This document shows positions 1-32,000 of a stretch of 32,000 nt of DNA, in pieces. Both the position numbers and the translations under genes were made by a program. Each line of letters opens with the position of its first letter. Positions within the stretch are counted from its first letter, which is position 1. The DNA comes from Candidatus Electrothrix yaqonensis. GTDB lineage: Bacteria; Desulfobacterota; Desulfobulbia; Desulfobulbales; Desulfobulbaceae. The notes beneath the pieces are model-generated. The model worked only from the letters and a program-made list of their open reading frames with translations. It did not search any database and was not told where the DNA came from. The stretch is taken from positions 240,001 through 272,000 of the forward strand of contig CP178758.1 of NCBI GenBank assembly GCA_047651235.1. Direction: 5' to 3'.

Positions 1-786
1 AGTGCGCGGTCGGTGAGCGAACATCTGCTTAACGTTACCCGGACCAGTTTTACGGATATGCTGCAGTTTGTCCAATATCCCGATCATGACAGCTATACGG
101 TGGGGCATTCTGTCAGAGCTGCAATATTGGCTGTCTTTGTCGGTGAGCGTCTGGGCTTTGCCAACGAACACCTGATTGAGCTGGGGACCGCCGCCCTACT
201 GCATGATGTGGGCAAGGGAAAAATTCCTTCGGAAATTATCTATAAAATGGGCAAGCTGACCCGGGAGGAATTTGAACTGATGCGGGCTCATCCTGCAATT
301 GGCGCAGAGATTCTCCTTGAACACAAGGAGGCCACCCGGATGCAGATTACCGCAGCCTGGGGACATCATATCCGCTACGACGGCAGGGGATATCCGGAAG
401 TTCCGTCCTGGGCGGTACGCAGTCATGTCACATCCCTTTTGCAGATCTGCGATGTCTTTGAGGCATTGACTGCTGTTCGGCCGTATAAACCCTCTATTAC
501 TCCTTTGTCGGCATTCGGGATTATGGTCAATGACAAAGGAGCCTTTGATCCGGCACTGCTCTTTGCTTTTATTTCCGCCTTAGGTATTTATCCTCCCGGC
601 AATCAGGTACGGCTGAACAATGGCTGCTTAGGCATGGTTGTTGCCTCCAGTTCGGAAATTGATAAACCTGTAGTCTGTATCACCCATGATCAGGCAGGCG
701 ATGCCATAGATGAATGCGACCAGCAGGTTATTGATCTGTCAAAAGAGGCAGGAAAGGAAGTAACGGTTGCCGAACTGCTGATCTGA
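1..786 (+). CDS. HD-GYP domain protein (c-di-GMP phosphodiesterase family), probably 5'-partial at the window edge
   Basis: ORF 13..786 stays open in the same frame back to nt 1. It carries the motifs LLHDVGKGKIP (HD) and GHHIRYDGRGYP (GYP). Confidence 0.8.
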   Translation, partial: SARSVSEHLLNVTRTSFTDMLQFVQYPDHDSYTVGHSVRAAILAVFVGERLGFANEHLIELGTAALLHDVGKGKIPSEIIYKMGKLTREEFELMRAHPAIGAEILLEHKEATRMQITAAWGHHIRYDGRGYPEVPSWAVRSHVTSLLQICDVFEALTAVRPYKPSITPLSAFGIMVNDKGAFDPALLFAFISALGIYPPGNQVRLNNGCLGMVVASSSEIDKPVVCITHDQAGDAIDECDQQVIDLSKEAGKEVTVAELLI

Positions 787-1005
787 GCAGGCGGAGCATC
801 GGAAGAATCATACCCTTTCGGCAGGCAAAAGTTGGCAAAATTTTCTTTTTTCTGGTAGGTTCTTTTTGTTTCTTTCCGCTGTCGCGGACTGCGGGATCAA
901 CTTCTTCCCTGTTCCTGTCGCGGAATTTTTCTGTAGTCCTCCTGGATGGCCACCCTGTTGAGTGTTGCCGCCCGATAACGACTGTCCTGAAAAACTCTTG
1001 TTAGG

Positions 1006-1446
1006 TTGCCGGAAGTGAAAATTATAAGTGAAAAAATAAAAGCTTTCTTTGATACTTTTGTTAACTTGGTTTTCGGCGTTATTCTCTTATTTATGATCAT
1101 CGGTATGGCAATTGGGACTGCGCAGCTTTTTTTCACGACTTGGAGACTGTTTACTTCCTCAGGAATAACCGGGCACTACATTAACCTTATTACTGATATA
1201 TTAACACTATATGTATTAATCGAGCTCTCCAGATCACTTGTGGATTACTTTAATGTACATAAACTTCGGCTTACATATATCCTTGATGCCGCATTGGTGT
1301 TTGTGTTGCGCGAAGCGCTTATCTCCCTCTTTAAACATGAAATTAAACCAGACATGATATATGCCTTTTCGACGCTTTTATTCGTGCTCGGCGCTCTTCG
1401 TATAGGGTCTATCCTTCTGTATCAACGAGAAAAACTTCTTCTATAG
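1006..1446 (+). CDS. PsiE-like (phosphate-starvation-inducible) small integral membrane protein
   Basis: 146 aa with about 4 hydrophobic helices. The stretch LIELSRSLVDYF...ILDAALVFVLREALI resembles PsiE family proteins as I recall them. The start codon (TTG 1006 or GTG 1015) is uncertain. Confidence 0.5.
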   Translation: MPEVKIISEKIKAFFDTFVNLVFGVILLFMIIGMAIGTAQLFFTTWRLFTSSGITGHYINLITDILTLYVLIELSRSLVDYFNVHKLRLTYILDAALVFVLREALISLFKHEIKPDMIYAFSTLLFVLGALRIGSILLYQREKLLL

Positions 1447-1609
1447 TGCAGAGTGAGTCTGCACCTAATTCAGCTGTGTCGTCAGCTTTTTGCTTGTGAG
1501 TTACTGTCAAGGGCTGACTTGATCTATATGGACGTTCAAAGAGCTTTTCAGAACGACCGTTATCGGAAAACAACGTTCAACGGGATGACTACCCCTTCTG
1601 AGGGGGTAA

Positions 1610-2695
<1,086 letters not shown>

Positions 2696-2713
2696 CCAAG
2701 CAGAAAAGGAACC

Positions 2714-3634
2714 ATGACCAGAAGAGAAAATATCCTCCTTCTTGCGACGCAGGATTCTGTGCCGCTGGCAGATAAAGTGGCAGCAGAACTGAAAGTCGTC
2801 TGCACACCCATGATCCGTAAACAGTTTGCTGACGGTGAAATTTATCACGCCTTTCCCTGTGACGTATCCGGTCGGGATATTATTATTGTTTCCTCCACCC
2901 ACAGTGATGGAGCCCTTCAGGAACTGCTCGACCTGATTGCGGGCGGACGCTACTGGAATGCCCGCAGCGTTAATGTGGTGATCCCGTATCTGGGGTATTC
3001 CACGATGGAGCGGTCCAAGCCGGAATCCGGCGAAATTCCCAAGGGCATCACTCGGACCCGGCTGATTTTCCGGAGCCGCCCCAATTACGTGGCCTTTATC
3101 GACCTCCACTCCGAGGCCGTGCTCCACGCCCATTCCGGGGAGGTGAAAACCCGGCATCTGTGGACGGAATCGCTGGCTGCTCAGAAAATCCGCGATATGG
3201 AACTGGAGGATTATGTACTGGTTTCGCCTGATTACGGGTTCAGCAAGCGGGTTGCCCTGCTGGCCGGAATCCTGCGATGTCCGCACACGGCAGCCAACAA
3301 GGACAGGTATGATATTGATAAGACCATTATCAGCCAGCTTTCCAGTGCAGTCAAAGGGAAAACCGCGATTATCTGCGATGATATGATCCGTACAGGCGGT
3401 TCCATGCTGCAGACTGCAGACCGCTGCTACGAGGCCGGTGCGGTTGACGTGATGGTCATGGCGACGCATCTGGTGCTCTCCGGAGATTCCCGCGAGCGGT
3501 TCAGGGAAAAGGGCATTCACCGGATCATCGGGGCAGACACCTTCCCCGGCACCAAAAAGGACGATTTGCTGGAAGTATATTCCGTGGCACCGATTATTGC
3601 CAGTGAGCTGATTCACTATCTGCGGGTGGTGTAA
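2714..3634 (+). CDS. prs: ribose-phosphate pyrophosphokinase (PRPP synthetase) family protein, divergent
   Basis: 306 aa with FADGEIYHAF, VVIPYLGYSTMER and the PRPP-binding loop AIICDDMIRTGGSM. The GYSTMER loop differs from the canonical GYARQDR, so this may be a Prs paralogue. Confidence 0.75.
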   Translation: MTRRENILLLATQDSVPLADKVAAELKVVCTPMIRKQFADGEIYHAFPCDVSGRDIIIVSSTHSDGALQELLDLIAGGRYWNARSVNVVIPYLGYSTMERSKPESGEIPKGITRTRLIFRSRPNYVAFIDLHSEAVLHAHSGEVKTRHLWTESLAAQKIRDMELEDYVLVSPDYGFSKRVALLAGILRCPHTAANKDRYDIDKTIISQLSSAVKGKTAIICDDMIRTGGSMLQTADRCYEAGAVDVMVMATHLVLSGDSRERFREKGIHRIIGADTFPGTKKDDLLEVYSVAPIIASELIHYLRVV

Positions 3635-3708
3635 ACGAATTCCTTCCGAAAGGGACGGACAACTTCAAACCGGCGGGTTGCTCCCGCCCCGAAAAAATAG
3701 GAAAAAAG

Positions 3709-4824
3709 ATGAAGAAAGTAGGGATAATCGGTTGGCGGGGCATGGTCGGTTCCGTGCTTATGGAGCGTATGCGCGAGGAAGATGATTTTCAGGGGATTGA
3801 GCCTCTGTTTTTTTCCACTTCCCAGGCTGGGCAGGAGGGGCCGGAGGTCAGCGGCACCACCTATGAACTCCAAGATGCCCTTGATATCAAGCTGCTCAAG
3901 GAAGCAGACATCCTGCTTTCCTGCCAGGGCGGCGAATACACTTCCGAGGTCTATCCGAAGCTGCGTAATGAAGGCTGGGAAGGCTACTGGATCGATGCGG
4001 CTTCTACTCTGCGCATGGAGAACGATTCCATTATTGTTCTGGATCCGGTGAACCGTAAGGTGATTGATCAGGGGCTTGCCGACGGAATCAAAAATTATAT
4101 CGGCGGCAACTGTACGGTTTCCCTTATGCTCATGGCTCTGGCCGGTCTATTTGAACAGGGCTGGGTGGAATGGATTACCTCGCAGACGTATCAGGCTGCC
4201 TCCGGGGCAGGGGCCAAAAATATGCTTGAGCTGGTCAACCAGATGCGCCTGATCGGAGAGAATGCTCAGAACTTGCTGGATGACCATGAGACTATTATGA
4301 AAATTGATAAAAACGTAACCAACACCATCCGCAGCCCGCGTTTTTTGACCAAGCATTTCGGCGCCCCCTTGGCGGCCAGCCTTATCCCTTGGATCGATCG
4401 GGATATGGAGAACGGTCAAACCCGCGAAGAGTGGAAGGGGATCAGTGAGACCAATAAAATTCTTGGTTATACGGAAAACCGGATTCCCATTGATGGCTGC
4501 TGTGTCCGGGTCGGCTCCATGCGTTGTCACAGCCAAGCCTTCACCATCAAACTGAATCAGGATGTTCCTCTTGCCGATATCGAGGAAGCTATTGCCGGGC
4601 AGAACAAATGGGTCTACCTGGTTGCCAATACCAAGGAAGAGACGGTCAATAAACTGACCCCGACCCGGGTCACCGGAACCCTGGATATTCCGGTGGGACG
4701 GCTGCGCAAAATGAATTTGGGAGAGCAGTACCTGAGCGCCTTTTCTGTCGGAGACCAGCTGCTATGGGGCGCTGCCGAGCCGGTGCGGCGGATGCTGAAG
4801 ATTGCTCTGGAGCATATCGGCTGA
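3709..4824 (+). CDS. asd: aspartate-semialdehyde dehydrogenase (E. coli-type long form)
   Basis: 371 aa. MKKVGIIGWRGMVGSVLMERM, GGNCTVSLMLMAL, QAASGAGAKNM, CVRVGSMRCHSQAF and DQLLWGAAEPVRRML are near-colinear with E. coli Asd. Confidence 0.95.
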   Translation: MKKVGIIGWRGMVGSVLMERMREEDDFQGIEPLFFSTSQAGQEGPEVSGTTYELQDALDIKLLKEADILLSCQGGEYTSEVYPKLRNEGWEGYWIDAASTLRMENDSIIVLDPVNRKVIDQGLADGIKNYIGGNCTVSLMLMALAGLFEQGWVEWITSQTYQAASGAGAKNMLELVNQMRLIGENAQNLLDDHETIMKIDKNVTNTIRSPRFLTKHFGAPLAASLIPWIDRDMENGQTREEWKGISETNKILGYTENRIPIDGCCVRVGSMRCHSQAFTIKLNQDVPLADIEEAIAGQNKWVYLVANTKEETVNKLTPTRVTGTLDIPVGRLRKMNLGEQYLSAFSVGDQLLWGAAEPVRRMLKIALEHIG

Positions 4825-4910
4825 GATTTTCTTTATTGCGAAGCTCCGGGAGTTCCCACTGTTTGAGGCGAACTGTACAAAACATTTCAGTTTGATCTCC
4901 CGCCCTAAGG

Positions 4911-5555
4911 ATGGTTCATTTCCATCAAGCCGAGCGCAAAAAAGACCGGCAGAGCATGGTGCGACGCTGCAATAAACGGCAGGATATGGAAACCCGTTAC
5001 AGGCGGGCGAGGCGGCGTAGTCTGGTGAGTGCGAAGCCAGGGCTCCATGACTGTATTCTGGTTCTGGACGGCCTTAAGCCGGATTTCAATATCGGCAAAA
5101 TCTTCAGAACAGCAGATGCCTTCGGGGCCTTTGAACTTCACTTGGTGGGCGTGGAATTTTTTGATCCGGAACCGGCCAAGGGGTCAGTGCGCTGGGTCGG
5201 TTTTCATCTCCATGAAAATTTTGCCTCCTGTTATTCGGTACTGATCGAAGCCGGGTATACGATAACCGTGCTGGAACCCGGCTGCCCGAAACTGCTGGGC
5301 AACTGTGCGCTGGAGAAAAAATCCGCCTTTATTCTGGGGCATGAAGAATTCGGTATCAGTTTTGACAGAGCCGAATATCCGGATATTGCTGGCATCTCCA
5401 TTCCGCAGTGGGGACATGTGCAGAGTCTGAATGTCAGTATTGCCGCTTCGATTGTCATGTATGAATACGTGCGCCAGCACGGCAGACCGGTTTCCGAGGG
5501 GCTGCCGCAGAAACATGCTACCACAACCCGAACAACCCGACACTGCAGGCGGTAA
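4911..5555 (+). CDS. TrmH/SpoU-family RNA 2'-O-methyltransferase
   Basis: 214 aa with NIGKIFRTADAFG, FILGHEEFGIS and IPQWGHVQSLNVSIAASIVMYE (SpoU motifs 1-3). The basic N-terminal extension leaves the start uncertain. Confidence 0.8.
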   Translation: MVHFHQAERKKDRQSMVRRCNKRQDMETRYRRARRRSLVSAKPGLHDCILVLDGLKPDFNIGKIFRTADAFGAFELHLVGVEFFDPEPAKGSVRWVGFHLHENFASCYSVLIEAGYTITVLEPGCPKLLGNCALEKKSAFILGHEEFGISFDRAEYPDIAGISIPQWGHVQSLNVSIAASIVMYEYVRQHGRPVSEGLPQKHATTTRTTRHCRR

Positions 5556-5560
5556 ATAAT

Positions 5561-6118
5561 ATGTCTGAGTCTGATATATCCGCACAGAATGCACACAATG
5601 CAAAAGGCGTCTTCCTGCTTTTTACCGGCAACGGCAAAGGAAAAACCACGGCAGCCCTCGGACTGACCCTGCGGATGATCGGGCATGGCGGCAGAGTCTG
5701 TTTTATTCAGTTTATCAAAGGAAGCTGGAAGTACGGTGAACTGGAAGCAGCCAGCCGGTTTCAGGATCTGCTGGACTTTCACGTCATGGGGCGCGGATTT
5801 ACCTGGAAATCGGATAATCCGGACAAGGATATTGCAGCAGCCCGTGAGGCATGGGAATTTGCCCAGGAGACAATTCAGAAAAATCAGCACCAATTGGTGG
5901 TGCTGGATGAACTGACCTATCCGATTACCTACGGGATAATCGATGAACAGGAAGTCATCAGGACAATCGTGGCCCGTGCCCCGGAGATGCATATTGCTGT
6001 TACCGGCAGAGGGGCCGGAGAACAGTTGGTGCAGGCGGCAGACCTGGTCACCGAGATGCAGGAGGTCAGGCATCCCTATACAAACGGGACACCGGCGCAG
6101 AAGGGGATTGAGTTCTGA
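5561..6118 (+). CDS. cobO: cob(I)yrinic acid a,c-diamide adenosyltransferase (CobO/BtuR type)
   Basis: 185 aa with the P-loop-like FTGNGKGKTTAALG, then VVLDELTY and a C-terminal HPY..G..AQKGIEF. Confidence 0.88.
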   Translation: MSESDISAQNAHNAKGVFLLFTGNGKGKTTAALGLTLRMIGHGGRVCFIQFIKGSWKYGELEAASRFQDLLDFHVMGRGFTWKSDNPDKDIAAAREAWEFAQETIQKNQHQLVVLDELTYPITYGIIDEQEVIRTIVARAPEMHIAVTGRGAGEQLVQAADLVTEMQEVRHPYTNGTPAQKGIEF

Positions 6119-6158
6119 TCCGGCTGGCTCGGTTCATGCGGCTTCATGCGCTGCGCCG

Positions 6159-6215
6159 AAAAAAGAAAATAGGTGCCGCCGATATCCCTGAGATCATCCT
6201 GCCGATGGCACCTAT
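6159..6215 (-). terminator. rho-independent terminator for a minus-strand transcript; the displaced original terminator of the oxidoreductase gene
   Basis: A 9-bp stem joins ATAGGTGCC (6169-6177) to GGCACCTAT (6207-6215). On the minus strand it is followed by TTTTCTTTTTT (plus-strand A-run 6159-6169). It lies just downstream, in the minus sense, of the orphaned stop codon at 6231-6233. Confidence 0.55.
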
Positions 6216-6230
6216 ACACATTGACTCATG

Positions 6231-6276
6231 TTACCCGATCTCCCGCATAACCTCCCGGATCAGGTTGATGTAGACC
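6231..6276 (-). pseudogene. orphaned original 3' end of the FAD oxidoreductase gene (encodes ...VYINLIREVMREIG*)
   Basis: The minus strand reads GTC TAC ATC AAC CTG ATC CGG GAG GTT ATG CGG GAG ATC GGG TAA. It starts in the left copy of the ISAs1 target duplication, in the frame that continues ...SRAGVY of ORF 7015..8166. Confidence 0.7.
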
Positions 6277-6277
6277 G

Positions 6278-7033
6278 CAGGGCTGTTCAATTCTATAAGA
6301 GCTTGTATTTTCAAGACGTATGCAGTAATTGATACAGAAAAACTTTACACGAGGATTCTGCATGCTGTTTTTTTGCTGAACACAATCAAAGATCATCGAC
6401 GCGGGCAGGGCCGGCGATATGAGCTTACGCATATTCTTCTGTTTTCGATCATGGCGATCCTGAGCGGTTCGGATTCTTATCGCAAAATCCATCTGTTCGT
6501 TGATGCGCATCGTGAAAGGCTCAATGAATATTTCGGCCTGGACTGGAAAAAAGCTCCTGCATATACAACGATCCGCACTGTCATTCTGAATACTTCCGGT
6601 TCGGAACTTGAGCGGATTTTCAGGGAGCACGGCAAAGCTCTCGCGGAAGAGGAACCGGACGGAGAATTTATTCGTTGCGACGGCAAAACTCTCCGGGGAA
6701 GTTTCGATAACATGAAGGATATTAATCAGCTTCAGATATTGAGTGCTTTTGCTGGCGACCGCGCCGTCGTTCTCGGCCATGAAGAAATCAGGGAGAAAAG
6801 CAATGAAATCCCGGCGGCGCGGAAACTGATGAAAGAACTCGGTTTATCCGACCGCATTTGACCGCTCCCGAATTCGTTGCAATCCGCACATATTTGCGAA
6901 ACTGAGAAGCTTCGCTCTCAATATTCTTCGTAAGAACAAGGTGAAAAATGTCAGCCGGGAGCTTTTCAGGAACTGTATGGATATAAATCGTCTGTTTGAT
7001 TACGCCGGGATTTTCTAGAATTGAACAGCCCTG
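6278..7033 (+). mobile_element. defective, internally deleted ISAs1-family insertion sequence with intact terminal inverted repeats and a 9-bp target-site duplication
   Basis: IRL CAGGGCTGTTCAATTCTA (6278-6295) is the exact reverse complement of IRR TAGAATTGAACAGCCCTG (7016-7033). Flanking direct repeats ATGTAGACC sit at 6268-6276 and 7034-7042. At about 756 bp the element is far shorter than a full ISAs1 element. Confidence 0.85.
6373..7018 (+). pseudogene. ISAs1-family (H-repeat-associated) transposase remnant with the DDE core deleted and a frame change
   Basis: ORF 6373..6861 carries the N-terminal region (IKDHRRGQGRRYELTHILLFSIMAILSG, CDGKTLRGSFD, KSNEIPAARKLM). A different frame at 6872..7018 encodes the family C-terminus (FAKLRSFALNILRKNKVKNVSRELFRNCMDINRLFDYAGIF*). 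The catalytic middle of roughly 200 aa is missing, and I saw no ATG start. Confidence 0.8.
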
Positions 7034-8166
7034 ATGTAGACCCCGGCCCGGCTGACATTGCCGAGAAAAAGCATACCGACAAGACGATCTCCGGCAAAAA
7101 TGAGTTTGCGGTAATTGTCTCCTGATGCCTCTGTGTAAACCGCATACTCTTCCGAATCGGCATGCAGATCCCCGGCGGAAATAATAGGCAGACTGGCTAT
7201 ATCGGTACTGTTCAGGGAAGAGAGCAGCGGCGGCACATAGGCCTCGATGCCGCTCATGTTGAACCCGGCAGTTCTGGACATATGAACGGCATTGCCCCAC
7301 AGAGCGCTGACAACGTCCTTGCCGACAACCGCATCATGGAACTGCACTATGTCACCGGCGGCGTAGACGTCTGGAACCGAAGTCCGCATTGTCCGGTCCG
7401 TGAGCACCGCCTGATCAACTGTAATCCCGGAACCGGCAAGAAAATCGATATTCGGCTGCACACCCACCATCAGGATAACCAGGTCAGCAGCAACGGTTTT
7501 TATCGAGGACAGCCGGACGCCGGTTGCCCTGCCGTCAGCAGTAAGAATTTCCTGGGCAGACTCTTTCGTCAGAATATCCATGCCGCTTTGCCGCAGCCGC
7601 CGGGTGATTCGATCGGCAATTTCCGTATCAGCGATATGCGGCAGAATATGACGGCGCTGCTCGACCACTGTAACCTGCAGTTTTGTGCGCTGCAGGGCCT
7701 CGGCCACCTTGATTCCGGCAAAGGCGCCGCCGACCACCACGGCATTTCTGCATCCTTTCAGGTACTCCCGTACCTTGAGCGCCTCATCCAGAGTGCGCAG
7801 GGTAAAAACGCCCTGACTGTCGATACCGGCAATATCAGGTAATGTGGAAGAGCTGCCCGCAGCCAGCAGCAGCCGGTCATAGTTCAGCTCCTGACCCGAC
7901 CCGAGTCCGACGGTCCGCTTCTCCGGATCAACAGCAATACACCGATCATGGTGGATATGCACCCGCTCATCATCCGAGGGTTGCTCGGTAAATAAAATTT
8001 CATCCACTGTACGGCTGTCGTCGAGCAGATAGGGGATCAGGGCGCGGTAATAAAACGGCACCGCTTCATCAGCCACTACCCGGATTTCTGCTCCCGGACT
8101 GTTGGTCCGGATCACATTCAGTGCGGTGGAGGCGGAAATGGAGCCGCCCACGATGACATATTGCAT
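7015..8166 (-). CDS. FAD/NAD(P)-dependent pyridine nucleotide-disulfide oxidoreductase; C-terminus replaced by IS-derived codons
   Basis: 383 aa with an N-terminal dinucleotide fold YVIVGGSISAST, a second Rossmann fold VVVGGAFAGIKVAEAL, and VYAAGD. The last codons (..IRAVQF*) and the stop are encoded by the ISAs1 right inverted repeat. Confidence 0.8.
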   Translation of the reverse strand: MQYVIVGGSISASTALNVIRTNSPGAEIRVVADEAVPFYYRALIPYLLDDSRTVDEILFTEQPSDDERVHIHHDRCIAVDPEKRTVGLGSGQELNYDRLLLAAGSSSTLPDIAGIDSQGVFTLRTLDEALKVREYLKGCRNAVVVGGAFAGIKVAEALQRTKLQVTVVEQRRHILPHIADTEIADRITRRLRQSGMDILTKESAQEILTADGRATGVRLSSIKTVAADLVILMVGVQPNIDFLAGSGITVDQAVLTDRTMRTSVPDVYAAGDIVQFHDAVVGKDVVSALWGNAVHMSRTAGFNMSGIEAYVPPLLSSLNSTDIASLPIISAGDLHADSEEYAVYTEASGDNYRKLIFAGDRLVGMLFLGNVSRAGVYIRAVQF

Positions 8167-8537
8167 ATTTTTCTCCTTTACGTACTGCGTCAGGTGTCAT
8201 ACTCAATTGCTGATGGTTGCTGAAATTGTAATCTTAATGGATTATTATGCGAAAATCAATCAGGCTGACAATTTTCCCGAAGCGGTATTTTTCGGCGGGT
8301 TTCCGTTCAAACAACAGCTCCGATTGCTGAATCTCCCGGCAGTACAGCCGGGGCGTCGCATCCTTTTGAGCAGTCTGATATTCATGATGAAAAACCGGGA
8401 AGTTTGTGTTCTGATAGGAGAGTGCTTATCCGTTGGCAGGCCGGGAACAGCGGTCTGCTCCTATTATCCCATCATCATTATCACACGGGGCGCGACATAA
8501 CCCTCTATAAATATGTAAAATAAATAACAGGCAAGAG

Positions 8538-9815
8538 ATGGAGAATCTTATGAACAACAACGAAATAGAACAACTCATCACCGGTATGGCTGAAAAGGGC
8601 CGAAAAGCAGCCCGCAAGCTGGCTGCCCTGCCCACGTCGGTCAAGAATGACATTCTGCTGGCTACTGCCGTTCAGCTTCAGGCGGAGCGGGAATTTATCC
8701 GCACGGAAAACGAAAAAGACCTTGCTGCAGGTCGGGAGAAAGGATTGTCCACCGCCATGCTGGATCGTCTGGAACTGAGCGACAAAGTCATTGCCTCGAT
8801 GATTCAGGGGCTGGAGGAAATCGCTGCTCTGCCGGACCCAGTGGGCGAAGTGGATGACATGAAGCGCAGGCCCAGCGGCATCACCGTGGGCCGGATGCGG
8901 GTACCGCTCGGTGTAGTAGGCATGATCTACGAATCCCGGCCAAATGTGACCATTGACGCAGCTGCCCTCTGCCTGAAGGCCGGGAACGGCGTCCTGCTGC
9001 GGGGCGGCTCCGAGGCTATCCACTCCAATCTGGCTCTGGCCAGGCTGCTGCAGAAGGTGCTGGAGGCCCATGATGTCCCGAAAGAGGCTGTGCAGGTCAT
9101 CCCGGTGACTGACCGTTACGGGGTCAATGCCATGCTGGCTCAGGAGGAGTTTGTCGATGTCGTCATCCCCAGGGGCGGCGAGGGTCTGATCCGTTTTGTC
9201 ACGGAAAATTCTAAGATTCCGGTACTCAAACATTATAAAGGCGTCTGTCACCTTTATATGGACGACAGCGGTGACATCGATACCGGCATCCGCATTGCCA
9301 TGAACGGCAAGACCCAGCGGCCTGGAGTATGTAATGCTCTGGAAGGAATGCTGGTGCATAAAGGAATTGCAGATCACTTTCTGCCTGCCGCTGCCAAGGA
9401 GCTGATCGCTGCCGGAGTAGAGCTGCGCGGCTGCGATCAGAGCTGCGCCCTGGTGCCAGAGATCGTGCCGGCGGAAGGCACGGACTGGGGTACCGAGTTT
9501 CTGGACCTGAAAATGGTCGTCCGGGTGGTGGGGGATATGGATGAGGCCATGCGCTACATCGAACAGTACGGCTCACAGCATACCGAGGTCATCGTCACCG
9601 AATCCTATGCAAACAGCCAGCGTTTTCTGCGCGAGGTAGATGCCTCGGCCGTAATGGTCAATGCCTCCAGCCGGTTCAACGACGGCGGCCAGTTCGGTCT
9701 GGGTGCGGAGATCGGCATCTCCACCACCAAGCTGCATGCCTACGGACCGATGGGGCTGGAAGAACTGACCACCAGGAAATTCGTGGTTTACGGAGAAGGG
9801 GAGGTGCGGAAGTAG
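8538..9815 (+). CDS. proA: glutamate-5-semialdehyde dehydrogenase (gamma-glutamyl phosphate reductase)
   Basis: 425 aa with PDPVGEV, GMIYESRPNVTIDAAALCLKAGNGVLLRGGSEA, CNALEGMLVH, HTEVIVTE, and NASSRFNDGGQFGLGAEIGISTTKLHAYGPMG. Confidence 0.93.
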   Translation: MENLMNNNEIEQLITGMAEKGRKAARKLAALPTSVKNDILLATAVQLQAEREFIRTENEKDLAAGREKGLSTAMLDRLELSDKVIASMIQGLEEIAALPDPVGEVDDMKRRPSGITVGRMRVPLGVVGMIYESRPNVTIDAAALCLKAGNGVLLRGGSEAIHSNLALARLLQKVLEAHDVPKEAVQVIPVTDRYGVNAMLAQEEFVDVVIPRGGEGLIRFVTENSKIPVLKHYKGVCHLYMDDSGDIDTGIRIAMNGKTQRPGVCNALEGMLVHKGIADHFLPAAAKELIAAGVELRGCDQSCALVPEIVPAEGTDWGTEFLDLKMVVRVVGDMDEAMRYIEQYGSQHTEVIVTESYANSQRFLREVDASAVMVNASSRFNDGGQFGLGAEIGISTTKLHAYGPMGLEELTTRKFVVYGEGEVRK

Positions 9816-9974
9816 GCTCTCTTGTTCATCCCGCAGTCTATTGCGGAAAAAAGCAGAATGGCGGAAACAATCGGCCTTACTCCAGATAAAAGAGTAATAT
9901 ACAATGTTCTTTTAAAATGTCATTGATATTTTTTATCGCGTTTCTTTTTTCCTTTTAAAATTGGAAGAAGAACC

Positions 9975-10002
9975 TTGACAGCAGAGCTACATGCATTATC
10001 TT
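9975..10002 (+). promoter_or_regulatory. possible sigma70-type promoter for the hsp20 leader or an sRNA
   Basis: TTGACA (9975-9980), a 16-nt spacer, then TATCTT (9997-10002). This is a sequence match only. Confidence 0.3.
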
Positions 10003-10062
10003 TTGGCTGGAATATGAAAGACAGTATGATTTTCTTTCATAACTTGTAAATCAAGTTCATTC

Positions 10063-10258
10063 TGCCTATCCGGAGGGAAAAGCTACTACCGGCTGGAATG
10101 TTCCTGCGGATCATGAAGTCTGAGGTGAAGCGGACTGAGATTCAGAGCATCTGGCTGAAATTCCGGATAGGCACAGTGAGTTAAGGGAAGAGGTATACCG
10201 GGTTCCTGCGGCAGTTGAAGGCAGCTGAATCCGGTATGATTGTTTTTATTCATTTTTT
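10063..10258 (+). promoter_or_regulatory. structured 5' leader (riboswitch/attenuator-like, or an independent sRNA) ending in an intrinsic-terminator-like hairpin upstream of hsp20
   Basis: A perfect 12-bp long-range helix joins TGCCTATCCGGA (10063-10074) to TCCGGATAGGCA (10162-10173) and encloses about 87 nt. An 11-bp hairpin follows, ATACCGGGTTC (10195-10205) with GAATCCGGTAT (10227-10237), with an inner CTGC/GCAG extension. The U-rich GATTGTTTTTATTCATTTTTT tract comes next, then the RBS AGGAGG (10264-10269) and the ATG at 10277. Confidence 0.45.
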
Positions 10259-10276
10259 GTTACAGGAGGTACAGAA

Positions 10277-10987
10277 ATGAAAACCGGAACCCTTATCAGA
10301 GCAGGAATGGCAGTGCTGCTGACAACAGTGACTGTGACGGCAGTACCGTTCAGTCATGCAGCGACCGATACCGGTGCGGCAGATACGCCGCAGAAAAAGG
10401 TCGAAACCGCCGAACAGGATCAGTCTGCAGCGGACAGCAGCTGGAATCCTTGGAACTGGTTCAGGCATGAAGAAAATACCGGAGCAAAAGTTCCGATACA
10501 ACAGGGGGCTGCAAAGGAGGGAGGAAAGGCACTTACCGGTCCGCTGCAGGAATTTCATCATGAAGTCGATCGACTTTTTAATAATATGTTCCGTGACTTT
10601 AATGCATCTTCATTTGATTTTCATCATCCATTTATGCTGCGCACCGCAGACGGCGCGTTTAGGCCCACCCTGGATCTGAGCGCAGGCGACAAGGAATATA
10701 CGGTCACTGTGGAGCTTCCCGGCGCGGACGAGGACGACATCAAGGTCGAACTTGTCGATAATGTTATGACGATCAGCGGTGAGAAGAAACAGGAGAAGGA
10801 AAAAAAAGACAAGGACCATTACCGCCAGGAACGCTATTTCGGTGCATTTCAGCGGGTGCTCACCCTGCCGGAAGATGCTGATCAGGAGGGTATCAAGGCT
10901 AAATTCAAACAGGGTGTACTAACCGTAACCGTACCCAGAAAGCCTATGCCGAAGTCTAAGGTCAAGGAAATCGAAATCCATACCTGA
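10277..10987 (+). CDS. Hsp20/alpha-crystallin family small heat-shock protein with a predicted N-terminal signal peptide
   Basis: 236 aa. The alpha-crystallin domain reads DLSAGDKEYTVTVELPGADEDDIKVELVDNVMTISGEK...RYFGAFQRVLTLPEDADQEGIKAKFKQGVLTVTVPRK. The N-terminus MKTGTLIRAGMAVLLTTVTVTAVPFSHA/A looks like a Sec signal with an AXA-type cleavage site. A strong RBS precedes the start. Confidence 0.85.
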   Translation: MKTGTLIRAGMAVLLTTVTVTAVPFSHAATDTGAADTPQKKVETAEQDQSAADSSWNPWNWFRHEENTGAKVPIQQGAAKEGGKALTGPLQEFHHEVDRLFNNMFRDFNASSFDFHHPFMLRTADGAFRPTLDLSAGDKEYTVTVELPGADEDDIKVELVDNVMTISGEKKQEKEKKDKDHYRQERYFGAFQRVLTLPEDADQEGIKAKFKQGVLTVTVPRKPMPKSKVKEIEIHT

Positions 10988-11217
10988 TCAATCGCGCAGG
11001 CTGCATCCCGGATACAGTGAAACGACTGCGACCCGATCTGTTGACCAGTTATGGCCGCTCGAAATCCCTGTACAGCAGAAAGGAAAAAGCGTTTTGGGCG
11101 GTCGTAATGTATCCACAAGGCAGTCTCACCAACGCCAAGCTGCCAGCGGACCGCTTTCAGATCAAAATCGCAGCAGAGCATTCGGGCGACCTCGCACTCT
11201 GCTGCTGAAGAAAAAAA

Positions 11218-11584
11218 CGGGGCGGACTGTAAGCCGAATTTTGTTCCTGCCGAAGCAGGCCATGATCATTTGACTGGGATGCCGGTCACCCGGCACCTCG
11301 TGCAACCCACCCGGAAACCTTGGACGGGCAGTCCTCAGACGTTTCCCTATTTGGTCTTGCACCCGGCGGGGTTTACCCTGCCCTCCATGTCACCATGAAG
11401 GCGGTGAGCTCTTACCTCACCATTTCAACCTTGCCTGTGAACGGAGCGCCCGTTCCATCGGCGGTGTGTTTTCTGTGGCACTTTCCTCCGGTTACCCGAA
11501 GTTCCTGTTAGGAACCGCTGTGCCCTGTGGTGTTCGGACTTTCCTCTCCGGCATAAAGACCGGAGCGATCATGCGTCCGCCCCG
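11218..11584 (-). ncRNA. rnpB: RNase P RNA, bacterial type A
   Basis: The minus strand contains GAGGAAAGTCCGAAC, CACAGAAAACACACCGCCGATGG, GGTAAGAGCTCACC, GGTAAACCCCGCCGGGTGCAAGACCAAATAGGGA and ACAAAATTCGGCTTACAG. P1 pairs GGGGCGGAC with GTCCGCCCC, and P2 pairs CATGATC with GATCATG. A T-run follows the 3' end. The ends are approximate to within about 5 nt. Confidence 0.93.
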
Positions 11585-11825
11585 AACCTGCCCATGCTCT
11601 TCTATTTTTTCCGAAAAGTCAAACGGTTTTTTTTCGCAGAAGGCGAGAGAAGGGATGCGTTCATCAGGTACTGCTGGTTGCAGACAGGGAGAAGAGCGGA
11701 AAGGAAATCGTTATTCCAATATGTTTAATTAAAAAACAGGCGGGAATCAGTCAGGGTTTGACAACTGCAGATTTTTTCGGCGGTAGCCCTTCGAAAAGAC
11801 GAAAAGCTGCCGCCCCAAGCATCAG

Positions 11826-12257
11826 TTAGAAGAGCTCACAACTCAATGCATTCATTGATTCTTCTTTGCAGAACCTGAATAAATCAGATTCAATTTCCAT
11901 TTCATCGGTAACTCTTATTTTTATATTATTTTTACCTTTTTTGTCTTTGTCGTCAATATTGACTCTCGTTTTCCAACCGTGTTCACGTATTAACCAATTC
12001 GACGGATTAATCTTTAAACCGTCCTTCAGATAATGATGTCCGTTTTCCTCGTAGGTCATTTTTGTCAGTTGTTTTATAAAGACAGGATCAAATTCGTGGG
12101 GTTGATAAGTTAATATACAATCCACTAATGCATCGGCTTCTTTCATACAATCAGCAGAACTGGCTGGATTTGCAGTTAGTATTAATACACCTGTGCCTGC
12201 TGTTATCAATGCCTTTTTGACGAAAGACTGAAATGTCAGACAATTTTTACTCAACAT
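11826..12257 (-). CDS. hypothetical secreted protein (orphan, in an AT-rich islet)
   Basis: 143 aa. The signal-like N-terminus is ...KKALITAGTGVLILTANPASSA/DC. The mature part has 4 Cys and a Lys-rich segment and contains no motif I recognise. The gene and its flanks are visibly AT-richer than the neighbours. Confidence 0.5.
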   Translation of the reverse strand: MLSKNCLTFQSFVKKALITAGTGVLILTANPASSADCMKEADALVDCILTYQPHEFDPVFIKQLTKMTYEENGHHYLKDGLKINPSNWLIREHGWKTRVNIDDKDKKGKNNIKIRVTDEMEIESDLFRFCKEESMNALSCELF

Positions 12258-12731
12258 GTTTTCCTCCTTAGGTTGGTTAGATATAATATATATCCTTTAC
12301 ACCTCTTCTTTTAAGATGATTTATATATCAAATGACATTGAATTGCACTTGTTATTTTTTCTTTTTGCCCGGTTATAACAAAAAATAACGAAATCGTATC
12401 CCAATGCTGCTCAAATTCACTCTTCGGTCTGCGGAGCTTTACCCCTTTCAGCCGGTTCATGTTTCCCATTCCGGCTTCGGTGACGGCTGCACAGTAACAA
12501 GAAAAATTCTATAATTTTATATAAATACATAAGATGGAAATTATCTGTTTTCCGTTCTGAATTGCAGGTAAGAAGGATTACGGAGGAACTGCCGCCCCGT
12601 TCTTCTTCTTTCCTGTTGTCTTTCCGGTGCAATCTATTTATAACGGTCAGCATCACGTAGTAACATCTGTTGAACAAGCCAGTTATTGACCGGACAACTT
12701 CTGCCCGGCCCTTTATTTATATTTTTTACCA

Positions 12732-14681
12732 ATGGAGTTTATGATGTCCCTGAAATTTGATCCTGCGGCGACTGAACTGACTGCCGAAGAAATCGCAACC
12801 CTGAAGGAGATGCGAATCCGCTCTGCCCGACGCATCCTGCTGTCCACCAGCCTGGCTGCTTCCGGTCATCCGGGCGGTTCGCTGTCCTCGCTGGATATGC
12901 TGTTGGTGGCTTACGGTCTGCTCAAACATGATCCGGCCAATCCCCGCATGGCTGGACGTGACCGGATGGTGGAGTCCATCGGTCATATCTCGCCAGGCGT
13001 GTACAGCGTGCTGGCCGAGAACGGCTATTTCAGCGAAGAGGATTTTCTGATCGGCTTCCGTCGTACCGGTTCCGGTTTTCCCGGCCATGTGGAATCCATT
13101 GTGCCGGGTGTGGAATGGGATACCGGCAACTTGGGTCAGGGGTTGTCCATCGCCGTAGGCATGGCCCATGCCTTCAAGATCAAGGGCATGCAAAACCGGG
13201 TGTTCTGCCTGATGGGCGACGGTGAGCAGCAGAAAGGCCAGATCGCCGAGGCCATCCGCCATGCGGTCAAATACAAGCTGGACAACCTGACCGTGCTCAT
13301 TGACCGCAACCGCCTGCAGATCTGCGGCAGCACCGAGGATATTATGCCTCAGTGTATGCAGAAGCTGTACGGCGGCCTGGGATTCAACACGGTGGTTCTG
13401 AAAGACGGCCATGATTATCAGGCTATCTATCAGGCCATGCGGGACGCCTACCGCAATATCAGCGGGGTGCCTACTGTGCTGGTTGCGAAGACCGTCATGG
13501 GCAAGGGGATTTCCTTTATGGAGAACAAGGCCAAATACCACGGTTCACCCCTGCCGCCGGATATGCTGGCAGATGCCTTGGCTGAACTGGGCGTAGAAAA
13601 TGATTTTGCCCAATGGCAGGAGCGGCGCAAGGAGCCGGTCAGCACCAAGACCATCATGCCGCCACGGGCTGATTACCCGGAAGTACAGCCGGGTGAGCCC
13701 ATTGTCTATGCGGCTGATGAGAAGACCGACTGTCGTTCCGGCTACGGCAATGCCCTATTGGGCTTGGCTGAGGCCAATAATCAGGCAGGACAGCCCCCCA
13801 AGATCGTGGGTATATCCTGCGATCTGGAAGGTTCGGTCAAGATGGGCGGCTTCCATAAACATTCGCCGGACGCCTATTTGGAACTGGGCATTCAGGAGCA
13901 TCATGCCGCCGGTACTGCCGGGGCCATGAGCTGCGAGAACTTGGTCACCTTTTTCTCCACCTTCGGTTCCTTTGCCGTGTCCGAGGTCTACAACCAGAAC
14001 CGACTCAATGACTTCAACCACAGCAATGTCAAGGTGGTGGCTACCCATGTAGGGCTGGATGTAGGCGAGGACGGTCCGACCCATCAGTGCATTGATTACC
14101 TGGGCCTGATGAAAAACTACTTCCGTTTTTCCGTGTTCATCCCCTGCGACCCCAACCAGACCGACCGGATCATCCGCTATATCGCCTGCCAGCCGGGCAA
14201 TCATTTTGTCGGCATGGGCCGATCCAAAACCCCGACCATCACCAAGGAAGACGGCTCCGTGTTCTATGATGCCGACTACGTGTTCACACCGGGCAAAGCG
14301 GATTGGCTGCGCCAAGGCCGTGATGCCGTCATCATCACCTACGGTGCGGTGACTCCGGCCTGTATCAAGGCATGGCAGATCCTCAAGGATGCCGGGAAAT
14401 CCGTGGGCCTGCTGAACATGGCCTCGTTGCTGCCCATAGATGCAGAGGCTGTGCTTGAAGCGGCCGAGATCGGCCCGATTGTCACGGTGGAAGATCACCA
14501 TGTGGACACCGGCTTGGGGGCTTCGGTGGCCACGATTCTGCTGGATAACGGACTGGCACCGAAGATGAAGCGGCTTGGCGTGCGCCATTACGGCGGCTCC
14601 GGCAGCCCGGCTGATCTGTACAGGCAGCAGGGACTGGACGGGGAGTCTATTGCCGCGACCGTGCAGGAGCTGATCGGCTAG
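12732..14681 (+). CDS. tkt: transketolase (single polypeptide of the split TktN/TktC-type family)
   Basis: 649 aa with SGHPGGSLSSLDML, GNLGQGLSIAVGMA, the ThDP motif CLMGDGEQQKGQIAEA, QEHHAAGTAGAM, and HVGLDVGEDGPTHQCIDY. Confidence 0.88.
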   Translation: MEFMMSLKFDPAATELTAEEIATLKEMRIRSARRILLSTSLAASGHPGGSLSSLDMLLVAYGLLKHDPANPRMAGRDRMVESIGHISPGVYSVLAENGYFSEEDFLIGFRRTGSGFPGHVESIVPGVEWDTGNLGQGLSIAVGMAHAFKIKGMQNRVFCLMGDGEQQKGQIAEAIRHAVKYKLDNLTVLIDRNRLQICGSTEDIMPQCMQKLYGGLGFNTVVLKDGHDYQAIYQAMRDAYRNISGVPTVLVAKTVMGKGISFMENKAKYHGSPLPPDMLADALAELGVENDFAQWQERRKEPVSTKTIMPPRADYPEVQPGEPIVYAADEKTDCRSGYGNALLGLAEANNQAGQPPKIVGISCDLEGSVKMGGFHKHSPDAYLELGIQEHHAAGTAGAMSCENLVTFFSTFGSFAVSEVYNQNRLNDFNHSNVKVVATHVGLDVGEDGPTHQCIDYLGLMKNYFRFSVFIPCDPNQTDRIIRYIACQPGNHFVGMGRSKTPTITKEDGSVFYDADYVFTPGKADWLRQGRDAVIITYGAVTPACIKAWQILKDAGKSVGLLNMASLLPIDAEAVLEAAEIGPIVTVEDHHVDTGLGASVATILLDNGLAPKMKRLGVRHYGGSGSPADLYRQQGLDGESIAATVQELIG

Positions 14682-14693
14682 ACAGCATCCGAA

Positions 14694-14725
14694 CAGTCAG
14701 GGATGTCGGTAGGCAGCCCTGACTG
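14694..14725 (+). terminator. stem-loop downstream of tkt (possible terminator, no U-tract)
   Basis: A perfect 9-bp stem joins CAGTCAGGG (14694-14702) to CCCTGACTG (14717-14725). Confidence 0.3.
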
Positions 14726-14751
14726 CTGCAGAACCTTTCAGGAAATTGACG

Positions 14752-16482
14752 ATGCATTCAATAAGGGAACAGTTACTTGGCAGTATTTCCTCTGGATTTT
14801 TTTTAGAGGTTGCTTGTCGTGTTTATCTGGAAAACCATGATAAAAAAGAATCAGTTGGTCAGGAAGTTGCTGATCTTCATAATGCAGGAAAGATTGATGC
14901 AATAGCAGAATTCAGGAAGCTCAAGAGTTCAGATCAACAGCATGATTTTTTCATGACCCGACATGTACTGGAGCATGCCCTGCCAAGCATAGAATCCCCG
15001 GTTGCCGCCGTGATGGACTGCGTCAAGCATCTTGTAGAAGAAGCGGGAAATAATATGGCCGCTGGCACACTGATTCCCCCGTTCATCGACTTCTGTGAGG
15101 CAGATGCAGGACGACCTGACGAAGTCCTCTCTGCCGCTTTAAATGAGGTTGATGATACCTTTGACTTCATAACTCCGGCAATTACTGCCGGTTCTAACCT
15201 CCAACTGGAGCAATATGCAAACAAGGCGGTCGAGCTGTGCTCTCACGAAAATATCCTGATCCGCTCCCGAGCTGTTCATGCACTTGGCCGTATAAAATAT
15301 CACGACCGTGAGGAGCTGATTAGTAAATCCTTGCAGGCTATCCAAACGACACTTGAGCAGGATTGCGATGAATACTTGTATGCAGCTATATTGAGATCTA
15401 CTGTTGCACTGTACAAAGCAGATAACAGCACTGAAAAACACGCTATCAAACTTCTACAACATATCCTTCCGCAACAGGATGATATCGTTCTATATGAAGC
15501 AGCTCAATGTCTCTTCTCAAAACTGCCTGCCAGCATGGTTGATCTCCTGCTTAACACCTTGGCTCAAATAAACATTCAACGTATCAATATAATAAGAGAT
15601 ATAGATTTCGGCCTTTGCTCTTTGATCAAGCATGGGATGCGTGAAAAAGTTCTCTTGTTCCTTGAGAAGTTACTTGTTCAGAGAGAGCAGGAATTTTCCA
15701 TTAGGCAATTTGATACACTGAACTTGGCAATTTGTAATAACAAAGAGGGGTATCTCGATTTTCTCATCACCCGCTGGCTGCTCTCCAAGCAAGTGGCCTT
15801 AGGTCGTGCGGCTGCTGATTTACTGGAGAATACGTCAGAGTATGGTACACCTGTTGCGGTTGACCTTGACCAATTGCAGGAATTGCCCGAAGGAATTCGT
15901 GTCTTTCTGGTAAGAAAAGCCTGCGGTTGGTTCTTTCATAAGCCTATAAGTGCGACCAGCTTCATTGTGTCCTTGATTGATACTGCCTCAGGCGATGAAA
16001 TCGAAGAGATAACCGACATCTTGTTTCATCCTCTTTTGATCAACTATTCCGGCTGCGTAAAGGATTATCTTGTCAAAACAGTTGAGGAAGAACCTTCCGA
16101 AAAGGTAAAGCTTGTTATCGATACTGTTCTCGAACAGCTTAAAAACTATCATGAAAGTTTAAATTCATCAATTAGCGAACTGCAACCAACACAAGCACAA
16201 AGAGAGGTTTTTCATCGGTATCAAAGCAGATTATTTGCTGAGTCGTACAAAGTAGCTCAGGAGAATTCAATATTTAATTTGATTACAACTAAGATGTGTA
16301 TATTGTACGGAACTCGTTCTGTTTATTATATTCATCATGGCCCCGGCGACCAAAAGAGCAGGCAGGAAATGGCATTAGCAGAACACAGCCATTATTTTGA
16401 ACTCCCATCTCTCGAACGTATCGATCCGCACGGACTTGATTACACCTTGTATGTTTTTCGCGTAGAAGGATGTGACTCATGA
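14752..16482 (+). CDS. hypothetical large alpha-helical protein with HEAT/PBS-lyase-like repeat(s); first gene of the AT-rich two-gene module
   Basis: The ORF track starts at TTG 14746. ATG 14752 is preceded by AGGA about 8 nt upstream. ENILIRSRAVHALGRIKYHD matches the HEAT_PBS-type repeat pattern. The rest is helical repeat-like, with a short beta-like C-terminal region. The stop overlaps the next start (ATGA at 16479-16482). Confidence 0.7.
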   Translation: MHSIREQLLGSISSGFFLEVACRVYLENHDKKESVGQEVADLHNAGKIDAIAEFRKLKSSDQQHDFFMTRHVLEHALPSIESPVAAVMDCVKHLVEEAGNNMAAGTLIPPFIDFCEADAGRPDEVLSAALNEVDDTFDFITPAITAGSNLQLEQYANKAVELCSHENILIRSRAVHALGRIKYHDREELISKSLQAIQTTLEQDCDEYLYAAILRSTVALYKADNSTEKHAIKLLQHILPQQDDIVLYEAAQCLFSKLPASMVDLLLNTLAQINIQRINIIRDIDFGLCSLIKHGMREKVLLFLEKLLVQREQEFSIRQFDTLNLAICNNKEGYLDFLITRWLLSKQVALGRAAADLLENTSEYGTPVAVDLDQLQELPEGIRVFLVRKACGWFFHKPISATSFIVSLIDTASGDEIEEITDILFHPLLINYSGCVKDYLVKTVEEEPSEKVKLVIDTVLEQLKNYHESLNSSISELQPTQAQREVFHRYQSRLFAESYKVAQENSIFNLITTKMCILYGTRSVYYIHHGPGDQKSRQEMALAEHSHYFELPSLERIDPHGLDYTLYVFRVEGCDS

Positions 16483-18320
16483 AGCTCATTATTCGGGAAT
16501 ATCTCGCCTCGTTACGGGAAAGAAAGGAGCTGGATGCCCTGCTTCCTGATCTGCTTTCCCAAATGGGCTTAGATGTCTTTTCAAAACCGGGCATAGGCAA
16601 TCGGCAATATGGCGTAGATGTCGCTGCCTTTGGCAGTATTGACGATCAACCAGAGAAAGTTTATCTGGTTTCAATTAAGTCAGGAGACTTGGGGAGAAAG
16701 GATTGGAACAGTGGCTCGATTCAGGATCTCCAGCCCTCACTGGATGAAATCCGTGATACCTATATCCCTACACACCTGCCTGCCGAATATAAAAACAAAC
16801 CTATAGAAATAGGAGTTACGCAGTTGGTTTTATAACCCGTTGGTTTTGTTCAACTGACGGTTTAAACCTCCAACAGGAGAACCTATTGTAACAATTGAGC
16901 TTCTTGTTTTCAACTGCGTAACTCCTAAGAAATTTGCATATGCTTTGGAGGCGAACTTAAGCGTCAAATTCATCAACGAGTTTCTTTATACGAAGAAAAA
17001 AACAGCACAGATCAGATCTCTTTCAGCAGATGGGATGGAGAAAAATTAGCAGGATATATTGAAAAATTTCTTCTGCGTGAAGAACTGCTGCCAAAAAATT
17101 GCCGTCGCCTGCTCAGGAAATCCCTGGCCATGCTTGACGAACCGGATGTTTCGCACAGGCATTTTTGCGAGCTGATCAAGCTGCTGGCAGATAATGAGGG
17201 CAAGAAACCGAAAGAAATTCTGACCGCAATGAGGCAGCTCAATTTATGCTTGTGGATTCTTTATACTTGGTGTCGAGAATCGGATAATCTCGAAAGCGCC
17301 TTCCTTTCCGGCGAACGGGCAGTGTTAACGGCTTGGTTCATGGGTAAACCATTCCTTGAAAAGAAAGGCAAAATTTCAACAGCCCTGTTTGAAACATCAG
17401 GCTCCATCTTACTCCTCTACACGCAGATAGCCCATTATTTTCTGGCAAACAAAATCCTTCCTCATACAGGAAAACTGTATGCGATTTCCAGAGCAACAGC
17501 TCCATCTTGTGCTCTGGATGTCAATCTGAAACTCTTTGATCTTCTCGGTAGACTGGCTTTATCTGGGCTTTGGTTATATTGGTGGTTAAATTACTTTCCC
17601 CAGGATAAGGATGATTCGCAGGAAAAGAGAAAAGAAATCCAGCAAGGAATTGCACAATATCAGATTGGTATAAAACAGCTTATAGCAAACAATCCGATCC
17701 TGTTTACTCCATATAAGGACGACCAAGCAATAGACATAGCACTTGCAGCCTTTTTTCTATCCATTGACCAAAGAAACCACGGTAACCTTTATGAGTGGTT
17801 GAACAATATGGTTCATATAATTCATTTCCTTTTTCAGACAAACAGTACCTATCCTTGTAATCTTCATAATTACTATGAACTCTTAGATCACCCGGTACGG
17901 GAAAGGGAAGACTATCAAAAGAATGTCACAAGTGCGAGCGTTCTGTATCCCACCATTGCGGTATTCGCCGCGTTGCTCGGATTTGAAGATATCTATTCAT
18001 CCGTGCAGAAGATCAAATCCGATTTTTTAGAGCATTGCGATTTTCAGTATTGGTACCCAGATGCCAGCTCAGAGGAACATTACTACACGAATGATGCACT
18101 TCATGGTGCTGCATTTCTTGGTGTATATATCGACAAAGATCACAAGAGTTTCTTGGATGACCTATTCAACGAGTGCGAGGAGTCAGCACATTTTCATGAA
18201 TTGAGTGCGATCAAGTATGGGCACTGGCCTCTCCTCCTCCTTGCCTCCAGGCATTACCGACTGCCAATTCCTCTGTATTTTTTGAAGAATCTGAGCGGTT
18301 CAAAAGAGCAGACTGAATGA
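16479..18320 (+). pseudogene. gene for a 572-aa protein (Mrr/PD-(D/E)xK-like N-terminal domain plus a large helical C-terminal domain), interrupted by a MITE
   Basis: ORF 16479..16835 terminates inside the MITE. The same frame is open again from 16929 to 18320 (the track shows only 17130..18320). Deleting 16810..16932 (123 nt) fuses ...EYKNKPIEI to CICFGGELKRQIHQRVSLYEE... in frame. The N-terminal motif is LLPDLLSQMGLDVFSKPGIGNRQYGVDVAAFG-x12-VYLVSIKSGDL. Confidence 0.75.
16810..16927. mobile_element. 118-bp MITE, copy 1 (17-bp perfect terminal inverted repeats, 5-bp TSD AGAAA)
   Basis: TAGGAGTTACGCAGTTG (16810-16826) pairs with CAACTGCGTAACTCCTA (16911-16927). AGAAA flanks both sides (16805-16809 and 16928-16932). 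It is about 90% identical (12 mismatches by hand alignment) to the reverse complement of copy 2. Confidence 0.9.
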
Positions 18321-18386
18321 TTTCAGCTTGTATGCCCGTCTGTAAATAGACACGGAACCGGGGCCGCAATTACCTCCACCAGATGT

Positions 18387-18656
18387 TCATTGCTCAATAT
18401 TTCGGTGGCGCTTGGGATAGGAACGATAATGATGACGAGGTGGTGGAGGTACTGGCACTCTATATCTTCGATCTTTTCGATAACTCCGAGGATAGGAGTA
18501 ACGGTAAGAACGGGGTGCCAGCACAATAACTGCCGGAGCCGGGGCAGGGACGACAACTGCCGGGCTCGGCGCTGGCGACGCAGGAACGACAATGAGTTTT
18601 CTGCTTGTCTCACCAGCGGGATGGGGTATATATTTATTCCGATCTTCCTTTTTCAT
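18387..18656 (-). CDS. possible small Pro-rich / Arg-Tyr-rich low-complexity protein (very uncertain)
   Basis: The 89-aa ORF reads ...VVPASPAPSPAVVVPAPAPAVIVLAPRSYRYSYPRSYRKDRRYRVPVPPPPRHHYRSYPKRHR. It is the only sizeable ORF in a 365-nt gap. It has no clear RBS or signal peptide, and overlapping ORFs exist in other frames. Confidence 0.25.
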   Translation of the reverse strand: MKKEDRNKYIPHPAGETSRKLIVVPASPAPSPAVVVPAPAPAVIVLAPRSYRYSYPRSYRKDRRYRVPVPPPPRHHYRSYPKRHRNIEQ

Positions 18657-18684
18657 CCGCTCAGTTCACCAAAATATAAACGCA

Positions 18685-19266
18685 ATGCCGACCCGGCTTC
18701 TTCTCCTCCGTCACGGCCCGACCGCAGCACCAGCTGGATGTTTTGTCGGCAGCACGGATGTGCCCCTGTCCGGCAGCGGGTTGGCCCGGCTGGACAGTCT
18801 GATCCCGCAGCTCAGGCAAGCAGACTACTGGTACTGCAGCCCCATGCGCCGCACCCGGCAGACTCTGGAGCGGCTGCAGCAGAGCGGCTGCCCTGTGGGC
18901 AGTCCTGTCTATGATGAACGTCTGCGGGAAATTAACTTCGGCCGCTGGGAGATGAAAACCTTTGCCGAAATCAGCACAACAGATCAGGACCAGCTTGCGG
19001 CGTGGCAGCAGTACCTGGATTTTGTTTTTCCGGAAGGGGAAGCAGTACCTGCCTTTCTCAGCCGGGTCAACGACCTGCTTGCCGAATTCAGTGCAGCAGG
19101 CAGTACTGTCGCCATCGTGACCCACGGCGGGGTGATCCGTACCATGATTTGTCTGGCTCTGAGCATCTCTCCGCGCAACTATCTGCTCTTTGATGTGCAG
19201 CCAGCTTCTCTAACCATCCTTGATCTGTTTTCAGAAGGAGGCGTGCTGCGCGGCCTGAATCTCTGA
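18685..19266 (+). CDS. histidine phosphatase (PGAM) family protein, alpha-ribazole phosphatase CobC-like
   Basis: I take the start at the internal ATG 18685 of ORF 18592..19266. MPTRLLLLRHGPT carries the catalytic RHG, and CSPMRRTRQT and THGGVIR follow. Confidence 0.7.
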   Translation: MPTRLLLLRHGPTAAPAGCFVGSTDVPLSGSGLARLDSLIPQLRQADYWYCSPMRRTRQTLERLQQSGCPVGSPVYDERLREINFGRWEMKTFAEISTTDQDQLAAWQQYLDFVFPEGEAVPAFLSRVNDLLAEFSAAGSTVAIVTHGGVIRTMICLALSISPRNYLLFDVQPASLTILDLFSEGGVLRGLNL

Positions 19267-19333
19267 ATTGTGCGACGTTCCGACTTTCCGCAAATCCTGA
19301 TTTTTTTTCTTAGTTGTTCATGAGGTAACCGTT

Positions 19334-22300
19334 ATGAGTAATCCGCAATCCTCCGCATTCACCTCCAAGGCATGGGAGGCCAATAAACTGGAAACCGCCA
19401 GCAAGGTACAGATTCCCGAGCGGTTCAGGCTGCTGCAGGAGGTGGTGGTCCGCTATCAGGGACTGGCAGCCAAACTGGATCAGCTGCTGTACGAGATCAG
19501 TCATCCCTTCCGCAACTGGCAGTTGATCATCACGGAACTGCGGCCTTTTGTCCTGAAGAACTTTACCCATTACCGCAGACATGAACAAGGGCCAGCCTGT
19601 TTCGGCCTGTTCACCGGGATTTTTCTGGATGCGCTGCGGGATTCACGGAAAAACGGCAAGGTCATCGCCATGACGATGGAGGCCATGCTGGCCTATGCGG
19701 ACAAACTGATCTCTTCGTTGGATGCGGATGCCCTGCCCCTGTACCGGGATGAGCTGGACGCATTTTTCGACAGCCTGGCCGGGCTGGATGCAATTGATGA
19801 GACCGTGATGATGTATATGGTCCAGGGCCATCATCCCATGAAGAAAATGGCACAGCATCTGATAAAAATCGGTCGTGTTAACGAGGATGTCTTTTTCTCC
19901 TGTGCTTCGCTGGCCCGGCTGATGAACAAAATCCTCTTTCTCAACTATACCTACTGGCTGAGCGAGGAAAATCCGCAGCCCTGGTTTGAATCCCGCTGCG
20001 GTTCGTTCTGCAATGACTGCCAGGCAGGTCCGTTGCTGGAGGCCATTTCCCATGACCGGATCCGCGAACATCTTGCTGCGCTGGATCTCATTGATATTGA
20101 GGAGGATGCCTATCAGGCCCTCAGTGAGATCATGGAGCTTCCGGCTCACATCGATATTGTCCGCCTGTATCGGGAAATCCCGGCCAAGCTAACAACGGAC
20201 AGCAAGGATGAAGAGGAGGCATCTTTTGCGGAAAACCGTAAACTGTTCTTTCTTTTCCGAATCATGGAAACCTCCGGCTTGTATCTCATTCATGAGGAAA
20301 GCCTGCGGGAAATCAACCGCTCTCTGATTCAGCTCATTCGGAAGCAGAGCTTTGAGGAGATTGAGCAGTTTTTCGTCACCACCTTTCAGCTGCTCAAGGC
20401 CAATGTGCGGAAATATCCGCATACCTCGCTGCAGTGCATCCAGGTGATCGGCGGTGAGGTCTTCCGGCGGAGCAACTCCAAGTTGGTGGAGGCCTTTCTC
20501 TTCGAAGCGGTGCGCTTTGGGTTTCAGTACGCCAATGTCATGGGCGTGGACGAGGACTGGCAGCCCATCACCAACCCAGCCCATCTCGCCAATATCCGGG
20601 TCTGGCTGAACCTGATCATGCAGGAACCGAAATGGTGCTCCACCCTGTTTTCCGCCCTGATCATCAATATCCGGCTGTCCGGCACCTGTGTCAAGGATAC
20701 GGATCTGTTTCAGCGGGATATCACTGACCTGCTCAATCATCCGATCACGCCCATCTACAATCTGGCCAAGCAGTTCACCAAACTGATGCCGGTTTTTTTT
20801 AACGAGATCGGTGCGGAAGGCGAACTGCGGGATGTCTCCACCGAGCTGGATGAAATGCACAAACGGCATGACGTGCTCATCCACTTCCTGCGCAAGCAGT
20901 CCCATGTGGAATCCTCCAACCTGATTGTCGGCTTTATCCGGACGATTTTTATTTTCTGGATGACCCTGGACAAAGAACATCTCCGTCCCTTTCTGCCGCA
21001 GGAGATTCTCGGTCAGGTTGCCACGCAGGGCCTGTTTCTCGATGAACTGCACAGCCTGACAGGGCGTCTTCGGGACGAACTGGAATTTACGGCAATGGAT
21101 GATGTGCTGACTTGGGACGAAAAGGAGCGCACAGCCTGGCTTGCCCGGCAGGAGGATATTTCCGTAGGGGAACGGAAGCGCTTTGAGCTGCTGGTCAGAA
21201 TGTTTAAACTCCTGCACCATAAATACAACTTGGGGATGCAGGAACTGCGGCATCAGCTGCAGCAGGCTGCCCAGTCCGGCTTTCCGGAGATGGAAAATCT
21301 GCTGGAGATCCTAGAAAAAGGCGACACCTATACCTGTCTGGATGCCCTGCTGACCCATCTGGAGCAGCTGAAAGACATTATTCTGAGCAAAGAAACATTC
21401 GAACCCAAGGAAGAGATTTATTACAAACGCCATATTGCGGTGGATATCCCCTCGGTTTACGGCCGGTATTCCGAACGGAAGTTCGATGCCCTCGGTCTGA
21501 CCTTCCGCCTAGAGAATCTGGCGAATATCTACATCGAGCGGCTGACCCAGTCCATCAATCTGGGCTTTATCACCCAGGCCACCTTTATCCGGATTGCCCG
21601 CTGCCTGACCCTGTTTCTCCGGGCGCTCAAAGTGGACGGCATCAGCAGCCGCCGGCTGGATACCTACACCAGTCTGCTGAGTTCCTCCATCACCATGAAG
21701 CGGTTCACCTATACCCAGCATCTGGATATTGTCCGCGGCCTGTCCGAGGGGGTCAAGGACGTCATCTATGCCTATTACACCAATGTCCATCAGACCAATC
21801 TGTCCATTGTCATTCCGCAGATCGGTCAGGAAAATCTGCTGACCAAGTACCGTTCCCTCTGGGATGACGACGATATGCCCTCCACGGTGCATCGTCTTTC
21901 CGAGTCATTTTTCCGGGATCTTATCGCCACCACTTTCGGGCTCCAGCATCTGGACAACTTCATCACCCGGATTATCCATACCCTGGAAGCGCAGAAGGAT
22001 ATTCTGGATGAAAAGACCATTGATCTGCTGATGACCTATAATCCGGACAAGACAATTTCCTCGCTGTACAACGAGAATCTGCGTACCCACAACCTGATCC
22101 ATCTGGGCAACAAAGGCTTTAATCTGATGATGCTGGCCAATGACGGCAAGCCGGTGCCGCCCGCTTTTATCATTACCACGGAAATCTTCCGCTGCTGGCA
22201 GGCAGTGCAGAGCTTCAAGCGGGCCAGGGACGAATTTATGCAGCGGGTCCGGGCTGCCATCACCGGCCTTGAGGAACAAACTGGCCGCAGCTTCGGAGCG

Positions 22301-23587
22301 CCCAATACTCCGCTGCTCCTCTCGGTGCGCTCCGGCTCTGCCATCTCCATGCCCGGCATGATGACCACCATCCATAATGTGGGCCTGAATGAGGATCTGC
22401 TGCAGGATCTGGTGAGCAATCATCCAGAGCAGAAGTATTTTCTCTGGGACAACTACCGCCGTTTTCTCCAGTCCTGGGCCATGGCCGGGGGGATGGAACG
22501 CGAAGAATTCCAGGAACTGATGAATGCCCATAAACAACGCTACAAGATCCGTTTGAAACGGGAGTTCACCCCGGACCAGATGCGGGAGTTGGCCCTAGAA
22601 TACCAGAGCGCTTTGCGCAGACGCGGCTGCAGCGCCCCGGAAGATCCGTGGCTCCAGCTTGTCGGGGCCGTGGAAATGGTGCTGGAGTCCTGGAACACCA
22701 TGAAGGCCAAGCAGTACCGGCATCTCATGGATGTCTCCGACGACTGGGGCACTGCCGTGATTGTCCAGTCCATGGCCTACGGCAACCTGAGTGCGCAGGC
22801 GGGCAGCGGGGTGCTCTTTACCGCCCATCCCTACCGCAAGGTCCGCCGGGTGGCCCTGTGGGGCGACTATGCTGCTGGAGATCAGGGCGAAGATATTGTT
22901 TCCGGTCTGGTGAACAGCTATCCTGTTTCCGTGGAGCAGGCCGAGCTTGACGGCCGTCCTGTGGAGCGGACTTTGGAACGGAAATTTCCGGCCATTTACC
23001 AGGGCCTGCTCCAAATCGCCCGTGACCTGGTCTATACCAAGGAGTGGAATCCCCAGGAAATCGAGTTCACCTTTGAAGGGCCGGATCAGGAGGATCTGTA
23101 TATCCTCCAGACCCGTGACATGATTACCATTAAGAAAAAAGAGCATTTCCAGGTCTTTGAGGAGTCCGATATTCTGCAGGAAAATATCCTCGGCAAAGGC
23201 ATCGGCGTGAGCGGCTCGGCTCTGTCCGGTTTGGCTGTGTTTACGGATGAGAATATCCGGCAGCTCAGGCAGGAACAGCCGCATGTGCCGCTGATCCTGA
23301 TCCGGCAGGACACGGTCCCAGAAGACATCCGGGAAATCTCCATGACCGACGGCCTGCTCACCGCGCGCGGCGGCCAGACCTCTCATGCCTCAGTGGTGGC
23401 TACCCGGCTGGAAAAAACCTGTGTGGTGGGCTGCCGGGATCTGCAGGTCGTGGAAACCGGGGAATATGCCCGGATAAACGGGTTCAGAATCGGCTTCGGC
23501 GACCCGATCTCCATTGACGGCCGCAGCGGCCTGCTGCTGAAAGGGGTGCATAAGGTACGGGAGGAGGTGCATATTCTGCCGCTGTAG
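19334..23587 (+). CDS. 1417-aa protein: about 900-aa N-terminal region of unknown function fused to PPDK/PEP-synthase-type ATP-grasp and phosphohistidine swivel domains, with no PEP/pyruvate TIM-barrel domain
   Basis: PPDK-like motifs begin near nt 22090: LIHLGNKGFNLMMLANDGKPVPPAFIITTEIF, LLSVRSGSAISMPGMMTTIHNVGLN, GTAVIVQSMAYGN, GDYAAGDQGEDIVSG, and IEFTFE..LYILQTRDM. The swivel domain is GGQTSHASVVATRLEKTCVVGC (His codon 23384-23386). The stop comes about 65 aa later. Confidence 0.85.
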   Translation: MSNPQSSAFTSKAWEANKLETASKVQIPERFRLLQEVVVRYQGLAAKLDQLLYEISHPFRNWQLIITELRPFVLKNFTHYRRHEQGPACFGLFTGIFLDALRDSRKNGKVIAMTMEAMLAYADKLISSLDADALPLYRDELDAFFDSLAGLDAIDETVMMYMVQGHHPMKKMAQHLIKIGRVNEDVFFSCASLARLMNKILFLNYTYWLSEENPQPWFESRCGSFCNDCQAGPLLEAISHDRIREHLAALDLIDIEEDAYQALSEIMELPAHIDIVRLYREIPAKLTTDSKDEEEASFAENRKLFFLFRIMETSGLYLIHEESLREINRSLIQLIRKQSFEEIEQFFVTTFQLLKANVRKYPHTSLQCIQVIGGEVFRRSNSKLVEAFLFEAVRFGFQYANVMGVDEDWQPITNPAHLANIRVWLNLIMQEPKWCSTLFSALIINIRLSGTCVKDTDLFQRDITDLLNHPITPIYNLAKQFTKLMPVFFNEIGAEGELRDVSTELDEMHKRHDVLIHFLRKQSHVESSNLIVGFIRTIFIFWMTLDKEHLRPFLPQEILGQVATQGLFLDELHSLTGRLRDELEFTAMDDVLTWDEKERTAWLARQEDISVGERKRFELLVRMFKLLHHKYNLGMQELRHQLQQAAQSGFPEMENLLEILEKGDTYTCLDALLTHLEQLKDIILSKETFEPKEEIYYKRHIAVDIPSVYGRYSERKFDALGLTFRLENLANIYIERLTQSINLGFITQATFIRIARCLTLFLRALKVDGISSRRLDTYTSLLSSSITMKRFTYTQHLDIVRGLSEGVKDVIYAYYTNVHQTNLSIVIPQIGQENLLTKYRSLWDDDDMPSTVHRLSESFFRDLIATTFGLQHLDNFITRIIHTLEAQKDILDEKTIDLLMTYNPDKTISSLYNENLRTHNLIHLGNKGFNLMMLANDGKPVPPAFIITTEIFRCWQAVQSFKRARDEFMQRVRAAITGLEEQTGRSFGAPNTPLLLSVRSGSAISMPGMMTTIHNVGLNEDLLQDLVSNHPEQKYFLWDNYRRFLQSWAMAGGMEREEFQELMNAHKQRYKIRLKREFTPDQMRELALEYQSALRRRGCSAPEDPWLQLVGAVEMVLESWNTMKAKQYRHLMDVSDDWGTAVIVQSMAYGNLSAQAGSGVLFTAHPYRKVRRVALWGDYAAGDQGEDIVSGLVNSYPVSVEQAELDGRPVERTLERKFPAIYQGLLQIARDLVYTKEWNPQEIEFTFEGPDQEDLYILQTRDMITIKKKEHFQVFEESDILQENILGKGIGVSGSALSGLAVFTDENIRQLRQEQPHVPLILIRQDTVPEDIREISMTDGLLTARGGQTSHASVVATRLEKTCVVGCRDLQVVETGEYARINGFRIGFGDPISIDGRSGLLLKGVHKVREEVHILPL

Positions 23588-24346
23588 GAGCGGGGAAAAA
23601 CGGGCGTATTTTGCCGGAGCAGGTGCCGCGCCTGTTTATAAATCTTCGTGAGATTGGGGATTACCTGTATGGTACAGGGAAACTTTAAGCAGATGGTAGC
23701 TGGGGAGATAAGGGGATGGGAGGATGAGTTGAGCGGTCGTTCATTTCTTGTAGATCGAGAGGGTTTGCTATTTTTGTTTGTTGGTGAATTAGCTGTAAAC
23801 ATTGAAAAGATAACCATCACAACAAAGCCGCCAAAGATCAGCACTAAACACCCTGAGCATCCCTTTAATGAGTTGCGATCAACCTTATCCTTGTTTTCTT
23901 GTTTTGGTTGCTCTTCCTTTAAAGGCTCTCCGCAATGAGGACAGCTCTCAGCATTTCTTGAAATTTCTTTTTTGCATACAGGACAGTTGATAATATTCGC
24001 CTTTCTTTCTTCTTCTTGCTGTTTTTTCCTCCTTATTTCCTCTTTTTTTCGTGCCTCTTTCCTTCTTTTCTCTTCGTCCCTCTTGCGAGACATTATTGTT
24101 TTGTATTTATTGAATATAACGCCACAACTTGGACATTCTCATCCAATTGTCGTCCCGCTAAAGGGTGTTTGCATTTAGGACATGTACGGGTTACTTTGGA
24201 TGGAGAGCTTTTAGAGGGAGATGCTACAGGCTTTAAAGGGATTGATTTTCCACATGCTTTTTACATTTTGCTTGCTTGGTTCCCGATGGAATTTTGCTTT
24301 GGTTAAGCTTGTATCTTTTTTTACAAGTCGAACACTCTATAATCAT
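23383..24346 (-). pseudogene. multi-zinc-ribbon membrane protein gene broken by two frameshifts (or by assembly indels)
   Basis: Three minus-strand frames concatenate into one protein. The first is MIIECSTCKKRYKLNQSKIPSGTKQAKCKK (MJ0042-type finger, ATG at 24346). The second is ACGKSIPLKPVASPSKSSPSKVTRTCPKCKHPLAGRQLDE. The third is ECPSCGVIFNKYKTIMSRKRDEEKRRK...NCPVCKKEISRNAESCPHCGEPL...a TM helix LVLIFGGFVVMVIFSMF. The listed 236-aa ORF (23383..24093) is only the last segment. Its low-complexity tail runs antisense into the 3' end of the 1417-aa gene. Confidence 0.6.
23620..23640 (+). terminator. possible weak intrinsic terminator of the 1417-aa gene
   Basis: The short GC hairpin CAGGTGCCGCGCCTG (23620-23634) is followed by TTTATAAAT. 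Confidence 0.3.
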
Positions 24347-24483
24347 CTTTGTTATCTCGTCACTAATACCATCTCATTTATGAATCATGCCCCTTTGCTT
24401 TGATTTTTACGAAGGTAATAGCAATAAAATCTATTGTCAACAGAGGTCTGCATAAATTCAGAAGAGACGCGGTTCAGCAAGGC

Positions 24484-24521
24484 AAAAAAGTACCCCCGCC
24501 GCAATACTGCGACAGGGGTAC
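24484..24521 (-). terminator. rho-independent terminator of the minus-strand nifB-like/Nif11 operon
   Basis: The stem GTACCCC (24490-24496) / GGGGTAC (24515-24521) is followed on the minus strand by TTTTTT (plus-strand A-run 24484-24489). It lies about 30 nt after the Nif11 gene stop. Confidence 0.6.
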
Positions 24522-24551
24522 GGAACATCAAACCGTCTCAATGAACCTGCA

Positions 24552-24773
24552 TCAGGTCCACCAGATTGAGCGCTTGGGCGGGTTGCCGTATTTCTCAAAT
24601 ACGTCCCCGGCTTCCTGCAGCACCTGATCCAGTTCCTCCACGGTAAAGGTATAGCCGTCCTCGGCAGCCAGGGTGACAAATTCCTCTTTATTGCCCGGAA
24701 CATCATATTTCGCCCGGACATGTTTATCCTCGCCGCCTGCTATCAACAATGCTTCCACGTCTTTCTTTGCCAT
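24552..24773 (-). CDS. Nif11-domain small protein (73 aa), a possible Nif11-type leader/core peptide
   Basis: I take the start at ATG 24773, preceded by AAGGAGG. MAKKDVEALL...NKEEFVTLAAEDGYTFTVEELDQVL matches the Nif11 N-terminal domain pattern. The tail is QEAGDVFEKYGNPPKRSIWWT. Confidence 0.65.
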   Translation of the reverse strand: MAKKDVEALLIAGGEDKHVRAKYDVPGNKEEFVTLAAEDGYTFTVEELDQVLQEAGDVFEKYGNPPKRSIWWT

Positions 24774-24832
24774 CAGGGCCTCCTTATGATCCGGTTGAAA
24801 AGACAACCGGTCAGTTATATGTTACTGCAATA

Positions 24833-25132
24833 TTACTGCATGAATTCAATATGTATCTGTTCGTCCTCTCCCTGGGACAGCGCATATTGACTGCCGTCGA
24901 GAAAGGTCATTTCCTTTTCCTGTGCTTCCAGCTTGAGGATATCAATCACCTCTTCGGTCCTGCTGCTGTCCGCCTCTGTGTTGGTATGTACCAGCACTCT
25001 GTCTCTTTCTCCGGTGAACTGCAGCAGCAGGGCATTATGATCGAGAAAGACCAAATCTTCATAGGCATAGGAAATGCCCATACCGGCCGCCTCCACAATT
25101 TCTTTCACAACACCGAGTTTCATTTCCGCCAT
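24833..25132 (-). CDS. hypothetical protein (99 aa)
   Basis: I take the start at ATG 25132 (MAEMKLGVVKEIVEAAGMG...), preceded by AAGGAAAG. The longer 150-aa ORF would overlap the upstream gene. I recognise no motif. Confidence 0.5.
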   Translation of the reverse strand: MAEMKLGVVKEIVEAAGMGISYAYEDLVFLDHNALLLQFTGERDRVLVHTNTEADSSRTEEVIDILKLEAQEKEMTFLDGSQYALSQGEDEQIHIEFMQ

Positions 25133-25175
25133 TTTTCTTTCCTTACGCTTCCTTCCGTCTCTATCTTCGGTCGTT

Positions 25176-25622
25176 TCAGTCCAGTAATTCTTCAACCACC
25201 AGCAGGCGAAGCTGTTCCGCCAAATCCAGCATCTCCGGAATCTCCTCCATGTCCGGCTGGCTGATTTTGAACCCGTCCAGATCACAGATTTCCTGATAAC
25301 TGTCCATCTTGAGCAGCCCTTGCCGGAGCTTCTCCATCCTGCCGGGAAAGGTGTTTTCCATCGCCTCGACCAGGTCCGCCATTGTATGGTTATAGGGCAT
25401 GGTTCCGTGCTGCATCAGCGCAGCCATGATAAATTTTTCAATGGCCATGGCAATAATATTGTAGAGGATTTCAGCAGTAAATACCGGACGCTGTTTCTGG
25501 TACGCTCCTTTTGCTGTGCGCAGATAGCCTTCGCCGTCTTTGAGAAACTCCTCCCAGCCCCTGATCGGTTCGATCGATTTCAGGGCAATCGGCTCTGCCG
25601 TCATCGTTGCTGTTGTCATCAT
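25176..25622 (-). CDS. hypothetical helical protein, weakly HEPN-like
   Basis: 148 aa. The start overlaps the GNAT stop (ATGA) and is preceded by GGAGG. AMAIEKFIMAALMQHGTMPYNHTMADLVEAM resembles the HEPN helix pattern, but no Rx4-6H motif is visible. Confidence 0.4.
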   Translation of the reverse strand: MMTTATMTAEPIALKSIEPIRGWEEFLKDGEGYLRTAKGAYQKQRPVFTAEILYNIIAMAIEKFIMAALMQHGTMPYNHTMADLVEAMENTFPGRMEKLRQGLLKMDSYQEICDLDGFKISQPDMEEIPEMLDLAEQLRLLVVEELLD

Positions 25623-26068
25623 TTTCCTCCATCAACCCTGCGTAAGCAGATCAGCTCGGTCACCCGGTAGCCGAGCCTGTTATAGAAAGCAAGGGCGCTG
25701 CTGTTGTTGCGGTCAGCAAGCAGCTGAACCCGAGTTGCGCCTTGTTCTGTTGCCCAGTCGGCAATTGCCTTCATGAGCTGCCTGCCTATCCCCTGTCCCC
25801 GCCATTCCGGCAGAAGCACCACATCCTCCACCAGCGCAGACAGGCCGCCTTCAGCCGTGGAAATCAGAAGCTGCCCGGTACACATCCCGACAACCTGTCC
25901 TTCCTGTTCGGCAACCAAGACCGCAGTCCGGCTGTTGTCCAGCAGCAGCTGCAGGCCCTGTTCCTGCCTGGCTGCATCGGCGGCAAAGTCCTCTTCAATA
26001 CTGAACAGGACATCTAGCAGGTTGACCAGGGCAGGCAGGTCAGCGGCAGCGGCCCGACGAATCTTCAT
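25619..26068 (-). CDS. GNAT-family N-acetyltransferase
   Basis: 149 aa. Acetyl-CoA motif A is LLPEWRGQGIGRQLM, and a C-terminal NSSALAFYNRLGY follows. Confidence 0.85.
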   Translation of the reverse strand: MKIRRAAAADLPALVNLLDVLFSIEEDFAADAARQEQGLQLLLDNSRTAVLVAEQEGQVVGMCTGQLLISTAEGGLSALVEDVVLLPEWRGQGIGRQLMKAIADWATEQGATRVQLLADRNNSSALAFYNRLGYRVTELICLRRVDGGK

Positions 26069-26073
26069 CGCCC

Positions 26074-26379
26074 TCAGCCTGAAATCAGGTAATCTGCCGA
26101 CGGCTCGCCATCTTCAAGCCCGTCCAGAATGGTGTCAATGGCCTCTTCGCTGTTCACGCCGCCGAACCACCAGTTCTCCGGCTGAATCACCATGACCGGC
26201 CCTTTTTCACATTGCTTGAGGCAGGTGGTGGCGGTGACCAAGCAGTCCAGCCCGCGATCCAGCACTTCTTCCTCGATGTACTGCAGAAATCCGTCGCTCT
26301 GCTTATGACAGATGCCCTTTTTATCCCCTGCGACACGAAAACTCTGGCAGAGCAGAATCTGCCTCTCCGGTATTGCCAT
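26074..26379 (-). CDS. thioredoxin-like [2Fe-2S] ferredoxin
   Basis: 101 aa with Cys at ILLCQSF, KGICH and TTCLKQCEKGPVMVIQPENWWFGGV. This pattern is typical of small (2Fe-2S) ferredoxins found in nif-type clusters. Confidence 0.7.
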   Translation of the reverse strand: MAIPERQILLCQSFRVAGDKKGICHKQSDGFLQYIEEEVLDRGLDCLVTATTCLKQCEKGPVMVIQPENWWFGGVNSEEAIDTILDGLEDGEPSADYLISG

Positions 26380-26427
26380 TGTCTATTCTCCTTTTTCCTT
26401 TATGAATTATCAAACAATTATAAATCG

Positions 26428-27576
26428 TTATTTCTTACATTTCTTTTTCTTGCCGCCGCCGTAGAGTACATCCACCGTGCCCTCAATATTTTCCTCGGTC
26501 AGCAGCACTTTAATGCCCTGTTCGGCCAGAACCTTTTGCGGATTTTCTCCGGCATTGGCGGCCAGCAGGGCAAAACAGTCGGACAGGCATTCGTCCGCCA
26601 GTGCCTGCCAGCGGGAGGTCCCTGAGCCTGCTGCCGGGGTGTTGCGGGATTCCAGAAGACAGGCCAGGCCGTCCTGCCTGGGGCCGTAGATCAGCATCTT
26701 GCCTGCCTGACCGAGGTGCAGGTCCACATCCATGCCGTTGGAACTGGCCACAGCCACGTTGGGCCGTTCCTTGCTCGGCTTGGGCAGCAGGGCTGCGGAA
26801 TTTTTGAAATCACCGCCTGAAGGCGGGGTCAGATACCGTTCCCCGTACTCAAGAACCTTCAGGTGAGGAGCAGCTGCTTCGGCTGCCGCAGCCAGCATCC
26901 CGGTATCGCAGGCAGACAGGTTCTCTTCTTCGGAAACCGGCCGGAAAGGGATCAGGGTCATAGTGATCGCACCCAGACCGGCTGCCTTCTCTGCAACAGC
27001 ATTGATATGCGCCTCATTCAGGCCGGGATATACCGTGGTCAGGATGTTCACCTCCAGCCCTGCAGCACAGAACGCCCGGATGGCCTCCTCCTGTTCACCA
27101 ACCAGGAGCTCCGTGGCTGCAGGCAGAGGAACCGTCTTTTTTCCCGGTCGGATCCAGGCATAAACCTTTTGGGCCACATCTGCGGTGACCGCCTCTACCT
27201 GTAGGTCAATCCGGACAACACCTTTCTCCGCCAAAGCATCGGCAAGCTGCGCCGCCCCAAGCCCGATGGTGGTTACCTTGACCGGCAGGTCAGGATATCT
27301 TTCCTGCAGTAGAGTCAGAACAGCCAGCAGGATATCAGGGGCGGCCAGGGCATCACCGGGGCCGCAGATATTCAGGCCATGAATTTCCTTGCCTCCTTTG
27401 ATCAGTTCTCCGATCCAAGCAACAGCCTCATCCGGCAGCATGGCCGGAGCGACCTTGTCCGGTTCGCCGAACCGTTTTCTGCTGTTGACCTGCGGAGCTG
27501 CCAGCAGGATCAGGCTGTCAATGCACATGGATTGTTCACAGGGTTTCTTGCTGTTCTCGCAGTGCGGGATAGTCAT
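26428..27576 (-). CDS. NifB-like domain (radical-SAM fold lacking the CxxxCxxC triad) fused to a NifX/NifB-C-terminal (FeMo-cofactor-binding family) domain
   Basis: I take the start at ATG 27576 (MTIPHCENSKKPCEQSMC...). The listed 467-aa ORF has an implausible N-terminal extension. ICGPGDALAAPD, VTTIGLG, IDLQVEAVTADVAQKVYAWI, VNILTTVYPGLNEAHI and MTLIPF are colinear with NifB. The C-terminus VAVASSNGMDVDLHLGQAGKMLIY...FALLAANAGENPQKVLAEQGIKV is a NifX-type domain. Confidence 0.7.
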   Translation of the reverse strand: MTIPHCENSKKPCEQSMCIDSLILLAAPQVNSRKRFGEPDKVAPAMLPDEAVAWIGELIKGGKEIHGLNICGPGDALAAPDILLAVLTLLQERYPDLPVKVTTIGLGAAQLADALAEKGVVRIDLQVEAVTADVAQKVYAWIRPGKKTVPLPAATELLVGEQEEAIRAFCAAGLEVNILTTVYPGLNEAHINAVAEKAAGLGAITMTLIPFRPVSEEENLSACDTGMLAAAAEAAAPHLKVLEYGERYLTPPSGGDFKNSAALLPKPSKERPNVAVASSNGMDVDLHLGQAGKMLIYGPRQDGLACLLESRNTPAAGSGTSRWQALADECLSDCFALLAANAGENPQKVLAEQGIKVLLTEENIEGTVDVLYGGGKKKKCKK

Positions 27577-28169
27577 TGTCTGCTCTTTGTACGCTTTGGT
27601 AAGGATATTTGCTTCTCCGCAGATCAGATACGGAACTGTACTGTTATTTCCTATAAAGCAAACAACGCGCCAAAGAGGATATTGATTTGATATAATCAAT
27701 AATAGCAGCTCTATAAGATGGAAGGGCCGTATGCAGTTCGCAAGTATGCGCTGTTCCGGACGTAACAGTATTGTTAGCAATGTAACGAGAAGGCGGGGTG
27801 TTGCCAAATTTGTCAAACAACAACTTTTCATTGCACCATCATTGCATTATGAAGGATGTGCTGCTATCTGCTGTACATTCTCCTGTTTCCCCTTGCAATA
27901 TCAGCAGGAGAATGGTATTGATTAATAATCGTTGCACTTTAACCTTTTATGAATTCATCAGAAGTGAAGCCATGCTGAAGAACTGTCGTTATAACTGAAG
28001 CTGACGCAACAGCATCCGGCCCCGGGCGGGTCGGCAGAACATGTCAGCGGTTCTTCTCCTCCCCTGATTGCCTTCCGGATTTTTCTTCTCTTCCTCTCCG
28101 GTATATTCAGACGGACAAAGGACCGTCTGATTTTGTTGCCATGCGTACATTCTTTAACGGAGAGAGAAC

Positions 28170-28733
28170 ATGTCTGCATTTCAGCCGAAAATATTATATT
28201 TTTTATGCGGTTGGTCGTATCCGGCTGCAGCGTACCCGGCAGGTACAGACCGTTATCAGCATTTGGCCAATCTACGGACCATCCGCATGCTGTGTACCGA
28301 CGGGCCGGATCCTTCCTTTCCCTTGGAAGGACTGGCCAACGGAGCTGATGCTGTCGTTGTGGGCAGTGTTTATCCTGATGAATGCCATTCTGCGGACAGG
28401 AATGACCATGCCCTGATTTCAGTCTGCCTGGTGCATGCGGTTCTGGACCGGCTGGGCGTCAACCGGCAACGTTTTCTGGTTGACTGGACTTTGGCTGCAG
28501 AAGGCCAGAACTTTTTCAGAAGCATTGCGCAATTTGCCGGAAAAGCTGCTGAACTTGGCCCCCTGGGCAAGGCTGAGGGGATGGATCAGGTGGAGCTGCG
28601 GGAAAAGCTGAAGGATGCAGCAGAGACCGCCCGGAGCCTGAAGGTATGCGCTGCCCTGACCAATTCCAATTCTAATAGGAGTTACGCAGTTGAAAACAGG
28701 AAGCGCAGTTGTTACAATAGGTTCGCTTGTTAG
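28170..28733 (+). CDS. MvhD/FlpD-like (hydrogenase/heterodisulfide-reductase-associated iron-sulfur subunit family) protein, with its 3' end altered by a MITE insertion
   Basis: ILYFLCGWSYPAAAYPAGTDRYQHLANLRTIRMLCTDGPDPSFPLEGLANGADAVVVGSVYPDECHS is colinear with the MvhD motif FxCNWCSYxGAD...IRVMCSGRVDP...GADGVLVxGCHxGDCHY, but two of the five Cys positions in that remembered motif are replaced. The last 19 codons and the stop are MITE sequence. Confidence 0.65.
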   Translation: MSAFQPKILYFLCGWSYPAAAYPAGTDRYQHLANLRTIRMLCTDGPDPSFPLEGLANGADAVVVGSVYPDECHSADRNDHALISVCLVHAVLDRLGVNRQRFLVDWTLAAEGQNFFRSIAQFAGKAAELGPLGKAEGMDQVELREKLKDAAETARSLKVCAALTNSNSNRSYAVENRKRSCYNRFAC

Positions 28734-28793
28734 AGCTGCAAACCGTCAGTTGAACAAAATCAACGGGTTGTAAATCCAACTGCGTAACTCCTA
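28676..28793. mobile_element. 118-bp MITE, copy 2 (inverted relative to copy 1; 5-bp TSD TCTAA)
   Basis: It has the same 17-bp termini, TAGGAGTTACGCAGTTG (28676-28692) and CAACTGCGTAACTCCTA (28777-28793). TCTAA flanks both sides (28671-28675 and 28794-28798). Confidence 0.9.
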
Positions 28794-28989
28794 TCTAATT
28801 TTAATTCCGGCAGACAAAGAATGAAGCTGAGCGGGAGCGAATCTTCCCCTGCGGCTGTTGCCGGAAATGCAGCGTCTGACAGTGGCAACGTTTTATTCTT
28901 TCATAAAGATTTCAATAAAAACAAAAGGGGAAATGCCCCGTTTTTCAGGTCAGCCGACCTGTTCAATCAACATATCAGGAGAGATTATC

Positions 28990-29334
28990 ATGCTTGAAGT
29001 AACCGAAGCCGCAGTAACAAATGTCAAAGAATATCTGAGTCAGCAGAATATCGAGTCTGCTGTCCGCATCATCGTGACGTCCGGGGGCTGCTCCGGCCCC
29101 GGTCTCGGTCTGGCCATTGACGAGGCCAAGGAAAATGATCTGACCTTTGAGCAGGACGGGGTCAATTTTGTCGTGGAAAAAGGACTTTCCGAGACATGTG
29201 GTGCCATTAAAGTAGATTTTGTCGAATCAGGAAGCGGCTGCGGCTGTTCCGGTGGCGGTTTCAGTATTGCCAGTGAAAATCCCCTGCCTGATGCCGGAGG
29301 TGGCTGCAGTTCCTGCGGAGGCTCCTGCGGTTGA
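28990..29334 (+). CDS. HesB/IscA-family Fe-S cluster carrier-like protein with a Cys/Gly-rich C-terminal tail
   Basis: I take the start at ATG 28990, preceded by AGGAGA. MLEVTEAAVTNVKEYL..., VRIIVTSGGCSGPGLGLAID, FEQDGVNFVVEK and VDFVESGSGCGCSGGGFSIASENP fit the family. The tail is AGGGCSSCGGSCG. Confidence 0.7.
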   Translation: MLEVTEAAVTNVKEYLSQQNIESAVRIIVTSGGCSGPGLGLAIDEAKENDLTFEQDGVNFVVEKGLSETCGAIKVDFVESGSGCGCSGGGFSIASENPLPDAGGGCSSCGGSCG

Positions 29335-29447
29335 CATTTTTGCAGGTTGTATAAAATTTTGTATTGTTCAAATTATGTTAAGCATGTTAGGATTCCGTCA
29401 GAATTACAGAATGATCTGACTTGTCGTAACTATCATGAGGAAATAAC

Positions 29448-29828
29448 ATGCATAATATGCTTACTCTATCTGCAGCTGCAATCTCGGTGATCAGGGAATG
29501 TATCCAGGAAAGGGACACCCGTCCGGCCGTCCGGATAGATGTCAAATCCGGCAGCTGTGCCGGACCGAATCTGAGGCTTACTCTGGATGGGAAAAGGGAA
29601 GACGATCATGTCGAAGAGCATGACGGCATCGTCTTTCTCGTTGACCAGGAGCTGCTCGCGGCCTGCGGCGGATCCATTACGGTGGATTACAGCGAGCCGG
29701 AAAAGAGCTGCTGCTGCAGCGACGGCTGCGGTGGATTTCATATCAGCGGACAACACCGTTTCCTGTTTACAGAACGATGCCGACTTGAGCAATGCAGCGG
29801 TACCTGCCGCTGTAATACTGGATTGTAG
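29448..29828 (+). CDS. second, divergent HesB/IscA-like protein with a Cys-rich tail (tandem paralogue)
   Basis: 126 aa with LTLSAAAISVIRECI, VRIDVKSGSCAGPNLRLTLD, EEHDGIVFLVDQEL and ITVDYSEPEKSCCCSDGCGGFHIS. The extra tail is CRLEQCSGTCRC. Confidence 0.6.
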   Translation: MHNMLTLSAAAISVIRECIQERDTRPAVRIDVKSGSCAGPNLRLTLDGKREDDHVEEHDGIVFLVDQELLAACGGSITVDYSEPEKSCCCSDGCGGFHISGQHRFLFTERCRLEQCSGTCRCNTGL

Positions 29829-29846
29829 TGGTGTATAAATCGGGAC

Positions 29847-29876
29847 GCCGGACGCCGGGAAGATTCGGCGTCCGGC
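29847..29876 (+). terminator. perfect 11-bp GC-rich stem-loop after the HesB-like pair (possible terminator, no U-tract)
   Basis: GCCGGACGCCG (29847-29857), loop GGAAGATT, then CGGCGTCCGGC (29866-29876). Confidence 0.35.
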
Positions 29877-30327
29877 AGCGGACAGAGCCGAATAGGAGGT
29901 GCGGACATGCCGGGAAGCAGCCTGAATCACTACCCTGTTTTTTACTTTCTAAAAGATGGTATCTGTGCTACTATAAATAGCTTCTTGAATAATATTGAGG
30001 AGAAAGCTATTCTATTTATCAACCGCAGGCTACAGTTAAATTTACCTTGGTAAAAGAAAAAATTATAGAAGAAGCAGGATGGTGTGAGGATAAATTAGAA
30101 AAAATTAAAGCCAGACTGCAGGAAAGCGGGAAGGCTGATGGACAATAACGCCTTGACTGACTTTGTCCTGCGTCCCGCCGGAACTGATGAAGCCGCCTGA
30201 ATTCTGACAGGCTTCATCTCAAGGTTTGGTCAGGGGGAGCTTCGGCAAGGTGAGTACTCCGCCTCTTTCATTCCTGCACCTTTCCTTTCCGTCCGGACAG
30301 CTTTTCGGATACTCTACAATTCACCCA

Positions 30328-31092
30328 ATGAACAGAACAATCGGCATTGTCGGTGTCCCGCCGCTGGAAATCATCCGGCAGATCAAGGCGGAGCAGGACA
30401 GCATCATCGATCTTGATGAACCGCACCTGCCTCTGTCTATGGACAGAGAAACATACCTGCCCAAGGTCTACTGCGCTATTCTCCGCACCGTCCTGCTCAA
30501 CGCCATGAACATGAACTTGGACCGGATTTACGTTGACACCGGGCCGGGCAAATGTGACTGTGCCCGCCATGTTGCCACGGTTCTGCAGGATTTTCTCCGT
30601 ATTCCCGTGATCACGACCAGCAATAAGGACAGCCGAGGCTTCGGGTATCCCATCTGCCGGAGCAGCCTGCCGCTGACCGAAAAACTGCAGGCCATCACCA
30701 AAGGGGTGCAGTCCTGCGAACCGTCATCCGGCTGCGACTGCTACCCCCCGTGCGTCCCGACCGCCGGATTCTGGGGTGTGCCGCCGAGGGATTTCTCCCT
30801 TCTTTCCCTGTTTCCGGACACCACCCATGTCTACGGCTGGAGCCGATGCATGGAAAACAAAACCCCTGCTGATCTTGAGCTGGAATCGTATTCTAATCCG
30901 GCTGTCCCGACCGTCTTTTTTGCTCAATCTTTCTGTGCCAAAACAGCTTTGGCCAAGCATCTGGCGGAACAGCATCCGAAAGGACTGTATGTGGACTGTG
31001 ATGTCAGTGCCGGTTCCAGCGCCAGAGCAAAAATCGAGGCATTTCTGGAGCTTTCCAAGGTCAGGACCGGAGGCGCAGATGCTGCTGGCTGA
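30328..31092 (+). CDS. 2-hydroxyacyl-CoA dehydratase / benzoyl-CoA reductase D-component (HGD-D)-like protein, short form
   Basis: I take the start at ATG 30328 (MNRTIGIVGVPP...). The overall pattern is IGIVG.., YVDTGPGKCDCARHVATVL, PVITTS, FFAQSFCAKTA. The genomic pairing with an activase-like ATPase suggests this family, but the assignment from memory is weak. Confidence 0.4.
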   Translation: MNRTIGIVGVPPLEIIRQIKAEQDSIIDLDEPHLPLSMDRETYLPKVYCAILRTVLLNAMNMNLDRIYVDTGPGKCDCARHVATVLQDFLRIPVITTSNKDSRGFGYPICRSSLPLTEKLQAITKGVQSCEPSSGCDCYPPCVPTAGFWGVPPRDFSLLSLFPDTTHVYGWSRCMENKTPADLELESYSNPAVPTVFFAQSFCAKTALAKHLAEQHPKGLYVDCDVSAGSSARAKIEAFLELSKVRTGGADAAG

Positions 31093-31747
31093 TTTCGGTT
31101 CTTCCTACAGCAAGGTAGTGGAAACCGGGTCCGGCACTGCGCCGGAGGTCATCCCGACCCGCCAGCTGGCAGAGGACTTCCGGGCCGATCTGGGCACCGG
31201 GCATAATGCCCAGCGGCGAAGCAAAGAGTCGGTCAATGAGCTAACCGCGCTGGCTCTGGGCGGCAGGCGGCTGATTCAGGAAGCGGATTTTACCCTGCTC
31301 GACTGCGGCAGCCGGGATATCAAGTTTATCCGCTACGCAGGCGCGGAAGCCGTTGACATGGGTTGGAACGCCGAATGCGGGGCATCAATGGGTTTTACCA
31401 TTGAACTGCTGCAAAAATATTATAATATTGATTATACTGCTGTGCCGGTACCGACCAGCGGTTTCTCCGTGACCTGCGGCGTACTCGGCATGAGCCATAT
31501 CTTTGACGCCGTAGTGACGGGCAGCTCGGAGACCGAGGCGGTGGCAAAATTTGTGCGCGGCATTGCCCGCAACGCCTTTTGTTTTGCAGGCGCACCAGAC
31601 CGGCTCTACCTTTCCGGCGGCCTCTGTGACAACCCACTCTTTATTTCCTGTTTCCCCTGTGAACTCATCCCGCTGGGCCGCTTTGTCCTCCTGGAAGGGC
31701 TAAAGGAACGGCTTGCGGCAGGAAAAGGCGAAGGAATGAAAATTTAA
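31079..31747 (+). CDS. BcrAD/BadFG-family ATPase (2-hydroxyacyl-CoA dehydratase activase-like), divergent
   Basis: ATG 31079 is preceded by GGAGG and overlaps the upstream stop by 14 nt. LADFGSSYSKV (phosphate-1), LLDCGSRDIKFI, NAECGASMGFTIE and VTCGVLGMSHI (the two cluster-bridging Cys positions), and LYLSGGL fit the family. Confidence 0.65.
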   Translation: MLLADFGSSYSKVVETGSGTAPEVIPTRQLAEDFRADLGTGHNAQRRSKESVNELTALALGGRRLIQEADFTLLDCGSRDIKFIRYAGAEAVDMGWNAECGASMGFTIELLQKYYNIDYTAVPVPTSGFSVTCGVLGMSHIFDAVVTGSSETEAVAKFVRGIARNAFCFAGAPDRLYLSGGLCDNPLFISCFPCELIPLGRFVLLEGLKERLAAGKGEGMKI

Positions 31748-31810
31748 TAACAACGGAACTTGCTGACAGGTCATTGACAATTTCATAGTTGCGTTTATTC
31801 TCATCCGGTT

Positions 31811-32000
31811 ATGAAGATAAAAACATATTCTCCTGAGATAGAAACGCGAATGCGTAATTTTTACGGCAGCCTGTCTGAAAAAGAAGAACGAATTCGCAAA
31901 CCGGGCGGGGGACGTAAATCCGTCCTCTCGACCGCCGTCGGCCTTGATGACGCATTTTTCGCAGTGCTGAAAAATCACACGGCGGGTTCGCCTATGGACT
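31811..32000 (+). mobile_element. 5' part of an ISAzo13-family transposase gene (runs off the window), possibly lacking the usual HTH segment
   Basis: It reads MKIKTYSPEIETRMRNFYGSLSEKEERIRKPGGGRKSVLSTAVGLDDAFFAVLKNHTAGSPMD. The R(K/R)PGGGRK ... T(A/R)G(D/S)P pattern is the N-terminal hallmark of ISAzo13-type transposases as I recall them. The frame is open to nt 32000. Confidence 0.55.

Follow-up and report, generated by a model that had tools for sequence, protein, structure and literature searches.

Olokun counts among the validated defence systems (Millman et al. 2022, Cell Host Microbe 30:1556; reference 7 in PMC10121019). Its biochemistry has been described for the Pseudomonas system PfOlokun (Ragucci et al. 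2025, bioRxiv 10.1101/2025.07.10.664194), in which the adaptin-like protein OloA and the PD-(D/E)XK protein OloB form a 2:2 complex of ~278 kDa. The two OloB nuclease domains are adjacent in the published model (10.1101/2025.07.10.664194). In vitro, Olokun degrades the DNA of T7, SECphi17 and SPO1 and nicks plasmid, E. coli DNA being left uncut (10.1101/2025.07.10.664194).

Here we describe a locus of the cable bacterium Candidatus Electrothrix yaqonensis, located in a window of 32,000 nucleotides, by which we mean the whole stretch of DNA that was analysed. We hold with high confidence that positions 14752-18320 correspond to a horizontally acquired Olokun oloA-oloB operon whose oloB gene is broken by a MITE and most likely inactive. 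A preliminary description of this DNA could not place the gene pair in any named family; a PADLOC check of the locus does so. OloA matches profile PDLC03925 with E = 3.4e-102 and 341.6 bits (residues 16-577 against positions 20-595 of 596), and OloB matches PDLC03926 with E = 1.3e-194 and 646.4 bits (residues 1-563 against positions 1-552 of 556). The second match was computed on the MITE-free reconstruction, the gene as encoded consisting of ORFs of 118 and 396 aa. Because both proteins are matched over their full length, the pair is assigned to the named Olokun system.

The operon consists of two co-oriented ORFs of ~575 codons each, coupled, as had been noticed earlier, by a 4-nt ATGA stop/start overlap at 16479-16482. 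The first ORF runs from a TTG at 14746 or an ATG at 14752, the latter preceded by AGGAA 7 nt upstream, and the second starts at 16479 (Table 1). The two genes are thus adjacent and co-oriented with oloA first, which is the Olokun gene order. Their conservation as neighbours extends to all 62 metagenomic OloB loci that could be tested (those whose upstream sequence extended over 1700 nt or more), where oloA lies directly 5' of oloB, and to the genomes of Ca. E. scaldis and Ca. E. communis. A promoter scan of positions 14500-18700 returned 8 candidates against 7.1 expected in shuffled sequence, which is not above chance, and the promoter/terminator scan of this region was left unused.

Table 1. 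Features of the oloA-oloB locus (positions in the 32,000-nucleotide window).
Feature	Positions	Strand	Remarks
Upstream junction of the low-GC island	14682..14751	+	Hairpin after the tkt stop, CAGTCAGGG...CCCTGACTG, and oloA ribosome-binding site
oloA	14752..16482	+	576 aa, intact; alternative TTG start 14746; PADLOC OloA PDLC03925
oloB 5' fragment, codons 1-110 plus one base	16479..16809	+	Predicted α1-2 and β1-3; E14, D47, S65-x-K67
MITE, 118 bp, in oloB codon 110/111	16810..16927	.	17/17 complementary inverted repeats
Target-site duplication AGAAA	16928..16932	.	Partner copy 16805-16809; read from sequence
oloB 3' part, codons 111-572	16933..18320	+	Predicted β4, β5 and ~400-aa helical domain
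Downstream junction	18321..18591	.	Host-level GC again at ~18500

The element interrupting oloB is short and non-coding, is bounded by perfect 17-nt inverted repeats (TIRs; TAGGAGTTACGCAGTTG) and a direct target-site duplication (TSD), and occurs in two copies in the 32 kb, all of which are features of a MITE. The second copy (28676-28793) is ~88% identical, lies in reverse orientation and carries its own 5-bp duplication, TCTAA. Chance would give 0.04 occurrences of the TIR in the window; four were found. These copies define a small MITE family with a 17-nt TIR and a 5-bp TSD, active in cable-bacterial genomes. A 19-nt terminus of the element is also present in Ca. Electronema sp. JC (L008), where it leads into an ORF start; the Electronema element is a possible autonomous parent of the MITE.

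Removal of the 123 nt from 16810 to 16932, exactly the reconstruction first proposed, yields an uninterrupted oloB ORF of 572 codons. Over its whole length the rebuilt protein can be aligned with intact homologues, at identities reaching 85%; the closest is a metagenomic OloB (P0002, 85%), and the intact OloB of Ca. E. scaldis (P0001) is 84-85% identical. As encoded, the second ORF ends with a stop codon at 16835; its frame is picked up again in an ORF at 17130-18320, the only portion of the 3' part annotated by NCBI (P0006, ACL93V_01165; 100% identical over 396 aa). No other frameshift or stop is present in the 3' part. The insertion looks recent, given its perfect TIRs, an intact target-site duplication and the lack of any further lesion in oloB.

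The break falls inside predicted strand β4 of the nuclease core, so that this oloB copy is most likely dead and, interrupted as it is, probably a pseudogene. Inactivation of the second gene by the MITE had been correctly read in the preliminary description. As the disrupted gene can yield no full-length OloB, the disruption indicates that the Olokun copy of this genome (Ca. Electrothrix sp. YB6 in the NCBI protein records) is most likely inactive. That the locus should still function, either through precise excision of the MITE in a subpopulation or through cooperation of the 118-aa and 396-aa OloB fragments with each other or with OloA, appears quite improbable. Such a reading would account for an oloA and a remaining oloB free of further decay, for the retention of all 84 invariant columns of a 48-sequence OloB alignment, for an insertion length (123 nt) that is a multiple of three and for the ATG at 17130 that opens the annotated 396-aa ORF. 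However, an in-frame stop is present within the MITE (16833-16835), the position of the break in β4 (residues 109-115) means that neither fragment holds a complete predicted catalytic domain, and the ORF starting at 17130 is devoid of residues 1-176 of the rebuilt protein, that is, of the entire nuclease domain. A recent insertion would account for the missing decay just as well.

A disrupted oloB is also encountered in Ca. E. communis, where the gene was split independently by an IS of ~2.1 kb at codon 428. In both species carrying a mobile-element-broken oloB (YB6 and Ca. E. communis), oloA is intact. The two knock-outs might reflect selection against OloB, for example if the nuclease were self-toxic in the long filaments of these multicellular bacteria. 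Alternatively, both may stem from the transposon load that Electrothrix genomes carry in general.

The composition of the operon sets it apart from its surroundings. The preliminary description had judged by eye that both genes are AT-richer than the adjoining transketolase (tkt) and histidine phosphatase genes, and computation agrees: the GC content is 0.430 for the first gene and 0.431 for the second, against 0.581 for tkt, 0.567 for the phosphatase gene and 0.513 for the whole window. GC drops at ~14700 and recovers at ~18500, delimiting an island of ~3.7 kb at 43% GC. No att-like direct or inverted repeats of at least 9 nt common to both island borders were found. An adjoining oloAB pair was seen at none of the 80 tkt loci of relatives (Desulfobulbaceae and other Desulfobacterota), and a search for the empty insertion site found the six closest genomes to be without synteny to the window on either side of tkt and yielded no precise site. 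The oloAB copies of Ca. E. scaldis and Ca. E. communis occupy different genomic neighbourhoods, that of Ca. E. communis adjoining an MNT/HepT toxin-antitoxin pair and transposases. More distant homologues are scattered among Vibrio, Aeromonas, Shewanella, Beggiatoa and Campylobacterota. Judged by the GC contrast with the flanks (0.43 against 0.57-0.58), the absence of oloAB at tkt in relatives and the differing neighbourhoods, the island is horizontally acquired, as its earlier reading as an insert between housekeeping genes had implied.

These observations also bear on the idea that the pair is a housekeeping or mobile-element maintenance module of cable bacteria, such as a scaffolded DNA-repair nuclease. 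The housekeeping character of the flanking genes, transketolase and histidine phosphatase, and the lack of other defence genes adjoining the pair within the window would fit such a role. We nevertheless find it barely credible, given the foreign composition of the pair, its absence from the tkt neighbourhood of 80 relatives, its varying position among Electrothrix species, the knock-outs by mobile elements tolerated in two of them, the scattered homologues expected of accessory genes and the defence function published for the Olokun family (10.1101/2025.07.10.664194). Next to no likelihood is left for a defence or conflict system not described before, the candidate reading of the preliminary description, of which the two-gene defence module survives: neither protein has a family-level name in Pfam or NCBIfam and every database homologue is labelled 'hypothetical protein', yet the curated PADLOC OloA and OloB profiles are matched end to end (E = 1e-102 and 1e-194) and Olokun is both validated (Millman et al. 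2022) and biochemically characterised (10.1101/2025.07.10.664194). The pair is an ordinary Olokun copy, already known in kind.

OloA was modelled by AF2 with a pLDDT of 82.9 as an all-helical protein up to about residue 500, followed by a small C-terminal β region of low confidence. The model gave 24 Foldseek matches in the PDB at E<=1e-3, including designed armadillo proteins, PP2A A-alpha, importin-alpha, AP2 and transportin. Pfam HEAT_2 was matched by 11 of 28 OloA homologues and Adaptin_N by 2 of 28; in the protein described here, residues 157-214, which contain a HEAT-like motif, remain below the HEAT_2 threshold (E = 4e-4, 21 bits against a cutoff of 27.7). The model thus depicts OloA as an ARM/HEAT, adaptin-like α-solenoid, in agreement with the HEAT-type helical repeat recognized at the outset. 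Divergence is much faster in OloA than in OloB, and OloA probably serves as a recognition or regulatory scaffold.

The AF2 model of OloB (pLDDT 87.5, pTM 0.82) comprises an N-terminal α/β domain and a large C-terminal helical domain. Residues 1-156 follow the order α-α-β-β-β-α-β-α-β (helices 2-15 and 18-28, strands 32-35, 48-52 and 60-67, β4 at 109-115), succeeded by ~400 helical residues. D47 stands at the start of β2 and K67 at the end of β3, a PD-(D/E)xK-like placement, so that the GVD and SIK motifs singled out in the preliminary description sit where such a core would put them. A further 80 OloB sequences show no variation at E14, R15, E17, D19, D47 or K67, and the first 50 residues form the most conserved block. 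Position 65, the site of the canonical (D/E)xK acid, is occupied by Ser, Thr or Ala, and the predicted active-site geometry is therefore non-canonical. E14, E17 or D19 may take the place of the canonical second acid, in which case OloB would represent a distinct PD-(D/E)xK variant. We consider it unlikely that OloB is such a variant or that cable bacteria select against this nuclease.

Database comparisons of OloB returned little. Foldseek aligned it with 1fok_A and 2fok_A over 140-160 columns with probabilities of 0.99 and 0.96 but E values of 0.4-0.8. The nuclease-fold matches, all weak (E>0.1), were limited to FokI, in its cleavage domain, and a single phage protein that bears the name restriction endonuclease, and no match in the PDB or BFVD reached E<=1e-3. 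A Pfam/NCBIfam scan gave no OloB match and only the sub-threshold HEAT_2 for OloA, and a Pfam scan of all 48 OloB homologues at E<=1 brought up nothing but noise, with neither Mrr_cat nor any other nuclease family. The OloB alignment profile had 0 matches among all PDB sequences at E<=10, and hhalign of the N-terminal profile with the cleavage domain of FokI, whose sequence was confirmed as 1FOK/2FOK, gave a probability of 0.3%, that is, no sequence-level link. The OloB N-terminus is accordingly described here as a predicted PD-(D/E)xK-like nuclease domain, mainly on the strength of the literature, which assigns the family to PD-(D/E)XK (10.1101/2025.07.10.664194), our own fold matches being weak.

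In Pseudomonas Olokun, according to the literature, an adaptin/HEAT-like OloA solenoid and an OloB nuclease form a 2:2 complex by which certain phage genomic DNAs, and not host DNA, are degraded. Paired side by side, the N-terminal OloB nuclease domains could cut both strands in a FokI-like manner. Catalysis might involve D47, K67 and one acid of the E14/E17/D19 cluster, which lies at the end of helix α1 and just beyond. The alignment thus proposes E14, E17, D19, D47 and K67 as candidate catalytic residues that could guide mutagenesis in the systems under study. In YB6, a MITE in codon 110/111 would prevent any such complex from receiving full-length OloB.

Beyond annotation, the importance of the locus is small. 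Olokun is widespread in cable bacteria and in other sediment and marine lineages, and three 'hypothetical' calls, ACL93V_01155, the 118-aa 5' fragment and ACL93V_01165, can now be recognized as parts of a single Olokun operon in which a MITE disrupts oloB. OloA is 100% identical to ACL93V_01155 of Ca. Electrothrix sp. YB6. Both ACL93V_01155 and ACL93V_01165 are confirmed by identity, the 118-aa fragment lying between them. The structural guesses of the preliminary description were essentially right, yet already published (10.1101/2025.07.10.664194).

Three groups of nucleases and the Olokun family itself provide terms of comparison. FokI is a type IIS restriction endonuclease. Among solved structures, its cleavage domain (1FOK/2FOK) comes closest to the N-terminal domain of OloB, at a Foldseek E of 0.4-0.8; both would be of PD-(D/E)xK type and need pairing for double-strand cutting. 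Where FokI has D450/D467/K469, the second acid is replaced in OloB by Ser, Thr or Ala, and invariant acids lie near α1 instead. OloB is also without a FokI-like DNA-recognition domain and relies on a separate solenoid partner. The likeness to FokI is a working analogy and implies no family membership.

Mrr/Hjc-type cores resemble the OloB model in having an Asp at the start of β2, an xK at the end of β3 and a Glu in α1. In OloB, however, the second acid of the Mrr family (Mrr_cat, PF04471) is missing, and none of 48 OloB sequences matches that family at E<=1. While the PD-(D/E)xK-like topology and the invariance of D47 and K67 agree with the nuclease domain proposed for the second gene, its Mrr-type label was rejected for want of profile support and for the S/T/A found at position 65 instead of D/E.

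Nuclease-NTPase systems (Gabija, Hachiman, AbpAB etc.) share with Olokun a nuclease effector and a large accessory subunit in a defined complex, and Ragucci et al. studied Olokun within a panel of such systems (10.1101/2025.07.10.664194). OloA is absent from that paper's list of P-loop-homologue accessory proteins (10.1101/2025.07.10.664194), and a regular-expression search of OloA and OloB found no Walker A or Walker B motif. Unlike in nuclease-NTPase systems, the partner in Olokun is a HEAT/ARM scaffold and no NTPase; with no Walker motifs and an OloA predicted to fold as a solenoid, the pair was set apart from that group. With the Olokun family, the locus has in common both protein families, the gene order, tight coupling, an adaptin/HEAT-like OloA and an OloB predicted to be of PD-(D/E)XK type, and it differs in its host, a cable bacterium of the Desulfobulbaceae, and in the MITE that interrupts its oloB.

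The AT-rich two-gene module is a standard Olokun operon in a cable bacterium, pseudogenised by a MITE, and not a new system. The product of its first gene matches the OloA profile of PADLOC-DB (PDLC03925, E=3.4e-102) over profile positions 20-595 of 596, and that of the reconstructed second gene matches OloB (PDLC03926, E=1.3e-194) over positions 1-552 of 556. Olokun belongs to the defence systems of Millman et al. 2022 and is so listed in PMC10121019 and PMC13223576. Neither Pfam nor NCBIfam holds a model for the OloA or the OloB family, which explains why the preliminary description could not name the pair; its structural ideas were largely right, and its proposal of an undescribed system gives way to these end-to-end matches. 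The window belongs to Ca. Electrothrix sp. YB6: OloA is 100% identical to ACL93V_01155 of that organism, as is the 396-aa C-terminal oloB ORF to its ACL93V_01165.

The two long ORFs are indeed coupled by an ATGA overlap, are AT-richer than their flanks and are interrupted in the second gene by a MITE, as had been read from the sequence alone. The ATG is the more likely start of oloA than the TTG, and AGGAA lies 7 nt before it. As found, oloB ends at a premature stop and its frame is picked up again downstream; deletion of 123 nt (16810-16932) yields an unbroken ORF of 572 codons. The GC content of the two genes (0.430 and 0.431) compares with 0.581 for the transketolase gene (tkt) upstream, 0.567 for the histidine phosphatase gene downstream and 0.513 for the window, with a sharp fall near 14700 and a return near 18500. 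Three further low-GC patches (0.38-0.39) resemble this island.

Features of the Olokun locus, its surroundings and related loci (window positions unless a fetched locus is named)
Feature	Position	Strand	Remark
Low-GC patch	1001-1500
RNase P RNA, bacterial class A, complete	11214-11584	-	Rfam RF00010, 308 bits
Low-GC patch	11826-12500
143-aa ORF in low-GC patch	11826-12257	-	signal-peptide-like N-terminus; no Pfam match
Hairpin, perfect 9-bp stem	14696-14727		CAGTCAGGG...CCCTGACTG; no T-run; just past tkt stop, upstream edge of low-GC island
ORF1 (oloA)	14746 (TTG) or 14752 (ATG) to 16482	+	ORF reading
ORF2 (oloB), first part	16479-16835		ATGA overlap with end of oloA
MITE, first copy	16810-16927		118 bp
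ORF2 (oloB), second part	17130-18320		same frame as first part
89-aa ORF, putative gene	18387-18656	-	Pro/Arg/Tyr-rich; in 270-bp oloB-phosphatase gap
1417-aa protein	19334-23587	+	PPDK_N 966-1206 and PEP-utilizers 1321-1384, both only C-terminal; first ~960 residues without Pfam match
Low-GC patch	24001-24500
FlpD/MvhD-like gene	28170-28733		Pfam FlpD E=2.5e-23; second MITE copy in its 3' end
MITE, second copy	28676-28793		opposite orientation
Fe-S_biosyn-domain ORF	28858-29334		just downstream of second MITE copy
Ca. Electronema sp. JC, MITE-like terminus	L008 10025-10160		NZ_JBLWEM020000034.1
Ca. E. communis, MNT/HepT toxin-antitoxin pair	L163 5414-6249		directly upstream of oloA
Ca. E. communis, oloB residues 1-428	L163 8001-9281
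Ca. E. communis, oloB residues 428-572	L163 11362-11796

The AF2 model of OloA, built with 28 homologues (pLDDT 82.9), comprises about 30 helices forming a solenoid up to around residue 500, followed by a three-stranded C-terminal region of low confidence. All 24 Foldseek matches in the PDB at E<=1e-3 are ARM/HEAT proteins (designed armadillo proteins, PP2A A-alpha, importin-alpha, AP2 core, transportin), and Pfam recognizes HEAT_2 in 11 of the 28 family members and Adaptin_N in two of the 28. The reading of gene 1 as a helical HEAT-type repeat protein is thereby borne out.

OloB was modelled with 48 sequences (pLDDT 87.5, pTM 0.82). Its first 156 residues (H2-15, H18-28, E32-35, E48-52, E60-67, H84-99, E109-115, H121-134, E139-144, H146-156) are predicted to contain the alpha-beta-beta-beta-alpha-beta core of PD-(D/E)xK enzymes, and the remainder is helical. 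Conservation peaks in the first 50 residues among 80 further OloB sequences (46-64% identity), in which E14, R15, E17, D19, D47 (start of beta2) and K67 (end of beta3) are invariant. Since position 65 is S in 75 of them, T in four and A in one, the candidate site reads D...(S/T)xK, and its missing acid is probably supplied by the E14/E17/D19 cluster. Walker motifs are absent from both proteins. FokI is the sole nuclease among the PDB Foldseek matches of OloB (1fok_A, probability 0.99 over 160 columns; 2fok_A, 0.96), albeit a weak one (E=0.4-0.8); the BFVD structure search returned weak domain-size matches including a phage 'restriction endonuclease', and sequence-profile comparisons gave nothing in support of a nuclease. 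Our fold searches are thus only suggestive of a nuclease fold.

OloB homologues number more than 1,700 at E<=1e-3 and occur in Electrothrix, Beggiatoa, Campylobacterota, Vibrio, Aeromonas, Shewanella, Alteromonas, Desulfobacter and many metagenomes. Among 80 metagenomic OloB loci retrieved, 62 were informative (at least 1700 nt upstream), and all 62 carry an OloA homologue directly upstream, abutting or overlapping. The arrangement is kept in Ca. E. scaldis (583 aa and 566 aa, 4-nt overlap) and likewise in Ca. E. communis. Mean identity to the window proteins in the same metagenomic loci (L083-L162) is 35.7% for OloA versus 52.1% for OloB, and in Ca. E. scaldis 60% versus 84%; judged by these identities, OloA diverges much faster than OloB. 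One metagenomic contig shows 79% (OloA) and 82% (OloB). This pattern may reflect shuffling of the modules or an arms race acting on the solenoid subunit. At only 413 aa, the OloA homologue of Ca. Electrothrix aarhusensis (P0131) spans 70% of the query, possibly marking a further cable-bacterial Olokun copy that is truncated.

The element within oloB carries perfect 17-nt terminal inverted repeats (TAGGAGTTACGCAGTTG) and is bordered by the direct duplication AGAAA; the second copy is ~88% identical and has its own 5-bp duplication, TCTAA. The window contains four such termini against 0.04 expected by chance, and the element represents a genuine MITE family. The same 19-nt terminus (TAGGAGTTACGCAGTTGGT) is found in Ca. 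Electronema sp. JC, another cable-bacterial genus, where an ORF begins about 35 nt past it (MNKSKVSEYDYINFLIGTQRVYSSAEAERV...) and extends to the limit of the retrieved sequence; the MITE could have this element as its autonomous parent IS.

The insertion breaks oloB at codon 110/111, inside predicted strand beta4, and introduces an in-frame stop (16833-16835). Since neither fragment retains the whole nuclease domain, this Olokun copy is most likely inactive. The insertion looks recent, considering that oloA is intact, that oloB keeps all invariant columns of the 48-sequence alignment (its sole notable departure being V64, where F is nearly invariant) and that the inverted repeats and target-site duplication are perfect. 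In Ca. E. communis (CP130629.1, L163 8001-11796), an independent insertion of ~2.1 kb, which encodes a 620-aa DDE_Tnp_1 transposase, interrupts oloB at codon 428. With transposases near other Electrothrix Olokun copies and two MITE copies in 32 kb here, random insertion is a sufficient explanation for the disruption of oloB; the toxicity raised in the preliminary description would be a conjectural alternative.

Base composition and gene context point to a horizontal origin of the operon. In 80 tkt loci of related Desulfobulbaceae and further Desulfobacterota, neither oloAB nor the phosphatase gene nor the PPDK-like gene lies beside tkt. Synteny with the six closest genomes is limited to tkt itself, so that no exact empty site can be demonstrated, and a search for repeats of 9 nt or more flanking the low-GC island found none. 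The Olokun neighbourhoods of Ca. E. scaldis and Ca. E. communis are unrelated, the latter adjoining the MNT/HepT pair and transposases.

Pseudomonas Olokun was described as a 2:2 OloA-OloB complex of ~278 kDa, in which OloA is adaptin-like and OloB is a PD-(D/E)XK nuclease, with a model that places the two nuclease domains next to each other (Ragucci et al., bioRxiv 10.1101/2025.07.10.664194). The complex, which is disrupted by active-site mutations, degrades T7, SECphi17 and SPO1 DNA, nicks plasmid DNA and spares E. coli DNA, with ~1 uM protein required (same preprint). From these findings, the most likely mode of action would be that of a scaffolded nuclease selective for phage DNA, presumably cutting as a FokI-like dimer, and the fast-evolving OloA could act as its recognition or regulatory subunit. 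The preprint assigns to OloB an 'N-terminal helical domain', whereas in our AF2 model the alpha/beta domain is N-terminal.

Follow-up and report, generated by a model that had tools for sequence, protein, structure and literature searches.

The 118-bp element that interrupts oloB in the window, i.e. in the whole stretch of 32,000 nucleotides of Candidatus Electrothrix yaqonensis DNA analysed here, is almost certainly a non-autonomous MITE that retains the termini, and nothing else, of an insertion sequence of the ISAba11 type, a member of the IS701 family with a DDE transposase. Comparison of the sequences demonstrates the insertion itself, the duplication of its target and the family membership.

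Copy 1 of the element lies on the plus strand at 16810-16927. Its termini read TAGGAGTTACGCAGTTG...CAACTGCGTAACTCCTA, with terminal inverted repeats (TIRs) at 16810-16826 and 16911-16927, and it is enclosed by a direct repeat of AGAAA, found at 16805-16809 on the left and at 16928-16932 on the right, which we attribute to target-site duplication (TSD). Copy 2, likewise of 118 bp, is situated on the minus strand at 28676-28793 and thus inverted with respect to copy 1; its TIRs occupy 28676-28692 and 28777-28793, and the flanking direct repeat is TCTAA (28671-28675 and 28794-28798). In both copies the TIRs are 17 nt long and perfect. The two copies are 90% identical and align without gaps, with 12 mismatches that all fall at element positions 19-95. 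These data agree in every respect with the earlier note, which had described the element with its perfect 17-nt TIRs between two AGAAA repeats, a second copy in the opposite orientation flanked by TCTAA and 12 differences between the two. Its conclusion that two independent transpositions had taken place is likewise supported by the differing TSDs at two unrelated loci. None of the 12 inter-copy differences is found within the 34 TIR positions ((84/118)^12 = 0.017), which suggests that the window copies descend from masters that were kept transposition-competent.

With a G+C content of 40-43% (40% for copy 1), the element differs from the window as a whole, which has 51%. When up to three mismatches were allowed, the 17-mer terminus was found at four sites in the window, for an expectation of 0.04, and none of 100 shuffled sequences gave four. 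No further TIR site was present in the window beyond these four, in line with the earlier statement that it holds no autonomous partner. A family HMM built from 19 members retrieved copy 1 with an E value of 2.6e-29 and copy 2 with 1.3e-30 in an nhmmer search; these were the only copies, and a degenerate third one was not seen in the window. The ISAs1-like element at 6278-7033, an internally deleted element of 756 bp that carries a DDE_Tnp_1_assoc ORF, has ends that differ from those of the MITE, as had been noted before, since they read CAGGGCTGTTCAATTC... As to coding capacity, none of the six frames of copy 1 is free of stops, and in copy 2 a single frame is; it comprises 38 codons and is far below the size of a transposase.

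Both copies fold as long hairpins of −44 to −46.5 kcal/mol, and the folding suggested in the earlier note thus revealed a stable structure for each of them. Such a strong hairpin per copy (z about −6 to −7), together with the promoter-like site described below and an inner hairpin, GTTGA..TCAAC, that is conserved, could reflect a structured repeat selected by the host, either REP/BIME-like or a small-RNA gene, in which the inverted ends would represent structure. The long hairpin is, however, simply the TIR stem. The RNAalifold consensus of 19 copies consists of this stem and the invariant small hairpin, with essentially no covariation (a covariation term of −0.07 kcal/mol and one pair with a compensatory change). 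A scan of the window with Rfam detected RNase P only and nothing at the element. Furthermore, REP-like repeats would not be expected to have TSDs, an empty site or a partner that carries a transposase, and copy 1 lies within a coding sequence that it destroys. We therefore give very little credence to a repeat maintained by the host for its structure.

The promoter-like site begins at the inner edge of one TIR and reads TTGAAA-17-TGTTACAAT in both copies, with TG preceding the −10 box. In copy 1 it is found at 16885-16913 on the minus strand (TTGAAA-17-TACAAT), antisense to oloB, and in copy 2 at 28690-28718 on the plus strand, where it faces the HesB/IscA-like ORF at 28858-29334. Both are matches to the consensus only, and, as we read the alignment, other members of the family have a weaker −10 box.

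The MITE is not confined to the window. The search for more copies that the earlier note had proposed yielded 17 further ones in public data, 115-116 bp in length, which share the interior of the window copies and are 71-81% identical to them. Most of these are flanked by other AT-rich 5-bp TSDs, and since the flanking 5-mers vary from copy to copy they do not form part of the repeat. The copies originate from Ca. Electronema, the Desulfobulbaceae UBA5173 and two metagenomes. One was found in Ca. Electronema sp. KV and three in UBA5173, and the metagenome scan, in which an interior motif plus the right end served as query, gave 14 copies, with additional ones detected on the same contigs by the HMM. 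Perfect and mutually different 5-bp TSDs were present in 11 of the 14 copies from the scan. The lineage reaches a density of up to three copies per 3 kb in related contigs, and weaker full-length matches were obtained in Thiotrichaceae, Thiomargarita and Competibacter. Assembly is broken within the element, a hint that the source genome contains further copies.

Degraded insertion sequence (IS) fragments with the same ends do occur in cable bacteria, namely a left-end fragment (L079) and a transposase C-terminal remnant beside a short ruvC (L142). Each MITE copy might accordingly be a remnant that arose where it now lies, from a full-length IS by loss of the interior, in which case no 118-bp unit would ever have moved. 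Against this, the 19 copies, which come from unrelated loci and organisms, have one length (115-118 bp) and one interior in common, and this interior is not transposase sequence. Since independent deletions would not converge in this manner, deletion in place is very unlikely.

The terminus as such has a much wider distribution than the interior. In a scan of one genome per species, the exact 17-mer was present in at least 120 genome stretches from many bacterial phyla and several archaeal groups, where we estimate that a few dozen matches to a 17-mer would be expected by chance in such a collection. Among the 120 stretches listed, 66 had an inverted partner within 1.4 kb, 14 adjoined a transposase coding sequence, 26 ran off the end of a contig and 14 were solitary. 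Because paired termini or a transposase context were seen in most of the stretches, the matches are mostly not due to chance. The viral collection contributed one match, on an IMG/VR contig, where it marks the right end of a full-length IS. By size, the elements between paired termini form a short class of 83-290 bp and a long one of 1040-1138 bp, and most of these relatives match the window copies over the terminal ~20-26 nt only.

Target duplications were surveyed in 83 terminus pairs, comprising the public loci among the matches listed and the window. An exact 5-bp direct repeat was present in 41 pairs, for about 0.1 expected by chance, and 9 more pairs showed a 5-bp repeat with one mismatch. 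Exact 6-bp and 7-bp duplications were observed in 14 and 3 pairs, respectively, indicating that the length of the stagger varies to some extent within the superfamily. No two of the duplicated 5-mers are alike, and they are AT-rich; the flanks of the target show a roughly symmetrical preference for A at −2 and for T at +6. CCTAT-AGAAA-TTTGC and CCAAT-TCTAA-TTTTA, the two sites in the window, conform to this pattern.

The long size class provides the link to a parent family. Here, a single ORF of ~335 aa fills the element in the two cases that were examined, from Poribacteria (L074) and Dehalococcoidia (L070), and in both the reading frame of the transposase ends, with its stop codon, within the right TIR (...ACT GCG TAA). 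Among the matches listed, nine loci (L057, L070, L074, L084, L085, L090, L099, L113 and L127) carry transposase sequence between TIRs that are 1040-1138 bp apart; five of these pairs are flanked by an exact 5-bp and two by an exact 6-bp direct repeat. The transposases of these two elements scored 384-398 bits against NCBIfam NF049921 (transpos_IS701_2, IS701 family), for which the cutoff is 250, and also matched Pfam DDE_5 and DDE_Tnp_1. A tblastn search against plasmid records retrieved an 'IS701-like element ISAba11 family transposase' with 38-39% identity (E about 1e-49), and an identity of 62% was found between an exact-TIR transposase and the gene on a Gloeocapsa plasmid. In the transposase alignment D84, D167, E264 and K271 are invariant, as are several H residues and the E-x6-K motif. 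Rieck et al. reportedly described an 'HHEK' signature in ISAba11-family transposases in 2012.

The Poribacteria and Dehalococcoidia elements have 17-nt TIRs identical to those of the window element. The full-length IS with the same TIRs that the earlier note had advised looking for thus exists, with a 5-bp TSD, outside the window. The element on plasmid pGLO7428.01 of Gloeocapsa sp. PCC 7428 (L127, 361-1411) is 1051 bp long, with the ends CAGGAGTTACGCAGTTG and one TIR mismatch, at the terminal base. The TSDs of the Gloeocapsa, L074 and L070 elements, of 5 bp each, are ATGCT, ATAGT and TGTAG, respectively. Unlike the window MITE, all three are autonomous, with lengths of 1044-1076 bp, and they share nothing with its interior past about 20-26 terminal nt.

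A MITE of the Tc1/mariner type (IS630 family), with GGAGTT...AACTCC as the true termini and TA as the duplicated target, would be compatible with an element that both starts and ends with TA, and IS630-derived MITEs are common in bacteria. Yet the two window copies and 41 other pairs have direct repeats of 5 nt outside the TA, the transposase of the autonomous elements that share these ends is of the IS701 and not the IS630 family, and the Gloeocapsa element has C/G instead of T/A as its terminal base and is nevertheless flanked by a 5-bp TSD. An IS630 origin is thus extremely unlikely.

The ends of ISAba11 itself compare well with those of the window element. On pNDM-AP_882 (L126) this IS is 1101 bp long, with ends TAGGACTTACGCA...TGCGTAAGTCCTA and the TSD TATAG, and 5-bp direct repeats of TATAG and ATTTA have been reported for it (PMC7885321). 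Its TIR agrees with that of the window element at 12 of the first 13 bases (TAGGACTTACGCA versus TAGGAGTTACGCA), and its 5-bp TSD is AT-rich, as at the window copies. With the full-length ISs that have the exact TIR it shares a size of ~1.05-1.1 kb and one DDE transposase of ~335-340 aa. The window element, in contrast, measures 118 bp and has no transposase; moreover, the exact-TIR transposases are only 38-39% identical to that of ISAba11, and the exact-TIR ISs reside in environmental phyla and archaea whereas ISAba11 belongs to Moraxellaceae. Based on the shared termini, the TSD and the IS701-type transposase of the partner elements, we attribute the window element to the ISAba11 group, as a derivative devoid of transposase. 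The 'new MITE family' of the earlier note therefore holds as far as the MITE is concerned, whereas the claim of a new family was overstated, given a place in the ISAba11 group of IS701 and a terminus that is spread across many phyla.

We infer the mobilising enzyme, and any present-day activity, along the following lines. A transposase supplied in trans would bind both identical 17-nt termini and excise the element, which would then enter AT-rich target DNA where the two strands are cut 5 bp apart; repair of the stagger would leave the 5-bp duplication. A protein search with the C-terminus of the cable-bacterial transposase gave fragments of 37-74 aa only, none of them from the 3.74-Mb source contig, and the cable-bacterial data contained remnants only and no full-length partner. 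L052 and L138 comprise the last ~25-40 transposase codons and the TIR, as right ends cut by contig breaks. The MITE interior was not recognizable as a deletion derivative of any full-length IS that was recovered. As no intact transposase was found in the source genome, the window copies may be immobile fossils, or they may be mobilised by a transposase elsewhere in the genome.

The consequences of the insertion are clearest for copy 1, which is placed by comparison with orthologues after codon 110 of oloB, the predicted nuclease gene of an Olokun system. The 5' part of oloB (16479-16809, plus strand) comprises the first 110 codons and ends one base into codon 111, and the 3' part extends from 16933 to 18320 on the same strand; of the latter, only the 396 aa encoded from 17130 onwards are represented in databases. 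The partner gene oloA (14746-16482, plus strand) is apparently intact, overlaps the start of oloB by 4 nt with its 3' end and is recognized by PADLOC as OloA (E 3.4e-102). In its present state, the 5' ORF reads into the MITE and stops at 16835. Between 16479 and 18320 there are four in-frame stops, every one within the element, which split OloB into a predicted N-terminal peptide of 118 aa and a remainder of 396 aa that is either not translated or has a start of its own.

The element and one TSD copy together amount to 123 nt, and deletion of 16810-16932 results in a single ORF of 572 aa, which confirms the reconstruction of a 572-codon gene in the earlier note and is colinear with its orthologues. 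The restored protein has more than 1700 homologues in databases, nearly all of 560-590 aa, the best orthologue being that of Candidatus Electrothrix scaldis with 566 aa and 84% identity. The best protein matches of the window are to Ca. Electrothrix, which makes a cable bacterium of the Desulfobulbaceae a very probable source. In an alignment of ten sequences, nine of them orthologues, the junction between ...YKNKPIE and ICICFGG... is gapless against all orthologues, and E110, I111 and C112 at the junction are invariant. The orthologous DNA of E. scaldis, CCTATAGAAATCTGTATCTGC, has a single AGAAA and lacks the element. Its empty site as read is AAGCCTATAGAAATCTGTATCTGCTTTGG, and the oloB sequence that would be joined directly without the element is CCTATAGAAATTTGC. 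The filled allele is found with the same junction in two independent short-read assemblies from separate sequencing runs. Both short-read contigs start 30 nt inside the right end of the element, where a repeat is expected to break k-mer assembly. That the 118 bp are native coding sequence, as the length of element plus TSD in multiples of three might suggest, or an assembly artefact is practically impossible in view of the four in-frame stops, the absence of the segment from nine of nine gaplessly aligned orthologues and the identical junction in two independent read sets.

Applied to the 84% identical E. scaldis orthologue, PADLOC returned OloB with an E value of 8.7e-199. Adjacent oloA and oloB genes that both match PADLOC models, as found here, are what defines an Olokun system; for this locus a defence activity is predicted. 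OloB has been described as a PD-(D/E)XK nuclease and OloA as its adaptin-like partner (2025 preprint); the weak HEAT_2 hit (Pfam) of the window OloA fits the latter. With OloB split, the Olokun system is most likely inactive here and its defence lost.

Copy 2 inserted independently in the 3' region of an mvhD-like gene, upstream of the HesB/IscA-like gene. The divergent mvhD/FlpD-like gene (28170-28733, plus strand; Pfam FlpD) receives its last ~19 codons and its stop from copy 2 and encodes a product of 187 aa. Its orthologues have 198-209 aa and run ~35 residues beyond the insertion point; they are only 54-59% identical in protein and too distant for an empty site at the DNA level, and the empty-site evidence, from protein and DNA, covers copy 1.

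Apart from its position in oloB, copy 1 displays a match to oloA over 23 of 27 nt. A broader reading, which we consider rather improbable as a whole, would combine several of the above observations, taking the element as the tip of a very large, undescribed superfamily of MITEs and ISs, as a member of a horizontally transferred lineage and as a cause of effects on its host. With respect to the superfamily, a single terminus of the ISAba11 type, identical over 17 nt and overlapping the stop codon of the transposase, may have persisted in many bacterial phyla and several archaeal orders and may repeatedly have given rise to MITE interiors, of 83-290 bp, that are unrelated to one another. Through horizontal transfer, the lineage of the cable bacteria may also exist in large sulfur bacteria (Thiotrichaceae, Thiomargarita) and in Competibacter. 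As for the host, the element might switch off oloB in a way that precise excision would reverse, or, upstream of the HesB/IscA-like gene, serve as a mobile promoter. In such a joint reading, the match between copy 1 and oloA would record short-patch conversion.

The narrower assignment to a transposase-less ISAba11-type MITE implies no new mechanism, and its value lies in annotation and in the genome plasticity of cable bacteria. What databases list as a 396-aa 'hypothetical protein' corresponds to the tail of the MITE-split oloB, and the Olokun operon should therefore be annotated as disrupted. Short-read assemblies of these genomes are also interrupted at MITE copies. In cable bacteria, which are not yet genetically manipulable, a dense, AT-targeting MITE lineage causes gene inactivation and may also deliver promoters. 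A defined 17-nt end with candidate intact transposases (L074, L070 and Gloeocapsa) is a possible transposon tool. The ISAba11 group, known mainly from Acinetobacter, is extended to diverse environmental bacteria and archaea. In the collection of papers searched, the terminus sequence gave chance primer matches only and no paper quoting the termini, and ISAba11 in combination with MITE led to no paper on an ISAba11-derived MITE. IS701 and ISAba11 are both absent from a review of prokaryotic MITEs published in 2024 (PMC10969869).

In summary, MITEs being understood as elements under about 300-500 bp without a transposase gene, we found the appropriate size, TIRs, a variable TSD, an empty site (for copy 1), insertion at unrelated loci and an autonomous relative with matching TIRs. 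To the extent that this can be judged from sequence, the element satisfies the definition in every point and works like any bacterial MITE. Correia elements of Neisseria are MITEs that duplicate TA, and MITEAba12 produces 9-bp duplications. The window element resembles known bacterial MITEs such as MITEAba12 of Acinetobacter (PMC6382973) in being short and non-coding, in having TIRs and TSDs, in its many copies, and in its insertion in or near genes with possible outward promoters. MITEAba12 and the Correia elements differ from it in their parent family, in their TSD and in their sequence, which is unrelated. Finally, Rickettsia palindromic elements (RPEs) insert in frame into genes (PMC10969869). 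They have in common with the window element the location within coding sequence and a length that is a multiple of three, in our case with the TSD counted. RPEs, however, are translated as part of the host protein, whereas the window element interrupts the host frame with four stops and so leaves a truncated protein.

The anti-phage operon Olokun (oloA-oloB), as recognized by PADLOC models, occupies positions 14746-18320 of the window and is bordered by a transketolase gene on one side and by a histidine-phosphatase/PEP-utilising-enzyme gene pair on the other. Neither oloA nor oloB matched a Pfam family above threshold. Comparison of the operon with the MITE that splits oloB (copy 1) revealed that 23 of 27 positions are identical between the oloA coding sequence at 15184-15210 and the interior of the element at 16853-16879, two stretches that lie 1.6 kb apart. 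A score of 23 was attained by only one of 1000 shuffled queries. At five of the six sites of this stretch at which copy 1 differs from the inverted copy 2, copy 1 carries the oloA base. The DNA of oloA from the relative Ca. Electrothrix scaldis is different at the stretch that resembles copy 1. The match could reflect short-patch conversion between oloA and copy 1; it could also have arisen by chance.

Each MITE copy holds a sigma-70-like site that is close to the consensus, TTGAAA-17-TACAAT with TG before the -10 box; it lies at 16913-16885 on the reverse strand in copy 1 and at 28690-28718 on the forward strand in copy 2. The latter is oriented toward a HesB/IscA-like ORF downstream (28858-29334). 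In the mvhD/FlpD-like gene at 28170-28733, the conserved cysteine motifs of the orthologues are gone, with CNWCC replaced by CGWSY and GGCHPGECH by GSVYPDECH. This gene is possibly a paralogue that is decaying or has been repurposed.

Elsewhere in the window, a 756-bp element at 6278-7033 with 21-nt inverted ends (CAGGGCTGTTCAATTCTATAA and TTCTAGAATTGAACAGCCCTG) appears to be an ISAs1-type element with an internal deletion. Its single ORF (6373-6861, 162 aa) carries DDE_Tnp_1_assoc as its only domain, and the element is unrelated to the MITE. The gene for a bacterial class A RNase P RNA was found on the reverse strand at 11214-11584 (308 bits).

Among the public loci with elements of the same terminus, a minority showed longer duplications in place of the 5-bp one, sometimes in a genome that also holds 5-bp cases. 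Exact direct repeats of 6 bp flank the elements at L003, L027, L037, L076, L084, L088, L089, L096, L098, L102, L103, L107, L113 and L117, and repeats of 7 bp those at L055, L082 and L121. The last base of every 6-bp duplication is A or T. A variable stagger, or a donor base carried over, may account for these longer repeats.

On the related contigs L128, L134 and L040, the MITE lineage seen in the window is represented by two or three copies within 3-8 kb, which indicates that the lineage is locally dense in these organisms. In Ca. Electronema aureum (L142, 2126-2644), ruvC is called at 102 aa only and is directly followed by a 47-aa remnant of the C-terminus of an ISAba11-type transposase; this ruvC may therefore have been truncated by the IS remnant. 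The exact 17-nt bacterial terminus also occurs in archaeal assemblies (L085, L003, L008, L069, L094 and L096), the groups concerned being Methanosarcinaceae, Methanothrix, Methanoregulaceae, Methanomicrobiales and Nitrososphaerales. Together with a full-length element within L085, this points to transfer between the domains or else to contamination during binning; the transposase of the L085 element is 50% identical to that of the full-length Poribacteria element.

Follow-up and report, generated by a model that had tools for sequence, protein, structure and literature searches.

Dikinases with a swivel phosphohistidine domain are the closest described relatives of the protein reported here. 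Pyruvate phosphate dikinase (PPDK, EC 2.7.9.1) runs from an ATP-grasp domain through the swivel His to a C-terminal TIM barrel, and the ATP-grasp and His modules are likewise combined with a differing acceptor domain in PigC and in glucan, water dikinase (GWD). GWD and PWD, dikinases of ~1400 aa, combine a nucleotide domain of the PPDK_N type and a phospho-His domain with a long N-terminal stretch that is non-catalytic. Rifampicin phosphotransferase (RPH) joins the same modules to another acceptor domain, and the plan that it shares with the small-molecule dikinases (PigC/RedH/HapC, HpeHI, phenylphosphate synthase), an ATP-grasp domain, a C-terminal swivel His and a separate acceptor domain, would be that of our protein as well (PMC4844700). 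A PPDK derivative that lacks the TIM barrel, VadK (Rv1127c), has been shown to autophosphorylate on the equivalent swivel His, and enzymes of the methylcitrate cycle co-purify with it (bioRxiv 10.1101/2025.10.30.685616).

The window that we analysed, 32,000 nucleotides of Candidatus Electrothrix yaqonensis, contains a giant gene with these modules at its 3' end (Table 1). Its ORF starts with ATG, preceded 8 nt upstream by a Shine-Dalgarno-like GAGG, and the 1417-aa product matches a protein of Ca. Electrothrix sp. YB6 at 100% identity.

Table 1. Features of the giant gene and its product (positions in the 32,000-nucleotide window)
Feature	Coordinates	Strand	Evidence
Giant PPDK-derived protein, complete gene	19334..23587	+	ORF list; 1417 codons + stop
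N-terminal helical region, residues 1-299, less conserved	19334..20230	+	AF2 model 1, alignment
Conserved helical core, residues 300-915, candidate acceptor/active-site module	20231..22078	+	Alignment, AF2 model 2
Motif DTDLFQRD, residues 455-462	20696..20719	+	Invariant/near-invariant across family
Motif FNEIGAEGELRDVST, residues 489-503	20798..20842	+	E495, G496, R499 invariant
Motif HFLRKQSHVES, residues 517-527	20882..20914	+	R520, K521, H524 invariant
Motif IYYKRHIAVDIPSVYGRYSERKF, residues 695-717, predicted beta-hairpin	21416..21484	+	Alignment, AF2 model 2
PPDK-type ATP-grasp nucleotide-binding domain, residues ~916-1283	22079..23182	+	Pfam PPDK_N; TIGR01828; Foldseek
Swivel phosphohistidine (PEP-utilizers mobile) domain, residues ~1284-1417, protein end	23183..23584	+	PF00391; 2fm4 match
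Catalytic His1351 codon (CAT) in GGQTSHA	23384-23386	+	Aligned with PPDK His455; invariant family-wide

The C-terminal third has the ATP-grasp and swivel His domains in the order seen in PPDK, at ~28-31% identity. Both Pfam matches, PPDK_N (E 1.9e-27) and the PEP-utilizers mobile domain (E 9.6e-16, residues 1321-1384), fall in this third only, and the PPDK model TIGR01828 covers residues 923-1262. When the PDB was searched with phmmer, residues 919-1409 aligned with residues 16-513 of the C. symbiosum enzyme (1kbl/1dik; E 1e-72), with residues 919-1283 on PPDK 16-~390; since the alignment stops at PPDK residue 513, it does not reach the TIM barrel. Foldseek placed the AF2 model on 1kbl (E 6e-32, rmsd 3.2 Å over 542 columns), with the His domain sitting on the ATP-grasp domain as it does there, and the swivel domain matched the PPDK phosphoryl-carrier domain 2fm4 in sequence and fold searches of the PDB. 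The protein retains the TSH motif of PPDK together with its catalytic residues: K927, R999, R1042/R1043, E1244, Q1259, T1343, G1346/G1347 and H1351 are invariant across the family and R1261 nearly so, with the swivel motif GGQTSHA at residues 1346-1352. The residues that His autophosphorylation of the VadK type would require are conserved.

The protein ends 66 residues after His1351, close to the ~65 first estimated, and the PEP-utilizers_C TIM barrel is absent from it and from all its orthologues (Pfam, NCBIfam and orthologue comparison). As in the first reading, no TIM-barrel-like sequence was found downstream of the gene, which is followed by a convergent ORF (23383..24093, minus strand), and the Pfam, NCBIfam and PDB searches returned the three domain calls made from the letters (ATP-grasp, swivel His, no TIM barrel). 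Because more than 120 full-length orthologues (1412-1444 aa, 68-100% identity) share the same end point and the C-terminus ...EEVHILPL, the missing PEP/pyruvate domain is native, as judged from these sequences, and neither a truncation artefact nor a frameshift.

The protein scores 345.5 bits against TIGR01828, whose equivalog cutoff is 843; with this score, no TIM barrel and an N-terminal helical module of ~915 aa that PPDK lacks, it is not PPDK despite the names given in databases. PEP synthase (PpsA), also a TIM-barrel enzyme, was rejected on the missing barrel and on 67-74 bits against cutoffs of 598-740 (TIGR01418, PRK06464). VadK and the PRK05878 proteins (~490-534 aa, Actinobacteria) resemble it in layout, in that they too have no TIM barrel and end ~66-68 residues past the catalytic His. 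They differ, however, in lacking the N-terminal module, in their taxa and in their partners, methylcitrate-cycle enzymes rather than glyceraldehyde-3-phosphate dehydrogenase (GAPDH, below), and membership was rejected on a score of 281 bits against a cutoff of 456 and on the extra 915 aa.

The N-terminal ~915 aa, with 10 Cys and 29 His, are predicted to be almost wholly alpha-helical (AF2) and constitute a novel module. Residues 1-915 gave zero Pfam matches even at E<=1, and no significant relative was found in Pfam, NCBIfam, PDB sequences or PDB folds, so that the original description of this part as helical and uncharacterised held, and no well-known domain emerged to explain the function. 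Within the first 299 residues (pLDDT ~85-90 for residues 30-290, helices throughout) the near-invariant positions are few, namely A13, N17, E54 and H57. The core that follows (AF2 model 2; pLDDT 88.3, pTM 0.75) is quite different in conservation: in an alignment of 43 family sequences at 30-62% identity, H417, D455, E495, R499, D506, D513, R520, K521, H524, K630, Y631, K698, R699, H700, S707, R861 and D874 are invariant. The motif IYYKRHIAVDIPSVYGRYSERKF, with K698, R699, H700, I705, P706, S707 and G710 invariant, is predicted to form the main beta element of the otherwise helical module, a hairpin whose two strands, at 402-410 and 415-423 in the model, map to residues 692-713 of the protein. 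Altogether ~25 residues of the module, most of them charged or polar, stay invariant at an overall identity of 30%, and the module therefore looks like a putative active or binding site. The substrate-binding or regulatory module proposed from the letters fits this conservation and invariant polar motif set in its substrate-binding form, or as a catalytic module.

A pattern scan with DTDLFQRD, and one that used HFLRKQSHVES as well, retrieved only relatives. The family comprises 580 clusters at 50% identity and is present in at least 590 species genomes from Desulfobulbia, Geobacteraceae, Clostridia, Bacteroidales and Magnetococcus. The conserved module with its invariant polar motifs, a candidate acceptor domain, is fused to the PPDK-like half on one polypeptide in every case, and complete members have ~1350-1450 aa.

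A phosphotransferase for xenobiotics or antibiotics, of the RPH or phenol-dikinase type, would follow the same domain logic of acceptor domain, ATP-grasp and terminal swivel His, and RPH and HpeI rank after the PPDKs in Foldseek. We regard this reading as extremely improbable, since the RPH, PigC and RedH models score 15-37 bits against cutoffs of ~1000 or more, conservation across an entire bacterial family is at housekeeping level (68-86% identity) and the linked gene belongs to central metabolism rather than to catabolism or resistance. RPH is only distantly related (16% identity in the ATP-grasp, E ~1e-5), and its acceptor domain is unrelated and inserted between the ATP-grasp and His domains, whereas the candidate acceptor module of the giant protein is N-terminal. 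Formal assignment to RPH was rejected (NF041857, 33 bits against 999; Foldseek matches confined to the ATP-grasp and His parts), as was assignment to the PigC/RedH prodigiosin-type ligases (23-36 bits against an equivalog cutoff of 1300).

The linked gene encodes GAPDH, the conserved genomic partner of the giant gene, and this linkage, newly described here, occurs across phyla in three arrangements. In 33 of the 58 fully flanked Desulfobulbia loci the gene directly upstream, on the same strand, encodes a canonical type I GAPDH, and a GAPDH is present somewhere in 41 of them. In a distant clade GAPDH lies within 600 bp of the giant gene in 35/46 fully flanked loci: in 34 loci a long variant (~417 aa) follows on the same strand, in 20 a canonical GAPDH lies upstream in divergent orientation, and in 7 a canonical GAPDH shares the strand. 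Ten of the clade's same-strand pairs are separated by 20 bp or less. Reciprocally, four long-GAPDH genes picked without reference to the giant protein all had the giant gene immediately upstream (4/4 independent look-ups), and every other neighbour differed between these loci. Besides GAPDH, no broadly conserved neighbour was found in the Desulfobulbia and distant-clade loci. The adjacency is absent from Desulfobulbaceae sensu stricto, including the cable bacteria, which with their close relatives have lost it, and from several Bacteroidales-like loci; this loss is why the partner was not seen in the first reading of the DNA. Conservation of the upstream phosphatase gene, a check then proposed, did not hold: the gene was seen again in a single further Electrothrix MAG, which is local synteny, and its product has its best score as a CobC-like alpha-ribazole phosphatase.

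The long GAPDH retains the catalytic Cys and His, the TGAA loop and the VRxPT Arg, and should therefore handle an acyl-phosphate/aldehyde pair of the G3P/1,3-BPG type. It also has ~6 unique insertions. The Asp of the INDL motif that is specific for NAD is missing from it, a hint that this GAPDH may be anabolic and of the NADP type. The tight two-gene cassette formed by this dedicated GAPDH paralogue and the giant gene could instead be regulatory: a VadK-like dikinase would autophosphorylate on His1351, bind GAPDH or another protein through its helical scaffold and control flux by phosphorylation or sequestration instead of making a metabolite. The VadK precedent, an N-terminal fold resembling an alpha-solenoid, hemerythrin sensor domains fused to some family members and insertions that could serve as docking surfaces all favour such a role. 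We nevertheless think it unlikely, if a serious contender, because the same invariant polar pocket occurs with the long GAPDH and with the insertion-free canonical form as partner, and the density of invariant Arg, Lys, His, Asp and Glu looks rather like that of a site for a small molecule or Mg-phosphate; even VadK has no demonstrated phospho-acceptor protein.

A GlgA-like GT5 synthase is encoded upstream in 42 of 84 Desulfobulbia loci. The order glgA-like - gap - giant gene in this group would suit gluconeogenesis toward glycogen, and with it an unconventional enzyme that forms PEP from pyruvate and ATP, the N-terminal module replacing the TIM barrel and the three genes making up a gluconeogenic set. 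The preference for PPDK among the models (345 bits for TIGR01828 against 73.6 for PEP synthase NF005057 and 33 for RPH), the identity and fold match to PPDK, and the anabolic character suggested for the long GAPDH agree with it. Yet the barrel is missing throughout the family, it is unparsimonious that an unrelated domain of 900 aa should take over from a dedicated pyruvate site to catalyse the same reaction, and the specific linkage, independent of gene order, involves GAPDH rather than enolase, Pgm or other genes of the PEP node, all of which leaves this reading improbable. A glycogen-acting analogue of GWD, phosphorylating alpha-glucan, could also be read from the glgA linkage and from the comparable size and domain content of the plant enzyme. 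We consider it very improbable: the linkage is confined to Desulfobulbia and missing in the distant clade, Pfam found no carbohydrate-binding module in the giant protein or in 12 family members, and GWD places its His domain before the nucleotide domain, behind a CBM45/CBM20 N-terminus, whereas the order here is that of PPDK.

Two Clostridia loci have additional neighbours. One reads glycerate kinase - GntP permease - giant gene - GAPDH, which puts the giant protein in the position of phosphoglycerate kinase (PGK), in line with the PGK-like reaction proposed below, and the other has an aldehyde dehydrogenase gene at a distance of 3 bp upstream. Together with the GAPDH linkage, these neighbours could indicate a dikinase for some other triose- or glycerate-level metabolite or a GAPDH-related cofactor (e.g. 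glycerate, glyceraldehyde, dihydroxyacetone) that feeds or drains the GAPDH step. They are single loci, however, and the partner GAPDHs keep canonical G3P/1,3-BPG site residues, making this possibility a doubtful one.

Given the GAPDH adjacency in many other anaerobes and the swapped pyruvate part, the protein is probably an undescribed enzyme of central metabolism and not the "PPDK" of its annotation. Our preferred reading, which we hold tentatively and at rather less than an even chance, is an ATP-driven swivel-His dikinase with a new acceptor module that works at the GAPDH step, possibly converting 3-phosphoglycerate to 1,3-bisphosphoglycerate. A PPDK ancestor would have lost its PEP/pyruvate barrel, the helical module supplying the acceptor site. 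The ATP-grasp domain would phosphorylate His1351 from ATP as in PPDK, and the His domain would then swing to a polar pocket of the N-terminal core, built by the motifs DTDLFQRD, EGELR, HFLRKQSH and KRH..IPS, and pass the phosphoryl group to the acceptor bound there. With GAPDH it would form a functional pair, possibly one complex, and the likeliest reaction would be PGK-like: 3-phosphoglycerate + ATP (+Pi or H2O) <-> 1,3-bisphosphoglycerate + AMP (+PPi or Pi). The ATP-dependent phosphotransferase of the original prediction agrees with the intact ATP and His residues and the conserved N-terminal module, while the choice of 3-phosphoglycerate is drawn from gene neighbourhood only. The ~900 residues of alpha-solenoid-like helices far exceed the needs of triose binding and are typical of protein-protein scaffolds; hemerythrin sensor domains are commoner in regulatory proteins; the AF2 model has the His domain on the ATP-grasp domain; and the organism's own lineage is among those without GAPDH adjacency, observations that sit against this reading.

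Kinases and phosphorylating dehydrogenases that act in pairs (PGK/GAPDH, AK/ASD, ArgB/ArgC, ProB/ProA) are often co-encoded, for instance in gap-pgk operons, and transfer from phosphohistidine to an acyl phosphate is established in succinyl-CoA synthetase and ATP-citrate lyase. The giant gene would seem to hold the gap-adjacent position often held by pgk and, if our reading is right, its product would handle the same metabolite pair. It has no sequence or fold relationship to PGK, however, and PGK transfers directly from ATP to give ADP, in contrast to the proposed route from ATP to AMP via phospho-His. PGK is nearly universal, found in 98.9% of genomes (PMC12525153), and is presumably still present alongside the giant protein, which for this reason would not replace PGK but bypass it, by an ATP-to-AMP-driven route that feeds GAPDH.

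The giant protein carries a PPDK-type ATP and phospho-histidine apparatus with intact catalytic residues. Its gene is preceded by a GAGG Shine-Dalgarno-like sequence 8 nt ahead of the ATG, and a scan for promoters and terminators around it gave nothing informative. PPDK_N and the PEP-utilizers mobile domain were its only Pfam matches, both within the final third, and phmmer against the PDB aligned residues 919-1409 with residues 16-513 of Clostridium symbiosum PPDK (E 1e-72), a span that comprises the ATP-grasp and swivel domains and ends ahead of the TIM barrel, the PEP/pyruvate domain of PPDK and PpsA. These searches bear out the original observation of ATP-grasp motifs and GGQTSHA in the C-terminal third, and the stop noted about 65 residues after the catalytic histidine lies 66 residues beyond His1351. 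Across 43 aligned sequences of 30-62% identity the PPDK catalytic set (K927, R999, R1042/1043, E1244, Q1259 and H1351) was invariant, and Foldseek against the PDB superposed the C-terminal half on PPDK 1kbl (E 6e-32, rmsd 3.2 Å, 542 columns), followed in rank by PEP synthase, rifampin phosphotransferase (RPH) and HpeI.

The pyruvate/PEP barrel is natively missing. A protein from another cable bacterium, Candidatus Electrothrix sp. YB6, was 100% identical, and more than 120 orthologues of 1412-1444 aa (68-86% identity) had the same termini; since they end alike and have the same lengths, the absence is not a frameshift artefact, as had been anticipated. A frameshifted or truncated PPDK was rejected because every orthologue shares the length class and the C-terminus. 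Among NCBIfam models PPDK came first with 345 bits (cutoff 843), and PEP synthase, RPH and PigC/RedH scored far lower; the protein falls under every equivalog cutoff. Compared with PPDK and PpsA it lacks their defining third feature, the barrel, and an unconventional PEP synthase is a less likely reading. Neither is it RPH, PigC or GWD, and a kinase of xenobiotics, the kind of role that the structural match to RPH might bring to mind, is likewise less likely. VadK, an actinobacterial PPDK derivative ending after the swivel histidine domain, is truncated at a like place, whereas the giant protein adds a 915-aa module and has other partners. It is best classed among the swivel-histidine dikinases, as a novel form.

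The N-terminal module of about 900 aa constitutes a large domain family without relatives in Pfam or the PDB. Residues 1-915 had no match in Pfam (E<=1), NCBIfam or PDB sequences (phmmer), 12 diverse members gave nothing significant in Pfam (E<=5), and a profile of the 12 cores run by hmmsearch against the PDB was likewise negative. AlphaFold2 predicted residues 1-915 as all-helical with moderate confidence from 20 close sequences (pLDDT 70), and modelled residues 291-1417 with a pLDDT of 88.3 and a pTM of 0.75 from 50 diverse ones; for the N-terminal part of both models Foldseek against the PDB returned generic alpha-solenoids only (karyopherins, E >=1.7e-3, TM 0.1-0.2). The description of this region as uncharacterised and helical stands after the profile searches, the models and the fold searches. 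Residues 1-915 were also searched exhaustively with phmmer against 1.84 billion representatives. This gave 580 clusters (E<=1e-30 for 202), with identities as low as about 28%, and nearly all complete members measure 1350-1450 aa, so the module is invariably joined to the PPDK-like half. The module is thus constant, highly conserved and structurally novel, and it holds a set of invariant polar motifs: positions unchanged in all 43 sequences include H417, D455, E495, R499, D506, D513, R520, K521 and H524, as well as K630, Y631, K698, R699, H700, S707, R861 and D874, and they cluster in DTDLFQRD, FNEIGAEGELRDVST, HFLRKQSHVES and IYxKRHIAxxIPSxYG, the last of which (KRH...IPS) is modelled as a beta-hairpin within the helical module. 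Taken together these residues look like an active site.

When GTDB species genomes were scanned for the N-terminal motifs, at least 590 contained a relative, and the best 80 were all Desulfobulbia; other members came from Clostridia, Geobacteraceae, Bacteroidales and candidate divisions, with distant ones in Magnetococcus marinus MC-1 and a Desulfobacterium MAG. Cultured hosts include Garciella nitratireducens, Sinanaerobacter chloroacetimidivorans, a Petroclostridium isolate, Desulfosediminicola flagellatus and M. marinus MC-1. In a few members a hemerythrin HHE domain of about 140 aa is added at the N-terminus (E 3e-12 and 4e-8 in the metagenome proteins P0166 and P0167), which suggests that some lineages couple the enzyme to sensing of O2, redox state or iron. 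These fusions, the solenoid-like scaffold and the precedent of VadK all favour the main rival to a metabolic function, namely that the giant protein is regulatory and directed at other proteins. No description of the family, its N-terminal domain or its coupling to GAPDH was found in the searchable literature.

The giant gene is linked to GAPDH across phyla, whatever the gene order. When neighbours were clustered without bias over 84 Desulfobulbia loci, a canonical type I GAPDH gene emerged as the immediate upstream neighbour in the same orientation, separated by a median of about 150 bp, and it lay within 600 bp in 33 of the 58 fully flanked loci; those without it were mainly the nearest relatives of the window (Desulfobulbus, Desulfolithobacter, Desulfogranum, Electronema and Electrothrix). 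A GAPDH-family gene also adjoins the giant gene in members only about 30% identical to the window protein. It follows the giant gene after 6 and 13 bp in a locus from Geobacteraceae and in one from a further lineage, and is downstream again in a Clostridia locus with glycerate kinase and GntP permease genes upstream, while one Bacteroidales locus had no adjacent GAPDH. Among 84 loci surveyed in this distant clade, GAPDH was within 600 bp in 35/46 fully flanked ones and no other neighbour was broadly conserved. Three arrangements were seen: a long GAPDH variant (about 413-417 aa) downstream on the same strand (34 loci), a canonical GAPDH divergently upstream (20 loci) and a canonical GAPDH on the same strand (7 loci).

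The long variant belongs to a distinct and tight subfamily of about 401-440 aa (the 120 best matches share at least 72% identity). It scored 302-313 bits against the GAPDH-I equivalog cutoff of 367, and fell under the curated cutoff of each GAPDH-related NCBIfam model that it matched. The catalytic Cys and His, the TGAA loop and the VRxPT Arg are retained, the NAD-specificity Asp of the INDL motif is missing, and there are about six insertions; the Clostridia enzyme is probably of the NADP type. In a reciprocal test, four long-variant genes were picked by homologue search without consulting the giant protein, the set including those of cultured G. nitratireducens, S. chloroacetimidivorans and the Petroclostridium isolate. 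All four had a gene for a 1355-1362-aa PPDK_N plus PEP-utilizers protein directly upstream (gaps 31-366 bp), and the remaining neighbours differed at every locus. The long GAPDH appears to be dedicated to the giant protein.

Other neighbours were less constant. The upstream His_Phos_1 phosphatase gene, named as a neighbour whose conservation should be checked, was rejected as a functional partner: it is not beside the Desulfolithobacter, Desulfogranum or Desulfobulbus orthologues, and recurs next to an orthologue in one Electrothrix MAG only. Its best match is CobC (alpha-ribazole phosphatase, 133 bits against a cutoff of 163), a CobA/CobO gene lies in the same window, and a role in the cobalamin pathway is more likely for it than one alongside the giant protein. 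Its true start is probably an internal Met near 18685, because the Pfam match begins at residue 36. The transketolase, HEAT-like, 396-aa and zinc-ribbon ORFs were excluded as partners (0/172 related loci), as were the Nif11, GNAT and radical SAM genes (0/172). An HMA P-type ATPase gene, not present in the window, probably reflects lineage synteny, as it was seen in 11 Desulfobulbaceae loci only, including Desulfolithobacter, Desulfogranum and Desulfobulbus. In 42/84 Desulfobulbia loci (L009, L022-L084) a divergent GlgA-like GT5 glycosyltransferase gene (about 539 aa; 255 bits to TIGR02095, whose cutoff is 328) lies about 1.3 kb upstream, in the order glgA-like, gap, giant gene. A glucan dikinase, a reading to which such a neighbour is relevant, is less likely. 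The gene set on the Clostridia contig L085 suggests a route from glycerate to triose phosphate; a dikinase acting on another triose-level metabolite, which would also suit a place beside GAPDH, is again less likely.

Elsewhere in the window, the final ~205 nt of the giant gene, with the region of the His1351 codon, are also covered by the Ser/Thr/Pro/Arg-rich C-terminal tail of the convergent ORF. As this tail looks non-protein-like, the true convergent gene may be shorter than the ORF; alternatively, the two genes may genuinely overlap. The RNase P RNA sits in an ORF-poor stretch between the HSP20 and transketolase genes, and no tRNA genes were found in the window. The 578-aa and 396-aa ORFs matched no Pfam or NCBIfam family, were not near any orthologue and have a GC content of 0.41-0.45, against about 0.52-0.55 in their surroundings; this segment could be an acquired island. 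The radical-SAM protein bears a C-terminal Nitro_FeMo-Co (NifX/NifB-like) domain, and its cluster may be a cable-bacterial set of NifB-like or Nif11-associated (RiPP-like) genes.

Features of the window and of related loci (L-numbered entries are loci of relatives, each with its own coordinates)
Feature	Position	Strand	Remarks
CobA/CobO corrinoid adenosyltransferase	5561-6118	+	13 kb upstream of His_Phos_1 gene
RNase P RNA, bacterial class A	11214-11584	-	308 bits, full length
Two consecutive ORFs, 578 aa and 396 aa	14746-18320	+	578-aa ORF: weak HEAT-repeat hint
His_Phos_1 phosphatase gene	18592-19266	+	upstream of giant gene
Giant gene	19334..23587	+	1417 aa; from ORF list
GGQTSHA	residues 1346-1352	+	His1351 codon 23384-23386; 66 residues remain after His
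Convergent ORF, 236 aa	23383-24093	-	Lys/Glu-rich N-terminal stretch, zinc ribbon, hydrophobic segment
Nif11-domain protein (84 aa), 148-aa unknown ORF, GNAT acetyltransferase, 467-aa radical-SAM protein	24552-27831	-	
HMA P-type ATPase, ~981-989 aa	L001:12511-15480, L002:12339-15284, L004:13195-16140		just downstream of giant gene
Glycerate kinase and GntP-family permease	L085:4317-6859		directly upstream of giant gene and long-GAPDH cassette, one Clostridia contig
Long GAPDH variant	L085:11564-12814, L087:11146-12417, L088:11114-12316, L169-L172:7001-8254		

Kinases and phosphorylating dehydrogenases are classically co-encoded in pairs, gap-pgk being an example, and transfer from a phospho-histidine to an acyl phosphate is known chemistry in succinyl-CoA synthetase. 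We infer that the acceptor of the giant protein belongs to the GAPDH step, the simplest candidate being the interconversion of 3-phosphoglycerate and 1,3-bisphosphoglycerate. The N-terminal pocket would be the candidate phosphoryl-acceptor site, by analogy with RPH, PigC and GWD, where the same two modules are paired with other acceptor domains (PMC4844700). Our proposal, a tentative one that we would sooner doubt than assume, is that the protein may be a 3-phosphoglycerate dikinase, converting ATP to AMP by way of phospho-His1351 and using a novel kind of catalytic domain to make 1,3-bisphosphoglycerate, and that with its partner GAPDH it may form a unidirectional anabolic PGK/GAPDH bypass in many anaerobes. 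Such a bypass would be the gluconeogenic counterpart to the catabolic GAPN/GAPOR bypasses; with PPi the dikinase might also run in reverse, from AMP to ATP. The ATP-to-AMP drive would ease the thermodynamic bottleneck that PGK plus GAPDH impose on gluconeogenesis, for which free-energy values are available (PMC12525153), and since PGK occurs in 98.9% of genomes (PMC12525153) the proposed route would be a bypass and not a replacement.

Members of the family are named in databases as "pyruvate phosphate dikinase", "PEP synthase" or "PEP/pyruvate-binding domain-containing protein", and this third name goes back to an older one for PF01326, the nucleotide-binding domain. The "PPDK" and "PEP synthase" labels on this gene in cable bacteria and many other anaerobes are unfit for inferring a pyruvate-to-PEP step. 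Where metabolic reconstructions for cable bacteria, other Desulfobulbia, Clostridia and digester MAGs treat the gene as PEP-forming, they are probably in error. The GAPDH/PGK step of trunk glycolysis and gluconeogenesis is, to our knowledge, regarded as invariant in bacteria; the order-independent, cross-phylum coupling to GAPDH, together with a dedicated paralogue, points to new biochemistry or regulation at that step.
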